From an uncultured Planctomycetaceae bacterium (lineage in GTDB: Bacteria > Planctomycetota > Planctomycetia > Isosphaerales > Isosphaeraceae), in the NCBI GenBank assembly GCA_963833985.1, contig CAWIAD010000002.1:2144001-2208000 (forward strand): a DNA stretch of 64,000 nucleotides. Direction: 5' to 3'. The notes under the pieces are model-generated. The model did no database searches and was not told the DNA's origin. It saw nothing but the letters and a program-made list of their open reading frames with translations. A program made the translations under genes and the position numbers. Positions 1 through 64,000 of this stretch are shown piece by piece. Numbering within the stretch: the first letter of the stretch is position 1; each line of letters begins with the position of its first letter.

Positions 1-836
1 ATGAAAGGGAAACGGTTGGAATAGGCCGCCCCACGAGCGATCAGAACCCAGCGGGCCACCGGGGTATTGACGACGGCATGTCGGCACACGGAGATCAACA
101 CAACACGGGAAACCCCAAGCGGTGAGGGCGCGTGACCCTCAACCGGACGCCCGCGAGGGACCGGCCGGGCTGCCTGGGGTGGCGGAGAGGCCCGTAGTAC
201 CGTCGACGCCGGGTAACTCCGGTCGAGGGAAGGGGCCTTGGTTCAAGGTCAACGCAACAAGCGGCAGACAGCCGGGAGATTGGCGTGAGTCTATCACCTC
301 CACTGAAGGTCGGGAAGTTGCAGACGGCGTTGCACACCAAAGCGAAGAACGCGCCCAACTATCGGTTCTACGTCCTGTACGACAAGATTTATCGACGTGA
401 CGTTCTGGGATTCGCCTACGAACGCTGCCGTGCCAACGGCGGCGCGCCGGGGATCGACGGCCAGAGTTTCGCCGACATCGAGGCGTCCGGGAAGGAACGA
501 TGGCTGGACGAACTGGCGGAACAACTTCGTAAGGAGACGTATCAACCCCAGGCGGTGCGGCGCGTGTACATCCCCAAAGGGGATGGCAAGCAAAGGCCGC
601 TGGGCATTCCTTGCATCAAGGATCGTGTGGTGCAGATGGCTGCGGTGCTGGTCTTGGAGCCGATCTTCGAGGCCGACCTGGAGCCGGAACAACACGCCTA
701 CCGCCCGGAGCGCAGCGCCCTGGACGCCGTCCGCGAAGTCGAACGGCTGCTCAAGACGGGGCACACCGAGGTGGTGGACGCGGACTTATCTGGATATTTC
801 GATAGCATACCCCATTCCGAGTTAATGAAATCGGCG

Positions 837-2633
837 TCACGGCGCATCAGCGACGGTCGCGTCCTGCGGCTGATCAAGATGTGGCTGGAAACACCGGTGG
901 AAGAAACCGACGGGAAGGGGCAGCGCCATCGAACGACCCGGAATAAAGACCAGGGGATGGGTACACCGCAAGGTGCACCGATCACGCCCCCAACAATGTT
1001 GCGAACTACGTTGTTGGGGGCCTTTCTCAAAAGGGGACGGACTGACCCGATACACGATGCGGACCTCCTGCTCGTCGATCTCGACCTTCTTCACCAAGGC
1101 CCGAACCACCTCCCGTCGCGTGGCCCAGTCCGGCTCTTGCAACCCTTGCGAGACGCGACGTGCGAACTCCTCCAACTGACCGATCACCAGTCGCAATTCC
1201 GCCTCTTGGGCGGCCTCGCCGATTCGTTGTCGATGCTCCTCCGCCAATCTCGAGAGGCGCGTCCTTGCCGCCGAGATCCGGGGCTCGAACTCCGATTTGT
1301 CGAGCAACCCGTCGCCGTAAGCATCGATTAATCGAGAAATCATCTTTTTCACATTATTTATCAATTTGCCGAGATGCTCCACCTCCTGATTCGGCCCGCC
1401 CTGGGCACCCTGCAGCCGCCGCTCGTACTCCTCCCGGACCCGCTCCGGCTCGGACAGGAGACCTCGTAAGTCCTCCCAGACGGCAGCGTCAAGGATATCG
1501 GTGCGGATCTGCTTGTTCCAGCAGAGGCGCTGCCCGCCGAAACGATAGGCGTCAGAGCCCGTGCAACGGTAGTACGCGTAGCGGACCCTACCCTTGCCCT
1601 CGAACGCGGCTCGGCTCGTCGGCTTGCCGTAGCAGCCGTAGCCGCAGCGCTTGCAGACGACCAGGCCCTGGAGCAGATATCGGCCACCGCCGGGCCGGTC
1701 GCGACGGCGTTGCCGGTTCTCTTCAAGCTGGGCCTGGACAGCCAGGAAGAGGTCTTCGCTCACCAGCCCGGGGACTTCAATGAAGATTTGATCTTCCGAG
1801 GATGTATCAACCCGTGAGACCGGTCGCCGGGAGTGTTCGGGGCGGCCTCGCTGCGGGCGGAGGCGTTGAGGTTTGAACTCACCTGAGCGCGTCTTGCCGA
1901 AGGCCGCGGTCCCCTTGTAGGCAGGGTTCTTGAGGATCAACCAGACCGTCGCGCGATCCCAGGCCGATTTCCCGGTCCGCGTCGGGATACTGTCGCGCCG
2001 GAGGCGTCGGCACACCTCGCCGATCGAGCACCGTTCCTGACCCACCCATTCGAAGATCTTCCGCACGACCCGGGACTCTTCAGCGAGGACCTGATAACGC
2101 GCCTCGCCACCTCCCTCGTGCTTGCCGATGTAACGGTAGCCGTACGGCGCGCCGCTGAGGACGTTGACCGAACCGCGGCGGGCGGCGTGTTGCTTGCCCC
2201 TGCGGCAACGCTCCATGATCTTGGCGCGCTCGTATTCCGCGATCATTCCCTGGACCTGAAGCAGCAGGTCGGCTTCCGGACTGCGGCCGACGGGGTTGCG
2301 CAAGAAGACGACCTCGACACCGCACCGGATAAGTTCCTCAAGGATCAAGACCTGATAGGCATACTTGCGTGAAAGTCGATCCGGATCGAGCATATAGAGG
2401 CGGTCGATGGCTCCAGCGGCGGCTTGGTCCCGAAGTCGCTCGAGTGCCGGTCGGGCCAGGATGTAACCGCTGACGCCGTCGTCCACGAAGTGCAGTTCGG
2501 GCTCGCATTCCAAGCCATCAGTGGCGATCCGCTGAGTGACCGCCTCGAGCTGGCTGGCGATCGTGTCCTCCTTCTCCTGCTGCTCCCCCGAAACCCGGGC
2601 GTAGAGCGCCACGCGGAGATTGTCCGTGATCAT
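837..2633 (-). CDS. Large serine recombinase (resolvase, recombinase, zinc-ribbon and coiled-coil domains)
   Basis: N-terminal YARVS catalytic motif, DRLSR, APYGY and LLQGLVVCKRCG...YYRC zinc ribbon. The stop codon lies outside the element. Confidence 0.95.
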   Translation of the reverse strand: MITDNLRVALYARVSGEQQEKEDTIASQLEAVTQRIATDGLECEPELHFVDDGVSGYILARPALERLRDQAAAGAIDRLYMLDPDRLSRKYAYQVLILEELIRCGVEVVFLRNPVGRSPEADLLLQVQGMIAEYERAKIMERCRRGKQHAARRGSVNVLSGAPYGYRYIGKHEGGGEARYQVLAEESRVVRKIFEWVGQERCSIGEVCRRLRRDSIPTRTGKSAWDRATVWLILKNPAYKGTAAFGKTRSGEFKPQRLRPQRGRPEHSRRPVSRVDTSSEDQIFIEVPGLVSEDLFLAVQAQLEENRQRRRDRPGGGRYLLQGLVVCKRCGYGCYGKPTSRAAFEGKGRVRYAYYRCTGSDAYRFGGQRLCWNKQIRTDILDAAVWEDLRGLLSEPERVREEYERRLQGAQGGPNQEVEHLGKLINNVKKMISRLIDAYGDGLLDKSEFEPRISAARTRLSRLAEEHRQRIGEAAQEAELRLVIGQLEEFARRVSQGLQEPDWATRREVVRALVKKVEIDEQEVRIVYRVSPSPFEKGPQQRSSQHCWGRDRCTLRCTHPLVFIPGRSMALPLPVGFFHRCFQPHLDQPQDATVADAP

Positions 2634-2998
2634 GGTTTGTCAAACCCCCCCGACCTTGGACTGGATAGTGTGGACCACAGTCGCGTGGTTGCGGCTGGGT
2701 CGCGGCCGATCCAGGCGCTGCGAAACGACCGGGATCAAGACCTGATATGCACGCGCGATCAATTGCTCCTGAAGCCGAGTGAACTCGAAGTGGCGGGTGA
2801 CAGGAGGACTGAACGTGGGCCTCCGTGGGGACGTGATCATGTCGACTCCTCCTCTCCGAGAGCGCGGCCGCCAGCCTGCCTTGGATCGGGATCGAGTCGG
2901 GGCTGCCATCCGTGCCCGTACTTCGGTCGAAGCCGCGATCTGGAAATGACAGAGTCAGGAATCAGGGACGATTTTGCAACATTGTTGGGGGCGTGATC
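980..2998 (-). mobile_element. Minimal large-serine-recombinase mobile element
   Basis: Absent from intron copy 2. Bounded by perfect 23-bp inverted repeats GATCACGCCCCCAACAATGTTGC (980-1002 and 2976-2998). GATC occurs at both junctions but once in the empty site (9511-9514). Confidence 0.92.
2640..2840 (-). CDS. Small hypothetical protein upstream of the recombinase (66 aa)
   Basis: ATG at 2840 preceded by GAGGAG; ends 6 nt before the recombinase start. Confidence 0.6.
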   Translation of the reverse strand: MITSPRRPTFSPPVTRHFEFTRLQEQLIARAYQVLIPVVSQRLDRPRPSRNHATVVHTIQSKVGGV

Positions 2999-3540
2999 TC
3001 ACCATTGTTGTCAAACATCTACATGCGACGATTTGTGAAGGGATGGAAGACTGGTGGACACGAGCGGCGTCTGGTCGCGCGAATCGTCAACTATGCGGAC
3101 GACTTCGTCATCTGCTGTCGCGGCACGGCCGAAGAGGCCATGACGGTGATGCGGAAGATGATGTCCAGGCTGAAGTTAACGGTGAACGAGACCAAGACGC
3201 GGCTGTGCCACCTGCCTGAGGAGACGTTCGACTTTCTGGGTTATACCCTCGGCCGGAACTACGACCGACGAACGGGCCGATCCTACATAGGGTCACGCCC
3301 ATCGCGGAAGAAGATCATTCGGCTGTGCAGCGAGATCAGTGCGATGACGACGCGCCAGACCACTGGACAGGACGTCGAGATGCAGATTGGTCGGATCAAT
3401 CGCAAGTTACGCGGTTGGTCCAACTATTTTCGCATCGGAACGGTGAGCCCAGCCTATCGCCAAGTCAACCACCACGTCCGCTACCGGGTACGTCAGTGGT
3501 TGTGTGCGAAGTTCAAGGTGCCGGGTCAGGGGCTCAGACG

Positions 3541-4825
3541 CAGGGCCAGCGCGCACTTTAGGCAGGCTTGGTAGGATGTAGGGGTTGCGCTTTGTGCCGT
3601 TTATTTGTATACCTCTCCGTGTGTGACATCGCTCCCGGCACACGGAGAATCCGCCATGGCAGATCATCGACGTGTCTCTTTGGATGAGGTTGTGGCCCAC
3701 TTTCAGCAATTGGAGGATCCACGCTCGACCATCAATCAGCGACATCCCCTGGTCAGTGTACTGGTTATCGCCTTGCTGGCGGTGCTCGCCGGTGCCGCCG
3801 GGCCAACCGCGATCGCGCGCTGGGCATCCCTGAAGCAGGAGCTTCTCCTTCAGGTGCTCGAGTTGCCCAACGGCGTGCCGCGCAAGGATGTCTTCCGCCG
3901 CGTCCTCATGATGCTGAAGCCGGCCGCCTTCCAGGCCTGCTTTGCCAGTTGGTTGCAGTCGTTGCGTACGGCGGCGATCGCGGCGACCGGCGTGGAGCAA
4001 CCCATCCTGGCTGTGGACGGCAAGACGGTGCGACGCAGCCACGACCACAAGAACGGTCTGGGTGCCCTGCATTCGGTCACCGTCTGGGCCAGCGAGTTCG
4101 GCCTCTCGCTGGGTCAGGTGGCCTGCGACGAAAAATCGAACGAAATCACGGCCATTCCCGAGCTTTTGAGGCTGGTGGACATCAAAGGGGCGATCATCAC
4201 CATCGACGCGATGGGCACTCAGAAGGCAATCGCAGCGGAGATCATCAAGGGCAAGGCCGACTTTGTGCTGGCGCTGAAGGGGAACCAAGAGACGCTGCAT
4301 CAGGCGGTCATCGATTACATCGACAAGCAACTCGATGGAGACATCTCCGATGCGCAAGAACATGTAACGAATGAGCGTGGACATGGGCGTGAGGAGATGC
4401 GAACCTATCTCCAGCTCCCGGCCCCCAAGGAGCTGCCCGGCTTCGATCTGTGGGCGGGACTGAAGTCGATCGGGGTGGTGACGTCGCGCTGCCTTCGGGA
4501 CGGGAAGGAATCTGTCGAAGTCCGCTACTACATCAGCAGTCTGGCCCTGGATGTGAAAACCTTCGCCCGAGCCGTTCGTGGGCACTGGGGTATCGAGAAC
4601 AGCTGTCACTGGACGCTGGACATGAGCTTTCGCGAGGACGAATCGCGGCTCCGCGAGCGGCGGTTGAGAGAGAATTTCGCGTGGCTGAACCGCTTCGCGT
4701 TGTCGCTCTGCAAACAGCATCCTGGACGCCAAAGCGTCGTGATGAAGCGCCGGAGTTGCGGTTGGAGCGATACCTTCTTGATGGAAGTCGTTACTGGATC
4801 TACATGTTAGTGTGCGCTGGCCCTG
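3541..4825 (+). mobile_element. ISAs1-family insertion sequence (1285 bp)
   Basis: 17-bp terminal inverted repeats CAGGGCCAGCGC(G/A)CACT (16/17 match) and a 10-bp target duplication GGCTCAGACG at 3531-3540 and 4826-4835. Absent from intron copy 2. Confidence 0.95.
3656..4810 (+). CDS. ISAs1-family DDE transposase
   Basis: Motifs DPR, AVDGKT, KSNEITAIPELL, TIDAMGTQ, HWGIEN and FRED; GGAG upstream of ATG 3656. Confidence 0.95.
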   Translation: MADHRRVSLDEVVAHFQQLEDPRSTINQRHPLVSVLVIALLAVLAGAAGPTAIARWASLKQELLLQVLELPNGVPRKDVFRRVLMMLKPAAFQACFASWLQSLRTAAIAATGVEQPILAVDGKTVRRSHDHKNGLGALHSVTVWASEFGLSLGQVACDEKSNEITAIPELLRLVDIKGAIITIDAMGTQKAIAAEIIKGKADFVLALKGNQETLHQAVIDYIDKQLDGDISDAQEHVTNERGHGREEMRTYLQLPAPKELPGFDLWAGLKSIGVVTSRCLRDGKESVEVRYYISSLALDVKTFARAVRGHWGIENSCHWTLDMSFREDESRLRERRLRENFAWLNRFALSLCKQHPGRQSVVMKRRSCGWSDTFLMEVVTGSTC

Positions 4826-5087
4826 GGCTCAGACGCTACCCTGACAGATACCTGCACCAGGAGTTGCATCTTTACCAGCTGCAACGAACCTAGCCGCGAT
4901 GGTTTCGTGAGCGAACGTGTGAACTCAACCGATGAGACAAGCCTTGTCCGAAAGCTGGATGCGGGAAAACCGCCCGTCCAGTTTGATGAGCGGGGTGTGG
5001 AAACGAGGCCCAGCCGAGCCATCGACTCGAGCCCACCGCGCCACACCTCGACTCTACATCGTGTCACTTCTTCGATCTGATGGAACC

Positions 5088-5295
5088 TGGAATGGCACGA
5101 TGAGAATCGTACCCCACGAGAATGGAATGGCACGATTGGAATCGTACCCCACGAGAATGGAAAGGCACGATTGGAATCGTACCCCACGAGAATGGGAAGG
5201 CACGATTGGAATCGTACCCCACGAGAATGGGAAGGCACGATTGGAATCGTACCCCACGAGAATGGGAAGGCACGATTGGAATCGTACCCCACGAG
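5088..5295. repeat. Six tandem 35-bp REP-like units (GGCACGATTGGAATCGTACCCCACGAG plus 8-bp linker)
   Basis: Core starts at 5094, 5129, 5164, 5199, 5234 and 5269; internal palindrome ACGAT-TGGA-ATCGT. Confidence 0.95.
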
Positions 5296-5472
5296 GAGAG
5301 CGGCCAGGCAGGGCTCTCAGCCCTGGGCAAGCGAACGGCAATCCTGTCCAGAGACTTCTCCGGATCTGCTTGAGGCGCGGCACGCGGATCCGACGCAGGC
5401 CGTTTCTGGCGTGCAGACAAAGCCGGGCGGCTCACGGAGCCACCTCTCGAGTGAAGGCGTTCGACCCGGCGA

Positions 5473-7551
5473 TCAGCCCCGCTCGCCAGTCTGTTGCCGT
5501 TTCTTATCCTTTCGGCGTGCTGTCGTCCGCCCCGGGCGGTAGCCTGTGCTCGGCAGCCCGCGCTCGCCGGCCGGCTCGCCCTTCGCAGGATTTGCCATCG
5601 AGTGATAATGGTCGCCTTCGGCCGTCTCGTTCGCCTGACGCCTTCGTGCCTCGATCGCTGCCCTGGGCGGCTGAGCGGGGATCAGGCAATCGCAGCCGCT
5701 GCCGATCAGGTCCGCTCGGCCCGCCTTGAGCAGGGCGTCCCGCACCAGGAAGTAGTTCTCGGGCTTGAAGAACTGCATGAGCGCGCGCTGCATCTTGCGG
5801 TCCCGCAAGCCTCTGGCGATGTGTACCGGTACCCCGCTGAACGGATCCAGTCCGGTGTAGTACATGCAGGTGGCGATATCGAAGGGAGCGGGGATGAAGT
5901 CTTGCACCTGATCGGGCTTGTATCCGTTCCGTTTCAGGAAGACGGCCAGGTCGATCATGGCGCTCAGGTCGCTGCCGGGATGCGAGGCGATGTAGTAAGG
6001 AACCAGGAACTGCTTCTTGCCTGCCTTGCGGCTCGCCGTCTGAAAGGCTTCGGCAAAGCCGTCGTAATCGGCGGCGTTCGGCTTCTTCATGAGCCGCAGC
6101 ACGTTGCTGTCGGTGTGCTCGGGAGCGACCTTGAGATGGCCGCCGACGTGGTGGCGGGCGAGCTCGTCCATGTACTCGGGCGATTTCTGCGCCAGGTCCA
6201 TGCGGATGCCCGAGGCGACGAGGACCTTGTCGATGCCGGGAACCTGGCGGCTCTCGCGCATCAGCTCCACGAGCGGGCCGTGGTCGGTGCCCAGCAGCTT
6301 GCAGATCGTGGGATGAACGCACGACAGCCGCTTGCACTTCGCCTCCACCTCCGGCCGCGTGCAGCGCATCTCGTACATGTTGGCCGTCGGCCCGCCCAGG
6401 TCGGAGACGACACCCGAGAAGCTCTTGTCGGCCGCCATCGTTCTCAGTTCCGCCAGGACCGACTCTTGCGACCGCGACTGGATGATCCGCCCCTGGTGGG
6501 CCGTGATCGAGCAGAAGGTGCAGCCGCCGAAGCAGCCGCGCATGATCGTCACCGAGTCTTTCACCACCTCGTAGGCCGGGATCTTCCGGCCCTTGTACAG
6601 CGGATGCGGCCTGCGCGTGTAGGGCAGGCCGTAGACCCTGTCCATGTCCTCCTGGCTGATCGGCAAGGCGGGCGGATTGCAGACCACCGCCTGGCGGTCG
6701 TGGAACTGCACGAGCGTTCGCGCGTTCAGCGGGTTGGTCTCCTGGTGGATGACCTTCGTTGCCCGGGCGAACGCCAGCTTGTCGGCCTTGACCTCCTGGA
6801 ACGAAGGCAGCACCAGGGCGTTCAGCGGAGGCGCCTCGCTGGCTCCCAGGGCATAGGCGACGCCGCGCATGTCCCGCAGGTCCTTGACGGTCTCTCCGGC
6901 CTCGAGCCGGCGCGCAATCTCGACAATCTGGTGCTCGCCCATGCCGAAGACCACCAGGTCCGCCTTCGCGTCGAGCAAAATAGAGCGGCGCACCGTGTCG
7001 CTCCAGTAGTCATAATGGGCCAGCCTGCGCAGAGAAGCCTCCACGCCGCCGGCGATGACCGGCACGCCAGGAAAGGCCTCGCGGGCGCGCTGGCAGTAGG
7101 ACAGCGTCGCCCGATCGGGGCGCAGGCCAATTTGCCCGTCGGGGCTGTATGCGTCGTCGTTGCGCACCTTCTTGTTCGCGGTGTAATGGTTGATCATGCT
7201 GTCCATGTTGCCGGCGCTGATGCCGAAGAACAGCCGGGGCCGGCCGAACTGCCGCCAGGGCGCGGCGCTGCGCCAGTCGGGCTGGCTGAGGATCGCAACG
7301 CGAAACCCGGCCGCCTCGAGCACCCGTCCCAGAATGCCCATCGCGAACGCGGGATGATCGACGTAGGCGTCTCCAGTCACGAAGACGACGTCGACCTCGT
7401 TCCAGCCCCGCGCTTCCATCTCCGCACGCGACGCCGGCAAGTGTGGCAGCGTCAGCGGAACAACCGGCAGCACTGGAAGTTGCGTCGGTGCCGCGTTGGG
7501 GTCGCTTGGCCGCGTGGTGGCGCAGGTGGTGTTCGTGAAATCAGGCGTCAT
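5473..7551 (-). CDS. ygiQ: YgiQ/UPF0313 family radical SAM protein
   Basis: [19 protein letters not shown] and the [11 protein letters not shown]xxxCxxC motif. Confidence 0.92.
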
Positions 7552-7608
7552 GCGATTCGTCTGCGATGTTCAAAGGCAACTACAAGAAAGCGTTACGCCA
7601 AGAGTATT

Positions 7609-8148
7609 ATGGCTTTGCAGTCAACCGGGGAACATGTCACTTCAGCGGATTCACCCGTGGATCGATTTTACAGGATCGTCAATTCCATCAGCGCGGTCAT
7701 TCTGATCGTGGGATTGAGCTACGGTGCTCTGGTCGTGGTGATCGGCGTGCGCGATGCGTTCAAGCCTGCGGACTGGGTTGAGCTTCACCTGGAGCATGTC
7801 CCGGAGAGCGTCGATAAGATCTTTGTGGTCGCCAGGCGCCAGGACACGACGTTTCCTCTGGGATGGTACTTTTTCAAGGTGCTGGCCTGGTCAGGGTCGT
7901 CCCACGACGTTGGGGAGATGTGGTACACGAACACAGGCAGGGACCAGAGAAAGGGAGATGTCCGCTGGGCATCCGCCGATTCGTATGGCATCCTGGCACG
8001 CCTGAAGTCGGGCAAGTGGGTGCTGTGGTGGCTCGAGCCGAAGTTCATAGCGGGTCCATCGAACTGGCGCTACCTGTTTGGAGGCGGCGAAACCGTGGTC
8101 ATCCAGACTCTGGGAATCGAGTCGGCGGAGGATGCGCCCGATCGCTGA
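7609..8148 (+). CDS. Hypothetical membrane-anchored protein
   Basis: Last 179 codons of a long shadow ORF, with a hydrophobic segment (SAVILIVGLSYGALVVVIGV); start uncertain. Confidence 0.55.
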   Translation: MALQSTGEHVTSADSPVDRFYRIVNSISAVILIVGLSYGALVVVIGVRDAFKPADWVELHLEHVPESVDKIFVVARRQDTTFPLGWYFFKVLAWSGSSHDVGEMWYTNTGRDQRKGDVRWASADSYGILARLKSGKWVLWWLEPKFIAGPSNWRYLFGGGETVVIQTLGIESAEDAPDR

Positions 8149-8258
8149 TCGACCAGGTTCGGACGCACGATTGACGGTTTTCCCCGGTGGCTAAGCAGGT
8201 TCGCAATAATTCTTTGACAGGCATTCATCGGGTTGATGCGATCCTGGATGACCGGAAG

Positions 8259-8284
8259 GCCGCTCTTTGTGGGACACGATTCCG
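8259..8284 (+). repeat. Left half of REP hairpin forming the intron 5' exon (GGCCGCTCTTTGTGGGACACGATTCCG)
   Basis: Joined to 10279 onward it restores GACACGAT-TCCG-ATCGTGTC. The flank is an imperfect inverted copy of CCCCACGAGGAGAGCGGCC at the far end of the array. Confidence 0.85.
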
Positions 8285-10278
8285 GTGCGCCGTGGAAAGG
8301 TGTTGGTCTTCAGTGGGTGTAACTCCCACCCGGCAACTGGGTCGCTCCAGCCGGTAGCTATCGGAGCGGCGGTGGAGGAGACGAAACCGTCGGAGCCTTC
8401 GAGACAGATGTGTCGCTTGGCGATGCAGCGAACCGACAGGCCGTAACGCGAGTGAACGTTGAGCAGGCCTCGAAAAGTCCAATGTGGTCGCCGACCTTGC
8501 TGGAATATGGGGAAGGCCGCCGTCGCTGGGGATGAAAGGGAAACGGTTGGAATAGGCCGCCCCACGAGCGATCAGAACCCAGCGGGCCACCGGGGTATTG
8601 ACGACGGCATGTCGGCACACGGAGATCAACACAACACGGGAAACCCCAAGCGGTGAGGGCGCGTGACCCTCAACCGGACGCCCGCGAGGGACCGGCCGGG
8701 CTGCCTGGGGTGGCGGAGAGGCCCGTAGTACCGTCGACGCCGGGTAACTCCGGTCGAGGGAAGGGGCCTTGGTTCAAGGTCAACGCAACAAGCGGCAGAC
8801 AGCCGGGAGATTGGCGTGAGTCTATCACCTCCACTGAAGGTCGGGAAGTTGCAGACGGCGTTGCACACCAAAGCGAAGAACGCGCCCAACTATCGGTTCT
8901 ACGTCCTGTACGACAAGATTTATCGACGTGACGTTCTGGGATTCGCCTACGAACGCTGCCGTGCCAACGGCGGCGCGCCGGGGATCGACGGCCAGAGTTT
9001 CGCCGACATCGAGGCGTCCGGGAAGGAACGATGGCTGGACGAACTGGCGGAACAACTTCGTAAGGAGACGTATCAACCCCAGGCGGTGCGGCGCGTGTAC
9101 ATCCCCAAAGGGGACGGCAAGCAAAGGCCGCTGGGCATTCCTTGCATCAAGGATCGTGTGGTGCAGATGGCTGCGGTGCTGGTCTTGGAGCCGATCTTCG
9201 AGGCCGACCTGGAGCCGGAACAACACGCCTACCGCCCGGAGCGCAGCGCCCTGGACGCCGTCCGCGAAGTCGAACGGCTGCTCAAGACGGGGCACACCGA
9301 GGTGGTGGACGCGGACTTATCTGGATATTTCGATAGCATACCCCATTCCGAGTTAATGAAATCGGCGTCACGGCGCATCAGCGACGGTCGCGTCCTGCGG
9401 CTGATCAAGATGTGGCTGGAAACACCGGTGGAAGAAACCGACGGGAAGGGGCAGCGCCATCGAACGACCCGGAATAAAGACCAGGGGATGGGTACACCGC
9501 AAGGTGCACCGATCTCACCATTGTTGTCAAGCATCTACATGCGACGATTTGTGAAGGGATGGAAGACTGGTGGACACGAGCGGCGTCTGGTCGCGCGAAT
9601 CGTCAACTATGCGGACGACTTCGTCATCTGCTGTCGCGGCACGGCCGAAGAGGCCATGACGGTGATGCGGAAGATGATGTCCAGGCTGAAGTTAACGGTG
9701 AACGAGACCAAGACGCGGCTGTGCCACCTGCCTGAGGAGACGTTCGACTTTCTGGGTTATACCCACGGCCGGAACTACGACCGACGAACGGGCCGATCCT
9801 ACATAGGGTCACGCCCATCGCGGAAGAAGATCATTCGGCTGTGCAGCGAGATCAGTGCGATGACGACGCGCCAGACCACTGGACAGGACGTCGAGATGCA
9901 GATTGGTCGGATCAATCGCAAGTTACGCGGTTGGTCCAACTATTTTCGCATCGGAACGGTGAGCCCAGCCTATCGCCAAGTCAACCACCACGTCCGCTAC
10001 CGGGTACGTCAGTGGTTGTGTGCGAAGTTCAAGGTGCCGGGTCAGGGGCTCAGACGCTACCCTGACAGATACCTGCACCAGGAGTTGCATCTTTACCAGC
10101 TGCAACGAACCTAGCCGCGATGGTTTCGTGAGCGAACGTGTGAACTCAACCGATGAGACAAGCCTTGTCCGAAAGCTGGATGCGGGAAAACCGCCCGTCC
10201 AGTTTGATGAGCGGGGTGTGGAAACGAGGCCCAGCCGAGCCATCGACTCGAGCCCACCGCGCCACACCTCGACTCTAC
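8285..10278 (+). mobile_element. Group II intron copy 2, full length (1994 nt)
   Basis: 5' GTGCG at 8285; 34-nt domain V with AGC triad at 10172-10205; 3' ...ACTCTAC; RT ORF in the domain IV position. Confidence 0.95.
8816..10114 (+). CDS. ltrA: Group II intron reverse transcriptase/maturase without endonuclease domain
   Basis: RT0-7 motifs (GAPGIDG, RPLGIP, DADLSGYFD, PQG, YADD, FLG) and X domain; no HNH domain; GTG start. Confidence 0.96.
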   Translation: MSLSPPLKVGKLQTALHTKAKNAPNYRFYVLYDKIYRRDVLGFAYERCRANGGAPGIDGQSFADIEASGKERWLDELAEQLRKETYQPQAVRRVYIPKGDGKQRPLGIPCIKDRVVQMAAVLVLEPIFEADLEPEQHAYRPERSALDAVREVERLLKTGHTEVVDADLSGYFDSIPHSELMKSASRRISDGRVLRLIKMWLETPVEETDGKGQRHRTTRNKDQGMGTPQGAPISPLLSSIYMRRFVKGWKTGGHERRLVARIVNYADDFVICCRGTAEEAMTVMRKMMSRLKLTVNETKTRLCHLPEETFDFLGYTHGRNYDRRTGRSYIGSRPSRKKIIRLCSEISAMTTRQTTGQDVEMQIGRINRKLRGWSNYFRIGTVSPAYRQVNHHVRYRVRQWLCAKFKVPGQGLRRYPDRYLHQELHLYQLQRT

Positions 10279-10436
10279 ATCGTGTCACTTCTTCGAGCTT
10301 GTCGTGGGACACGACACCAATCGTGTCACTTCTTCGATCTGATGGACCAGGAATGGCACGATTGGAATCGTACCCCACGAGAATGGAATGGCACGATTGG
10401 AATCGTACCCCACGAGGAGAGCGGCCAGGCAGGGCT
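10279..10436. repeat. REP/REPIN-like cluster: split REP right half, second forward REP variant, two inverted 35-bp units
   Basis: ATCGTGTCACTTCTTCGA at 10279 and 10320; units at 10355 and 10390; tail GAGAGCGGCCAGGCAGGGCT shared with the 5296 region. Confidence 0.9.
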
Positions 10437-10513
10437 ATCAAGTGGGGCCCTCTCCGAGAGCTGGGCGGGCGAAACGACAATTCTCGTCATCACTGGATAT
10501 TGATAATAATCGA

Positions 10514-10768
10514 ATGACCATTCCCGAAACGGATTCGCGAGCCGACACAGGACACCTCGTGGATGAGCAGATTGCCGCCGAGCCGCCACTGGCCGCGCCC
10601 GGCTTGCCCGCCGATGCCCGGCCGCTGCCGATGGAAATTCATCTGGGCAGGCTTCGTCGGCCTCTGGCCGTAGCCGGCGTCGTAGAAAACGGAGTTGTCC
10701 GTCCTCTCGACCCCTCGGTCACGCTCCGGGAACATTCGCGAGTCATCATTATTGCCAGTGAGCCGTGA
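10514..10768 (+). CDS. Small DUF104/AF2212-like putative antitoxin
   Basis: Motif AGVVENGVVRPLDPSVTLREHSRV resembles the DUF104 consensus. Confidence 0.55.
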   Translation: MTIPETDSRADTGHLVDEQIAAEPPLAAPGLPADARPLPMEIHLGRLRRPLAVAGVVENGVVRPLDPSVTLREHSRVIIIASEP

Positions 10769-10798
10769 CGAGAAGTGAGATCGTTTTACCAACGCATC

Positions 10799-13700
10799 TC
10801 AATCCCAGGATCCTGGACGCCAGGACGCGCCGACGTTCTGGCGGAGGGATTCCTCTCGTCTCGAAGGTGGCCTCAGCAGTGCGTCGATCATCCGCAAGAA
10901 GCCGATGTGCACCGTCCTGGCCTCCGGCCGCGTCTGGAGTGCGCTCAAGTCAGCTTCGACAAGTGCCTCGGCCTGCTTCAGGTCGACCAGTGCCCACGCT
11001 GCCAACCAGTTCTCGCCGGCGATCGAGGCCAGCTCGGCGGGGCTCAGTCCGCTGCGCACTTCGATCTGGCCCAGGATGATTTCGGCCGCGGCCGGATCAA
11101 GCAGGGCCACAAGGGGTGCGGCGATGGTGGCCGAGAGCGTCTGCATGGCCGGGTCGCTGAAACCAGTCTGGCCGTCGGGCCGGGCCGCCATGACTTGCAT
11201 CAGAACCGCATTCATGTCCGGGTAACCGATGCGCCGGGCATTCAGCGCGATCCCGGCCGAGGAGGCCAGAGCGCCGCCGAAATAGACGTAACTGCCGAAT
11301 TCCTGCGGCCTGTCAATCGGCAGTGCCAGGGCGCGGTCGATCAGCTTGCAGGCTCGGCTCCTGTCCCTGGGCGCGATCGCCACCGCGAGCCAGCCCAGAG
11401 CCTCGGCCTGATGTTTGAGGGAACCCTGTCCCTCGGTCATCCCATCGACGATCGTGACTGCCTTGTCGGGCTGCGTGGGTGCAATCGCGTAGGCGACCTC
11501 GGTCTTCAAGGTCTGCGGCAAGCTGGTGCTGGAATCCAGCGAAGCAACGAGCGCCAGGGCGCGGTCGGGAAGAGCGGCAGCGATGCCCTCGACGATGAAC
11601 CCGGTGTAGCGATCCTTGTCGCGACGCTCCTTGATCGGCTCGATCAGCGCGAGGGCTCGCTCCAGGTCGATCGGTGCCAGCGCCCTCGCCACGATGCCTC
11701 GTGCGTAGCCGTCCTGCCCCACAGTGCCCAGCGTGGAGGCGGTCTTCGCTGCATCTTCGATGAGTTTGCGGCCAGCCTCAGGTTTGCCGACCTGAACGAG
11801 CACCGCGCCCGCCCGGGCCTGCTGGTCGCACGACCGGGCACGCAGCGCGGCCTCCTGGGCAAAAAGCCACGCCTTGTCATGGTCGATCGGCAGGAACTCC
11901 CCGGCAAGCTGCTGGAGGTGAAAGCCGGCGTTGTTTCCATCGTCCTGGGCGAGCAGTTTGACGGCCGCGGGAGCGTCGGTCTCAGCCAGGCCCCGCGCTT
12001 TGCCCGTGACGACTGAATCATCGAACCGGTTTCCAAGCTCGGTCGACCACCTCAGGGCGAGCTCCGGATCGATGCTGGCCATGGGCTCGACCAGGGCCCA
12101 AGCCCCGTTCTTTGCGGCGTTCTGGCCGTATTTGTCCCAGAGACGGATCATGATTTGCTTCGCGAACGCTCTCTGCTCCTCGTACGAAACAGCCTCCCTC
12201 GGTTTCCAGCCGTCCGGCGGCTCGTCCTGCTTGAGCAGCTTCACGGTGAGGTCGTCGGCGTCGCCGACCACGGCCATGCCCGTGAAGCGATAACCGTCCT
12301 TGCGGACGAACAGGAACCTCGTCTGGGCGGTCTTGAGCGCGTCGGCGAGGCGGCCGAAGCGATAGCCATCGCGCCGGGCGAAGGCATACCGGGAGCCCGA
12401 GTAAAGCCCGTCCAGCAGGAAGCGGCCGTCGGGACCGGTCTGCGTGCTCACCGGCCTGGGACTGTCACCTCGGTTGAAAACCTGGGCACCGGCGATCGGC
12501 TTGCCATCCGATCCGACCACGCGGCCGGCAACGTGCGCCGAGGTCTCGACGAGCGAGATGGTGCCGAAATCATGGGTCTCCCCTGCTGTTCCCTTGATGT
12601 CGGGTGTCTCGGCCTTCGCGAAGATCCTGGACTCGACCGAGACCTTGTAGCTGTCGCCCGGCCACAGCGCCTGCGAGACGAAACGGCCGTCCGGGTCGGT
12701 CTTGACCATGTCCAGCGCGCTGCCGATGCCCGTCCCTTTCATCGACTTTTCGCTCACGAGCAGCCGCGTCCACCAGATGGTGACCGGCACGTTTGAGACC
12801 GGCTTGCCGCGCTGGTCCACGATACGGCCTTTGACCCGGAATGCGAACTTCGGGTCGATGGTCACGGTGAGCTTGCCCTTGTCTTTCTGCTCGTTCGTCC
12901 GGATCACGATTGCTCCGTCGGTCGCGGCACCGCGCGTGCGCGCCGCACCGGGACGCGATCGTCGGGCTCGAGGTGCTCGAGTCGAAACGAGCCGTCGGGC
13001 TGGGTGATCGCCGGAGACGTGTTGCCCATGAGCCCGTTCGACTCGGGAACGACGATGTGAACCTCGGAGCCGGGAACAGGCTTGCCGGAAGAATCGACAA
13101 CTTCTCCATCCACGGCCACGGCCCGTGCCAGCTTCAGGTCCGGCCATGTCCGATCGTCCTTGACCTCGAAGCGCGGGCACGATTCGGTGGCCATGCCCAT
13201 ATGGCTCCGGGGAGGACTTTCCGGCTGGATGATCACCATGCCGGGCTCGACCGCGACCCTGTAGTGGCCGGAACCGTCGGTCATTGCCTGATTGCCGGAC
13301 ATCAGACTGTTACGCTGGAGCCTGAAAGTGCGCAGGCGGACCGCGACAATTCCCTGCCCGGTCGTCTCGTCGAGGACTCGGCCGGCGACGATCGGCAGCC
13401 GCCGGAGCGGAATCTCCAGCCCTGCCATCGTGGCGCCAGGCGCGATCTCAACGTCCTTGACGGGGTTTACCGAGTAGGGCGTTTCGGGGCTGAACTCCGG
13501 GTAAAGCCTGTATCGGCCGGGAGGCAGCCCGTCCATCCGGAACGTGCCGTCCCGATTCACGGCGATGGTCCTGGAGAGATGAACCTGCTGTGCGGCCGGC
13601 GCGCCGACCTGCCGGGACGGCTCGCGAAGAATGTTGAGCTTGATCATGCCCGTCAGAGGTTGCTTGCCTGGCGGCATGAACCGCCCCTCGATGGACCCCA

Positions 13701-14358
13701 GCCGCCGATCAAGGATCAGCGTCGCCGGCCTGGCCGCAATCCATGAGACGATCGGCGAGCCGAACTCAGGATTGGCGGCACGCACGCTGGCCCGCGCCCC
13801 CCTGGGCATCGCGCGCAGCACGAACCGGCCATCAGGACCAGACCGGGTCGTGTAGAGTTTCGCCGTCTCCGACGGGAGCTGAATCGCGTCGTGCTCCCCG
13901 GGCTTGCCTGGGAACCGATCAAGGGCCACGATCGTGATCTCGATGCCGGCGATTGGCTTGCCCGCCTGGTCGGCGAACTGACCCGCCGCGTCGCCTGTCT
14001 CACCGAGTGTGATGGTCAGGTCCTCGGAGCCGGGTTGATTGCGCCAGACCGTGGATTTCCAGCCGCAACGGCCGTCCTCAGCCCGGGCGAAGACGGCCAG
14101 ATAAGCCAGTTGGTCGTCTCCCATCTGCCATGCCCCAGGAAGGGAGAAGCGACCCTCCCGGTCGGTTCTCGCCTCTGCCAGAACGACGGGTTCCGCCTCG
14201 TTTCGGCCGATCGCGCAGACCTGGACGCCGGGAACGCCCTTGCCCTCCTGGTCAACCACCTGCCCGGCCGGATCACCTGCGCCCAGGCCGAGCATGGTCA
14301 GGGTCAGCAGCAGCACGACGGGGCACCGATCGGCGAAGGCGTCTCTTCCTGGCGGCAT
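10799..14358 (-). CDS. Large secreted protein with carboxypeptidase-regulatory-like repeats and a helical C-terminus; frameshift near 12940
   Basis: Repeated GxVVDxxGKPVxG...TDxxGRF motifs across ORFs 12904-14358 and 10799-13180; N-terminal hydrophobic signal. Confidence 0.75.
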
Positions 14359-14394
14359 GACCTGGCTCCTGGACTGGATGGCACGATGGGTTTC

Positions 14395-15414
14395 TCAATG
14401 ATTCCGAGAAAACCATCGGCTTGCAAGCCGGGGCAGGCAGGCCAGAACCGCCATCTGACCGAAGAGTCGGGGATCGGAGCCAAGCGACCTGAAGAGCGCG
14501 AGCGAGGAAAGACTCCCGGCGCGGGCCAGGCAGTTTCGGGCCAGCTCGACGTGGTTGTTGTGAAGGGCGTCCAGCGACCGGTTCAGGAACGCGCGGCTGA
14601 GCCGGCGGCGGGCCAGCCGGTGCTGCCGCGCGAATGCCGGCGACCCATGGTTCTGCGGCCGACGGATGAAGTCCAGGAGCCGGGCAGCCTCCTCTAGGTC
14701 GTCTGTCCCGGTCTTGAAGCGATGCGTCTCGCTGGCCGCATGCCAGCGCACAAGCACCGTGGGCTCCCGCAGCTTCCACGAGACGGCATGGCGGCAGGCC
14801 ACCCGGTACCAGAAGTCCCAGTCAACCACGTAGCGGTATGATGGATCGAACCCGCCAACGGACGCATGTGCGGCCCGGTTGGTGACCACCGCCGAGCAGC
14901 GCAGCGGGTTCTCGCTGATCAGAGATTCCGCGAAGTCGCCCGGGCCGAAGGCCACGTATTCGAGCGCCGGGGGGTGCGGTTCGCAGATCAGATGGCCGCC
15001 GGGGTCGATGACCGATGGCGGAACCGGCCGGGAGTCTTCATCGACGATCCGCACGGGGCCGGCAAGCAGGCCGAAGTCGATGCCATCGCGCCTCGTGAGC
15101 GCGAGCCCCCGCATGACCGACTCCAGATGCCCGGGGAGCATGACGTCGTCCTGATGGAAGATGCTCACCCAGGGAGTCTCGCTCATCGCCATGCAGCGGT
15201 TCCAGTTGCCCGCCAGGCCAAGCCGGCGCTCATTGACGACCAGACGCGCTCGCTCCCCGGCCAGCGCGCCCACCAGGCTCACGGTCTCGTCGTCGGAGCG
15301 ATCGTCGACGACCAGCAGCTCAAATGGCTGGCATTCCTGGCCGAGGATGCTCCGGAGGGTCTCGGCCAGGTGCCGCGCACCGTTGCAGGTGGGGATCGCG
15401 ACGGTCAGCGGCAT
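14395..15414 (-). CDS. Glycosyltransferase family 2
   Basis: VAIPTCNG, VVDDRSDD, GNWNRC, HQDD and VDWDFW motifs. Confidence 0.9.
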   Translation of the reverse strand: MPLTVAIPTCNGARHLAETLRSILGQECQPFELLVVDDRSDDETVSLVGALAGERARLVVNERRLGLAGNWNRCMAMSETPWVSIFHQDDVMLPGHLESVMRGLALTRRDGIDFGLLAGPVRIVDEDSRPVPPSVIDPGGHLICEPHPPALEYVAFGPGDFAESLISENPLRCSAVVTNRAAHASVGGFDPSYRYVVDWDFWYRVACRHAVSWKLREPTVLVRWHAASETHRFKTGTDDLEEAARLLDFIRRPQNHGSPAFARQHRLARRRLSRAFLNRSLDALHNNHVELARNCLARAGSLSSLALFRSLGSDPRLFGQMAVLACLPRLASRWFSRNH

Positions 15415-15432
15415 GAGATCGCGCGGCAAGGG

Positions 15433-15756
15433 TCAATCCGTCTCGGTTCCAGCGCGGAGGTGGTCGGCAAGCTGCTGGAGCGTTTCCCACGTGTACAGTC
15501 CGGAGGCGTGGCCATCGCTCCAGGCGGGCTGCACGGCATAGGTGCCAACCATCTCCATGCCCACCAGTTTCAGGTCGGTTGAAAGCGAGTCCACGCGCAG
15601 GATGCGTTCTCCGGTCCACTCGTCGCGGCAGCTTGCGCACGGGCACTCCGAGCGCAGGAACAGGTAAGGGAACCGGTCGATGCGGCCATCGGGCCAGGTG
15701 ATCTCCAGAACCTGTTCGCCTTGCAGGGCCCGGATGTTGCTGGGAGGATCAATCAT
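15433..15756 (-). CDS. DUF971 / gamma-butyrobetaine hydroxylase N-terminal-like protein
   Basis: LRSECPCASC, VGTYAV and WSDGHASGLYTW motifs. Confidence 0.88.
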   Translation of the reverse strand: MIDPPSNIRALQGEQVLEITWPDGRIDRFPYLFLRSECPCASCRDEWTGERILRVDSLSTDLKLVGMEMVGTYAVQPAWSDGHASGLYTWETLQQLADHLRAGTETD

Positions 15757-15998
15757 TCTCTGGTCCCGTCTCGGTCAGCGGGAACGTTTTTGACATAGGC
15801 CCTCATGGGATCTGAGACTAACAGAGAGCGGGACTCTCTTGAAAGGTCGTCCGGCGTGCAGGGATCGAGGACGCGACCGGGGCGTTCGCCCCTCACGCTG
15901 GCTTTCGTGCTGGCCCATGCCGTGTCCGGAAAGGACGGCCGGTGATAAACTGGATCGGAAGTCCTCGCTCGCGGCCAGGTCACTGGGGACGTGCTCCC

Positions 15999-16967
15999 AT
16001 GGCTCAGCTCACGCTCTTCGATTCCAACGATCAGCCTGCGCAGGCCAGCCGGCTTGCGGTGAAGCTCCGCGGCCTGGCGGAGCGGAATGCCTTCTTTGGC
16101 ACCTCCTCGTGGAAGTATGAGGGGTGGCTGGAGAACATCTATCGCAAGGATCGATACATCGAACGCGGGAAGTTCTCGCAGAAGAAGTTCGAGGCGGAGT
16201 GCCTGCGCGAGTACGCCGAGACCTTTCCCGTGGTCGGCGGCGATTTCAGCTTCTACCAGTTTCCCTCGCCGCCCTACTGGAAGCGGCTGTTCGAGGATTC
16301 TCCGGCCCGGCTCAGGTTCGGCCTCAAGGTGCCCGAGGAGATCACGGTCCCGCGCTGGCCGGGGCATGCCCGTTACGGTGCGCGTGCGGGTACGGCGAAC
16401 CAGGGGTTCCTCGACAACCAGTTGTTCCACGAGCAGTTCACCTGGCCGCTGGAAGCGTATCGCGACCGGGTTGCCGTGCTGATCTTCGAGTTCGGCACGT
16501 TCGCGCGGTCCACATTCGCCCGCCCCGCCGAGTTCCTGGCCAGGCTCGGTCCGTTCCTTGGCTCGGTCTCGCGTCATTTCCGGTACGCCGTGGAGATCCG
16601 CAATCCCGACTACCTGACTGAGGATTACTTTGCGACGCTCCACGCGCACAACACGGCGCACGTGTTCAACGCCTGGACACGCATGCCGGAGCTGCTGGAC
16701 CAGATCGCCCTGCCGGGTGCCTTCACCGCGGATTTCACCGTGGTCCGGGCGCTTCTGAAGAAGGGCCGGGCCTACGAGCAAGCGGTCAAGGCGTTCGAGC
16801 CATACACCCGCGTGCAGGAGCCGAATCCCGGCGCCCGTGAGGCGCTGCGGCAGGTTGCGGACCGCGCCTGGAAGACACGGCAGCCGGCTTACGTCTTCGT
16901 GAACAACCGCCTGGAAGGGAACGCGCCGGGGACCATCGAGGCCGTGGCCGATGCACTCGGCGAATGA
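15999..16967 (+). CDS. DUF72 (YecE-like) protein
   Basis: GTSSWKYEGW, SFYQFP, FGLKVP, AVEIRN and YVFVNN motifs. Confidence 0.88.
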   Translation: MAQLTLFDSNDQPAQASRLAVKLRGLAERNAFFGTSSWKYEGWLENIYRKDRYIERGKFSQKKFEAECLREYAETFPVVGGDFSFYQFPSPPYWKRLFEDSPARLRFGLKVPEEITVPRWPGHARYGARAGTANQGFLDNQLFHEQFTWPLEAYRDRVAVLIFEFGTFARSTFARPAEFLARLGPFLGSVSRHFRYAVEIRNPDYLTEDYFATLHAHNTAHVFNAWTRMPELLDQIALPGAFTADFTVVRALLKKGRAYEQAVKAFEPYTRVQEPNPGAREALRQVADRAWKTRQPAYVFVNNRLEGNAPGTIEAVADALGE

Positions 16968-17047
16968 ACCGCGCTCGGGCGGCGGCTTCCGCTCGGCGAG
17001 CGCGGTGCGGTGCTGTGGGAGCGTCACCTGTGAGCGGGGGGGCGGGG

Positions 17048-17807
17048 TTACCTGGGCCGGCCAGGAAAGAACACCTGGGCCCTGGTTCCGACACCGGGAG
17101 TGGAATCGAGCACGATCGATCCGCCCAGCCGCTCGATCAGCCCGCGGCAGATGGACAGCCCCAGGCCGTTCCCTTCGATGCGCGACTCCTCGTCGCGGCA
17201 AAGCCGGAAGAACGGCTCGAAGACGCGCTCGAGGGAATCGGCGGGTATTCCGGGTCCGTCGTCGATCACGGTCACGCACCAGCCGTCGGGGCGGGCTTCA
17301 CCCTCGACGCGAACGCTGCCGCCGGAGGGCGTGTACTTGATGGCGTTGGAGACGAGGTTGCCGAAAATCTGCTGGCAGAGCGAGGCATCGGTGACCACCT
17401 GGACTGACGGCTCGACGGCCACGGCTTCCCAGCTCAGTGACCTGGCCAGTGCCGCGGCACGGAACTGCCGGTCGATCTCGCGGATGATGGCCCCCAGGGA
17501 GAAGGAGCCAAGCGACGTCGACCGCGAGCCGCTCACGAGCCCGGCGTAATCAAGGTACCCGCGGGTGAGACGCAGCAGATCGTCGCAGAGTGAGACCATG
17601 GTCAACAAATGCCCGCGCTGTTCCAGGGTCACCAGGGCGGAGGCGTCGCCGAGCAGGAGGTCAAATCCCGCGCAGGGAGACCAGGGGACGGCATAGCTCG
17701 TGGCTCAGGCTCGTCAGGAGCGTCCGGAGCTCGGCTTGATCGATGGCGACGTGACGGCTGCCGGCGGAGGGCTGCTGCTCTTTCTTCGTGGGAGTCTGCA
17801 CGTCCAT
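17048..17807 (-). CDS. Cytoplasmic histidine kinase (HisKA plus HATPase); frameshift near 17670
   Basis: The ATG 17807 frame gives LSHELCRPL; the downstream frame has NLVSNAIKYT, DDGPGI and GNGLGL. Confidence 0.8.
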
Positions 17808-17924
17808 GGCAAGAATGTCGGCTCCGGGTCAGGGGCGGAATCAGGAGAAGCGCTCTTCCTTGGCCCGCAGCTCATTTTCCGGACCGTGCGGCCGGGCAGG
17901 TTGCGGGTTTCGCGGCACCAGCGG

Positions 17925-18170
17925 TCAGGCGACGACGATCTGGTTTGCCAGCAGGGGATGTCCATCGGTCAGGTCGAGCACGGCCTGATGGGCCAGCTGC
18001 TTCGCGTGGTAGGTGCGGGATCGGCCCTGGAGGACGATCCGGTCCTCGGAGCAGACGACATGAAGGTCACGAATCCGGCCGTTGGCGGCACGATTCACGT
18101 GGCCTTCAATGAACTGGGCGAGTTCCTGGGGATCCTTGGTGAGGGCAGCCCATGGAGGATCCGCGCTCAT
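17925..18170 (-). CDS. Small BON-domain-like protein
   Basis: IRDLHV...IVLQGRSRTYHAKQLA motif typical of planctomycete BON-like proteins. Confidence 0.65.
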   Translation of the reverse strand: MSADPPWAALTKDPQELAQFIEGHVNRAANGRIRDLHVVCSEDRIVLQGRSRTYHAKQLAHQAVLDLTDGHPLLANQIVVA

Positions 18171-18476
18171 GTGATGCGATGACATGCCAGGCTCCCACAT
18201 TTTGATCGGCTTGACTTGGGCACTGAAGCGACGGAGGACTGCAAGGCCGAACGAATGGCTTGGGAGAGGCCTCGAATGTCGAGAGCCGCAGAGGTTCGGG
18301 ACAGGGCCGAGTTCGTTACCTGAAGCAGGAAGAAGCCGCCCCAACCATCCTTGTTCCCAACCGGATACCGTTTTGTCTGGAGACGTAGGAAGGGCCGGCG
18401 TCGGTCCACCGACGACCGGACCTCCACGTTCGATTTCCTCCCTGAGACTAACCGGAGCGCCACGCGGCGTCAAATA

Positions 18477-19133
18477 CTATTCGGCGCCCGGGAGATCGCT
18501 CGGTGCGCGGCGGATCGGCCGCGGGGCGGCGTTGCCCGGGTGGTTCGGAGCTTCCAGCAGCTCGTCGGTCTGGATGATCGACTCGGCGAGCTTGGCCATC
18601 GGGATGCGTCTGTCCTGACTTTGCCTTTGCAGCAGCCGGAACGCCTCGTTCTCGCTGAGGTGGCGGCGGGACATGAGAATCCCCTTGGCGCGTTCGATCA
18701 GCTTGCGTTCGCGCAGGGTCATCTTGAGGTGATCGACATTTTCCTGAAGGACCTGGATCTCGCGTGCCCGCGCCACGGCCACCTCGATGGCCGCGTTCAA
18801 GGCCGGGTTGGTCATCGGCTTCAGCAGGTAGGAGACCACGCCGTCCTCGACAGCCTGGTCGATGAGGTTGGGATGCCCGTGGGCTGTGAGGATGATGACC
18901 GGAGTGCCGGGGTCCTCGGCAATCTGCCGCGCCGCGGCCAGCCCATCCATTCCTGGCATTTCAATATCCAGGAAGACGGCGTCGGGAAGTGCGCGCCGGC
19001 ACATCTCCACGGCCCGCTGCCCGTCGTTCACAACGGCCACGACGTCGTAGCCCAGCGATTCCAGCTGATCCTGCAAGCCAGACGCGACGGGTTTCTCGTC
19101 GTCCGCGATGACAAAACGATAAGGCCGAGGCAT
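18477..19133 (-). CDS. Response regulator with ANTAR RNA-binding domain
   Basis: Receiver motifs (IADDE, LDIEMPGMDG, YLLKP) plus ERKLIERAKGILM...EAFRLLQRQSQ; start may be further upstream. Confidence 0.9.
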   Translation of the reverse strand: MPRPYRFVIADDEKPVASGLQDQLESLGYDVVAVVNDGQRAVEMCRRALPDAVFLDIEMPGMDGLAAARQIAEDPGTPVIILTAHGHPNLIDQAVEDGVVSYLLKPMTNPALNAAIEVAVARAREIQVLQENVDHLKMTLRERKLIERAKGILMSRRHLSENEAFRLLQRQSQDRRIPMAKLAESIIQTDELLEAPNHPGNAAPRPIRRAPSDLPGAE

Positions 19134-19402
19134 CGCCGTCCCCCTCTCTCGTTGCGTCGAGTCCTGTTCCGCCATGTCACGATCCATGCTTGCCTCCCCA
19201 GTTGGCCTGTCGGAGCCTGGGCTGCGGTCAATCACCGGAGCCTTAGCAGTCCGAGATCTGGTCCATTCGGAAGTCATTTCACAGCCTTGACGGTCGGGCT
19301 GCAACTCATCAGAATTCGGGCCTCCCTGGCCCTGTGGATGCATCTGAGAAACACGCTCTTCCTGTTGATCGCGTTATCACGCCAAAGAAGGACAACTCGA
19401 AC

Positions 19403-19903
19403 GTGAGTCGATCTTCGCACCCTGTTCTCTTGTTTGACGATCTCGCCGTCGGTGACGAATGGGAAAGCCCTGGAAGGACGGTGACCGAGACGGACGTGGT
19501 ACTCTTCTCAGGCCTTTCGGGAGATTATAATCCGCTTCATTGTAACGAGGAATTCTCCAGGCAAGGACCATTCGGGCGCCGGGTCGCCCACGGCATCCTG
19601 GGACTGGCCATCGCCAGCGGACTCACCAGCCATGCTCCGCGCATCGACACCATGGCTTTCCTGGCGATCCTCGAATGGAGGTTTCTGCTCCCCATTTTCT
19701 TTGGCGACACGATCAAGGTCGTTTCCCGGATTGAAGCACTCCAGCCGCAAGCCAGGGGCCGGCGCGGCGTCGTGACCTGGCATCGACATATCCTGAACCA
19801 GGATGCGCTGGTCGCTCAGGAGGGCCGTAGCCAGACCCTTGTTCGTGGCAGGTCGAGCCGGCGCCCCTCGGAGGGCGTCTCGCCGACCGCCTCGGATGCC
19901 TGA
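19403..19903 (+). CDS. MaoC-family dehydratase
   Basis: GRTVTETD, SGDYNPLH and RVAHG motifs. Confidence 0.88.
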   Translation: MSRSSHPVLLFDDLAVGDEWESPGRTVTETDVVLFSGLSGDYNPLHCNEEFSRQGPFGRRVAHGILGLAIASGLTSHAPRIDTMAFLAILEWRFLLPIFFGDTIKVVSRIEALQPQARGRRGVVTWHRHILNQDALVAQEGRSQTLVRGRSSRRPSEGVSPTASDA

Positions 19904-20194
19904 AAGCATTTACTCACCTACCCTCGTATCAGTGATAACGTTCTTCCCTGGATTTGATCAACGCTTTTCTGTCAAAGGATGAGCCATTTTTAATTGCCCT
20001 TGGTGCGGTTGCCGGATCCAAGGATCGGAATCGACCGCTTCGGTACAGGATCAAGCGTTTTCCAGGTGAGCCATGGAACATCATTCTTCACTCCGTTCAC
20101 TCCGGCGCGGCAGCCGCGCCGCGCTGGCAATACCTGTGCGACCGGTCTCGCGGACCGGCCGGCCCAGGCTGGCCCGGGTCCGGGTGAAACGTGC

Positions 20195-23100
20195 TCACCG
20201 CGAGCGCTGCACGGGCAAGCCGGGGCTCTGCGCCACGGGTGAGCTCTCCGTTCGCTCCCGAGTTGCGGGCTGGCCCAGCGTGCGGCGGATGAACTCGAGC
20301 TGTAGCCGGGTGTAGTGCGGGCTGAAGATCGGATGCCGCGACCCGGGGTAGATCATCAGCTCGAAGTCCTTGTTCGCGGCCTGAAGCGCTTCCACCAGAC
20401 GCATCGTGTTCCGCACCGAGACGTTGTCGTCGATGAGCCCATGAACGATCAGCAGCTTGCCGTGCAGGTTCCGTGCGGCCTTGACCACCGAGGCTCACAT
20501 CGTAGCCCTGGGGGTTGTCCTGCGGCAGCCCCATGAACCGCTCGGTGTAGATCGTGTCGTAGTCGCGCCAGTCCGTGACGGGCGCTCCGGCGATTCCCGC
20601 GGCGAAAAGGTCGCTGTGGGTCATCGCATAAGAGGTCATGTAGCCGCCGTAACTGTGGCCGGTCATCCCAATCCGCGTGCCGTCGACGTAGGCTCGCTTC
20701 TTCAGCCAGGCGATACCGTCCTTGATATCGTCGAGTTCCTGGACTCCCAGGTGCTTGTAAGCGTGCCACGCCGAGACCGCGCCCTTGCCGCTGGCGGAAC
20801 GCGGATCGAGATGGAAGATGATGAATCCCTCGGCAGCCAGCGCCTGATCCGCGAGCCCGCCGCCCGCCCAGCCTTCGCTGGTCATGGGCGTGTGCGGACC
20901 GCCGTAGGTCTTGAACCAGACGGGATACTTCCGGCTCGGGTCAAGGTCCGGCGGCAGAACAACCTCGCCTTCAAGCAGGAATCCGTCGCGGGCCGGCACA
21001 TGAACCCGCTCGCGCGGGCCGAACCGGTATTCCTTGAGCCGGTGCGCCGGGTTGCTGTCCACGGTCCGCACCAGCATGCCGTCGGCACCGTGGAGGGTGA
21101 GTCGCGGGGGCGTGTGCAGGTCGGACCAGCTCGCGAGGTAATGGCGGCCGTCCGGTCCGAGGTGAACCTGGTAGCTTCCCGCGCTCTGAGTCAGCCGCTC
21201 CGGACTGCCGCCCAGCTTCGTCCTGTACAGGTTGATGGAAACCGGGTTGTCGCGCGTGGCCGTGAAGTAAATCCAGCCGGTATCGGCATCGACGTGGGCC
21301 AGCGAGCGAACCTCCCACGGGCCGCTGGTGACCTGCCCGTGCAGTGTCCCTTCCGCCGCATAATGGTACAGGTGCTTCCAGCCGTCACGCTCGCTGGACC
21401 AGAGGAAGCTACCGTCCTTGAGGAACGTGATCGGCTCGGGATCGGCGATCCACGCTCTGGTCGCGTCACGGAACAGCCGGCGCGGCTGCGGGCCTGGCTC
21501 GTCGGCCGGAACCTGCACCAGGTCAAGCCAGGTCTGGGTGCGATTCTGGATTCCGCAGTAGGCCGACGAGCTGTCCGGCCACCAGCCCACCTGGCTGATC
21601 AGGAAGGCCTCGGAAGAATACCCCGCAAGGTCCGCCCAGCGCACGCTCCCTCCGCCCGCGTCCACGATCCCCAGCCGAACCTTCGGGTTCGGCTCGCCGG
21701 CGCACGGGTACCGGTTCTGCTCGACCGTCCTGGGGCTGGTGGTCTCGTTCAGCATGGTGAGCGTCTTCACGGGGGAATCGTCGAATTCCATGAGCGCGAT
21801 CCGCTTTGAATCCGGGCTCCACCAGAACGCCCTCCAGTGCCGGTTGAAGATCTCCTCGAAGTAGACCCAGTCCGCGATGCCATGCCGCAAGGTCTCGGTG
21901 CCGCCGGTGGAGAGTGCCCGCTCACGCGGGTTGGCGATCTCGACGACGTGGAGATCGAAATCTCGCGTGAACGCGACGAAGCGGCCATCCGGGCTGAACT
22001 GCGGTTCCTTCTCCACTCCGGGGTGGTCAGTCAGCCGCACCGCCGTCTTGCCGTCGAAGCTGGCGTAGTAAAGGTCGTCGTTATGTGTGAACAGGAAACC
22101 CTTGTGCGCGGGGTCCATGTTGAAGGAGTGGTCCCCGGCAATGGAGTCCGCCGTGCTCTCGTCGATCGTCGGCAGCCGCCTGAGGCTCGCGGCCAGGGCG
22201 CGCGTATCGACAAAGGGACGCGAGCGTCCTGACCTGGCGTCGACGCGGTTCAGCTTACCCTCGCGGATTTGCAGCCAGCTCTGGCCGTCCAGCCAGGTGG
22301 CCGAGACCGGCGAGTCCGCGAGCATCTGGCCACCGCCTCCTCTGCGGCCGCCCTGAACCATGCCGAAGGTGATGGGCAGGTCGTGCTTCCGCTCCTCGGC
22401 CAGCGGCTCGGCCGATGTCGTGGTGATCGGCTCGGGATGGTTCAGCCGGGTGACCGGAAAGTCGCTGCCGGCCTGGACCATCGAGCCAAGGAGTTTCCAT
22501 GTGGCCAGGCCATCCTCCGAGCGCGGTTCCAGCAGGTAAACGGCCAGGTTGCCCAGCGGCTGCGCCGTCTTCACCATGAGGGTGCCGGCCGGAATGCGCC
22601 GGGTCTCCTGCCGCGGGCTGACGCGCAACTCGACCACGTCTTGCCGATCCCAGCTCGATCCCGCCGGCCTGGCGATCTCGTCCACGCGGCAAACTTCCAG
22701 GTCCAGCTCGATATCCTCGCGCAGCTCCTGGACGTCGATGCCGTGGCGCTTCAGGACGGAGGCAGCCTGCTCGCAACTCGCGGGCAGGAAGTAGGCGTAA
22801 GGACGAGCGACCGTCTCCGTGGGGGCGAAATCGTGCATGAGCTGCACCGGGTATTCCACGAGCGTGTCGGTCTTCTTCCGATGGCCCCCCTCCTCACGCT
22901 CGACATAGCCGAGAATGGGCTCGGGGTGGGGCAGGGGGCGTGGCTCGGAGCGAACCGCCACGCGATCCTGGCCGGGCGCCTGGCCGGCTCTGACGGCGGC
23001 CCGGTCCGCCTCGGCCTCGATCTGCCGGATCTTGTCCTTGTGGGCGGCCGCTTGCAGCAGGCATTCGCGCACGAAGTCGCGCGTGGCCAGGACGCGCTCC

Positions 23101-23996
23101 TTGTAAGTCGCATAAGCGTACGCCTCGGAGAGGACGCCGATCCGGTTTCTCAGGCCGAAATACGTGGTGCCGTAGCGGCCCTCCGCGGGAAAGGTGGTCC
23201 AGCGCGTGTGGTCGCGGCTCAAATTGCCGTAATAATAGGCTTGCAGCCCCGTCTTCTTCTCGAAAGCGCGGGTCAGGTCCGGCAAGAACGTGTCGCGGCA
23301 AAAATCGATGAGCGCATGATTCCCGGCCGGGTTCTTGGGGCCCTCGTAGGTGATCGTATACCGGTGGTAGGAGCCATTGGTCGTGTGCGTGTCGATGAAC
23401 AGGTGCGGCTTCCAGGTGTTGAAGAACCGGACCAGGGCCCGTGTCTCGGGTGCCTCGAGCTTGATGAAGTCGCGGTTCAGGTCCAGGCCGCGCGCATTGG
23501 CCCGCTGGCCCATGCCTTCCTCGGGGCCGACCTGGCCGGGCCGGTTCTGCTTCGACACGCGCTCGTTGCCGTCGGCATTGTAGATGGGGGCGATGGCCAC
23601 CACGATGTCCTTCAGCAGCGGATGGTGCGGCGTTTCCAGGAGCTCGCGCGCCAGCATCGGCAGCGCTTCCTTGCCGCAGACCTCGCCCGCGTGGATATTG
23701 CCGATCGCCAGCACGATCAGCTTGCCGGAGCGCGCGGCTTCCGCCGCCGTGTGCACGGGCGGATCGGCCACGATCAGGAGCGGCAGCACGCGGCCCTCGG
23801 CAGAACGGCCCAGCTCTGTGAAGGTGGCGCCGGGATAGCGCTTTGCCAGGGCCTGGCACAGGGCCACGACATCGCCGTGGCGGCTGGTCGACCTGTAGCC
23901 GCTCTGCTCGGCGACCGTCTGGAGGGTGTCGACTTGCTGCGGTGAATCTGCAAGGATAGGTAAAAGCAGTGCAATCAGCGTGTGGGTGGCAAGCAT
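20195..23996 (-). CDS. Secreted M14 zinc carboxypeptidase plus S9 dipeptidyl peptidase IV fusion; frameshift near 20490
   Basis: M14 motifs HAGE, DLNRD and DTH; DPP IV N-terminal DWVYFEE; GHSYGG nucleophile; HGLIDDNV and GSRH in the shifted frame 20195-20488. Confidence 0.85.
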
Positions 23997-24185
23997 GAAC
24001 CAGGGATCCTCGTTCGTCGAGCCGGGGGAATGAGCCAGATGTCGCCGGTGAGAGGGACGGCGGAATGAAAACAGCCTACCCGACGCGCTGGTTCGAAGCG
24101 AGGACCTCCAGGAGATTCCCGGCGGCGTCGGCCTGCGGAGTCCCAGCGGTTCCAGTTGAGGGTGGCGACGTGGTCGGTCGTGGCG

Positions 24186-25137
24186 ATGATGCCTGAAGGA
24201 AACAGCCGGTTACCGGCCGTCTGGATGTTCACGGCGGCGTTCTGCTTCGCGGCAATGGGCACACTGGCCCATGCGCTGGGCACTGCGCTGCGACTGGCTG
24301 CTGGTCGCCCTCATCCGCATCATCTGCACCTTCGTCTTCTCGGTACTCCTGGCCTGGACGGCGCGCGCCAGGCTGGTGATCTGGACCCCCCGAACGCTCT
24401 GGATCCGCAGCATTTCCGGAACGATCAGCCTGCTCTGCTCGTTCTACGCGCTGGCGCGCCTGCCCGTGGCCGACGTGCTCACGCTCACCAATACTTACCC
24501 CTTGTGGATCGTGCTGCTGTCGCTACGCCAGTTGCGGCGCAGCGAGATCGGCGTGGACCTGACGTGCGTGGCCTGCGGCGTGCTGGGTGTGGTTCTGATC
24601 CAGCTCCCGTACCTCTCGGGCCAGGCGAACCTGGCCGTGCCCGTGGCGCTGCTGGGCTCGTTCACCACCGCCGTGGCCATGCTTGGCCTGCATCGCCTGC
24701 GCACGGTCGACGCCCGTTCGGTGGTGGCTCACTTCTCCGGCCTGGCCAGCCTGGTGCTCTCGGTCTGGGTCTTTGTTCATCCGCACATTGCGGCACGGAC
24801 GACCTTCAGCGGGGCCACCTTGCTCCTGCTGCTGGGCGTGGGCATCACGGGTACGATCGCCCAGGTGATGCTCACCAAGGCGTTCGCCTCGGGGCCACCG
24901 GCGCGGATCTCGGTGCTGAGCCTGAGCCAGGTGGTCTTCGCGATGATCTTCGACCTGACGCTGGGCGGCCGCGTGCTCGCGCCGTCGACCCTGCTCGGCT
25001 TCCTGCTGGTGCTCATTCCCACCGCCTGGATCACGCTGCACCCCGCGCGCCAGCCGCATGCACCCGCCGTCGCGCCCAGGAGCCCGGGCCGTTCCCTGCC
25101 GCGCTGCGCCGTCCCGCGGAGGCATCGCGACCATTGA
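24186..25137 (+). CDS. DMT/EamA family transporter; frameshift near 24280
   Basis: About ten hydrophobic helices with an EamA-like pattern across ORFs 24156 and 24271. Confidence 0.8.
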
Positions 25138-25174
25138 GTTAGAGCGATTTTCACTCGGATCGCAGACTGAGACC

Positions 25175-25238
25175 GGGGGGCAGGCATTCCTGCCTGCCGG
25201 AGCAGGCCTGCCCTGGCAGACAGGAATGTCTGCCCTCC
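25175..25238. repeat. REP-like inverted pair GGGCAGGCATTCCTGCCTGCC / GGCAGACAGGAATGTCTGCCC
   Basis: Two internally palindromic 21-mers in inverted orientation between convergent genes. Confidence 0.7.
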
Positions 25239-25464
25239 TTTCCAAGATCTCAGAAGCTGCTTGCAACCCGTCAGAAAGCCGCCCTCGGTCCGGGAGTTAG
25301 GTCCGAGTCACGGTCAGGCAGGCGGCGCATGACGTGAAGGCCCTGGCACACCAGGCGCGCGTGCCCGACAAAATGGCGTACGCCCCCGCTCATTGATCGC
25401 GTACCCGAGGACGCCCAGCCGGCGGGTTGAGGGGCGTTCCAGCCGGACGGTCGCGACCGTTCAA

Positions 25465-25860
25465 TCACGGCCGATACTGTTCGTCGCTCACGTGTTCCAG
25501 CCATTCGACGGTCTTGCCGTCGAGCCTTTCCTGGATGGCGACGTGCGTCATGGCCGTGGTCGCCGTCGCCCCGTGCCAGTGTTTCTCGCCCGGCGGGAAC
25601 CAGACCACGTCGCCGGGCCGGATCTCCTCGACCGGGCCGCCCCAATGTTGTGCCCAGCCGCAGCCCGAGGTCACGAGCAGGGTCTGCCCCAGCGGATGCG
25701 TGTGCCAGGCCGTGCGAGAGCCGGGCTCGAACGTGACCAGGGCACCGACGGCACGCGCGGGGTCGGCAGCCTGAAAGAGCGGGTCGATGCGCACGGTGCC
25801 GGTGAAGTAATCCCCGGGACCCTTGGTGGAGGGTTGCGAGCCGCTTCTCTTGATGTCCAT
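25465..25860 (-). CDS. Cupin domain protein
   Basis: [18 protein letters not shown] and PGEKHWHGA motifs; GGAG upstream. Confidence 0.92.
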
Positions 25861-26049
25861 GCGATGTCTCCTCCGGGGCCGACGACCGGGTCTCTGCTCC
25901 AGCTTCTCGGGGACGAGGGTCCTCGCCACCCACCTCTCCCTCTTGACCCGACCGTTTCGGGCTGCTGCAATTCTCTCTCAGGTAAGCCGGAACGGGAACA
26001 GGGCACCACACCTCTCTGACCGTCCGGCAACTGGTGATCGAGATCAACC

Positions 26050-27459
26050 ATGCAGCCGCTTCGCTGTCCTCGCTTGTCATTCGGCCCGCCCTTCTTGGTC
26101 GTGATCGTGATCCTGGGGAACGCCCTCCCGGCCAAGGCCGAAGGCCCTTCCCGTCGCGACCCGCAGATCGAGGCGGCACTGCGGGAGATCGACGTCTCTC
26201 GGATCCGAGCGCGCATCGAAAAGCTAGCGAGCTTCGGCACCCGTCATACGCTCTCGGACACCACGAGCGACGTGCGCGGCATCGGGGCCGCCAGGCGGTG
26301 GATCAAGTCCGAGTTCGAGCACATGGCCGCCGCCAGCAGTGGCCGTCTCATCGTGGCTGACGATTCCTACGTTCAGGAGCCAGCCCGGCGCGTGAACCGG
26401 GCCACCGAGATCGTCAACGTGACTGCAACCCAGAAGGGGAGGCAGGCCTCCTCCGCCGATCGCATCATCGTGCTGGGCGCACACTATGATTCAATACCAT
26501 CGATGAAAGCCGACGGAACCGACCCCAATGCGGACGCACCAGGAGCTAATGACGACGCCAGTGGAACGGCCGTGATCATGGAGCTGGCCGAAGTTCTCTC
26601 GAAGCGCGACTGGGACGCGACCCTGGTCTTCGCGGCGTTTGCGGGTGAGGAGCAAGGCCTCTACGGCTCGACCCACTTCGCGCAGCAGGCTCACGCCGCG
26701 TGCAAGAACCTCGAGGCGATGATCACCAACGACATCGTCGGGAACACCGCGGGGGGCGACGGCCGGCGTGACAACCGTACGCTGCGCGTGTTCTCGGAAG
26801 GCATGCCCGCCGTCGATTCACCGCTGGCGGCCCGGTTGCGGATGGTCGGAGGGGAAAGCGACGGTCCTTCACGCCAGCTCGCCCGCTACATCCAGGAGAC
26901 GGCCGAGCTGTACGTGCCCGATTTCCGGGTCCGGCTCATCTTTCGCAGCGATCGCTACCTCCGTGGCGGCGATCACCTGCCATTCGCCCAGCGCGGGTAT
27001 CCTGCCGTCCGCTTCACCGAGCCCGCCGAAAACTTCGCTCGTCAGCATCAAGACGTCCGCATGGAAAATGGAATCGCATACGGCGACGTCGTCAGCGGGG
27101 TCGATTTCGACTACGTGGCACACGTTGCCAGGGTGAACGCGGCCGTTGCCGGCGCCTTGGCACTGGCCCCGGCTCCTCCCGGCGATGTCGCCATCGAAAC
27201 GCGCAAGCTGGAGTACGACACCACGCTCACCTGGACCGCGCCGCGGGACACCGGTCTGGCCGGGTTCGAGATCGTCTGGCGCGATACGACGGCGGCGCGC
27301 TGGGAGCACGCGCTGGAGGTCGGCAAGGTGAGCTGCGTCACCCTGGCCGGCCTGTCGAAGGATGACTGGTACTTCGGAGTTCGCTCGGTCGACGCAAGAG
27401 GCCACCGCAGCCCGGTCGCCTTCCCACTGGCCGGTGGCCGTCAACCGCCGCGCAGGTAG
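26050..27459 (+). CDS. M28 family metallopeptidase with FN3-like C-terminus
   Basis: GAHYDS, PGANDDASG, GEEQGL and GDH motifs; signal peptide. Confidence 0.9.
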   Translation: MQPLRCPRLSFGPPFLVVIVILGNALPAKAEGPSRRDPQIEAALREIDVSRIRARIEKLASFGTRHTLSDTTSDVRGIGAARRWIKSEFEHMAAASSGRLIVADDSYVQEPARRVNRATEIVNVTATQKGRQASSADRIIVLGAHYDSIPSMKADGTDPNADAPGANDDASGTAVIMELAEVLSKRDWDATLVFAAFAGEEQGLYGSTHFAQQAHAACKNLEAMITNDIVGNTAGGDGRRDNRTLRVFSEGMPAVDSPLAARLRMVGGESDGPSRQLARYIQETAELYVPDFRVRLIFRSDRYLRGGDHLPFAQRGYPAVRFTEPAENFARQHQDVRMENGIAYGDVVSGVDFDYVAHVARVNAAVAGALALAPAPPGDVAIETRKLEYDTTLTWTAPRDTGLAGFEIVWRDTTAARWEHALEVGKVSCVTLAGLSKDDWYFGVRSVDARGHRSPVAFPLAGGRQPPRR

Positions 27460-27675
27460 ACGCCCTCAACAGTGACCAGGATGGCGGCCTGGCGCTTTCT
27501 TGACGCCACTCGATCGTGGAGTGGTTTCCGGTTCTCGCCACGTGAGCCGTTGCGACTCTTCCCAGGAGGTGTCCGGATTCGGCGGCCCGAGATCTCGGCG
27601 AATGATGATCTTGCGTGTTCGCGGCGGGCCGTGGAAGCTGGAGCCACCGTGAACCCTGATCATGGAGAACGCCGC

Positions 27676-28508
27676 GTGCCTGATCCGTTCGACGCCAGCC
27701 CGGAATTCCAGAGACTGCTTGCCGGGGCCGACAGGCCGGACCTGCTGCGGATCGCGCTGGAGATCGCGTCGGACGCATACCCGGATCTCGATCTGGATTC
27801 CTACCTCCGCCAGGCCGATGCACTGGCCGAGCGGGTCCGCGCACGGTGCGAGGAACGGGCAAGGCCACGCAAGATCCTCGGTCAGATCAACTGGTGCTTT
27901 TCGTCGAGGAAGGCTACGAGGGGAACCGGGAGAATTACTTTGATCCTCGAAACAGCTACCTGAACGAGGTGATCGACCGCAAGCTGGGAATTCCGATCAG
28001 CCTTTCCATCCTTTATGCCGGGCTGGCCGGGCGGCTGGGAATCGTGCTCGAAGGAGTGAACCTGCCCGTGCATTTCATGCTCAGGCTGGAGGAACCGGAC
28101 CGACCGCTGTTCATCGACCCATTTCATGGGGGCGAGTTCCTTGACCGGCAGGGCTGTGAGTCCCGGCTCACGGACCTGACGCGCCGTGAGGTGGTGCTCT
28201 CGGAGGTCCAGTGCGCTCCGTGCTCCGCGCGAATCGTCGTGGCGCGGATGCTGCGGAACCTGAAGGCCATCTACCTGGGGACCAGCGACTTTCCTTCCGC
28301 CCTGAGCGTCCAGCGCAGGCTCGCCGCGGTGGCCGCCGAGCCCGAGGAACGGCGCGACCTGGGGATGATCTGCCTTCAGCTCGATCATCCCGGAGAGGCC
28401 ATCGATCACCTCCAGGCGTACCTGACAGCCCTCCCCGATGCGGACGATACCGAACCCGTCAGCGCCCTGCTGCAATCGGCCCGCCGGCAGGTGGCGCACT
28501 GGAATTGA
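27676..28508 (+). CDS. SirB1/transglutaminase-like protein with TPR; frameshift near 27895
   Basis: YFDPRNSYLNEVIDRKLGIPISL, PVHF, IDPF and RMLRNLK motifs. Confidence 0.85.
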
Positions 28509-28551
28509 GTTTCGTGTGGGTGCCGGTGCCACGTTTTCCAGGAACCTTACC

Positions 28552-29883
28552 GTGCGAATTCTGCTCACAAGCTGCGCCCTGGCCGTATGCCTGCACGGAC
28601 CGCCGGGCATGAAAGCGAGCTCTGCCGTCGCGGAATCGCCATCCGGTATCGCCGGGTCAGAGACCGACGACCCGGAACTGGCTGAGTACAGGAAGGAGCT
28701 GGACGCGTTTCGAGCCGCATTCGGAGGCGTCCGATCGCTTCCGGACGTACCCTTCTTCCTCTTCGGTCTGGGAGCCAGGCCCAAGCTGATCTACAAGGCG
28801 GGCACGCTTGTGGGCTGGCCCGATGGCAAGGTGCTGCGGCGCTGGGCCATCAAAACCGAGCAGATCGTGCCCCCGGCGTGCCGCGTCCGTCTCACGACGA
28901 CCGAGGGCCGTGCCGTAATGATCGAGGAGGATGAGCGGGGTGTGTGGATCCAGGAGGCGGACCGACGGACGGTGGTTGGCGGCTCGACCTCAACGGTCCA
29001 CCTGCCGTCGTTCCAGGGCTATCCGTACCCCCGCGTGATGCGCGTGCTCCATCAGGAATTGCTCGTGAACGTGGTCGCCGGCAAGCCCGTTCCCTGCCTG
29101 TTCGTGTACTCCCGGCCGTGGTACCGCGATGGCGCCATGACGGCGATGTGCTTCAAGGCGACGGAGAACCTGGGACTCATCAGGGACTGGATCCTGGGCC
29201 TCTCCGACCCCTTCGACCGCAATAACAGCGGCGAGACCGAGGCCGACAACCCGGGAGAAGTCCTGTACCTGCTCTCGCTGGTCTCCGACCGGAACCACCC
29301 GCTGGTGCCCCGAGTGCTCGACGAGCTGGCACGGTTCGAGGTTCACCACGGTGCGGCCAGTCATATCCAGGGACGGACCGATTTCGCGGACCATCCTGTT
29401 TACCAGACGAGGTGGGCCAAGCTGGGCCTGAAGGCACTGGGCTTGCCGGACCCATACTCCGTGCCCCGCGTTCAGGACAGCTACGCTTCCTTGTTCTGGA
29501 TGGACGCGAACCACGACGCTCAGCGAGGCAGTGAAGCGGCCGACCGGGAGAAATACCCTTATCTGGGCTGGGCGGTGGACCATTATCGACGCGAGCGGAA
29601 AAGCCCGATCAGCAACCGCGATTACCCGCTCACCTGGGAGCGAGATGCAAGCCAGGCTCACTACGAGGGCATCAGGCTGGTCTCTGAAGTCCATGCTCAG
29701 CAGCGCATCGCCGCCCCCCACACCTGGCATGCGGCCGAGGTTTTGCTCTACTTGCTCGACCGCGCCCCGGTCTCACGCTCCGGTGCGGCCGTTCCTGAGC
29801 GCTCGGCCCGCGGCCACGTGACCGCCGTCCCGGTGAGTCTTCCTGAGGCCTCAGTGCCACACGTTGCGGGTCCATCCGAGTAA
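28552..29883 (+). CDS. Secreted hypothetical protein, possibly alpha/alpha-barrel glycoside hydrolase-like
   Basis: Long ORF with signal-like N-terminus; PWYRDGA, EADNPG and PHTWHAAE motifs. Confidence 0.6.
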   Translation: MRILLTSCALAVCLHGPPGMKASSAVAESPSGIAGSETDDPELAEYRKELDAFRAAFGGVRSLPDVPFFLFGLGARPKLIYKAGTLVGWPDGKVLRRWAIKTEQIVPPACRVRLTTTEGRAVMIEEDERGVWIQEADRRTVVGGSTSTVHLPSFQGYPYPRVMRVLHQELLVNVVAGKPVPCLFVYSRPWYRDGAMTAMCFKATENLGLIRDWILGLSDPFDRNNSGETEADNPGEVLYLLSLVSDRNHPLVPRVLDELARFEVHHGAASHIQGRTDFADHPVYQTRWAKLGLKALGLPDPYSVPRVQDSYASLFWMDANHDAQRGSEAADREKYPYLGWAVDHYRRERKSPISNRDYPLTWERDASQAHYEGIRLVSEVHAQQRIAAPHTWHAAEVLLYLLDRAPVSRSGAAVPERSARGHVTAVPVSLPEASVPHVAGPSE

Positions 29884-30120
29884 GCCCGGGAATCGCTGTG
29901 CCAGCGCACCCTGGAGATAGGCCCAGGACCACCAGAGCACCCAGGCCACCAGCAGCCAATCGCGAAGCGTGCCCGGCCGCCGGATGACGGGAATCACGCG
30001 TTCCGGGCCTGCTGGAGGGCGAGCCGTGGATGGCTCCGGTTCAAGCTGCGTTTCCGCGCCGCCGGAATTGCCCGGACAGGGGCTTGAGCCGCTTGCGAGA
30101 CTTGGGGAGGTTTTGCGCAC
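29851..30120 (-). CDS. Small membrane protein
   Basis: One Trp-rich transmembrane segment, downstream of the GT9 gene. Confidence 0.45.
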   Translation of the reverse strand: MRKTSPSLASGSSPCPGNSGGAETQLEPEPSTARPPAGPERVIPVIRRPGTLRDWLLVAWVLWWSWAYLQGALAQRFPGLLGWTRNVWH

Positions 30121-30149
30121 GATCGACGCTCCGGCGGCGGCCAGCGGCC

Positions 30150-31514
30150 TCAGATCGGGTTATGTGGAGACTGGAACTGGTGGAACCGCGCCCAGCAACG
30201 CATTGCCGCACGGAACACGCGGTCGGGCTCGATGCCGCTCATGCAGGGATGGTCGGCCAACGGACAGGTTTTCTGGTGGCACGGCTGGCATGGCACGCGG
30301 TGCCGGAGTATCAGTGAATGCCGCGACCAGGGACGCCATTGCCGGTGCAGGTTGGTGCCGCTGAAGAGGATGACCGAGAGCGTGCCCGCCGAGGCCGCGA
30401 GGTGCGAGGGGCCGGAATCAGCACCGATGAAGAGGTCCGCTCGCTCCAGCAAGGCCGTGGTCTGGGTGACGGTGAGCCGGCCCGTCCAGTCCCGGAGCCG
30501 CTCGTGGGCCGCGAACAGGTGCGCAGCGGGCGGGTCGTCTGGTCCGCCCACCACCACCACCCGCCAGCCGTCGTCAAGAAACCGCTGGATGAGCGTATTC
30601 CAGTGCTCCAGCGGCCAGCGCTTGGCGGCCGTGCCGGCACCCAGGTGCACCGCCAGGAGGGGCGCCAGCTCTCCAAAACGGCCGGCATGCAGGCCTTCGG
30701 GGTCATCGGCCCGGGACCACCGGGAGATGGTACCCAGGCCCGTCGCCTGGTGATCATGTGCTTCCCCGGCGCGGCGTCCTCGCGCGCCGGCGGGAACTTC
30801 CAATCGCCGGGGCATCCTGCGCGGCCAGGCCTCCGCCAGATGGCGAGACACGATCGCCCGGTCCGCGTCGGCGACCTGGACCTCGACTCGTGCCGGCAGC
30901 GCGCCGTCGGCGATACCCAGGGGAGCCAGCAGTGCCAGCCGCGCCCGGACCTCGTGGCGGCCGCGGACCCATTGCGCCACGTCGGTCAGCAGAAACGCCC
31001 CGCCCCCCATGGCCCAGCCCACTCGCCGCGGAATCCCGCCCAGGGCCAGCACCAGGACCGACAGGACATCGCCCCGGACATCGATTCCCAGGTCGTAACC
31101 AGCACTGCGCACCCAGCGGCCCAGCCGCCAGACCTCGCGGAGCAATCCCCAGCGATTGGGATGCCGCTCGAACCAGGTGCGATCGGCAATGTGCACGCGG
31201 CTGATATCCGAGTCGGCTTCGAACACCTCGTGATTGCTCGGCGAGGCCAGGACATCGATGACCGCCGCAGGATAGGCCGCCTTCAGCCTTGCGATGAGCG
31301 GACTGGTCAGTACCGAGTCGCCCAGGTGATCGAGCTGGATCACGAGGATGCGCCGGGGCTCGGTGACCTGCGGTACGCTCCGAACTGTGCGCCAGGCGGC
31401 CAGTGCCATCGCCCCGGCGGCATCCAGCGCGTGCACGAGGATCCGCCACCGCCACTTGCTGTAGCGATATCGTCCCGTGTTCACCGGCCTGGGGCTAGCG
31501 GGCGACCTGCTCAT
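30150..31514 (-). CDS. Glycosyltransferase family 9 (heptosyltransferase-like)
   Basis: QLDHLGDSVLTSP, AKRWP and DSGPSHLA motifs. Confidence 0.9.
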   Translation of the reverse strand: MSRSPASPRPVNTGRYRYSKWRWRILVHALDAAGAMALAAWRTVRSVPQVTEPRRILVIQLDHLGDSVLTSPLIARLKAAYPAAVIDVLASPSNHEVFEADSDISRVHIADRTWFERHPNRWGLLREVWRLGRWVRSAGYDLGIDVRGDVLSVLVLALGGIPRRVGWAMGGGAFLLTDVAQWVRGRHEVRARLALLAPLGIADGALPARVEVQVADADRAIVSRHLAEAWPRRMPRRLEVPAGARGRRAGEAHDHQATGLGTISRWSRADDPEGLHAGRFGELAPLLAVHLGAGTAAKRWPLEHWNTLIQRFLDDGWRVVVVGGPDDPPAAHLFAAHERLRDWTGRLTVTQTTALLERADLFIGADSGPSHLAASAGTLSVILFSGTNLHRQWRPWSRHSLILRHRVPCQPCHQKTCPLADHPCMSGIEPDRVFRAAMRCWARFHQFQSPHNPI

Positions 31515-32655
31515 AGACCTCCGCCGTTCTTGCCGCAACGCGCGGCCAAAGATAATGCGCAGCGACAAATCCCGCCAGACGAGGATCGGCTCCGTCGTTG
31601 TATGCATTGATGATTGAGCGCCTCATCTCATCGGGGCGGTCGGGCCGGGCGTAGACCGCACGGTCGCCAAAGTACTCCCGCGCCGAGCCGAACGGCGTGA
31701 TCACCACGGCGGTCCCGGCCAAGGCGGCCTCGAGCGCCGCGAGACCCGGCGTCTCGAACCAGCTTGGCAGGGCGAAGACCCGGGCGGCTGCGTAGGCCGA
31801 GGCCAGCAGCGGATCCTCATGGCCCATCGCCGCCAGCCAGAGGACCGCGTCGCCTCCTGCCGCCAGACATTGCGCGCGGTACTCACTGCATTCGGGCGGA
31901 GCGGCGCCGATGACCACCAGCCGCAGCCCCAAGGACCGGACCGCGGCGATCAGGCCCAGCAGGTTCTTGCGGGGCTCGACGCGGCCCACGAAGAGCACGA
32001 AATCTCCCGGTCCGAACCGCTCGCGAAAGAGCGCGGGCGTGGCCAGGGAAAAGCGCTGGAGAACGCCGTTGGGAACAACCTCCATGCGCGCCGCTTCCGC
32101 TCCGAAGAGCGTGCAGAGCTGATGTGCCTCGGCCCGAGAGTTGGGCAAGATGCGGTCGCACAGGCCAAGCAGCTCGCGCCGCCAGCCCGGCAGACGGGGC
32201 CAGGCGCGACGCAGCGACCAGGCCGCGAGTCCCGCCAGCTTGCGGCCCGGTCCGGGCTCCAGGGCCCAGAGAGCGGCTGGCTGGAACCAGCAGATCGGCG
32301 AGAGCACGACCGGCGTTCCCTCGGCCCGTGCCCGCCGCGCCAGCTCCAGTCCCTCGCGGGACATCCCGAAGAGGTGCAGCAGCCGCGCCGGGCCTAGCCG
32401 GTCGGTCCAGGGGCAAAACAGGCGCAAGGGCAGCCCCAGGTCCTCCAGGTGGCGGGCCGTCTGGACCAGCTGGTTCTCACCTCCACCCGGCGCCTGGAAG
32501 GCAAACGACGGCGCGTGCAGGAGGACCGAGCCGGCGCGGGCTGGCGCCCGGGAGTGTTCCTCGAGCCACGCCGCATCCGGCTGTTGCCGGCTGACCCGGC
32601 TCGGCGCCGCGGTCCGAGGCATCAGCCGGTTCCCGTTTGCTGGAGCTTCCACCAC
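31495..32655 (-). CDS. Glycosyltransferase family 4
   Basis: GGGENQ, VGRVEPRKN and PSWFETPGLAALEA motifs; start uncertain. Confidence 0.88.
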   Translation of the reverse strand: MVEAPANGNRLMPRTAAPSRVSRQQPDAAWLEEHSRAPARAGSVLLHAPSFAFQAPGGGENQLVQTARHLEDLGLPLRLFCPWTDRLGPARLLHLFGMSREGLELARRARAEGTPVVLSPICWFQPAALWALEPGPGRKLAGLAAWSLRRAWPRLPGWRRELLGLCDRILPNSRAEAHQLCTLFGAEAARMEVVPNGVLQRFSLATPALFRERFGPGDFVLFVGRVEPRKNLLGLIAAVRSLGLRLVVIGAAPPECSEYRAQCLAAGGDAVLWLAAMGHEDPLLASAYAAARVFALPSWFETPGLAALEAALAGTAVVITPFGSAREYFGDRAVYARPDRPDEMRRSIINAYNDGADPRLAGFVAAHYLWPRVAARTAEVYEQVAR

Positions 32656-32700
32656 CGCAGTCCTTTCTTGAGCCGGCCGGCCAGCGAGGCTGCTGGCAGC

Positions 32701-34123
32701 TCATCCAGCGGCGTGACCGTCTCCCAGTCGAGTGCCTGGCGCACCGCGGCCTTCAGCCCGAGCGGCCGGGCATCGAGTCGAGGGCGCGCGCAGCGTCTGA
32801 TCGTCGGCGGCTGGCAGCCTCTCATAGACCAGCTCATCCGCCCTGATGACCGTGCGCGCGGGTGACCGGCAGAACGCATGTGAAGCAGCCGCGCTGAATC
32901 TCCACCGCCAGGGGATATTCGGCGGCCCATTCCTCGAACTGGATCTCGTAGCGGCTATCCTCCATGGCGAGCACGATGTACTTGCGGCTGGCTCGCCAGC
33001 GCCACCAGCGGGCGAGCTCGCTGAGGGTGGTTCGCCAGACCAGCGTCTGCGTTTCCAGCAGGCGATGCAGCGCGATGAGGATCTCGGGAATCCGGCCCAG
33101 CCGGCGCTCCGGATGGCCGTAGACCAGGGCTGGCTGGCCACCGGCGAACCTGGCCGCGGCCACGCGGCACAGGTAATTGGCGACAGCCCGCCCATCCCGG
33201 ACGCCGGCATCAAGGAACAGCCCCTCGCAGACCGGGTGCACCGGCAGTTGCAGGACTCGCGAGAACCGGTCACGCTTCCAGGGGAAGAACGGCAGGTCGT
33301 CGTAGCCGAGCTGGAATTCCGAGGAATACTCGTACCCCAGAGACTCGACGGCGTCGTCCAGCCCGGGATTCCAGCGGCCGTGCGGGCCCGCGAAGCCGCG
33401 CGGCTCCAGTCCCGCCTCGCAGAGCACGCGATGGGCGCGCTCCAGGTTGCGGAAGTTGGCCTCGCGGTCCCGATAGACGTAGTGAAAATGACCGTGCGAC
33501 TGGGCGTCGTGGCGCCGCAGGTCGTGCAATACTTCATGTTCATTCTCATAAGCATGCGTACTCACGAAATGCGTGCAGCAGTCGGCCAGCAAGTTGCGGC
33601 TCAGCGCGAAGCGGTGGTAGTCCTCCGGAATCGGCTCATCCAGGTCCACTCGCAAGTTGAAGACCGAACGAAACGGGTACGGGTAGGGCGCAAGCCTGAT
33701 CCAGACGCCTCCGGATGCCAGCACCTGCTGCCGGATGGAGGCGATCAGGCGCCGGCGAATCCAAGCCTTGGGTTGACGCGACACGCGTTCCCTCAGTTCA
33801 AGGCCGCGTATGGTCCACAGAGCCGGTGCGGCCTGGTCATCCACGAGTGCGGCGAACGGGTCCTCGGGCTCGCCGCGCCTCAGCGCGTTGACGTCGATCG
33901 CCACATGCCCGCCCGTCAGCAGGGCCCGCATGGCGGCTGCGGAGACCTCTCGGCCGTCGTAGAGCACGAACCGCCCGCGGCGAAACGCGAAGGGATGCGG
34001 ATCACGGACGACCTCGTGCGCGACACCCTCCTGGCCCAGGATCAATTCCAGGCCCGGCGGCGTTCTCCAGAGCATGAGGGGCAGGGGCGCGAGTCGAGGC
34101 ATGTAGACGCTAGACACGGTCAC
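32701..34123 (-). CDS. Polysaccharide deacetylase family protein; probable frameshift near 32850
   Basis: RVDLDE, QSHGHFH, GFAGP and YGHPE motifs; 3' end uncertain. Confidence 0.7.
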
Positions 34124-34811
34124 CTCCCGGAACCCGAGCCGACCAGAGTGCCATCAACCGCACCGCGGGCAGCCGCCGAAACAGCCAGGACTTCTCCTCG
34201 GCGGGCGCCAGGAGGTGATGGATCTGCACGTCCTGGAACGTCCGCTCCAGCTCGGCCCGCATTGCTTCCGGCCAGAACCAGCGCTCGCGTACAGGGCCGC
34301 CTGCCGGATACATCCAGCGGCCCCGGTACTCGTCGATCCGCTTCACCAGCACGCTGGGCAGCCAGGGACGGCGGGCGTCGAGTGCGCCTGTATTCTTGTC
34401 AACGATCACGAGCAGGCCTCCGGGCAGCAAGACGCGGCGAGCCTCTGCGCAGACCAGGCTGCGAGACCGCGGATCGAGATGCTCGAAGACCTCGACCGCG
34501 CACACCGCGTCGAACGCGGCCGATGCCAGGGGGAGCCTGCGCGCCGAGGCCCGCACGCGCGGCAGGCCCACGGCCCCGGCCAGCATCGCCGCGGAGAGGT
34601 CCACCCCAACCACCTCGGCCCCGCGCTCCCAAAGAGCACGCGCGAACCGGCCCTTGCCGCAGCCCAGGTCGAGAATCCGCCGGCCAGCAACAGCCCCAAG
34701 TGCCTGGAGGACTCCCCGCAGGCGGTAGTCGTCCGGGGCGAGCGACGCCTTGAACCGTCCCTGCAACGCCGTGAACCGGTGCGCGACCTCACGCTCGTGC
34801 ATCGAGATCAT
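34110..34811 (-). CDS. Class I SAM-dependent methyltransferase
   Basis: ILDLGCGKG, GVDLSAAML and LPGG motifs; ATGA overlap with the upstream gene. Confidence 0.88.
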   Translation of the reverse strand: MISMHEREVAHRFTALQGRFKASLAPDDYRLRGVLQALGAVAGRRILDLGCGKGRFARALWERGAEVVGVDLSAAMLAGAVGLPRVRASARRLPLASAAFDAVCAVEVFEHLDPRSRSLVCAEARRVLLPGGLLVIVDKNTGALDARRPWLPSVLVKRIDEYRGRWMYPAGGPVRERWFWPEAMRAELERTFQDVQIHHLLAPAEEKSWLFRRLPAVRLMALWSARVPGGDRV

Positions 34812-35575
34812 GACGCCCTCCCGGCCAGGTCCAGCTCTCGCAGCTTCCAGCTCCGCACGGCCACCGACACCGCCGAGAGGGAGCAGAACATCAGCCCTTC
34901 CAGGCCGTCGCGAAATCCCTGCCTGGCGAGATAGAGCTTGGCGAACGTCCAGAACGGGCGGATCGCCAGGTCGCTGATCCGGAACCGCCGGCCCGCCTGG
35001 TGCAGATCGGCAGCCTCCAGCGTCGTGTACTGATTGATCTTGCCCAGGAACACGCGGACATCCGGCAGCGTGCGGTGTGTGAGCACCTCGTCCATGAGGC
35101 CGATCGGTCCGGAGATCCGCACCGTCTCGTGCACCTTGCCGGTCCAGCGGCCGAGATCGCGCCGGAAGAGACGCAAGGGGAGGTCGTGCTGCGTGCCCGA
35201 AAACCGGAATCGCCGCCCCAGGACCTCGCTCCGGATCGGCACGCGGAAGCCGACGCAAGTGCTCGTGGGATCTGCCAGCCGCCTCTGGATCTCGGCAGCC
35301 AGCTCCGGAGTCACGCGCTCGTCGGCGTCGATCGCCAGCACCCAGTCGGCCGTGGCCAGGTCCAGGGCCGCGTTCCGCTGGTTGGCGAAGTGGTCGAAGG
35401 CCCGGACGATCGCACGGTCCGCGAGTCGCTGCGCGACCTGGAGCGTGCCGTCCTCGCTGGCCGCGTCGACGACGACAATCCGCTCGGCCGCGAACCGCGC
35501 GGACTCCAGGCAGCCCGGGAGATTGGCTTCCTCGTTGCGGGCGACGACCAGCACGGCGAGCCGCAAGTCAGGCAT
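34808..35575 (-). CDS. Glycosyltransferase family 2 (LPS beta-1,4-glucosyltransferase-like)
   Basis: ARNEE, QRNAAL, IDADE, VHE and GFRDG motifs. Confidence 0.9.
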   Translation of the reverse strand: MPDLRLAVLVVARNEEANLPGCLESARFAAERIVVVDAASEDGTLQVAQRLADRAIVRAFDHFANQRNAALDLATADWVLAIDADERVTPELAAEIQRRLADPTSTCVGFRVPIRSEVLGRRFRFSGTQHDLPLRLFRRDLGRWTGKVHETVRISGPIGLMDEVLTHRTLPDVRVFLGKINQYTTLEAADLHQAGRRFRISDLAIRPFWTFAKLYLARQGFRDGLEGLMFCSLSAVSVAVRSWKLRELDLAGRAS

Positions 35576-36680
35576 GCGTCACCGCCTTCCGCAGCACGCC
35601 CGCAATCGCGCGTGCCGGAAAGTAAGCCGCGTAGACGGCCAGAGCGATGTCGAGCCGGCCGGCGGCGGCCAGTATGATCCACAGATGCCACCGCAGATCG
35701 GCGTGCCCGACGGCCGCGACCAGCTTCCTGGAAGCCCGGCCGAGCGCCCGCAGAGGCACGATCCGAGCCCTCGCTGGATGGCGCGCCGGCTGCCGCGCCG
35801 GAGTGGTCCCGCCATGGCTCCACTGAGCTCCCTCCCGTGCCGGCCTGGCGGTGAGCTGTTCGCCTGTGATCGACTGGATCAGGAAGAAAGACTTGCCGCC
35901 CAGGTAAAGCATGCCGATCGCCAGCCAACCGGCCTGACCGCTCGAGCGGAACAGCGACCAGGCAATCGCCGCATGCAACACCAGGTCGGCGAGCTCGTCG
36001 AGCACCTGGTCGAGCCAGCGCCCGAAGGCCGAGCTGGTTCCCTGAAGCCTTGCCAGGCGGCCATCGGCCGTGTCCAGCACCAGCGCCGCGGCCATGGCCA
36101 GCGCCGCCGCACCGCCGGCGAGCGTGCCGGGAGTGCCGAAGGCGACCACAACCGCGGCCGCCAGCATCAGCCCGGCGGCGGCGAGCGTGAGGTGGTTGGG
36201 ACGAAACGCGGTGGGCTCAAGTCTGGACGCCAGAGCCTCGGCCAGCGGAAACGCCCAGTACCTTCCCAGGGGCTGATAGTCCAGGCGCCGCTTGAGCTCC
36301 TCCTCGGCCGTCGCCAGCGAAGGACCCTGGTCGAGCCGCCAGATGGCCGCGGTCTCGGCGTCCGCCCCGCGCCGCACGGCTCGGCGTAGGCGGGGCAGGT
36401 CGTAGAGGCGATCGGTACGCAGAATCACCGCGCCGCTGCGCGGCGGACCGGGAAAGAAGAGGACCCGTCTGGATTGCTCGCCCCTGAGCATTCGCTCCAG
36501 CAGGGCGTGCTCATCTTCCCTCGCAAAGATGTCGATGGTCGTTCCCGCCGGACCAAGCCGCAGCGCCTGGTCGAGGAGCCGATCGAACACGGAGCGGCCC
36601 AGCAGCACCTCGCCGGCCAGCAAGCCGCGCGGCCCGCGCGGCCGGGCGTCGATCACCACATGGACGGCCGGCCGAGCCAT
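35568..36680 (-). CDS. CDP-alcohol phosphatidyltransferase family protein
   Basis: PNHLT and the LDTADGRLARLQGTSSAFGRWLDQVLD signature. Confidence 0.9.
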   Translation of the reverse strand: MARPAVHVVIDARPRGPRGLLAGEVLLGRSVFDRLLDQALRLGPAGTTIDIFAREDEHALLERMLRGEQSRRVLFFPGPPRSGAVILRTDRLYDLPRLRRAVRRGADAETAAIWRLDQGPSLATAEEELKRRLDYQPLGRYWAFPLAEALASRLEPTAFRPNHLTLAAAGLMLAAAVVVAFGTPGTLAGGAAALAMAAALVLDTADGRLARLQGTSSAFGRWLDQVLDELADLVLHAAIAWSLFRSSGQAGWLAIGMLYLGGKSFFLIQSITGEQLTARPAREGAQWSHGGTTPARQPARHPARARIVPLRALGRASRKLVAAVGHADLRWHLWIILAAAGRLDIALAVYAAYFPARAIAGVLRKAVTHA

Positions 36681-36786
36681 GAATCGCCTCCCTGCGATTG
36701 CCTTGTCTTCTGCAAACGGCCCTGGTACGGGCGAGCGCGACGGCCGCGAGCGAATCCTTCGCAACGCGGCGCCGCTTGCCTTTTTC

Positions 36787-37743
36787 TCACCACGAGAACC
36801 TTTGGAAGAACGCCTCCTGCCGGGGGACCCACGAATTCCGGCCGATCGCCGGCGGCTGCCAGCCATCGCGGCAGGCCGTCAATCGGCGCACCGCGTCGGC
36901 CAGGCTCAAGGCCAGGTCGAGCCGTCCCCGCAGCAGCCAGTATCCCAGCCGCACGGGCAGCCAGCCGAAATGGGCCAGCAAGCGCGTGCCTCGGAGGTTC
37001 TTCCACGCGAAGAGGAAGCTGTTGCGAACGGCCAGCGCGTCGCTCCGCGCCAGCCCCAGTTCCGGCTCAAATGTGCCGAAGCCCTGATGATAGGCCACCG
37101 ACCTCGGCTCGTAGTATCCCACGAAACCCGCCATCCAGCCCCGAAAACCGAGATCGAGGTCCTCGATCCGCCCCGGGAAGTACAGCGGGTCGTAGCCGCC
37201 GATCGCCAGGAACTTGCGGCGATCAACGGCCAGCACGGGCCCGGCCGCGGCCGTCAGGTCGGTCCGGCCGAGCAGCTTCTCGTGTCCGGGAACCCGGCAC
37301 ATCCCCTGCACCAGCCCGAACCGCGACCGCACGCGCCTGCGCATGCCCTCGTACGTCCGGCCATCGAACGACCAGCAAAGCGGAGCCGCGAACAGGGCGT
37401 CCTCGTGAGCGTCGAAGACCTCCAGCAACGGCCCCACCGCCCCGGGGTCCAGCTTCACATCGTTGTTCAAGAGCACAACTACCGACTCATCCATTGATGC
37501 CAGCACGCGGTTGAACGAGGCGAGCCCGAGGTTCTCGTGGCGGATGACAGGAACATCGGGCCAGCGCGTGCGGAGCCATTCCGCGGAGCCGTCCGTCGAG
37601 TCATTGTCGATCACGGACACGCGGCAACTGACGGGCGACGCGGACGCCGCCGCCAGGACAGAAGGCAGGCACTCCGCCAGCAGTTCCCTGCCATTGTAGT
37701 TGAGAACCAGGATGTGGCTGCGGTTGGTCGTCAAGGGCTCCAT
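36787..37743 (-). CDS. Glycosyltransferase family 2
   Basis: VLNYNG, IDNDSTDGS, LLNND and EDLDL motifs. Confidence 0.88.
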   Translation of the reverse strand: MEPLTTNRSHILVLNYNGRELLAECLPSVLAAASASPVSCRVSVIDNDSTDGSAEWLRTRWPDVPVIRHENLGLASFNRVLASMDESVVVLLNNDVKLDPGAVGPLLEVFDAHEDALFAAPLCWSFDGRTYEGMRRRVRSRFGLVQGMCRVPGHEKLLGRTDLTAAAGPVLAVDRRKFLAIGGYDPLYFPGRIEDLDLGFRGWMAGFVGYYEPRSVAYHQGFGTFEPELGLARSDALAVRNSFLFAWKNLRGTRLLAHFGWLPVRLGYWLLRGRLDLALSLADAVRRLTACRDGWQPPAIGRNSWVPRQEAFFQRFSW

Positions 37744-38209
37744 CCCTCGGACTGCCGGGGCAAACTCGAATTGGTCGCGATCCGCTCGACAGGAGTCGCC
37801 CTGGTCACTCGTGATCGTCCGCGTGGGCAATGGCTTCGCGCTTCTGGAAGCCTGGCTGCGGACGCCACTCGGTGCCATGCATTGACGGTTCGGTGATACC
37901 CCGGCGAGAATACGCCACCGGGCACGGTCGGTCAAGACAGGCGCGCCTGGAAAACCGCTGGAACCGAGAACGGCTTTCCGACGGGGCCGCTGCCTGGACG
38001 GCACGGCCTGCAATGCCTGCGTCCTGGCGAACGCAGGCTGACGCGTCGCGGTCCGGGAGATCCTCCGGACCGTGCCCTGATCGGGGCCGGATACCGGCAG
38101 ATTCGACGGCCTCCAGAGCTTTGGCCTCTCGTGCTGTTGACCTAGAATAGAAAGGGCAGATCGCTCCCGGCCTCGTTGGCCGTTCCATAAGGTCACGCGG
38201 AGATCGCTC

Positions 38210-38557
38210 GTGAATGCCCTGATCAGCCTCGCACTTCTGGGACTCGTCGGCTGGGGCGTCTGGCAAGCCTTGCAGCCGCGCGCGGTCTTCGACATCCGGG
38301 TCGCGGACGGAGAGCCGCACGTCGTGCGCGGCACGGTGACGAAGACCTTTCTCAGGGAGATTCGCGAGCTGTGCCAGCACCACGGGGTCACGCGCGGAGT
38401 GGTCCGGGGCAAGGCGCGCGGCAACCGCATCGGGCTGGAGATACTGGGGAGTTTTCCTCCGGCCTACTGCCAGCAACTGAGGAATGTCTGGGCCATCTCG
38501 GGCTGGTCCGCTGGACGCCCCGCAGCCCGGCGCGGGGCTGGCCCGCGCCCGGTCTGA
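38210..38557 (+). CDS. DUF3634-like small membrane protein
   Basis: N-terminal transmembrane helix and C-terminal QQLRNVW motif. Confidence 0.65.
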   Translation: MNALISLALLGLVGWGVWQALQPRAVFDIRVADGEPHVVRGTVTKTFLREIRELCQHHGVTRGVVRGKARGNRIGLEILGSFPPAYCQQLRNVWAISGWSAGRPAARRGAGPRPV

Positions 38558-38644
38558 TGCAGGATGCGTCGTGCGGGGCTGCGAGCGCGCGCTGATCGAC
38601 CATGCGGAATTCCGAGTCCACTGATCGAAGCCCGCGGGCTCGTT

Positions 38645-38824
38645 TCAGCCGGGACGAGTATGACCAGATGGATTGGTCGAAGGAAGATCGAGCGATTCGA
38701 TACAGGTCCATTTCGCCGCGTCCTCCGTGGATGCCCAGCGGGCGTCCAGACCTTCGAGCAGCAAGGTGTTGATGCGTTGTTCGACCTTGTGTTTCTGGAT
38801 GGGTGGGAGTTCACGTTTGCTCAT
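38645..38824 (-). pseudogene. Possible ParD-like antitoxin fragment
   Basis: EQRINTLLLEGLDA resembles the LLLEGLDS C-terminus of ParD-like antitoxins. Confidence 0.35.
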
Positions 38825-38919
38825 GGCGTGGATGGTAGTGCGAGGAGAGGAACACCAAATATTGGCACTTTTCCTTCGTTTTGGGCGGCGGTTGTCAGTG
38901 AGGCGGAGGCGTTCGGTCG

Positions 38920-39450
38920 TCACACACGCCAGTTGACCAGGATCAGCGGATAGCCAAGCTGCTGGACTCGTTGGAAATGGGCGGTCTTGCCGGTTACTAA
39001 ATAGCTCCCCGTAAGAGGGAAAGTGTGGAACGGCCGCCCTCGGCCGTCCTGAGCCAGCCGAGGGCGGCTGGCCCACATTCCAAGAGGCGAGGATCTATTT
39101 AGCTCCAGGCCGTGATGCAGGGCGATGGCGGCGATCATGGGATCGGCGGTCCCAATGGGATGGCCGACTCGCTCGAGTTCGCCCGCGATGCGTCCTGCCA
39201 ACTCGGCGGCGGGCTGGTCGAAGGGCAGTATTTCTTCGAGGGCGATGGCGGTGAGGAAGATGTTCAGGCGGCGGGTGCTCTGGTTCTTCTGGAAACCCCT
39301 GACCACTTCCATGACGGTGACGGCAGAGAACGTCAGGATTCCCTGTGCTTTTCGATAGGTGGTCGCGTTTGCGGTGACGGTCGGGTTCACGGCCTTGAGG
39401 ATTTCGGAATAGATGTCGGTGTCGAGCAGGGCTTTATTCAACGGAGACAT
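38920..39450 (-). CDS. vapC: VapC/PIN-domain toxin carrying an in-frame 102-bp insertion
   Basis: LLDTD, VMEV, ADPMIAAIA and LVTG motifs; 34 extra residues between LEL and VTG. Confidence 0.88.
   Translation of the reverse strand: MSPLNKALLDTDIYSEILKAVNPTVTANATTYRKAQGILTFSAVTVMEVVRGFQKNQSTRRLNIFLTAIALEEILPFDQPAAELAGRIAGELERVGHPIGTADPMIAAIALHHGLELNRSSPLGMWASRPRLAQDGRGRPFHTFPLTGSYLVTGKTAHFQRVQQLGYPLILVNWRV
39000..39099. mobile_element. 100-bp palindromic MITE, copy 1
   Basis: Flanked by TA duplication (38998-38999, 39100-39101); ends AATAGCTCC / GGATCTATT; 99/100 identical to 54119-54218. Confidence 0.88.
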
Positions 39451-39688
39451 CCCGCCACTTTTCTTCCCGCCGGTGTTTCATCGCGTCGGCAACGATTTCG
39501 TCCAGCTCATCAGCGGCATCCCGCATCGCACCGATGGAGCCCGATCCTGGGTTTGACTGCGTGGACTTCAGCTGACGCAGGAACGACCGCACGGCCTGGG
39601 TGACCAGCTCATCGGCCGACGCGAAGTGCCCGCTATCGACGGCGGCAGTGATCGAGCTTTCCTCGTCTTCGGGTAAATGAATGGTCAT
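39434..39688 (-). CDS. Ribbon-helix-helix antitoxin
   Basis: MTIHLP...AVDSGHFASADELV; overlaps the vapC start. Confidence 0.8.
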   Translation of the reverse strand: MTIHLPEDEESSITAAVDSGHFASADELVTQAVRSFLRQLKSTQSNPGSGSIGAMRDAADELDEIVADAMKHRREEKWRDVSVE

Positions 39689-39719
39689 AATTGCGATTCT
39701 CCTCCGTTAACCACTTTGC

Positions 39720-39794
39720 CACGTCCTTGAAATACCAGGCCAGCGTGACCGAACAGTCGATGACCAGGGATTCGGAGCCGTCCAATGGCTGCAT
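39720..39794 (-). pseudogene. Truncated second VapC (N-terminus only)
   Basis: ATG 39794 with AGGAG upstream translates MQPLDGSESLVIDCSVTLAWYFKD, a PIN N-terminus; similarity then stops. Confidence 0.6.
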
Positions 39795-39812
39795 CGTTGG
39801 CACTCCTTGTTG

Positions 39813-40064
39813 TCAGTATCGTCCCTCGTCGATGAGGTCGCGGATCGTGATCTTGCCGCCGAGGGTGGGGCCTTCCTGCTCCTGGAACTGAATCATCGCC
39901 GCGATGGCGGATGCAACATCTGGGCGGGGCGTGCTGGCGACGGCGGGTACCAGGCGGGCGACGGGTTTACCCTGGCGGGTGATGGTGATGGTTTCGCCGT
40001 GCTCGACCCGCTCCAAAAGCTGGGGCGGGTGGGTCTTGGCTTCGTGAGAACCGACAGTGTGCAT
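39813..40064 (-). CDS. Phd/YefM-family antitoxin
   Basis: EAKTH...LLERVEHGETITITRQGKPVARLVP. Confidence 0.88.
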   Translation of the reverse strand: MHTVGSHEAKTHPPQLLERVEHGETITITRQGKPVARLVPAVASTPRPDVASAIAAMIQFQEQEGPTLGGKITIRDLIDEGRY

Positions 40065-40149
40065 GACGCATCCTCGTTTCGACTGGTCCCGACCAATCTA
40101 ACAAAGCTCGCGGGGTAGTCGAATGACAGATGCTCGGAAGCTTCGGGCA

Positions 40150-40402
40150 AGGCTTCCTCGGTTCTCAAGCTGGAACCCTATCCTCTGGCGGAGGTTCTGG
40201 AACTCGTAGCGGTCGGTGTCGTCTACGAGCTTCTCCATCTCCGCATCGTCGCCAGCACGCCCGTCAGGCAAGGCCTTTGCGATACCGCCGCACTTCCCGG
40301 CATGCGAATCGCATCGATCAGTGTCCGTTCAACGTCGGTCACGTAGACGGGAAGCCCTGAGCTGTCGCCGACCGTGATCCCGAACTCTCGCTCGTCCTTC
40401 AT
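40150..40402 (-). pseudogene. AbiEi-like type IV antitoxin remnant
   Basis: VYVTDVERTLIDAIRMP, then after a frameshift KCGGI...LRQRIGFQLE. Confidence 0.5.
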
Positions 40403-40712
40403 CTCGGTCCGTGAAAGTCGCGCCCCGGTCGATGGCCGTGAATCGGAACTTCGGTGGCGTCGAGGTCGAGCACGATCTGTTCGGCGGCACGGGATGGGGT
40501 TGCGAGGAAGAACGCGACGAACAGGAGTGCGGCCGGCATGATGCCTCAACTCCAGTCACTTGCGCGTGGGAGGCGGCAACAACCGCAATCAGAGGAAGTT
40601 CCAGCCAACCGGGCCGGCACGGGCGTGGTCCTTGAAAGGCTGCTTGCCCGTCTGCTACATTCCAGGGCCGGCCGGACACAAGACTGGCAGGACGGCGGGA
40701 AAGGTTGCGGTG

Positions 40713-41291
40713 ATGTCCGAGGAAGAACAGATCCTGTGCGATTCCGAGGAAATCGAGCCGCGGATTGCCTCGATGGCACGGCAGATCTGGGACGGACGCC
40801 GCCATGACCTGCCCTTCTACCTGATTGGCGTGCGCTCGCGGGGCGTACCGCTTGCTGAGCGGCTGGCCCAGGAGATCGCCCTGCTGGCCGGTGACGAGAT
40901 CGTCGTGGGCGCCGTGGATATCACGCTCTACCGCGACGACCTTGGCCGCGGCCGGCGCTGGCCCGTCTTGCGGGGCACGGACATCGCCTTTCCGGTCGAC
41001 GGCGCCGAGATCGTCCTTGCCGACGACGTGCTGTTCACGGGGCGAACCATCCGCGCGGCACTCAATGCCATCTGCGATCTGGGCCGGCCGGGTCGCATCC
41101 GGCTGGCGGTACTCGTCGATCGCGGCCACCGCGAGCTGCCCATCCAGCCGGATTTCGTGGGTCTCCACCTGCCCACCGACCGCGGCGACCGCGTCCGGGT
41201 ACGGCTGCATCCGCTCGATCCCGTGGAAGAGATCGTGCACATCGCCGCCACCGCCCGGCCGTCCGAACCCAAGAGGAGTCCCTTGCCGTGA
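40713..41291 (+). CDS. pyrR: Bifunctional pyr regulator / uracil phosphoribosyltransferase
   Basis: [21 protein letters not shown] and DRGHRELPI motifs. Confidence 0.95.
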
Positions 41292-42306
41292 CCACGGTTT
41301 CAGCCCCCAGCCCGGGCTCCCCCCCGGCGCGGCCGCCGCCTCTGCACCGGACAGCCCGCTCTCCTCGTGGACGCGCAAGCATTTGCTGGGTCTGGAGGAG
41401 CTTTCGGCCGAGGAGATCATGGCGATCCTGGAAACCGCGGAATCGTTCGCCGAGATCTCGACGCGGAGCCGCAAGAAGGTTCCCGCAATGCAAGGCCGCA
41501 TCGTCTTCAACCTGTTCTTCGAGAACTCCACCCGCACCCGCACCAGCTTCAGCCTCGCCGCCAAGCGTCTTTCCGCGGACACCCAGGACTTCTCGGCCAG
41601 CGCGTCGAGCATCTCCAAGGGTGAGACCTTCATCGACACGGCCAAGAACATCGAGGCCATGGGCGCCGACGTGATGGTGGTGCGGCACCCGACACCCGGC
41701 GCCCCGCACCTGCTGGCCCAGCACGTGAAGGCCTCGATCATCAACGCCGGCGACGGGGCCCACGAGCATCCCACGCAGGGACTGCTCGACCTGATGACCA
41801 TCCGCAAGGCCAAGGGCAGGATCCAGGGCCTGACCGTCGGATTGCTGGGCGACATCGCGCACTCGCGGGTGGCGCGGTCGAATATCTGGGGCCTCCAGAA
41901 GCTGGGGGCCAAAGTCATCCTGTGCGGGCCGCCCACGCTCGTGCCCCGGTCGATGGAGCGCCTGGGCTGCGAGGTGGCCCATCGCCTCGACGACATCCTC
42001 CCCCGATGCGACGTCGTCAACGTGCTGCGCATTCAGTTCGAGCGCCAGCAGGGGGGCCTCTTCCCCTCGGTCAGTGAATATTCGCACTTTTATATGATGA
42101 CTCAAGAACGAATCAAGCTGGCCCGCCCGGACCTGCTCATCCTGGCTCCCGGGCCGATCAACCGGGGCGTCGAGCTGACGCCCGAAGTGGCCGACGGCAA
42201 GCATTCCGCCATCCTTGACCAGGTGACCAACGGCCTGGCGGTCCGCATGGCGGTGCTGTACCTCTTGAGCGGGAAGATGGAGGTCAGGGGGCTGACGCAC
42301 GATTGA
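41288..42306 (+). CDS. pyrB: Aspartate carbamoyltransferase; probable frameshift near the 5' end
   Basis: [15 protein letters not shown] and RIQFER motifs; GTG 41288 overlaps the pyrR stop but is in another frame. Confidence 0.93.
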
Positions 42307-42431
42307 ACGCCACACGGTTGACCGTGCCGGCCAGCCGTCGCAGCGATGACTCCCGCCGGAACCTACTCCCATACCGTTGGATCGGATCGGACAGATCCGA
42401 CCTGCGCCCCACCAGCAGAAGGCAACCAGCC

Positions 42432-43759
42432 ATGGCCAAAGACGCCTTGCCGACCATCCGGATCGCGGGCGGCCGGATCATCGACCCGAGCCAGGAGCGC
42501 GACGAGACCGGCGATCTCTGGATCAGCCGGGGGCATATCCTGCCGGCCGGGGCCGGTTACGAAGAGGCCGAGATCGTCATCGACGCGCGCGGGCTGATCA
42601 TCTGCCCCGGGCTGATCGACGTGCACGTTCACCTGCGTGAGCCGGGGAACGAGGAAGATGAGACGATCGCCAGCGGTGCAGCAGCTGCGCTGGCGGGCGG
42701 GGTCACTTCCGTGGCGTGCATGCCCAACACCCTTCCGTCCATCGACAGCCAGGCCGCCGCCGAGTTCGTGGTGCTCCAGGGCCAGCGTGCGCGGCAGGCG
42801 AACGTTTATCCCGTCGGCGCCGTGAGCAAGGGCGCAAGGGCGAAGAGCTAGCAAGCCTGGGGCAGCTCGTGGCTGGCGGCGCCGTGGCCTTCACGGATGA
42901 CGGTGCTCCGGTGGCCTCCGCAGCGCTCATGCGCCGCGCCCTGGAATACTCCAGGATGTTCGACCGCGTGATCATGCAGCATTGCCAGGTTCCCGAACTG
43001 ACCGTGGGCGGCGTGATGAACGAAGGGTTCGAGTCGATGCGGCTGGGGCTGGCCGGCATGCCCGACGCGGCCGAGGACATCATGGTCGCCCGCGACATCC
43101 GCCTGGCGGAGATCACCCGCGGCCGGCTGCACATCCAGCACATCTCGACGGCGCGGTCGGTGGAGCTGGTTCGCGAAGGGAAGCGGCGCGGAGTGAAGGT
43201 GACTGCCGAGGCGTGCCCGCACCATTTCACGCTCACCGACGAGCGGCTGCGCACCTTCGACTCCAACTACAAGATGAACCCGCCCCTGCGCACCTGGTCG
43301 GACGTCGAGGCGGTGCTCGGCGGCCTCAAGGACGGCACCATCGAGGTGCTCGCCACCGACCACGCCCCGCACGCGCCCGAGAAGAAGATGCGCGAGCTGG
43401 ACCAGGCCCCCTTCGGCATCATTGGCCTGGAGACGCTGGTGCCGATCGTCGCAACGTACCTGGTCGATCCCGGCCACCTGACGTGGTCGGAGGCCATCCG
43501 CAAACTGACGATCAACCCGGCCCAACTCCTGGGGATACCCAAGGGCACTCTCAGGGCAGGGGCTGACGCGGATGTCACCCTGCTGGATCCTGCCACGCGC
43601 TGGACCATCGATCCGGCGCAGTTCCGCTCGCGCAGCCGAAACTGCCCGTTTGCGGGCTGGGAAGTTCGCGGCCGGGCGCACACCGTGATCGTCGGCGGCG
43701 AGGTGCGGTTCACGCTCGGAGGCATCGTCCAGCAGGCGGGGGTCATGGCCGCCTCTTGA
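42432..43759 (+). CDS. pyrC: Dihydroorotase; frameshift near 42838
   Basis: [21 protein letters not shown] and ATDHAPH motifs. Confidence 0.93.
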
Positions 43760-43837
43760 AAACCGTACCGGGTGTCGCCTACATTTCCAGTAGGGAATCT
43801 CTGATCCGGCTGATGCTTCAAGCGACGGCCTTTGCTC

Positions 43838-44446
43838 ATGCTCTGGCTCATCGACGGCTACAATTTGATGCACGCCGCCGGCGCTGTGGACAGCAGTGCA
43901 CCGAGCCGTAAAGTCTTTGCACGCAAGCGGCGAAGGTTCCTGATCGACCTGGCCGACGCCCTGGGACAGGAGCGATGCCGGGAGACGACGGTCGTGCTCG
44001 ACGCGAACTCGCCGCCGGCCGACTTTCCCCTCGAAAGCGACTACCAGGGCTTGCACCTGATCTTCGCACTTGGCGATGAGAGCGCCGACGCCCGTATCGA
44101 GACCCTGATTGCCGCGCATTCCGCCCCCAAGTCGCTCACTGTGGTCTCGTCCGACCGGAGGGTCCGCCGCGCGGCCAGCCGGCGGCGGGCGAGAGCCTTG
44201 AGCGCCGACGAGTTCCTCGATCTGCTCGACCGGTTCAAGTTCGACCGGAAAGCTCCGCCGGTGAACCCGCTACCCTCCGCGCAAGCTGATGTCGCGCTCA
44301 CGCCCGAGGAGCGGGCTTACTGGCTGGAACAGTTTGCGGGCGTTGACGCCTCTCCAGAAGCCAGGGAAGGCCCTGCGAACCCGCCCGTCCTCTTGACCGA
44401 CGCCGATATTGCCCGGATTCAACAGGAGATTGACAGCGAAGCGTGA
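43838..44446 (+). CDS. YacP-like NYN domain protein
   Basis: LIDGYNLMH, SADARIE and VVSSDR motifs. Confidence 0.85.
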   Translation: MLWLIDGYNLMHAAGAVDSSAPSRKVFARKRRRFLIDLADALGQERCRETTVVLDANSPPADFPLESDYQGLHLIFALGDESADARIETLIAAHSAPKSLTVVSSDRRVRRAASRRRARALSADEFLDLLDRFKFDRKAPPVNPLPSAQADVALTPEERAYWLEQFAGVDASPEAREGPANPPVLLTDADIARIQQEIDSEA

Positions 44447-44512
44447 TGCCCTTATGGTGACCTGAGATCATGCATCCTGCTTCGTACGTCTCTTCGCATC
44501 CGGGGGTCGAAC

Positions 44513-47484
44513 ATGGGTCAGGCGACGGGTCGCGCAATGCGGGGCGCTGAGCCCTGCCGATGGGGTCAAATTGCCGTTGTTCTGGGGCTGGTGCTCGCTC
44601 TCGCCGGCGACGCACTGGCGCAGCGAGTGCCGCGCCGCCCGCAGCGCGGTCGGCCGTCACCCGGCATGAACCGGGGCGCGGCTGCACCCGCTCCGGCAAA
44701 TCGACCCCCTGCTACAACTCCGGCGGCGCGCACGAATGCCCCGGAAGGCTCATCCGCCCCGATCAAGAACCTGGCTGATCCCAATGCTCCCGCACCCTCG
44801 CTGTGGCAGGTGAAGCCGGACCCGGCCCGCGAGCAGCCCGCCCCGATCACCCAGGAGGTCACGCTCCGCGTGCCCCCCAGCTTCTTCGGCGGCGAGGTGG
44901 TCTTTCCTTCCGCGCCCAGCACCTTTGTCGCGCTCGGCCGCAACGGCGACCAGCGCGACCTGCGCGAGATCTGGGACCTGGCAACGCGGAAACGGGTGGG
45001 AGCGATTCGTGGCGATGTGAAGCTGGACAGGCCTCAAGCCCTGAGCGCGGATGGCACCCTCTTCGCCGGCAAGGCAGACCGCAGCTTCACCGTCTACGAA
45101 ACCAGGGCCGGCCGGCTGCTGGCACAGCTCCGTGTCGATTCGCCCTTTGCCGATTACGTCGATTTTGCTGGTGAAGGCCAGGTCATCACCGGCAACTGCG
45201 GCGACCGCCGGTTCGAGGTCTGGGACCTCAAGACCCAGACCTCGTCCGTGGAGATCTCGCCCCGGGAGCGCGTGGCGAAGGAATCGGTCGTGGTGAGCCC
45301 GGGCCGGCATTTCCTGGCGATGATCGGCGCCAACACGCTCTGGGTCTACGACGTTGCGACGGGCCGCAAGGTCGGCGAGGCACCTGTTCCGAAGAACGGG
45401 GCGTTCGACCTGAACTGCAAGGACCTGGTCTTTTCTCCGGACGGTGCCGAGCTGGCCGGCATCTTTGACTCGTTCGGCACGCACCTGCTCTGCTGGGACG
45501 TGGCCTCGGGCCGGCTGACCCACCAGTTCAAGTACGACGACAAGAGCGGCATCAAGATGCCGCTAGGATTTGAAGGGATCGCTCTGGACTGGTTGACGGA
45601 CCGCTCCGCGTGGCTCCTGTTCGGCTCGGTTGTGGTGGACCATCAGTCGGGCCAGAAGACCTTCACGATCCCCAGCGACACTCCAGGCACGGACAAGGGG
45701 CCGCGGAAGATCGTTGGCAAGAACCTGGTGCTCATCACGGTGGGCGAGCCCCGCAACCGGATGGTCCGAAGCTACGTGTTGCCCACCGACGTCATCGCGC
45801 GGGCGTCAAAGCTGATCGCGGAAGGCGGCAGCGCAGCGGATGCGGCCTTGCCGCCCCTCTCGACGGCCGATCTCTCCGGTGCGCGGAGGGTCGCCGTTCA
45901 GGCGGCCGCGCCCGCATGGTCGGTGCGGATGGAAAGCACGCAGGCCCCGCTCGTCACGTCCCGGCGCTCGATCTCCGCGCAGCTTCCGGCCAATGAGGCG
46001 GTCGGGCTGCTCTTCAGCGGGGCTGGTGCCCATCAGGTTGCCATCGTCAGCCTGCCCGGCGGCGTGAACGCCTTCGATCCCAACCAGAATGACGGCAAGC
46101 CCCGGCGCCTGACCCGGTTCGACGCGTCCACGGGCAGGACCCTGGGGAGCACCGAGGTTTCCCCTCTGTGCGATCCCGTGTCCCTGAGCCCGGACGGCAC
46201 GCGCGTGCTCACGCTCGACGGACGCGAGCGCCGCCGGATCGACGTCTACCAGACGGCTGGCGCGGGCCACGTGGCCGGCTGGCGGCCCTACGAGAAGGAG
46301 CAGTCCGACAACGAGAAAGCCGTGCTCTGGGCCGATTTCCTTACGCCGGATCGTGTCCTGACCGTCAACGGGTCGGGGATGCTCGTGCTCTGGTCGCTGC
46401 CGGACTGCAAGGCCGTGTACGTGGCGGAAGGGGCCTGCGAGGGCGCACCGGTGCTGGACCCGTCCCGAAGGTACCTGGCTGCCTACCTGGGCGGAACGTT
46501 CCGGGTGCTGAAGGCCGACACGGGCAAGCTCGCGGGCGAGGCCCAGGCCCCGGCCTCGGCCGGTTCCGGCAAGTCCGTCCTCACGGGCGCCGCGTTTCAG
46601 GCCGATGGGGCAGGACTCGTGGCGCTCATCGGCGGCCAGCATGTGGTGCGCTGGAACTTTGCCACCGGTAAGCTGACGGCTGACTTTCCCATTCCCATGA
46701 CCATCAGTCCGGGCGCGGGCTCGCATCACGCGGCCGTCGAGGCGTGCGACGCGAGCCACGCCTTGCTCGACGGCCGGATCCTCGTCGACCTGGAGAAGCG
46801 GTCGCACGTCTGGTCCTACTTCGGCCCGACCGTCTCCTCCGGTGGCCCGGACGGCCGGCACTGGTACGTGGCCGGACTGAACACCCAGCCCGCGACCATC
46901 ATGCCGCTGAGCTTGCCGGAAGAGAACGTGAACCGCGTGGTGGCCATGGTGAACGATCCGGCCGTGGCCTCGTCGCTGCGCGTCGGCATGCCGGTGGGAG
47001 TTCAACTCGAGCTCGGAGGCCCACCTCGAAACAACGGCGAGTTCAAGCGCACCGTGACCGAAAGCCTGAACGCCAAGCTGAAGGCCAACGGCATGACACC
47101 GTCCCCCTCAGCCCCGCGCGGTTCGTCGTCCACGTCGATGAGAAGAACACGGGCAAAGCCGTGAACTATAACGAGTTCGGCGACAGCCATTTTTCCAGCC
47201 CGCGGGGCAGCATCGCGATCACCAACCTGGTGTGCAATGTGTACTTTGCAGACGGCCAGGGCCGTATCCCGATCGCCCCCGAGCAGTCCTTCGGTCTGCT
47301 CCAGGGCTTCCGGCGGATCTACCGGATCCCGCAAGGCGAGACGCTGGAAACCTATCTCAAGGGGAACCAGTGGGGCCATGTCCGGCAATTCGTGGGCGGC
47401 ATCGGCCTGCCGTACTTCATCGCACGGCAGGCCGGCGGGGTGGCCACTCTGCCGGGTTCTACCGATTTAAACGCGGTGCGATAG
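44513..47484 (+). CDS. Secreted WD40-like beta-propeller protein; frameshift near 47110
   Basis: Signal peptide; repeated WDL/FSPDG motifs in two homologous halves. Confidence 0.7.
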
Positions 47485-49526
47485 AGCGGATGGGGTTGCC
47501 TTCAAGCTTCGTCACCTTGCCGTCACGGACCACGAATTGCTCCTGACCGGCGTTGATGAGGTCGCCGTTCTGGAGGCCAAGCCCTTCGTAGCCGAACTGC
47601 TGCGGATCGAGGGGCTTGTTGACCTCACACTGCAGCAGGGAAGCCATGGTCTGATAAGGCGGCGCTCCGCCCGGATCGTAGGACGTGGTCCGGACCACCT
47701 GAGGTATGTAGATACCGTCAATCTGTTCCCACTTCCACTCGGTGCAGTCGCCAAGCTTGCCGTCGGGCCGTCCCCAGGCGGAGAATCTGACCACCGGGTT
47801 ATAGCCTTCCCGCGGACTCCAGACCGAGACGATATAAAGGTCCGATGCACCGCCAGCCGCCGGACTTCTCGTCTGCTGCCAGTACCACCGACCGCCCGGT
47901 CCCTCGGCCTGGCGTATATTCAATCCGCGTTCAACCCTCTGCCGTTGCTCTTCTCCGTGCTTTCCTTTGAGGCGGCTGAGATTGGCCTCGGTCTCGGTCC
48001 AGAGATAATAAGACGGACCATAGGCGTAGAAACCGCGCGGGTCGGTGAACCTCGGCTCGCGCACCGCCTCCTGCGCTGGCATGGAGAGGGCTTGCCGTCC
48101 GGACACCGCTCGGGGCTCGCCCGGCGCGGACACAAGCCTCGTGTGATTGTCTCGATAAAGTACGAGATACCGGTCGGCCGTCGTGATCGATCGCGTGTCG
48201 TGACCGAGCTGGGGGCCCTCGGAAGGCTCGTGCGTGCGCGAATGGACGTAGCGGCTGGACTTCGTGTCGCGGCTGCGGAAGACGCTGCCCGAGGCGGTGT
48301 CCACCGCGAAGTCGATGGTGAACTCCAGCTCGTGGGTGAGGGGTTCAATCTTGCCGGTTCTCCCGGGAAAGCTCGCCAGGAACTTCTCGCTCAGGGGCTC
48401 GGACACCAGGAAATCGTAGGAGCCTTTCCAGGTTTTGATGTTTTCATAATTCGCCCTGGACCTTGCTGCCAGCAGCTCCAGGACCCGGAGTTTGTCTTGT
48501 GCCGGGACCGTGGTCCAGACCAGGCCCTTCGGCACCAGAGCGCTCTTGCTCAGCACGGGGTGCCGGGTAATGTCAACGGGATCTTGCCCGGCCGGGGCAC
48601 CGGTCGGCATCGCGGCCTGGGCCGTCGCGCCTTGATCGTGTGTTTGCTGGTAGACGACGCCGGCGCCGGTCGCTACGCGCACTGAACATGATGACGGCCG
48701 CGGCCGCCATCTTGAGTTTGGTCAGGAACATGGTTCGCAAGACTCCTTCAGTCATCTGGAGGGTGCCGGCCGAGATGGCGATGGTTCCGGCACTCTCGTG
48801 CAGAACCGAGGCGACGGCGGCCCGGATCACGGCGCCTGCGAGTGCGGGAGGAACGGCGGCCTCGGCGGTCTGAGTGGCCAGTCCGGCGCCCAGCAGTCCT
48901 GCGGGCAGCGTCAGGCCGCGGCGGGTGAGCCTGGCCTTCAACTGCTCGCGAGCCCGGGAGAGACGCGACAGGACGGTCCCCTGAGGACAGCCCAGGCGCT
49001 GGGCGGCAGCTTCCGTGCTCATGCCTTCGAGGTAGCAGAGGACGACTGGCTCCCGGTATTTCTCCGGCAGCCGCCCCAGCTCCTCGTGCAGTTCGGGCCA
49101 GCACTCCGGCTCGCTCGTGGCCTTGCACCGCTGCGACATTTCCATGGCTGCCCACCGCTGTTCGTGCGACCGCCTCCGCGCCGCGTCGGCACGAGCCCGC
49201 TGCGCCACGCGGAGGGCGATCCCATAAAGCCAGCTAGCCACCGAGCCACGCTTCCGGACCGTGCCCGCCTTGCGGGCCAGCACCAGGAACGTGGCCTGGA
49301 ATGCGTCCTCGGCCTCATCGGTATTGCCCAGGATCTGCCGGCAGACGCGCAGCACCATCGGCCCGTGCCGATCGACGAGTGCCGCGAAGCCAGCCTCGGC
49401 GCTTTCCCGTTTTCCCGCCAGGAACGTCTCCAGGAGCTGGCCGTCACTCAGGTTGGCGACCACTCCCAGCGTGCAGAGCGCGGGTAGATGAGTGTGGGAA
49501 ACTCTGCTTGCCGATTTGCTGGTCAT
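47459..49526 (-). CDS. ECF sigma-70 factor with long C-terminal extension; frameshift near 48680
   Basis: RHGPMV, AEDAFQATFLVLARKA and GTVLSRLSRAR motifs; Ala-rich linker and transmembrane segment, continuing in ORF 47459-48682. Confidence 0.85.
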
Positions 49527-49629
49527 CCGCCCGGCTCCCTCGTCCCCGTCTCGCATGCGAGGTAGTGCCGGGAGGCGAGATTGCTATTCCAACCTTTTTC
49601 CGGGAGCCGGCCGAATGCGTTCTCGCCCG

Positions 49630-50649
49630 TCACGTCGAAGCGTTCTTCTCACGGTGGCCGCCGAACTGGAAACGCATGGCGGAGAGCAGCTTATCCTGAA
49701 AATCGGCCTCACCGCGCGACGAGAACCGCTCATAAAGGGCCGTGCTCAGAACGGGCACGGGGACGGCCTCATCGATGGCCGCCTTGATGGTCCAGCGGCC
49801 CTCGCCGGAATCGGAGACCTGGCCGGCGAACTCGGAGAGATCGGCGTCGGCCGCCAGCGCGGTGGCCGTGAGGTCCAGCAGCCAGGAGGCGATCACGCTC
49901 CCACGCCGCCAGACCTCGGCCACGTCGGCCATCTGGAAATCGTACTGATACAGCCCGGGCTCGCGGAGAGGCGTGGTCTCGGCGTCAATCTCGTGCTGCC
50001 GCTTGCCGATGTTCGCGCTTTTCAGGACGGCAAGGCCCTCGGCATAGGCGGCCATCACACCATACTCGATGCCGTTGTGAACCATCTTGACGAAGTGCCC
50101 CGCGCCGGGTGGGCCGCAATGCAGGTAGCCCTCCTCGGCAGTGCCGCCCAGCTTGTCGCGTCCCGGCGTACGCGCGATGTTGCCCAGCCCGGGGGCGAGC
50201 GTCTTGAAGACGGGGTCCAGGTGCTTCACGGCTGCTTCGGAGCCGCCGATCATCATGCAGTACCCGCGCTCCAGGCCCCAGACGCCTCCACTGGTTCCGA
50301 CGTCGATGTAGCTGATCTTCCGGGTGGCCAGATCGCCGGCCCTGCGGATATCGTCGACATAGTACGAGTTGCCGCCGTCGACGAGAATGTCGCCGGCTTC
50401 CAGCAGCGGTGCCAGGCTGGCGATCGTTGCGTCGACAGCAGCCGCGGGAACCATCAGCCAGACCGCGCGCGGCCGCTCGAGCTGCTTCACGAACGCCTCC
50501 AGCGACGAGGCGCCGAGCGCTTTTTCCTTCACGAGCTGCTCGATGGCTTCGGGACTCCGGTCGTGCACCACGCACGAGTGGCCGCCCCGGAGCAGCCTCC
50601 GCACCATGTTCGCGCCCATCCGGCCCAGGCCGATCATCCCGAGTTGCAT
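49630..50649 (-). CDS. gnd: 6-phosphogluconate dehydrogenase (short YqeC type)
   Basis: GLGRMG, VKMVHNGIEYG, DSGEGRW and FGGH motifs. Confidence 0.95.
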   Translation of the reverse strand: MQLGMIGLGRMGANMVRRLLRGGHSCVVHDRSPEAIEQLVKEKALGASSLEAFVKQLERPRAVWLMVPAAAVDATIASLAPLLEAGDILVDGGNSYYVDDIRRAGDLATRKISYIDVGTSGGVWGLERGYCMMIGGSEAAVKHLDPVFKTLAPGLGNIARTPGRDKLGGTAEEGYLHCGPPGAGHFVKMVHNGIEYGVMAAYAEGLAVLKSANIGKRQHEIDAETTPLREPGLYQYDFQMADVAEVWRRGSVIASWLLDLTATALAADADLSEFAGQVSDSGEGRWTIKAAIDEAVPVPVLSTALYERFSSRGEADFQDKLLSAMRFQFGGHREKNAST

Positions 50650-50695
50650 CGCTAGCTCCCTTCCCGCGTGTCGCGGAGTGCCTGGTGCTGTCGCC

Positions 50696-52342
50696 TTAGC
50701 CGGCCTGTTGCTTGAGCTTGCGGTAACGGCGGATGAGGTTGTTCGTGGAGCCGTCGTGGTGCAGGTCCGGCTCCGTCTTGCTCTCCAGCTCGGGGATGAT
50801 CCGCTGGGCAAGGACCTTGCCCAGCTCGACGCCCCACTGATCGAAGGAGTCGATGTTCCAGATCACGCCCTGGGTGAAGACGTTGTGTTCGTACAAGGCA
50901 ATCAGCATGCCAAGCGTTGCGGGATCCAGCCGTTCGGCCAGAAGGGTGTTCGACGGACGGTTCCCCTCGAAGACGCGGTGCGGGACGAGCCAGTCCGGCG
51001 TTCCCTCGGCCTTGACCTCCTCGGCGGTTTTGCCGAAGGCCAGGGCCTCGGCCTGCGCGAAGACGTTGGCCATGAGCATGTCGTGGTGGCGGGGCAGGGG
51101 GTCGAGCGACCGGGCGAAGGCGATGAAGTCGCAGGGGATGAGCTTCGTCCCCTGGTGGATCATCTGGTAGAACGAGTGCTGGCCGTTGGTGCCGGGCTCG
51201 CCCCAGTAGATGGGGCTGGTCTGGTAATCAACGACGGTCCCATCGAGCGTGACGTGCTTGCCGTTGCTCTCCATGGTGAGCTGCTGCAAGTAGGCCGGAA
51301 AGCGCTTCAGGTACTGCTCGTAGGGGAGCACGGCCACGGTCTGGGAGCCGAAGAAGTTGTTATACCAGATCGTCAAGAGCGCCATGAGGACCGGCAGATT
51401 CTTCTCGAACGGCGTGGTACGGAAATGCTCGTCCATGCGGTGAAAGCCGCCGAGCAGGGCCCGGAAGTTCTCCGGCCCGATGGCGAGCATCGTGGAGAGT
51501 CCGATCGCGGAATCCATGGAGTACCGCCCGCCGACCCAGTCCCAGAACTCGAACATGTTGGCCGTGTCGATGCCGAAAGCGGACACCTTGGCGGCATTGG
51601 TGGAGACGGCCACGAAATGCCGGGCCACGGCGCTTGCGTCTCCGCCCAGGCCTTGCAGCAGCCAGTCGCGGGCGCTGCCGGCGTTGGTCATCGTCTCCAG
51701 CGTGGTGAAGGTCTTCGACGAGACAATGAACAATGTCTCCGAGGGGTCGATGTCGCGGGTGGCTTCCGCCAGGTCGACGCCGTCCACGTTGGAGACGAAG
51801 CGGAAGTTCAGCTTGCGGTCGCTGTAATACCGGAGCGCCTCGTAGGCCATCACGGGGCCCAGGTCCGAGCCGCCGATGCCGATGTTGATGATGTTCCGCA
51901 TCGGCTTGCCGGTGTGACCCTTCCAGCTTCCGTTGCGCACCCGTTGGGAGAAATCCGCCATCTTGTCGAGCACGGCGTGGACGTGCGGTACGACGTTCTC
52001 GCCGTCGACCAGGATCGTGGCGTCTCTGGGAGTGCGCAGGGCCACGTGCAGGACGGATCGGTTCTCCGTCACGTTGATCTTTTCGCCCCGGAACATGGCG
52101 TCGATGCGGCCGCGTAGACCCACCTGCTCGGCCAGGATGAGCAGCAGCCTCAGGGTCTCGTCGGTGATCCGGTTCTTCGAGTAATCAAGGAACAGGCCGC
52201 CGGCCTCAACCGTCATTCGCTCGCCGCGGCCGGGGTCATCGGCAAACAGGCTGCGCAGGTGAAGGTTGCCCACGTCATGAAGGTGGTCGGCCAGAGCGCT
52301 CCAGGCCGGGCGGCTCTTGAGTGATTCCTGCTGGACCGTCAT
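50696..52342 (-). CDS. pgi: Glucose-6-phosphate isomerase
   Basis: [23 protein letters not shown] and DQWGVELGK motifs. Confidence 0.97.
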
Positions 52343-52354
52343 CTGGTGTCCTTT

Positions 52355-52394
52355 CGAGGTCGATGTTCGGCTGGCGAGGTCGATGTTCGGCTGG
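52355..52394. repeat. Perfect 2 x 20-bp tandem repeat CGAGGTCGATGTTCGGCTGG
   Basis: Directly visible between pgm and pgi. Confidence 0.85.
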
Positions 52395-52409
52395 TTCGCG
52401 GCGCTTGCC

Positions 52410-54053
52410 TCAAGACTTCAGCGCCTTGTTCACGATGGTCTGCGCCTCGCTGACGATCTGTTCCAAATGGTGCTGGTCCTTGAAGCTCTCGGCATAAATC
52501 TTGTAGATATTCTCAGTGCCGGAAGGACGCGCCGCGAACCAGCCGCTGGAGCTGGTGACCTTGAGCCCGCCGATGGCCGCGCCGTTGCCCGGTGCGGTCG
52601 TGAGCTTGGCCGTGATCGGGTCGCCGGCCAGCTCCGAATCCTTCACGGCCTCAAGTGCGAGCTTCGAGAGCCGCGCCTTCTGCTCCGGCGTGGCCGCGGC
52701 GTCGATGCGCGTGTAATAAGGAGTGCCGAACTCCAGGGTTAGCTCGCGGTAATGCTCGCCGGGGTCGCTGCCGGTGCGCGCGGTGATCTCGGCGGCCAGC
52801 AGGTCCATGATCAGGCCGTCCTTGTCGGTCGTCCAGACGCTGCCGTCGCGCCGCAGGAAGCTTGCCCCCGCGCTCTCCTCACCACCGAAGCAGTACGACC
52901 CGTCGAAGAGCCCCGGCGCGAACCACTTGAAGCCCACCGGCACTTCCGAGAGCCGCCGGCACTGCTTCCGCACGACGTGATCGATCATGCTGCTGCTCAC
53001 CAGCGTCTTGCCCACCGCGGCATGCACCGGCCAGCGCGGCCGGTGGCACAGCAAGTAGCCGATGGCCGCGGCCAGGTAGTGGTTCGGATTCATGAGCCCG
53101 GCCGTGGGCGTGACGATGCCGTGCCGGTCCGAGTCCGGGTCGTTGGCGAAGGCGACCTGGTATCTGTCCTTCAGCTTCACCAGCCCCGCCATGGCATAGG
53201 GGCTGGAGCAATCCATGCGGATCTTGCCGTCGTGATCGACCATCATGAACGAGAACGTCGGGTCCACTTCCTGGTTCACCACCTCGAGGTTCAGGCCGTA
53301 GATGTTGGCGATGGGCTCCCAGTAGTGGACCGACGCGCCGCCGAGCGGATCGACGCCCAGCTTGAGCCCGGCCGAGACGATCGCCTCCATGTCGACGACG
53401 CTCTGGAGGTCGTTCACGTAAGGGATGATGAAATCGTCCTGGTGCGTGGTCGCAGCCATCAGAGCCGATGCCAGGGGCATGCGCTTGACGTCCGCGTTGC
53501 CGGATTCCAGCAGGGCGTTGGCCCGATTCTCGATCCATTTCGTCGCGTCGGTGTCGGCCGGACCGCCATTGGTGGGGTTGTACTTGAAGCCGCCGTCCTC
53601 GGGCGGATTGTGCGACGGCGTGATCACGATGCCGTCTGCGAGGTGCTCCGCGCGGCCATGGTTGTACACCAGGATGGCGCGAGAGATGACGGGTGTTGGC
53701 GTCACTCCGTCATCGCGCTGAATGATCGTGTCCACACGATTAGCCGCCAGCACCTCGAGTGCCGTGCGCTGGGCGGGAGACGACATCGCGTGCGTGTCCT
53801 TGCCCATGAACAGCGGCCCGGTGGTTCTCTCGCTCTGGCGGTAGTCGCAGATGGCCTGGGTGATGGCCAGGATGTGCGCCTCGGTGAACGTTCCATCCCG
53901 CGGCGTGCCCCGGTGGCCGCTGGTGCCGAAGCTGACCCGCTGGTTGCGGTTGCTCAGATCAGGCAGGCGTTCGAGGTATTCCCGTTCGAGCCGGGCGGGG
54001 TCGATCAGCATCTGCTTCAGTGCCGGCTTGCCCGCAAGTGGAGAGATCGCCAC
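52410..54053 (-). CDS. pgm: Phosphoglucomutase (alpha-D-glucose phosphate-specific)
   Basis: [26 protein letters not shown] and RPSGTE motifs. Confidence 0.96.
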
Positions 54054-54118
54054 GCGGCTGATCCTTTCTTTTCAAAGTTTCGCGGCACGGTTCGGGTGTG
54101 CTCCAGGAACGTATTCTA

Positions 54119-54218
54119 AATAGCTCCCCGTAAGAGGGAAAGTGTGGAACGGCCGCCCTCGGCCGTCCCGAGCCAGCCGAGGGCGGCTGGCCCACATTCC
54201 AAGAGGCGAGGATCTATT
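54119..54218. mobile_element. 100-bp palindromic MITE, copy 2
   Basis: TA duplication at 54117-54118 and 54219-54220; empty site CTAG; upstream of pgm. Confidence 0.88.
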
Positions 54219-54363
54219 TAGCATGACCGGAGTGATGCCAGGAACCCTCGCGGCGGGTTTCCTCCGCCCCACGATCCCGGCGGCGCAGGGATGTTCGAGA
54301 GCCCCGCAACGCAGAATCCGCGGCGCCTCGCCGGACTTCGGCCCGCTTGCAAGGATTTACCGC

Positions 54364-55515
54364 TTACGGGCCGCCGGGAGTGTGCGGGCCGTTCCCGCCC
54401 GAGTCCGGTAAGGGGAGCCGAACGGTGAACTCGCTCCCCTTGCCAAGCCCGTCGCTCGCCGCCTGCACGGTCCCGCCGTGCAGCGCCGTGTAGTCCTTCA
54501 CGACAGAGAGCCCGATCCCCAGGCCGCTCTCCGGGCGACCGGCGGACTCGGCCTGGGTGAACAGGTCGAATATGTGCGGCATGATGTCGGGCGAGATGCC
54601 AATCCCCGTATCCTGCATCCGGACGACCGCCTCATCACCCTCCACGGTCGCCTTGATCCAGATCGTCCCCCCGTCCCCGGTAAACTTTCCCGCATTCTGC
54701 ACAAGGTTGATGAAGACCTGACGCAGTCGGGTCGGATCGGCATGCAGAGGGATCGGGACCTCGGGCAGCAACATTTGAAGTGATTGCATCCGACCGTTGA
54801 GCGCGGGGCGGCACGTCTCGACCGCCTGGTGGATCACGTCCTGGAGGACGACCCGCTCCTTGTTGAGCTGGACCTTGCCCGCGGCGGTGCGTGCCATCTC
54901 CAGCAGGTCGTCCACCATTCGCCCCATGAACTCGACCTGCCTGCGCAGCATGCTTGCCATGAAGGACATTTCGGAAGATGCCGACTCGTAGCGCTTGAGC
55001 AAGTGAGTGGCGTTGGACAGCGCGCTCAGAGGATTCCGCAGCTCGTGGGCGAGCGTGGAGATGAACACGTTCTTCCGGTGATCGGCTTGCTGAAGGGCGC
55101 TGATGCGGCCTTCGAGCGTCTCGACCAGCGACTTCTGATCCGTCTGGTTCCGCACGATCTTGACGAAGCCGAGGAGTTCACCCCGTTCGTCCCGGAGTGC
55201 GGTCAGCGTCCCGCTCACCCAGATCCGGCCGCCGTCCTTGCGGAGCTGCCAGCGGTCATCCTCCGACTCCCCGGAGGCGCTGGCCGTCTGCTGCTCCCAG
55301 GCGGCAAGGTCCTTCTCCAGGTCTTCCGGGATGAACAGGACAGAGGCGCTCCGGCCGATGATCTCCTCCGTCGCATGGCCCAGCAACCGTTCAGACCCAG
55401 CCATCCAGCCGACGATGACTCCGCTGGGATCAAGCAGGATCACAGCGTGAGTACCGACCTGGTCCATCGCCATTTCAAGCAGGCGGCTGGCGAGCGCCGA
55501 GTGTTCCTTGGACAT
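54364..55515 (-). CDS. PAS-domain sensor histidine kinase
   Basis: PAS/PAC (RKDG), LAHELRNPL, NAGKFT and GLGIGL motifs. Confidence 0.92.
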   Translation of the reverse strand: MSKEHSALASRLLEMAMDQVGTHAVILLDPSGVIVGWMAGSERLLGHATEEIIGRSASVLFIPEDLEKDLAAWEQQTASASGESEDDRWQLRKDGGRIWVSGTLTALRDERGELLGFVKIVRNQTDQKSLVETLEGRISALQQADHRKNVFISTLAHELRNPLSALSNATHLLKRYESASSEMSFMASMLRRQVEFMGRMVDDLLEMARTAAGKVQLNKERVVLQDVIHQAVETCRPALNGRMQSLQMLLPEVPIPLHADPTRLRQVFINLVQNAGKFTGDGGTIWIKATVEGDEAVVRMQDTGIGISPDIMPHIFDLFTQAESAGRPESGLGIGLSVVKDYTALHGGTVQAASDGLGKGSEFTVRLPLPDSGGNGPHTPGGP

Positions 55516-55794
55516 CGACCTCTCCGACCGCGGGGAGCATCAGGGTGTTGAGGGGACTTGGTCGTCAGGTCGATGCAACCTTCGACCGCACCAGCAGGCA
55601 TGGAGGTTCCCGAACTGAAGTAAGCCTGAAAGCCTGACGGACTTACTTCGGCTCCCTCGCCTGACAGATCGGTTCTCATATACGACTACCATACCGGCCT
55701 CCCGAGAGACAATGTGATCTCCTGATCTTTGACCGCCCGGTGCGACTCGGGCCGCCAGCCGAGTGCCACCATCGAGCTTCCCGGCGAGCCCGTT

Positions 55795-56003
55795 TTGAAT
55801 CGTCGCCGCGGGGACGGGAAGCTCGCATATCGAGCCATGTTCCGGGCACAAGCTCGGTGAGCGGGCCATCCCGTGGTTCTGCCATCGAGGCTGAGGGTCG
55901 ACATGGCGAACGGACCGGGTATCGGCTCCAAGGCCGAGATCGAGCCAGTCCATTAACAGACGATCCATGAGACGTATTCGCAGCATCCGGGCAAGCGGAG
56001 CCG
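55795..56003 (+). pseudogene. Degenerate copy of the GH97 5' region
   Basis: 55861-56003 aligns with 58021-58163 and contains an in-frame TAA; 55795-55823 matches 57735-57763. Confidence 0.75.
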
Positions 56004-56182
56004 GTTGCGGCGTCTATGCGCCGGGAGGAGGCTATCTGGGCGATGTCAACACACCGGTGACGAACGATCTGTCCGATATGCTTCGGATCAATGCGATCGT
56101 GCCTGAGCCGCCATCCTCGGTTCTATTACTCCTGGGCTTCATCGGAGGAGCCTGCGGCATTGGTCAGATGGTGAGACGTTGA
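56004..56182 (+). pseudogene. PEP-CTERM-like C-terminal fragment
   Basis: VPEPPSSVLLLLGFIGG...MVRR. Confidence 0.45.
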
Positions 56183-56444
56183 GCGGACAACTTCGCCCCG
56201 CGATACCGGAACCGTGGGCGAAAGCGAAGCGGGCTGTTTTGCCACCAGTCCATGAAGGAACGCAGCTCGACGGTCGTCCCTGCGAAGCAGTCGTCCAATT
56301 TCTTGCCGCGCTTGAGGACGTGGTCGATGAGCCCGTCCTCAGCCGCACAGGGCAGTTGTCCCATGATTCACTTCTCCCGCCCGCCTCATGCGCTCGGAAG
56401 ATCACGTCGACGGCAGTATCTCCACTCGCATGGACCGTTCAACT

Positions 56445-57350
56445 TCACGGGCGTGCCACGGATTCGACTCGCATCGTCAGCTTCAGTGCGTCGGGCAGCG
56501 CGGGCGAGCCTCCGGGTTGCGAGCAGACGTACGCCGCAACCTCGCTGGCGTGCCGATTGATCTCGTCGAGAGGTCGGCCGGCGAGGCGGCCGACGACCAG
56601 TGCGGCCGTGAAGGCGTCCCCCGCTCCGACAGTGTCGTGAACCTCGACCGGCACGCCCGGATGGTCCGACCAGGCCCCGTCGGCGAACAGGAGGCTGCCG
56701 CTCGACCCGCGCGTCAGCGCCACGAGCGCGAGGTCGAATCGACGGGCCAGGCCGGCGATTGCCGACCGGGCATCGGTCGGCAGACCGAACATGGCGGCGA
56801 GGACGGGCAATTCCTGGTCGTTCAGCTTCAGGGCATTCGCCAGTACCAGAGAGCACTCGATCACGGCCGGGTCGATGAACGGCGCCCGGAGGTTCACATC
56901 GAACATCCGAAGTGCTCCGGGGCGTGCCGTCTGCACCAGTGAGCGGATTGAGCGCCTCGACGGCTCATCTCGCTGCGCGAGGCTGCCGAAGCAAACGGCG
57001 TCGGCCGAGGCGGCGTGACTCGTCGCGACGGGGTCGGCCTCGATCCTGTCCCAGGCGGCGCCGGCCCGGATCGTGTAGCAGGGTTGCCCGTCGGAGGCCA
57101 GGCTCACATCGACAGTGCCGGTCGGCCAGGCGCGATCGACCTGCACCGTGTCAGTCGGGAGCCCCATCAACCGGAACTGATCCAGGACCTCGCGTCCAAG
57201 GTCGTCGCCGCCGACGCGCGTGACGACGCGTGCATCGGCGCCGAGGCATCGGCACTGGAACGCAAAGTTGGCTGGGGCGCCTCCCAGTTGCTTGCCGGAA
57301 GGCAACAGGTCCCAGAGGACCTCGCCCAAGGCCAGGATCTTGTCAGGCAT
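56445..57350 (-). CDS. PfkB-family carbohydrate kinase (fructokinase-like)
   Basis: GEVLWD, GGAPANFA, DVNLR and DTVGAGDAF motifs. Confidence 0.92.
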   Translation of the reverse strand: MPDKILALGEVLWDLLPSGKQLGGAPANFAFQCRCLGADARVVTRVGGDDLGREVLDQFRLMGLPTDTVQVDRAWPTGTVDVSLASDGQPCYTIRAGAAWDRIEADPVATSHAASADAVCFGSLAQRDEPSRRSIRSLVQTARPGALRMFDVNLRAPFIDPAVIECSLVLANALKLNDQELPVLAAMFGLPTDARSAIAGLARRFDLALVALTRGSSGSLLFADGAWSDHPGVPVEVHDTVGAGDAFTAALVVGRLAGRPLDEINRHASEVAAYVCSQPGGSPALPDALKLTMRVESVARP

Positions 57351-57834
57351 GGTCGCCTCGTTCGCTCACCGGTCCCGGATACGCGCGTGTATTCGCGGCG
57401 CGCTCGCATGGGGCACGCCGGCATCGCGAAAGCACGCATTCACGACGATCTGGGCCTTGACACGTCGATGTTACAGGCCACCTCCCTGGGGCGGATAGGT
57501 CGCAGTGTCAAATTCAGTCATAACAGCTCGGTCGGTACTCGGAGCCGACGGCATGGGATCGGGCCCGTGGCATCACCGGAACTCCCGAGGCGATCCTCGG
57601 AGCCTTTCGACGAGACGGAGCAGGCGCTATATAGAACGTGCCTTCCGCGAGCAGCACGCCCCCGCGGGCCAGGGCCCGTCGCAGCAGATTATCGTTACTC
57701 AGAGGTTACGAAGAGGATCATCCTGAGGTCTCCCTTGAATCGTCGCCGCGGGGGCGCGAAGCTGGAACTTCGAGCCACGTCCACGGCGCGTGCTCCGTCT
57801 CGTCGATCCGGCTGCATCAGAATGGAGAACGGCA

Positions 57835-59851
57835 ATGGGGCGCTTCAGCCTGAGACTTGCGTGCACGCTGTGGAGCTATGTGCTCGTCTCTGTTTCATGC
57901 TTCGCCGGGGACAGACCGCCGGGAGCGTCCGCGACCTCGCCCGATGGGCGTGTCCGGGCGGAAGTGGCGCTGGTGGAGGTCAACGCGCAGACGACGGCTC
58001 CGACCTACTCCATTACCCTGGCGGGCCATCCCGTGGTTCTGCCCTCGAGGCTGGGGGTCGAGATGGCGAACGGACCGGGAATCGGCTCGAACGCCGAGAT
58101 TGAAGCCGTCCATTCACGCATGATCCATGAAACGTATTCGCAGCATCCGGGCAAGCGGAGCCGGGTGCTCAACCACTGCAACGAGATCACGATCGCGTTC
58201 CGCGAGCGAACCGAGCCGCCCCGGCGCTGGGAACTCGTGATCCGGGCCTACGATGATGGCGTCGCCCTGCGCTATCGTTTTCCCGCTCAGAGCGGCTGGG
58301 AAGTGCTCCGCATCGCCGCCGAGCGCCACGCAGATTGGCTTGCCCTCGGATGCCGTGGCTTACGCCCTGCCGCTGAAGGGCTTCACGTCGTCTCACGAGG
58401 GCCGCTATGAGAAGCGGCCGGTCTCGGAAATCCCGAGGGACTGGCTGCTCGGCTTGCCGCTCTTGACCGAGCTTCGCGGCACCGGCTGGCTCGCCGTCAT
58501 GGAGGCCAATCTCACCGACTACGCGGGCATGTACCTGGCGCACGGCAGCGGGGACGGAGCCGTCATGACCACGCGGCTTTCACCCAGGAAGGACGATCCT
58601 GGCCTGGCCGTGCAGGCAAGGCTGCCGCACGAGTCTCCCTGGCGCGTGTTCCTGCTGGCCGACCGCCTCGAGCGGCTCGTTGAATCGGACCTGCAACTGA
58701 ACCTGAACGCCCCCTGTGCGATTGGAGACGCAGCCTGGATCCGTCCAGGCAAGACGACCTTCCCCTGGTGGAACGGGTTCTACGAAACGCAGGTGCCTTT
58801 CCAGATGGGGCTGAATACGGCCACGGCCAGGTACTACATCGACTTCTGCGCCGAGGCGGGAATCCCCTACCACTCGCTTGACGGCAAGGACAACATCGCC
58901 TGGTACGGCGGTACGATCGTACCCTACGAGGGAGCGGACATCACCCGCGGTATTGATGGTCTCGACCTCCGCGCAGTGCTTCACCATGCGGCATCCAGGG
59001 GCGTCAGGATCCGCCTCTGGATGCACTGGCAAGCCGCACAGAAACACATGGAGCGAGCCTTCCCCCTGTTCCATGAGTGGGGGGTTGAAGGGGTCATGCT
59101 TGACTTCATGGACCGCGACGACCAGGAGATGGTGAACTTCCTGCGCAGGGCGATCCACCTGGCGGCCCAGAACCAGTTGACCGTGACGCTGCACGGCGTG
59201 GCCGCGCCCACCGGCCTGGAGCGAACCTACCCGAACCTGCTGACCAGCGAAGGTGTTCTCAACCTGGAATATGGCAAATGGGACCGGCTGGGCGTGCCTC
59301 CCGAGCACGAGCTGACCGTGCCGTTCACGCGCATGCTCGCCGGACCGCTCGATTTCCATCAGGGCTCGCTGCGCGGCGTGCGGGTCGAGGATTTCCAGCC
59401 GCACAACGCGGCGCCGCTGGTCATGGGCACTCCGTGCCAGATGCTTGCCTCCTACGTCGTCTTGCAGAATCATCTACCGATGGCGGCGGATTACCCTTCC
59501 GCTTATCGCGGCCATCCCGCGCTGCCCGTGCTGGCGGCCATTCCCGCGACCTGGGACGACACGCGTTGCCTTGCCGCCAGGGTGGGTGAGCTCGCCGTGA
59601 TCGCTCGCCGTCATGGCTCCGACTGGTGGGTCGGTGCCATGGGCGGCCGGGACGCCCGCGAGCTGGAGGTTCCGCTCGGATTCTTGGGGCCAGGACCGTA
59701 CCGCGCCGATTGCCATCGCGATGACCCCAGCGCCTCCGGCCGGGTGGCGAAGGAGACCGAGCAGGTCGACTCCGGGAAAACCGTGCGTGCGCACCTGGCG
59801 CCTGCGGGAGGCCTGCTGGTTCACCTCGTGCCTGCCGGCGACGCCAGGTGA
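57835..59851 (+). CDS. Glycoside hydrolase family 97; frameshift near 58330
   Basis: SPDG, RAYDDGVALRY, SPWRV, WIRPGK, ERTYPN, PFTRMLAGPLDF and WDDT motifs. Confidence 0.88.
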
Positions 59852-59867
59852 TTGCTTCGGATGCGCT

Positions 59868-59911
59868 TCACCGGCCGGGTTGTTGCCTGGCAAGAGGCCG
59901 CCGGCCGGTGA
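59868..59911. terminator. Hairpin between convergent genes, possible terminator
   Basis: 11-bp stem TCACCGGCCGG / CCGGCCGGTGA; no clear U-tract. Confidence 0.3.
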
Positions 59912-59929
59912 CGATGCTCGGTCACGGCC

Positions 59930-60433
59930 TCATTCCGGGCAGGAGCCGGAAGGGCCTTTTGCGAACGCTTCCTTCATCGCCGCCTGTATCTGGTCCGGGG
60001 ACAGGTCCTGAATGTGCGTCGCGAAGCTCCACTTGTGGCCGTAAGGATCGACGACCATGCCGTAGCGATCTCCCCAGAACATATCCTGTGCAGGCATGGC
60101 GACCCTGGCGCCTGCATCCTTGGCCCGCGCGATGGCGGCGTCGCAGTCCTTGACGTAGAGGTGCAGCGAGACCGGTGTGCCACCCAGGGCGGTGGCCGTG
60201 TTCGCCTTGCCCCCGGAGTACTCCGGGAAATCGTCATTCAGAAAAATATGGCTGGAGCCGATGCGCAGCTCCGCGTGCATGACCCGCTTCCCGTCGGGCG
60301 CGGGCATGCAATAGACTTCCTCGGCACCGAGCGCCTGCTTGTAGAAGGCGATGGCCTCGGTGCAAGGGCTGCATGTCAGGTGCGGGATGAGGCTTTCATG
60401 GCCCCGGGAAATGGGTTGACTGGCTCCGGACAT
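59930..60433 (-). CDS. VOC/glyoxalase (PhnB-like) protein
   Basis: AIAFYK, MHAELRIG and DMFWGDRYG..DPYGHKW motifs. Confidence 0.9.
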   Translation of the reverse strand: MSGASQPISRGHESLIPHLTCSPCTEAIAFYKQALGAEEVYCMPAPDGKRVMHAELRIGSSHIFLNDDFPEYSGGKANTATALGGTPVSLHLYVKDCDAAIARAKDAGARVAMPAQDMFWGDRYGMVVDPYGHKWSFATHIQDLSPDQIQAAMKEAFAKGPSGSCPE

Positions 60434-60526
60434 GGGATTCTCCTCGAGTCAAGGTTGGGAAAGGGGAATCGGAACTGGTCTTGCATCAAAACGAAGGGGC
60501 GTCGTCGTCGGCACGGGGAATTTTGG

Positions 60527-61006
60527 TCACGCTTGATCGTACGCCTGCTGGAGCACGGAAATATCGAGCTTCTTCATGCTGAGCATTGCCTGCATGGCCC
60601 GTCGAGACCTTGCCGGATCGGCCCCGCTCAGGAGCCTGGGTAGAATGGTCGGGACGATTTGCCAGGAAAGGCCGAATTTGTCCTTGAGCCAGCCGCACTG
60701 GCTCTCGGCACCTCCCGCGGACAGTTGTTCGTAATAGGCGTCGACTTCTTGCTGGGTCTCGCAGTTCACGACGAACGAGACAGCCTCGGAGAACGTGAAG
60801 TGCGGCCCTCCATTGAGTCCGACGAACGTCTGGCCGTCGAGCTGGAACTCCACGGTCATCACGGAGCCGGCGGGTCCTGGCCCGGACTCGCCATAGCGTA
60901 CGGCCTGAACGATCCTGGAGTTCGGGAAGATCGAGGTGTACAACGTCGCCGCCTCCTCTGCCTGGTGGTCGAACCACAAGAAGGGCGTGATCTTCTGGAT
61001 GGGCAC
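60527..61006 (-). CDS. VOC family protein (3-demethylubiquinone-9 3-methyltransferase-like)
   Basis: QKITPFLWF, LNGGP and CGWLKDKFGLSWQIVP motifs. Confidence 0.9.
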   Translation of the reverse strand: MPIQKITPFLWFDHQAEEAATLYTSIFPNSRIVQAVRYGESGPGPAGSVMTVEFQLDGQTFVGLNGGPHFTFSEAVSFVVNCETQQEVDAYYEQLSAGGAESQCGWLKDKFGLSWQIVPTILPRLLSGADPARSRRAMQAMLSMKKLDISVLQQAYDQA

Positions 61007-61286
61007 CAGTCTCTCCTCGATTTCAGGGAGTCTACCTTCGTGATCTCGGCGCTGACTTTCCAGAGTCGAATGGCAACCAACCGGATCGACACCAATCTTG
61101 GGAACCGCCGGAGTTTTTTCAAGGAGGTCGTCCGCTGACTCCTCCCGGGTCTGGAGCATGAGCCGGCCAATCCCTGCCTGCTGGAATCGGCCCCGGGAGC
61201 GCGGTACAAGAGGAACGTGTGAAAATGCCCGCCTCGAAGAGACGGCCAGGGCAAGACATCCTCTTTGGAATCAGGGCCCTATCGCA

Positions 61287-62540
61287 ATGAAGGTCCACGA
61301 ATACCAGGCGAAGGAGCTGCTGGAGCAGGCTGGGGTCGCGGTGCCGGCAGGTGTCGTCGTGACGAAGCCGGCCGAGGCGGCCAGAGCCTACAGCACGCTG
61401 GGTGGTGGTCTCATCGTCGTCAAGGCGCAGGTGCACGCCGGCGGCCGGGGCAAGGGGGTCGCGGTGGGGCCGGAGGTCGACCGCGAACTGGCGCTGGCGA
61501 TTGCCAGCGGCAAGCAGCCGCGGCCCGACGGGATGGCCAGGGGCGTGCAGCTCGTCAAGTCGGCCGAGGAGGCCGAGAAGGCGGCCGCCAGCCTGCTCGG
61601 CAAGACGCTGGTCACGTACCAGACCGGGGCGGCGGGGCAGACCATCGCCAAGGTCCTGGTCACGGTGGGCCACACGATCGCCCGCGAGCTGTACCTGGGC
61701 CTGGCGATCGACCGCAATCTCAAGTGTCCCGTGCTCATGGCCTCCACCGAGGGCGGCGTGGAGATCGAGACCGTGGCCTCGACGACGCCGGAGAAGATCC
61801 ATCGCGAGCCGATCGACGTGGGGCTCGGCCTGGCCGACTTCCAGGCTCGCAAGGTATGCAAGGCGCTCGGGCTCACCGGGGCAACGGCCAAGAAGGGCGT
61901 GGTCTTTCTCAAGAACTTTGTCAAGCTGTTCATCGACAAGGACGCCTCGCTGGCCGAGATCAATCCGCTCATCGTCACCGAGAGTGGTGACGTGCTGGCG
62001 CTCGACTGCAAGATCAACTTCGATGACAACGCCGTGTTTCGCCATCCCGACGTGGCCGCGATGCTCGATGAGACCGAAGAAGACCCGGCGGAGCTTCGGG
62101 CCGCGCGCACCGGATTGTCCTACGTCAGCCTTGACGGCGACATCGCCTGCCTGGTCAACGGCGCGGGGCTGGCCATGAGTACGATGGACCTGATCAAGTA
62201 CCATGGCGGCGAGCCGGCCAATTTCCTGGACGTGGGCGGAGGGGCCAGCAAGGACCAGGTGCTCGAAGGGTTCCGCATCCTGCTCTCCGCGCCGCAGGTC
62301 AGGGCCGTGCTGGTCAACATCTTTGGCGGCATCATGAAGTGCGACATCATCGCCTCGGCCATCCTGGCCGCCTACGACGAGATCGACTTCCGGCTTCCCC
62401 TGGTCGTGCGGCTGGAAGGCACCAACTCCGACCTCGGCCGTCAGCTGCTCCAGAAGAGCGGCCGCAAGATCATCACCGCAGAAGGCCTGACCGACGCGGC
62501 ACAGAAGGTGGTCGCGGCAGCGCAAGGGAACGCGGCCTGA
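61287..62540 (+). CDS. sucC: Succinyl-CoA synthetase beta subunit
   Basis: [27 protein letters not shown] and NFLDVGGGA motifs. Confidence 0.96.
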
Positions 62541-62582
62541 AATCACGGCCGTTTGTAAAAGCCCCTCGACCAGGAGGCGACC

Positions 62583-63038
62583 ATGGGAACCGGCACGCTG
62601 GGCAGGGTGACAGTAAGTGCCAGAATCGAGAACGTCGCGGAGCTTTTTCTCGTCGATAGGGGTCAACTCGCTCCGGATCAGGTTCATCGCGTGGAAGTCG
62701 GCGATGCATTGGTCGACACCGGGGCGACGACGCTTTCAATGCCCCGCTCGCTGATCCAGCAGCTTGACCTCACTCCACTGCGATCACGGACCGCTCGAAC
62801 CAGCGCGGGGTTGTCCACTTTCCAGATCTACAGTGCCGTCCGTCTCACGGTGCAGGGCAGGGAGTGTACCATCGACGTTGCTGAGGTCCCGGAAGGCTGC
62901 CCGGTTCTGATCGGCCAGGTTCCACTGGAATTGCTTGATTTCGTTGTCGATTCGTCGAGCCAGCGTCTCATCGGCAACCCGGCGCACGGCGGAGAGCAGA
63001 TGCTCGAGATGTACTGTCATATTCTTGAATCCCATTGA
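62583..63038 (+). CDS. Clan AA (retropepsin-like) aspartic protease
   Basis: ALVDTGATTL and LIGQVPLE motifs; GGAGG upstream. Confidence 0.85.
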   Translation: MGTGTLGRVTVSARIENVAELFLVDRGQLAPDQVHRVEVGDALVDTGATTLSMPRSLIQQLDLTPLRSRTARTSAGLSTFQIYSAVRLTVQGRECTIDVAEVPEGCPVLIGQVPLELLDFVVDSSSQRLIGNPAHGGEQMLEMYCHILESH

Positions 63039-63055
63039 AATACAAGGCATAGAAG

Positions 63056-63937
63056 ATGAGCATTCTCGTCAACAAGAACACGCGCTTGATCTGCCAGGGA
63101 ATCACGGGCAAGGCCGGGGCGTTTCATGCCGAGCAGTGCAAGGCGTACGGCACGAACCTGGTGGGTGGCGTGACGCCCGGCCGCGGGGGAGAGACGGCTC
63201 TGGGCGTGCCGGTCTTTGACACCTGCGCCGAGGCCGTGCAGGCCACCGGAGCCAACGCCACCATGATCTTCGTACCGGCCGGCGGCGCGGCCGATGCGGT
63301 CATGGAAGCCGCGGATGCCGGCATCGCCGTGATCGTGGCCATCACCGAAGGTACGCCGGTCGTCGACATGGCTCGCGCCGTGGCGTACCTGCGGGCGCAC
63401 CGTCCCCAGGCACGGCTGATCGGACCGAACTGTCCGGGCATCATCACGCCCGGCGAGTGCAAGATTGGCATCATGCCGGGATATATCCACAAGCCGGGCC
63501 GGGTGGGCGTTGTCAGCCGGTCGGGAACGCTCACCTATGAGGGAGTCTGGCAGCTCACCAACCTGGGCATCGGCCAGAGCACCTGCGTGGGCATCGGCGG
63601 CGACCCGGTCAACGGCACCAGCTTCGTCGACGTGCTGGCCATGTATGAGGCGGATCCCGCCACCGATGCCGTGCTCATGATGGGTGAGATTGGCGGCAAC
63701 GCGGAGGAACAGGCGGCCGAGTTCAAGCGCTCCGGCAAGTTCACCAAGCCGCTGGCCGCCTTCATCGCCGGCCAGACCGCGCCGCCGGGCAAGCGCATGG
63801 GCCACGCCGGAGCGATCATCTCCGGCGGATCCGGGAAGGCGGAGGACAAGATCGCGGCGCTCGAGGCCGCGGGTATCCGCGTGGCCAGGAGCCCGGCCGA
63901 CATGGGCTCGGCGCTCAAGGCCGCACTCGGGAAGTGA
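63056..63937 (+). CDS. sucD: Succinyl-CoA synthetase alpha subunit
   Basis: [20 protein letters not shown] and RMGHAGA motifs. Confidence 0.97.
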
Positions 63938-64000
63938 CCGGTACCATGTTCAAACCTCGTGGAGCAAGCTGGCTGTGTTCTTTTCTGCCGTACCGTCCCG

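Follow-up and report, generated by a model that had tools for sequence, protein, structure and literature searches.

Introduction

Bacterial group II introns are assigned three target specificities, namely homing sites, terminators, and attC sites, in the available text of a 2015 review (PMC4424553); here and below, statements on published systems refer to the accessible parts of the cited papers. Homing into inverted repeats is described for RmInt2, a class D intron of Sinorhizobium meliloti that homes into those of ISRm17 (PMC4615759), and two of the nine copies of a group II intron in P. putida KT2440 are associated with REPs, a weak association (22%) (PMC1525189). A 5-nt domain V loop is a feature of class F, and Nagy et al. 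found that splicing does not require the EBS2–IBS2 pairing, for which they suggested a function in homing (PMC3753933). The literature searched (titles and abstract openings, with few subscription papers covered) held no description of group II introns homing into REP or TIR repeats. We analyzed a 64,000-nucleotide stretch of DNA from an uncultured Planctomycetaceae bacterium (the window). Judged from sequence, the endonuclease-less, class-F-like intron that it carries probably uses ordinary IIB-type base pairing to retrohome into a REP family of its host (probability roughly 0.75). On this reading, the retrohoming itself is ordinary and the class of target is new: the mechanism is homing, and the site is supplied by a family of short, self-renewing repeats.

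Results and discussion

An ORF-intact group II intron occupies positions 8285–10278 of the window (+ strand) and is one of only two with an intact ORF among the 13 intron loci of the genome. It shows the group II hallmarks (GUGYG...AY ends, the domain V catalytic triad, and a domain VI with a bulged A) and matches Rfam families RF02003 (8311–8451) and RF00029 (10171–10253). The preliminary description had set its limits at 8285 and 10278, where GTGCG and AC are indeed found, and excision between them does give back GTGGGACACGAT-TCCG^ATCGTGTCAC; the 34-nt domain V with an AGC triad that it reported lies at 10172–10205 (+) and has a 5-nt GAAAA loop. The domain IV ORF (8816–10114, +) encodes an RT/maturase of 432 aa with YADD at 9608–9619, which scored 356 bits against TIGR04416 (cut-off 300). 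Pfam detected RVT_1 and GIIM only, in agreement with the earlier view that the protein lacks an endonuclease domain. The alpha element UCGCUC (8342–8347, +) would pair with a complementary alpha' GAGCGA (8566–8571), which relatives of simpler structure present in a terminal loop, class F introns being expected to have alpha' at the tip of a DId3 stem-loop; this pairing is drawn from complementarity and not from covariation because both elements are nearly invariant among the 30 relatives shown. A promoter and terminator scan gave no signal exceeding that of shuffled sequences. Among 20 sequencing runs screened, the best matched 0.18 of sequence words and none reached half, and four runs that were compared contained relatives' fragments only, with neither a spliced nor an empty junction, and are silent on expression.

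Two class F traits, the absence of an endonuclease and the 5-nt domain V loop, were found. The protein shares 50% identity with Ni.ha.I1; it grouped with this protein and an A. caldus g3 protein (UFBoot 97), apart from g1/g2 references, in a tree that was built without g4 and basal-F members (Ge.ur.I1, So.us.I2, and Pe.th.I2) and for whose other outgroups the class is not verified. We describe the intron as class-F-like.

The guide sequences were located by covariation with exons across related introns, whose junctions are not independent of one another. EBS1 is UGGAAU at 8501–8506 (+), which formed 553 of 660 possible Watson–Crick pairs with exon positions −1 to −6 over 110 junctions, and 306/366 when each of the 61 distinct sequences was counted once (permutation mean 113.5, s.d. 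9.1, maximum 151). The preliminary description had the sequence right and the position wrong: it placed EBS1 at 8548–8553 (and 17–22), whereas the true loop is the second TGGAAT, at 8501–8506. In 68 junctions of relatives the rejected TGGAAT (8548–8553) is still present, yet no exon there ends in ATTCCR, and it made 98/408 Watson–Crick pairs versus 350/408 for 8501–8506. It belongs to a side hairpin (8544–8559, +) that is no guide, being constant whatever the target and missing from several distant relatives. Folding domain I as a single sequence gave no useful signal (z = −0.77). EBS2 has the core GUCC at 8477–8480 (+); GUCC stood opposite GAC in 22/26 junctions and GACC opposite GTC in 20/22, and 181/200 pairs were formed versus 158 ± 3.6 after permutation. 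EBS3 is a U at 8598 (+), and the base at this position matched 3' exon position +1 in 43/53 junctions (19.5 ± 3.1 permuted).

At the insertion site, the 5' exon is the left half of a GGAC-type REP (8269–8284, +) with a GTGG tag, IBS2 GGAC at 8272–8275, and IBS1 ATTCCG at 8279–8284; the 3' exon is the right arm of the REP (10279–10288, +), with an A at 10279 as IBS3. By sequence, EBS1 can pair with ATTCC(A/G) at −6 to −1, EBS2 with GGAC at −13 to −10, separated from IBS1 by a 3-nt spacer, and EBS3 with +1. In the mechanism we propose, by analogy with RmInt1 and RmInt2, the RNP may reverse-splice into the single-stranded DNA of the replication fork, where the RT would copy it. An unpaired G at −14/−15 may be due to the protein, or merely to the nature of the targets.

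The target family is a GTGG-headed, REP-like palindrome. Profile searches detected 158 empty copies in 67 clusters (0 in the reversed genome), 152 of them outside crude gene calls, so that, as first supposed, the palindrome is dispersed and not confined to the neighborhood of the intron. It combines the GT[AG]G tag, 6–9-bp stem, high copy number, extragenic location, and inverted doublets of GTAG/GTGG REPs, and such doublets are also present in other planctomycete genomes. The neighboring repeats at 5094–5292 and 10355–10413 (− strand) belong to the same family, again as described before; the latter are two inverted copies of GGGT type, a subtype that is never occupied. A second GGAC-type REP, at 10304–10327 (+), is empty and has a degenerate loop, and positions 8190–8268 (+) are the left arm of a ~300-bp composite REP element, with ~30 genomic matches of 81–94% identity. 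Genes downstream of the insertions were antisense in 10/12 loci (p = 0.04, crude gene calls). The search for a cognate RAYT/TnpA-REP gene, suggested earlier, yielded none flanked by the exact REP: the intron's REP flanked no Y1 transposase gene within 10 kb of the seven Y1 loci of this genome, in 18 Y1 loci of genomes G274, G244, and G001, or near the screened REP loci. A RAYT with a related REP exists at another locus (L005). The intron protein had no match in G274 (93% complete), which contains 66 related REPs.

Twelve of the 13 intron copies are inserted at the same base of this REP, which bears out the proposed specialization on an intergenic repeat of high copy number, and GGAC stands at −13 to −10 in every one of the 13. 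The expectation that every 5' exon would end exactly in ACGATTCC(A/G) held for only 6/13, while the shorter ending ATTCC(A/G) was found in 10/13. Occupancy differed by subtype, with 11 occupied and 43 empty GGAC-type REPs versus 0/115 for other REPs (Fisher p = 1.7e-6, 12 loci with both junctions). GGAC-type REPs alone are occupied because EBS2 GUCC reads GGAC at −13 to −10, and EBS2 together with EBS3, both overlooked in the preliminary description, explains the choice among REP subtypes. Pairing is weaker at some sites: two occupied REPs match EBS1 at 4/6 positions and a decayed copy at 2/6, and EBS3 is mismatched in 3/13 copies. At the sole non-REP copy, EBS1 pairing is perfect and the EBS2 match extends over 7 nt, with just 2/8 arm pairs.

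This single insertion outside a REP favors an intron without specialization that homes to any guide match, REPs being the commonest harmless match and selection purging the rest. Under a guide match plus G at −14 and R at −9 alone, REPs account for 20/27 empty sites, and that pattern shows no significant preference for them over intergenic sites outside REPs (p = 0.31). Guide pairing alone, however, leaves 28 REP and 53 intergenic non-REP sites empty, yet 11/12 insertions are in REPs (p = 2e-4), and the ~30 EBS1 sequences of the clade described below mostly match repeat families, a pattern that chance would not repeat so. We consider the absence of specialization improbable; as selection on EBS variants is itself a route to specialization, this account differs from ours mainly in denying a lasting link.

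The upstream part of the window contains intron copy 1 (1–5057, +), whose 5' end falls 247 bases ahead of the window's first position and which is interrupted twice. A large-serine-recombinase element of 2013 bp sits inside its RT gene (983–2995, −), the corresponding empty site being near 9513–9514 in intron 2, and an ISAs1-family IS with a 10-bp target duplication lies at 3541–4825 (+). The 3' exon of intron 1, from 5058, is identical to that of intron 2, as reported before, and forms with six inverted GGGT-type REPs (5094–5292, minus strand) the segment 5058–5292. The two introns are >99.6% identical in their intron parts. They do not stem from one duplication, since the shared flanks extend <100 bp per side and are 82/88 and 94/98 identical. 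Across the genome, dispersed and near-identical copies of this kind imply that the intron has probably been mobile recently. GC skew was too weak to call the replication strand of the insertions.

Copies could also have been carried passively by a mobile composite REP (REPIN-like) element, or arisen by segmental duplication or misassembly. In 8/13 copies at least one flank derives from the same ~300-bp composite element, one intron pair shares 95/98 positions upstream and 135/135 downstream, and both contigs start within an intron copy. The exons nevertheless differ right at the junction, even in that pair, flanks are mostly 85–95% identical versus >99% for the introns, and in five copies the flanks outside the REP core show no relation to the composite element. 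Passive spread appears already contradicted by this flank comparison, and we rate it as extremely unlikely.

Another possibility is that the intron needs a DNA hairpin, as IIC introns do when they insert at terminators and attC sites. The reconstructed sites in this genome fold with at least six pairs across the junction in 10/12 cases, although at the non-REP site these pairs are a weak fold (−4.0 kcal/mol) that does not involve REP arms. However, IBS2 and part of IBS1 lie within the stem, so that guide pairing would have to compete with a folded hairpin, and perfect hairpins without GGAC (12 of GGGC type) are never occupied. The earlier judgment that the intron is not IIC also stands: it has a 6-nt EBS1 and a covarying EBS2, versus a 3–4-nt EBS1 and no EBS2 in IIC introns (PMC7923331). 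The hairpin straddles the insertion site instead of lying upstream of IBS1, and a site-spanning hairpin of at least six pairs occurred in 6/19 relatives only. Because it is unconserved, recognition looks sequence-based and not IIC-like. Relatives insert at this register into repeats that are not palindromic, so the hairpin is probably an incidental feature of this particular repeat and not a signal. A hairpin requirement is accordingly very improbable.

Homing by base pairing into a repeat family extends to related introns. On a guides-masked tree, a clade of 62 of the 120 junctions (support 0.87; weak on the protein tree, with UFBoot 61–70 at its base) contained all 50 sites with a REP/TIR motif at this register, its remaining 12 junctions comprising 11 other sites and one tandem. 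EBS2 stays on GGAC/GGTC in this clade, and ~30 EBS1 variants track different dispersed repeats. Among 147 junctions, EBS1 UGGAAU was seen in no other intron; two changes separate this guide from the AGGUAU with which close relatives target GGGGACACCATACCT. Relatives' target motifs are repeated, with for example 90, 42, 39, 34, 31, and 27 copies in single genomes (0–1 with reversed patterns), counts that include occupied sites, use patterns derived from the targets, and for two patterns apply to just 2/5 and 3/5 genomes. In genome G020, 4/5 motif copies are occupied, so the motif there is not high-copy.

Clade targets matched DNA in 102 Y1-transposase loci in 20/47 cases (6 reversed, 3–10 random), compared with 7/56 for targets outside the clade (5 reversed, 2–6 random); a looser transposase-flank test allowing two mismatches was not discriminating (37/57 versus 27 in the control). 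The inverted repeat of one transposase gene equals an intron target exactly (L368, L240). The GGTGTCAGTTCATTTT and GGGGACATAACTAAT families occur as inverted repeats on either side of a Y1 transposase gene; for the GGGGACACCATACCT family, no such arrangement was found. The TIR consensus GGGG[AT][CG]A[CG] is fit by the GGGGACAC and GGGGTCAG families, and the GGGGACAT, GGGGACGC, and GGTGTCAG families each differ from it by one base. The clade is also an exploiter of TIR-type repeats of Y1 transposases (RAYT/TIRYT-type), whose partial proteins gave sub-threshold NCBIfam RAYT matches and whose putative subclass, 2.1, is taken from the repeats.

In this planctomycete clade, EBS2 would remain fixed on the GG(A/T)C core common to REPs and Y1-transposase TIR repeats, and repeat families would be switched by changing EBS1. 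It is conceivable, though we lean against it, that the lineage parasitizes RAYT/TIRYT repeat systems as such, a fourth targeting strategy in which the G-rich GG(A/T)C core is recognized by EBS2 together with the protein, changes of EBS1 follow whichever family is expanding, and the host Y1 transposase renews the landing sites, possibly also exposing single-stranded DNA. Other intron lineages reach the same TIR repeats at different registers (L016, L151, L234), which would point to a repeated origin. A three-tier nest, with the serine-recombinase element targeting the intron RT gene, would form part of this same tentative picture.

Retrohoming into the host REP family, the reading we favor, would offer one answer to target saturation, as a self-renewing repeat target allows escape from it at low host cost. 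A REP-homing intron would be a direct test case for the homing role proposed for EBS2 in IIF introns (PMC3753933), and would add a second class of parasite, besides IS elements, to REP/RAYT evolution. The ~30 natural EBS1/target pairs on one scaffold should be useful for deriving retargeting rules for a compact, endonuclease-less intron.

Comparison with known systems

The target resembles GTAG/GTGG REPs with RAYT in its GT[AG]G tag, 8-bp stem, and inverted doublets, but the loci screened yielded no transposase gene with the intron's REP at its flanks, and this REP was matched to no named family; relatives' targets fit the consensus of TIR repeats with TIRYT or are one base from it (PMC3733652, PMC6006769). 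Among introns, class F/IIF g3 members (Ni.ha.I1, D.a.I1) likewise lack an endonuclease, measure ~2 kb, and have a 5-nt domain V loop with EBS1 and EBS2 (PMC3552965, PMC3753933), whereas no repeat target is given for them in the accessible text, which lists their loci as non-coding or transposase (PMC3552965). Class C introns share dispersed intergenic motifs and low host cost but differ in a 3–4-nt IBS1, no EBS2, and an upstream hairpin (PMC4424553, PMC7923331, PMC7306698). In Thermosynechococcus TeI3/TeI4, EBS divergence also drives proliferation, ORF-defective copies are moved in trans, and one family is inserted in an IS200-family element; these are CL/IIB1 introns with an endonuclease, their divergence lies inside one genome, and the accessible text draws no REP/TIR tie (PMC2882425). 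RmInt2 shares the missing endonuclease, EBS1/2/3 pairing, a lengthened IBS1–IBS2 spacer, a multi-copy inverted-repeat target, and head-to-tail copies, but is of another class, and its target, the one family described in the available text, is the end of an autonomous IS and not a short non-autonomous repeat (PMC4615759). The REP-targeting IS elements IS1397, ISPpu9, ISPpu10, and ISPa11 occupy the same niche, which they reach with DNA transposases and not by RNA-guided retrohoming (PMC1525189).

Results

The host genome (10.16 Mb, 2 contigs, 65% GC) contains 13 5' ends and 14 3' ends of the intron, one of the latter being a short unrelated remnant. These resolve into 13 loci. In 12 of them a single contig carries both junctions, and the remaining one is probably divided between the two contig starts. 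Twelve of the 13, including a decayed copy with a poorly pairing exon, are inserted at the same base of a REP; the single non-REP locus lies at C2:1011493. Copies are 99.2–100% identical over their intact parts, and the decayed copy about 95%. Two copies fall within the window (Rfam RF02003, RF00029). As the preliminary description had proposed, an 8-bp palindrome headed by GTGG reappears when intron 2 (8285-10278) is removed, the insertion point lying where the loop meets the 3' arm. The intact RT/maturase of this copy (8816-10114; 432 aa, YADD) has no endonuclease domain. Compared with all other copies examined, this protein has two private changes, an N-to-S replacement following the ISPLLS motif and an L-to-H replacement within GYTxG, so this copy may not be the active donor. 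Intron 1 harbors an ISAs1-family element (3541-4825; 14-bp inverted ends, 10-bp duplication). Between the two introns lies a 692-aa ORF (5473-7551, minus strand) with a CxxxCxxC motif, which we take to resemble a YgiQ-type radical SAM protein.

The palindrome is dispersed rather than confined to intron flanks: its profile matches 158 empty sites, grouped in 67 clusters (0 in the reversed genome), and 152 of the sites lie outside crude gene calls. The REP family occurs in 5/121 genomes of the taxonomic family, and the wider pattern in 12/401 genomes of the class. The REP is often part of a larger composite (window 8190-10440; about 300 bp in its empty form) whose inverted arms are long and imperfect and which has some 30 matches at 81–98% identity. 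Its left arm includes GACAGGCATTC, a sequence shared with the REP flanking the RAYT of L005, a host-genome locus. Flanks of occupied loci are more diverged than the introns and differ right at the junction; in five loci they bear no relation to the composite element. The copies therefore represent separate insertions and not one duplication.

To map the guides, 147 distinct 5' junctions of the intron and its relatives were collected from GTDB genomes and metagenome contigs, excluding junctions whose start mismatched the parser, among them the closest one, the tandem copy L269. A tree was built from 120 junctions of sufficient length; the statistics used 110, after removal of duplicates, one tandem site and all but one of the three own copies. 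The guide-masked nucleotide tree placed 62 of the 120 in one group (support 0.87), hereafter the clade; in the protein tree, support at its base was only 61–70. EBS1 had been assigned to TGGAAT at 8548-8553. This loop is nearly constant whatever the exon (98/408 Watson-Crick pairs across the 68 junctions retaining it, with 0 of the 68 exons ending in ATTCCR) and is ruled out; the covarying position is a second TGGAAT, at 8501-8506. Here 260/318 pairs formed inside the clade (permutation maximum 171) and 293/342 outside it (maximum 141); with one site per distinct EBS1, 306/366 pairs formed versus 113.5 ± 9.1 permuted. EBS2 (GUCC, 8477-8480) likewise covaried, with GUCC opposite GAC in 22/26 junctions and GACC opposite GTC in 20/22, and EBS3 (U8598) paired in 43/53 (19.5 ± 3.1 permuted). 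The effect sizes are large, although permutations overstate significance, related introns being non-independent.

In the host genome, all 13 5' exons carry GGAC at -13 to -10. GGAC-type REPs comprised 11 occupied and 43 empty sites, whereas none of the 115 other REPs was occupied, neither those of the GGGT type, which is the commonest, nor the 12 GGGC-type hairpins (p = 1.7e-6). The non-REP site matches EBS1 perfectly and EBS2 over 7 nt. Pairing with the guides accounts for only part of the REP preference: empty sites pairing as well as occupied ones numbered 28 in REPs and 53 in intergenic non-REP sequence (p = 2e-4). Most of this gap disappeared once G-14 and a purine at -9 were required in addition to the guide match (p = 0.31), and clade targets carry G-14 in 41/55, G-15 in 39/55 and a purine at -9 in 52/55 cases. 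The EBS2 bases opposite -14 and -15 are A despite the conserved G there; we infer that the G-run is recognized by the protein. In RmInt2, the protein reads -16/-15, according to the accessible text of PMC4615759. A predicted hairpin of ≥6 pairs spans 10/12 own sites but only 6/19 sites of relatives, which argues against a hairpin requirement.

All 50 sites with GG[GT]G[AT]C or GGAC/GGTC at the same register fall in the clade, leaving 12 members without the motif, although the labels were taken from the exon and four motif letters are already set by the conserved EBS2. The clade's 30 distinct EBS1 hexamers target repeat families. Five targets were each counted in five genomes: GGGACGCMGCTAGT (90, 42, 21, 6 and 3 copies; 5/5 genomes), GGGACRTMACTRAT (34, 23, 19, 8, 7), GGGGTCAGACYKWKT (39, 10, 10, 9, 6), AAGGACAKGCAHYGC (31, 17, 12, 7, 3) and GGGGACAYCATACMY (27, 5, 3, 3, 1), with occupied sites included and controls of 0–1 per genome; two more patterns were present in 2/5 and 3/5 genomes. 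TIRYT transposases are flanked by TIR repeats with the consensus GGGG[AT][CG]A[CG] (available portions of PMC3733652, PMC6006769), which clade target motifs match fully or nearly. Arrays of GGTGTCAGTTCATTTT, the target of relative L227, flank two Y1 genes of the host genome, and in genome G083 the target of L240 lies within a 20-bp inverted repeat that bounds a Y1 gene. At ≤1 mismatch in 14, 20/47 clade targets occurred in 102 Y1 loci (controls 6 and 3–10), versus 7/56 targets outside the clade; a looser test gave 37/57 versus 27 in the control.

A RAYT/TnpA-REP gene, which the preliminary description suggested looking for, was found next to this REP in none of the loci searched: the REP was absent within 10 kb of all 7 host Y1 loci, and no such gene turned up near REP loci of the other genomes screened or at any of 18 Y1 loci from three genomes that carry the REP. 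The host genome does have a RAYT accompanied by a related REP, GGGGACAGGCATTCCTGCCTGTC (L005). Structurally, the repeat is a REP, with a putative transposase link. Y1 transposases are associated with at least four further repeat systems in the host genome (L002, L004, L005, L006, L007), namely TIR arrays and REPs of the GTAG or GGGG type. This intron has inserted into none of them.

Sites of distant relatives are AT-rich or unrelated; several (L232, L265-L268, L049, L050, L052) have A/U-rich guides and occupy AT-rich islands of GC-rich genomes. Three introns outside the clade (L016, L151 and L234) lie in TIR repeats at a shifted register. In these three and in L124 and L235, likewise outside it, EBS1 reads the GGGACA or GTCAGT core of the same TIR repeats, being placed directly on it, which suggests convergent targeting. 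Apparently ORF-less introns of 713–779 nt (L016, L024, L053, L230, L258) include some in TIR repeats. L118, L121, L122 and L237 (three genomes) carry a ~1.9 kb insertion at about intron position 92, in domain I. L440 (genome G244), 66% identical, lies in another repeat, and its upstream flank has a second copy just downstream. L236, L237, L269, L133 and L149 are head-to-tail tandem introns, an arrangement also described for RmInt2 (accessible text of PMC4615759).

A large-serine-recombinase element of 2013 bp, bordered by inverted ends of about 20 bp (window copy 983-2995), or one end of it, occupies one AT dinucleotide of the RT gene in 11/13 loci (seven in one orientation, two in the opposite, one at a contig end, one remnant); two copies lie elsewhere. 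Homologues 78–83% identical occur at the same intron site in G032 (two), G010 and G080, indicating that the element targets the intron (loci L046, L055, L122, L272). This makes it a site-specific parasite of group II introns, of which our literature search found no serine-recombinase example described. One substitution is common to the seven same-orientation copies and absent from the other two and from both ORF-intact copies, a pattern that fits spread of the intron–element composite in trans. Given that the decayed copy also carries this base, it may be ancestral; precise excision of the element is a candidate alternative to composite spread.

Discussion

The intron protein is 50% identical to that of Ni.ha.I1 and 36% to those of B.th.I3 (g2) and Rh.js.I1 (g1), and groups with Ni.ha.I1 and an A. 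caldus g3 protein (UFBoot 97). Intron 2 has a 5-nt domain V loop, as IIE/IIF introns do in the sections available of PMC3753933. On comparison with g1, g2 and g3 references, we provisionally assigned it to class F, broadly defined, as a g3-like member; as judged from sequence, its mechanism would be standard IIB-type retrohoming.

IS elements are known in REPs, and a P. putida intron row lists 2/9 copies there (PMC1525189, in part). Our search, with subscription papers, figures and supplements mostly beyond its reach, found no paper on group II intron homing to REP or TIR repeats. This locus contributes a corrected map of the guides, a test across REP subtypes, evidence that argues against the need for a hairpin, and a clade-wide link to TIR repeats. 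The nearest precedents, from the portions of these sources available, are RmInt2, which resides in IS inverted repeats (PMC4615759), and the TeI families (PMC2882425).
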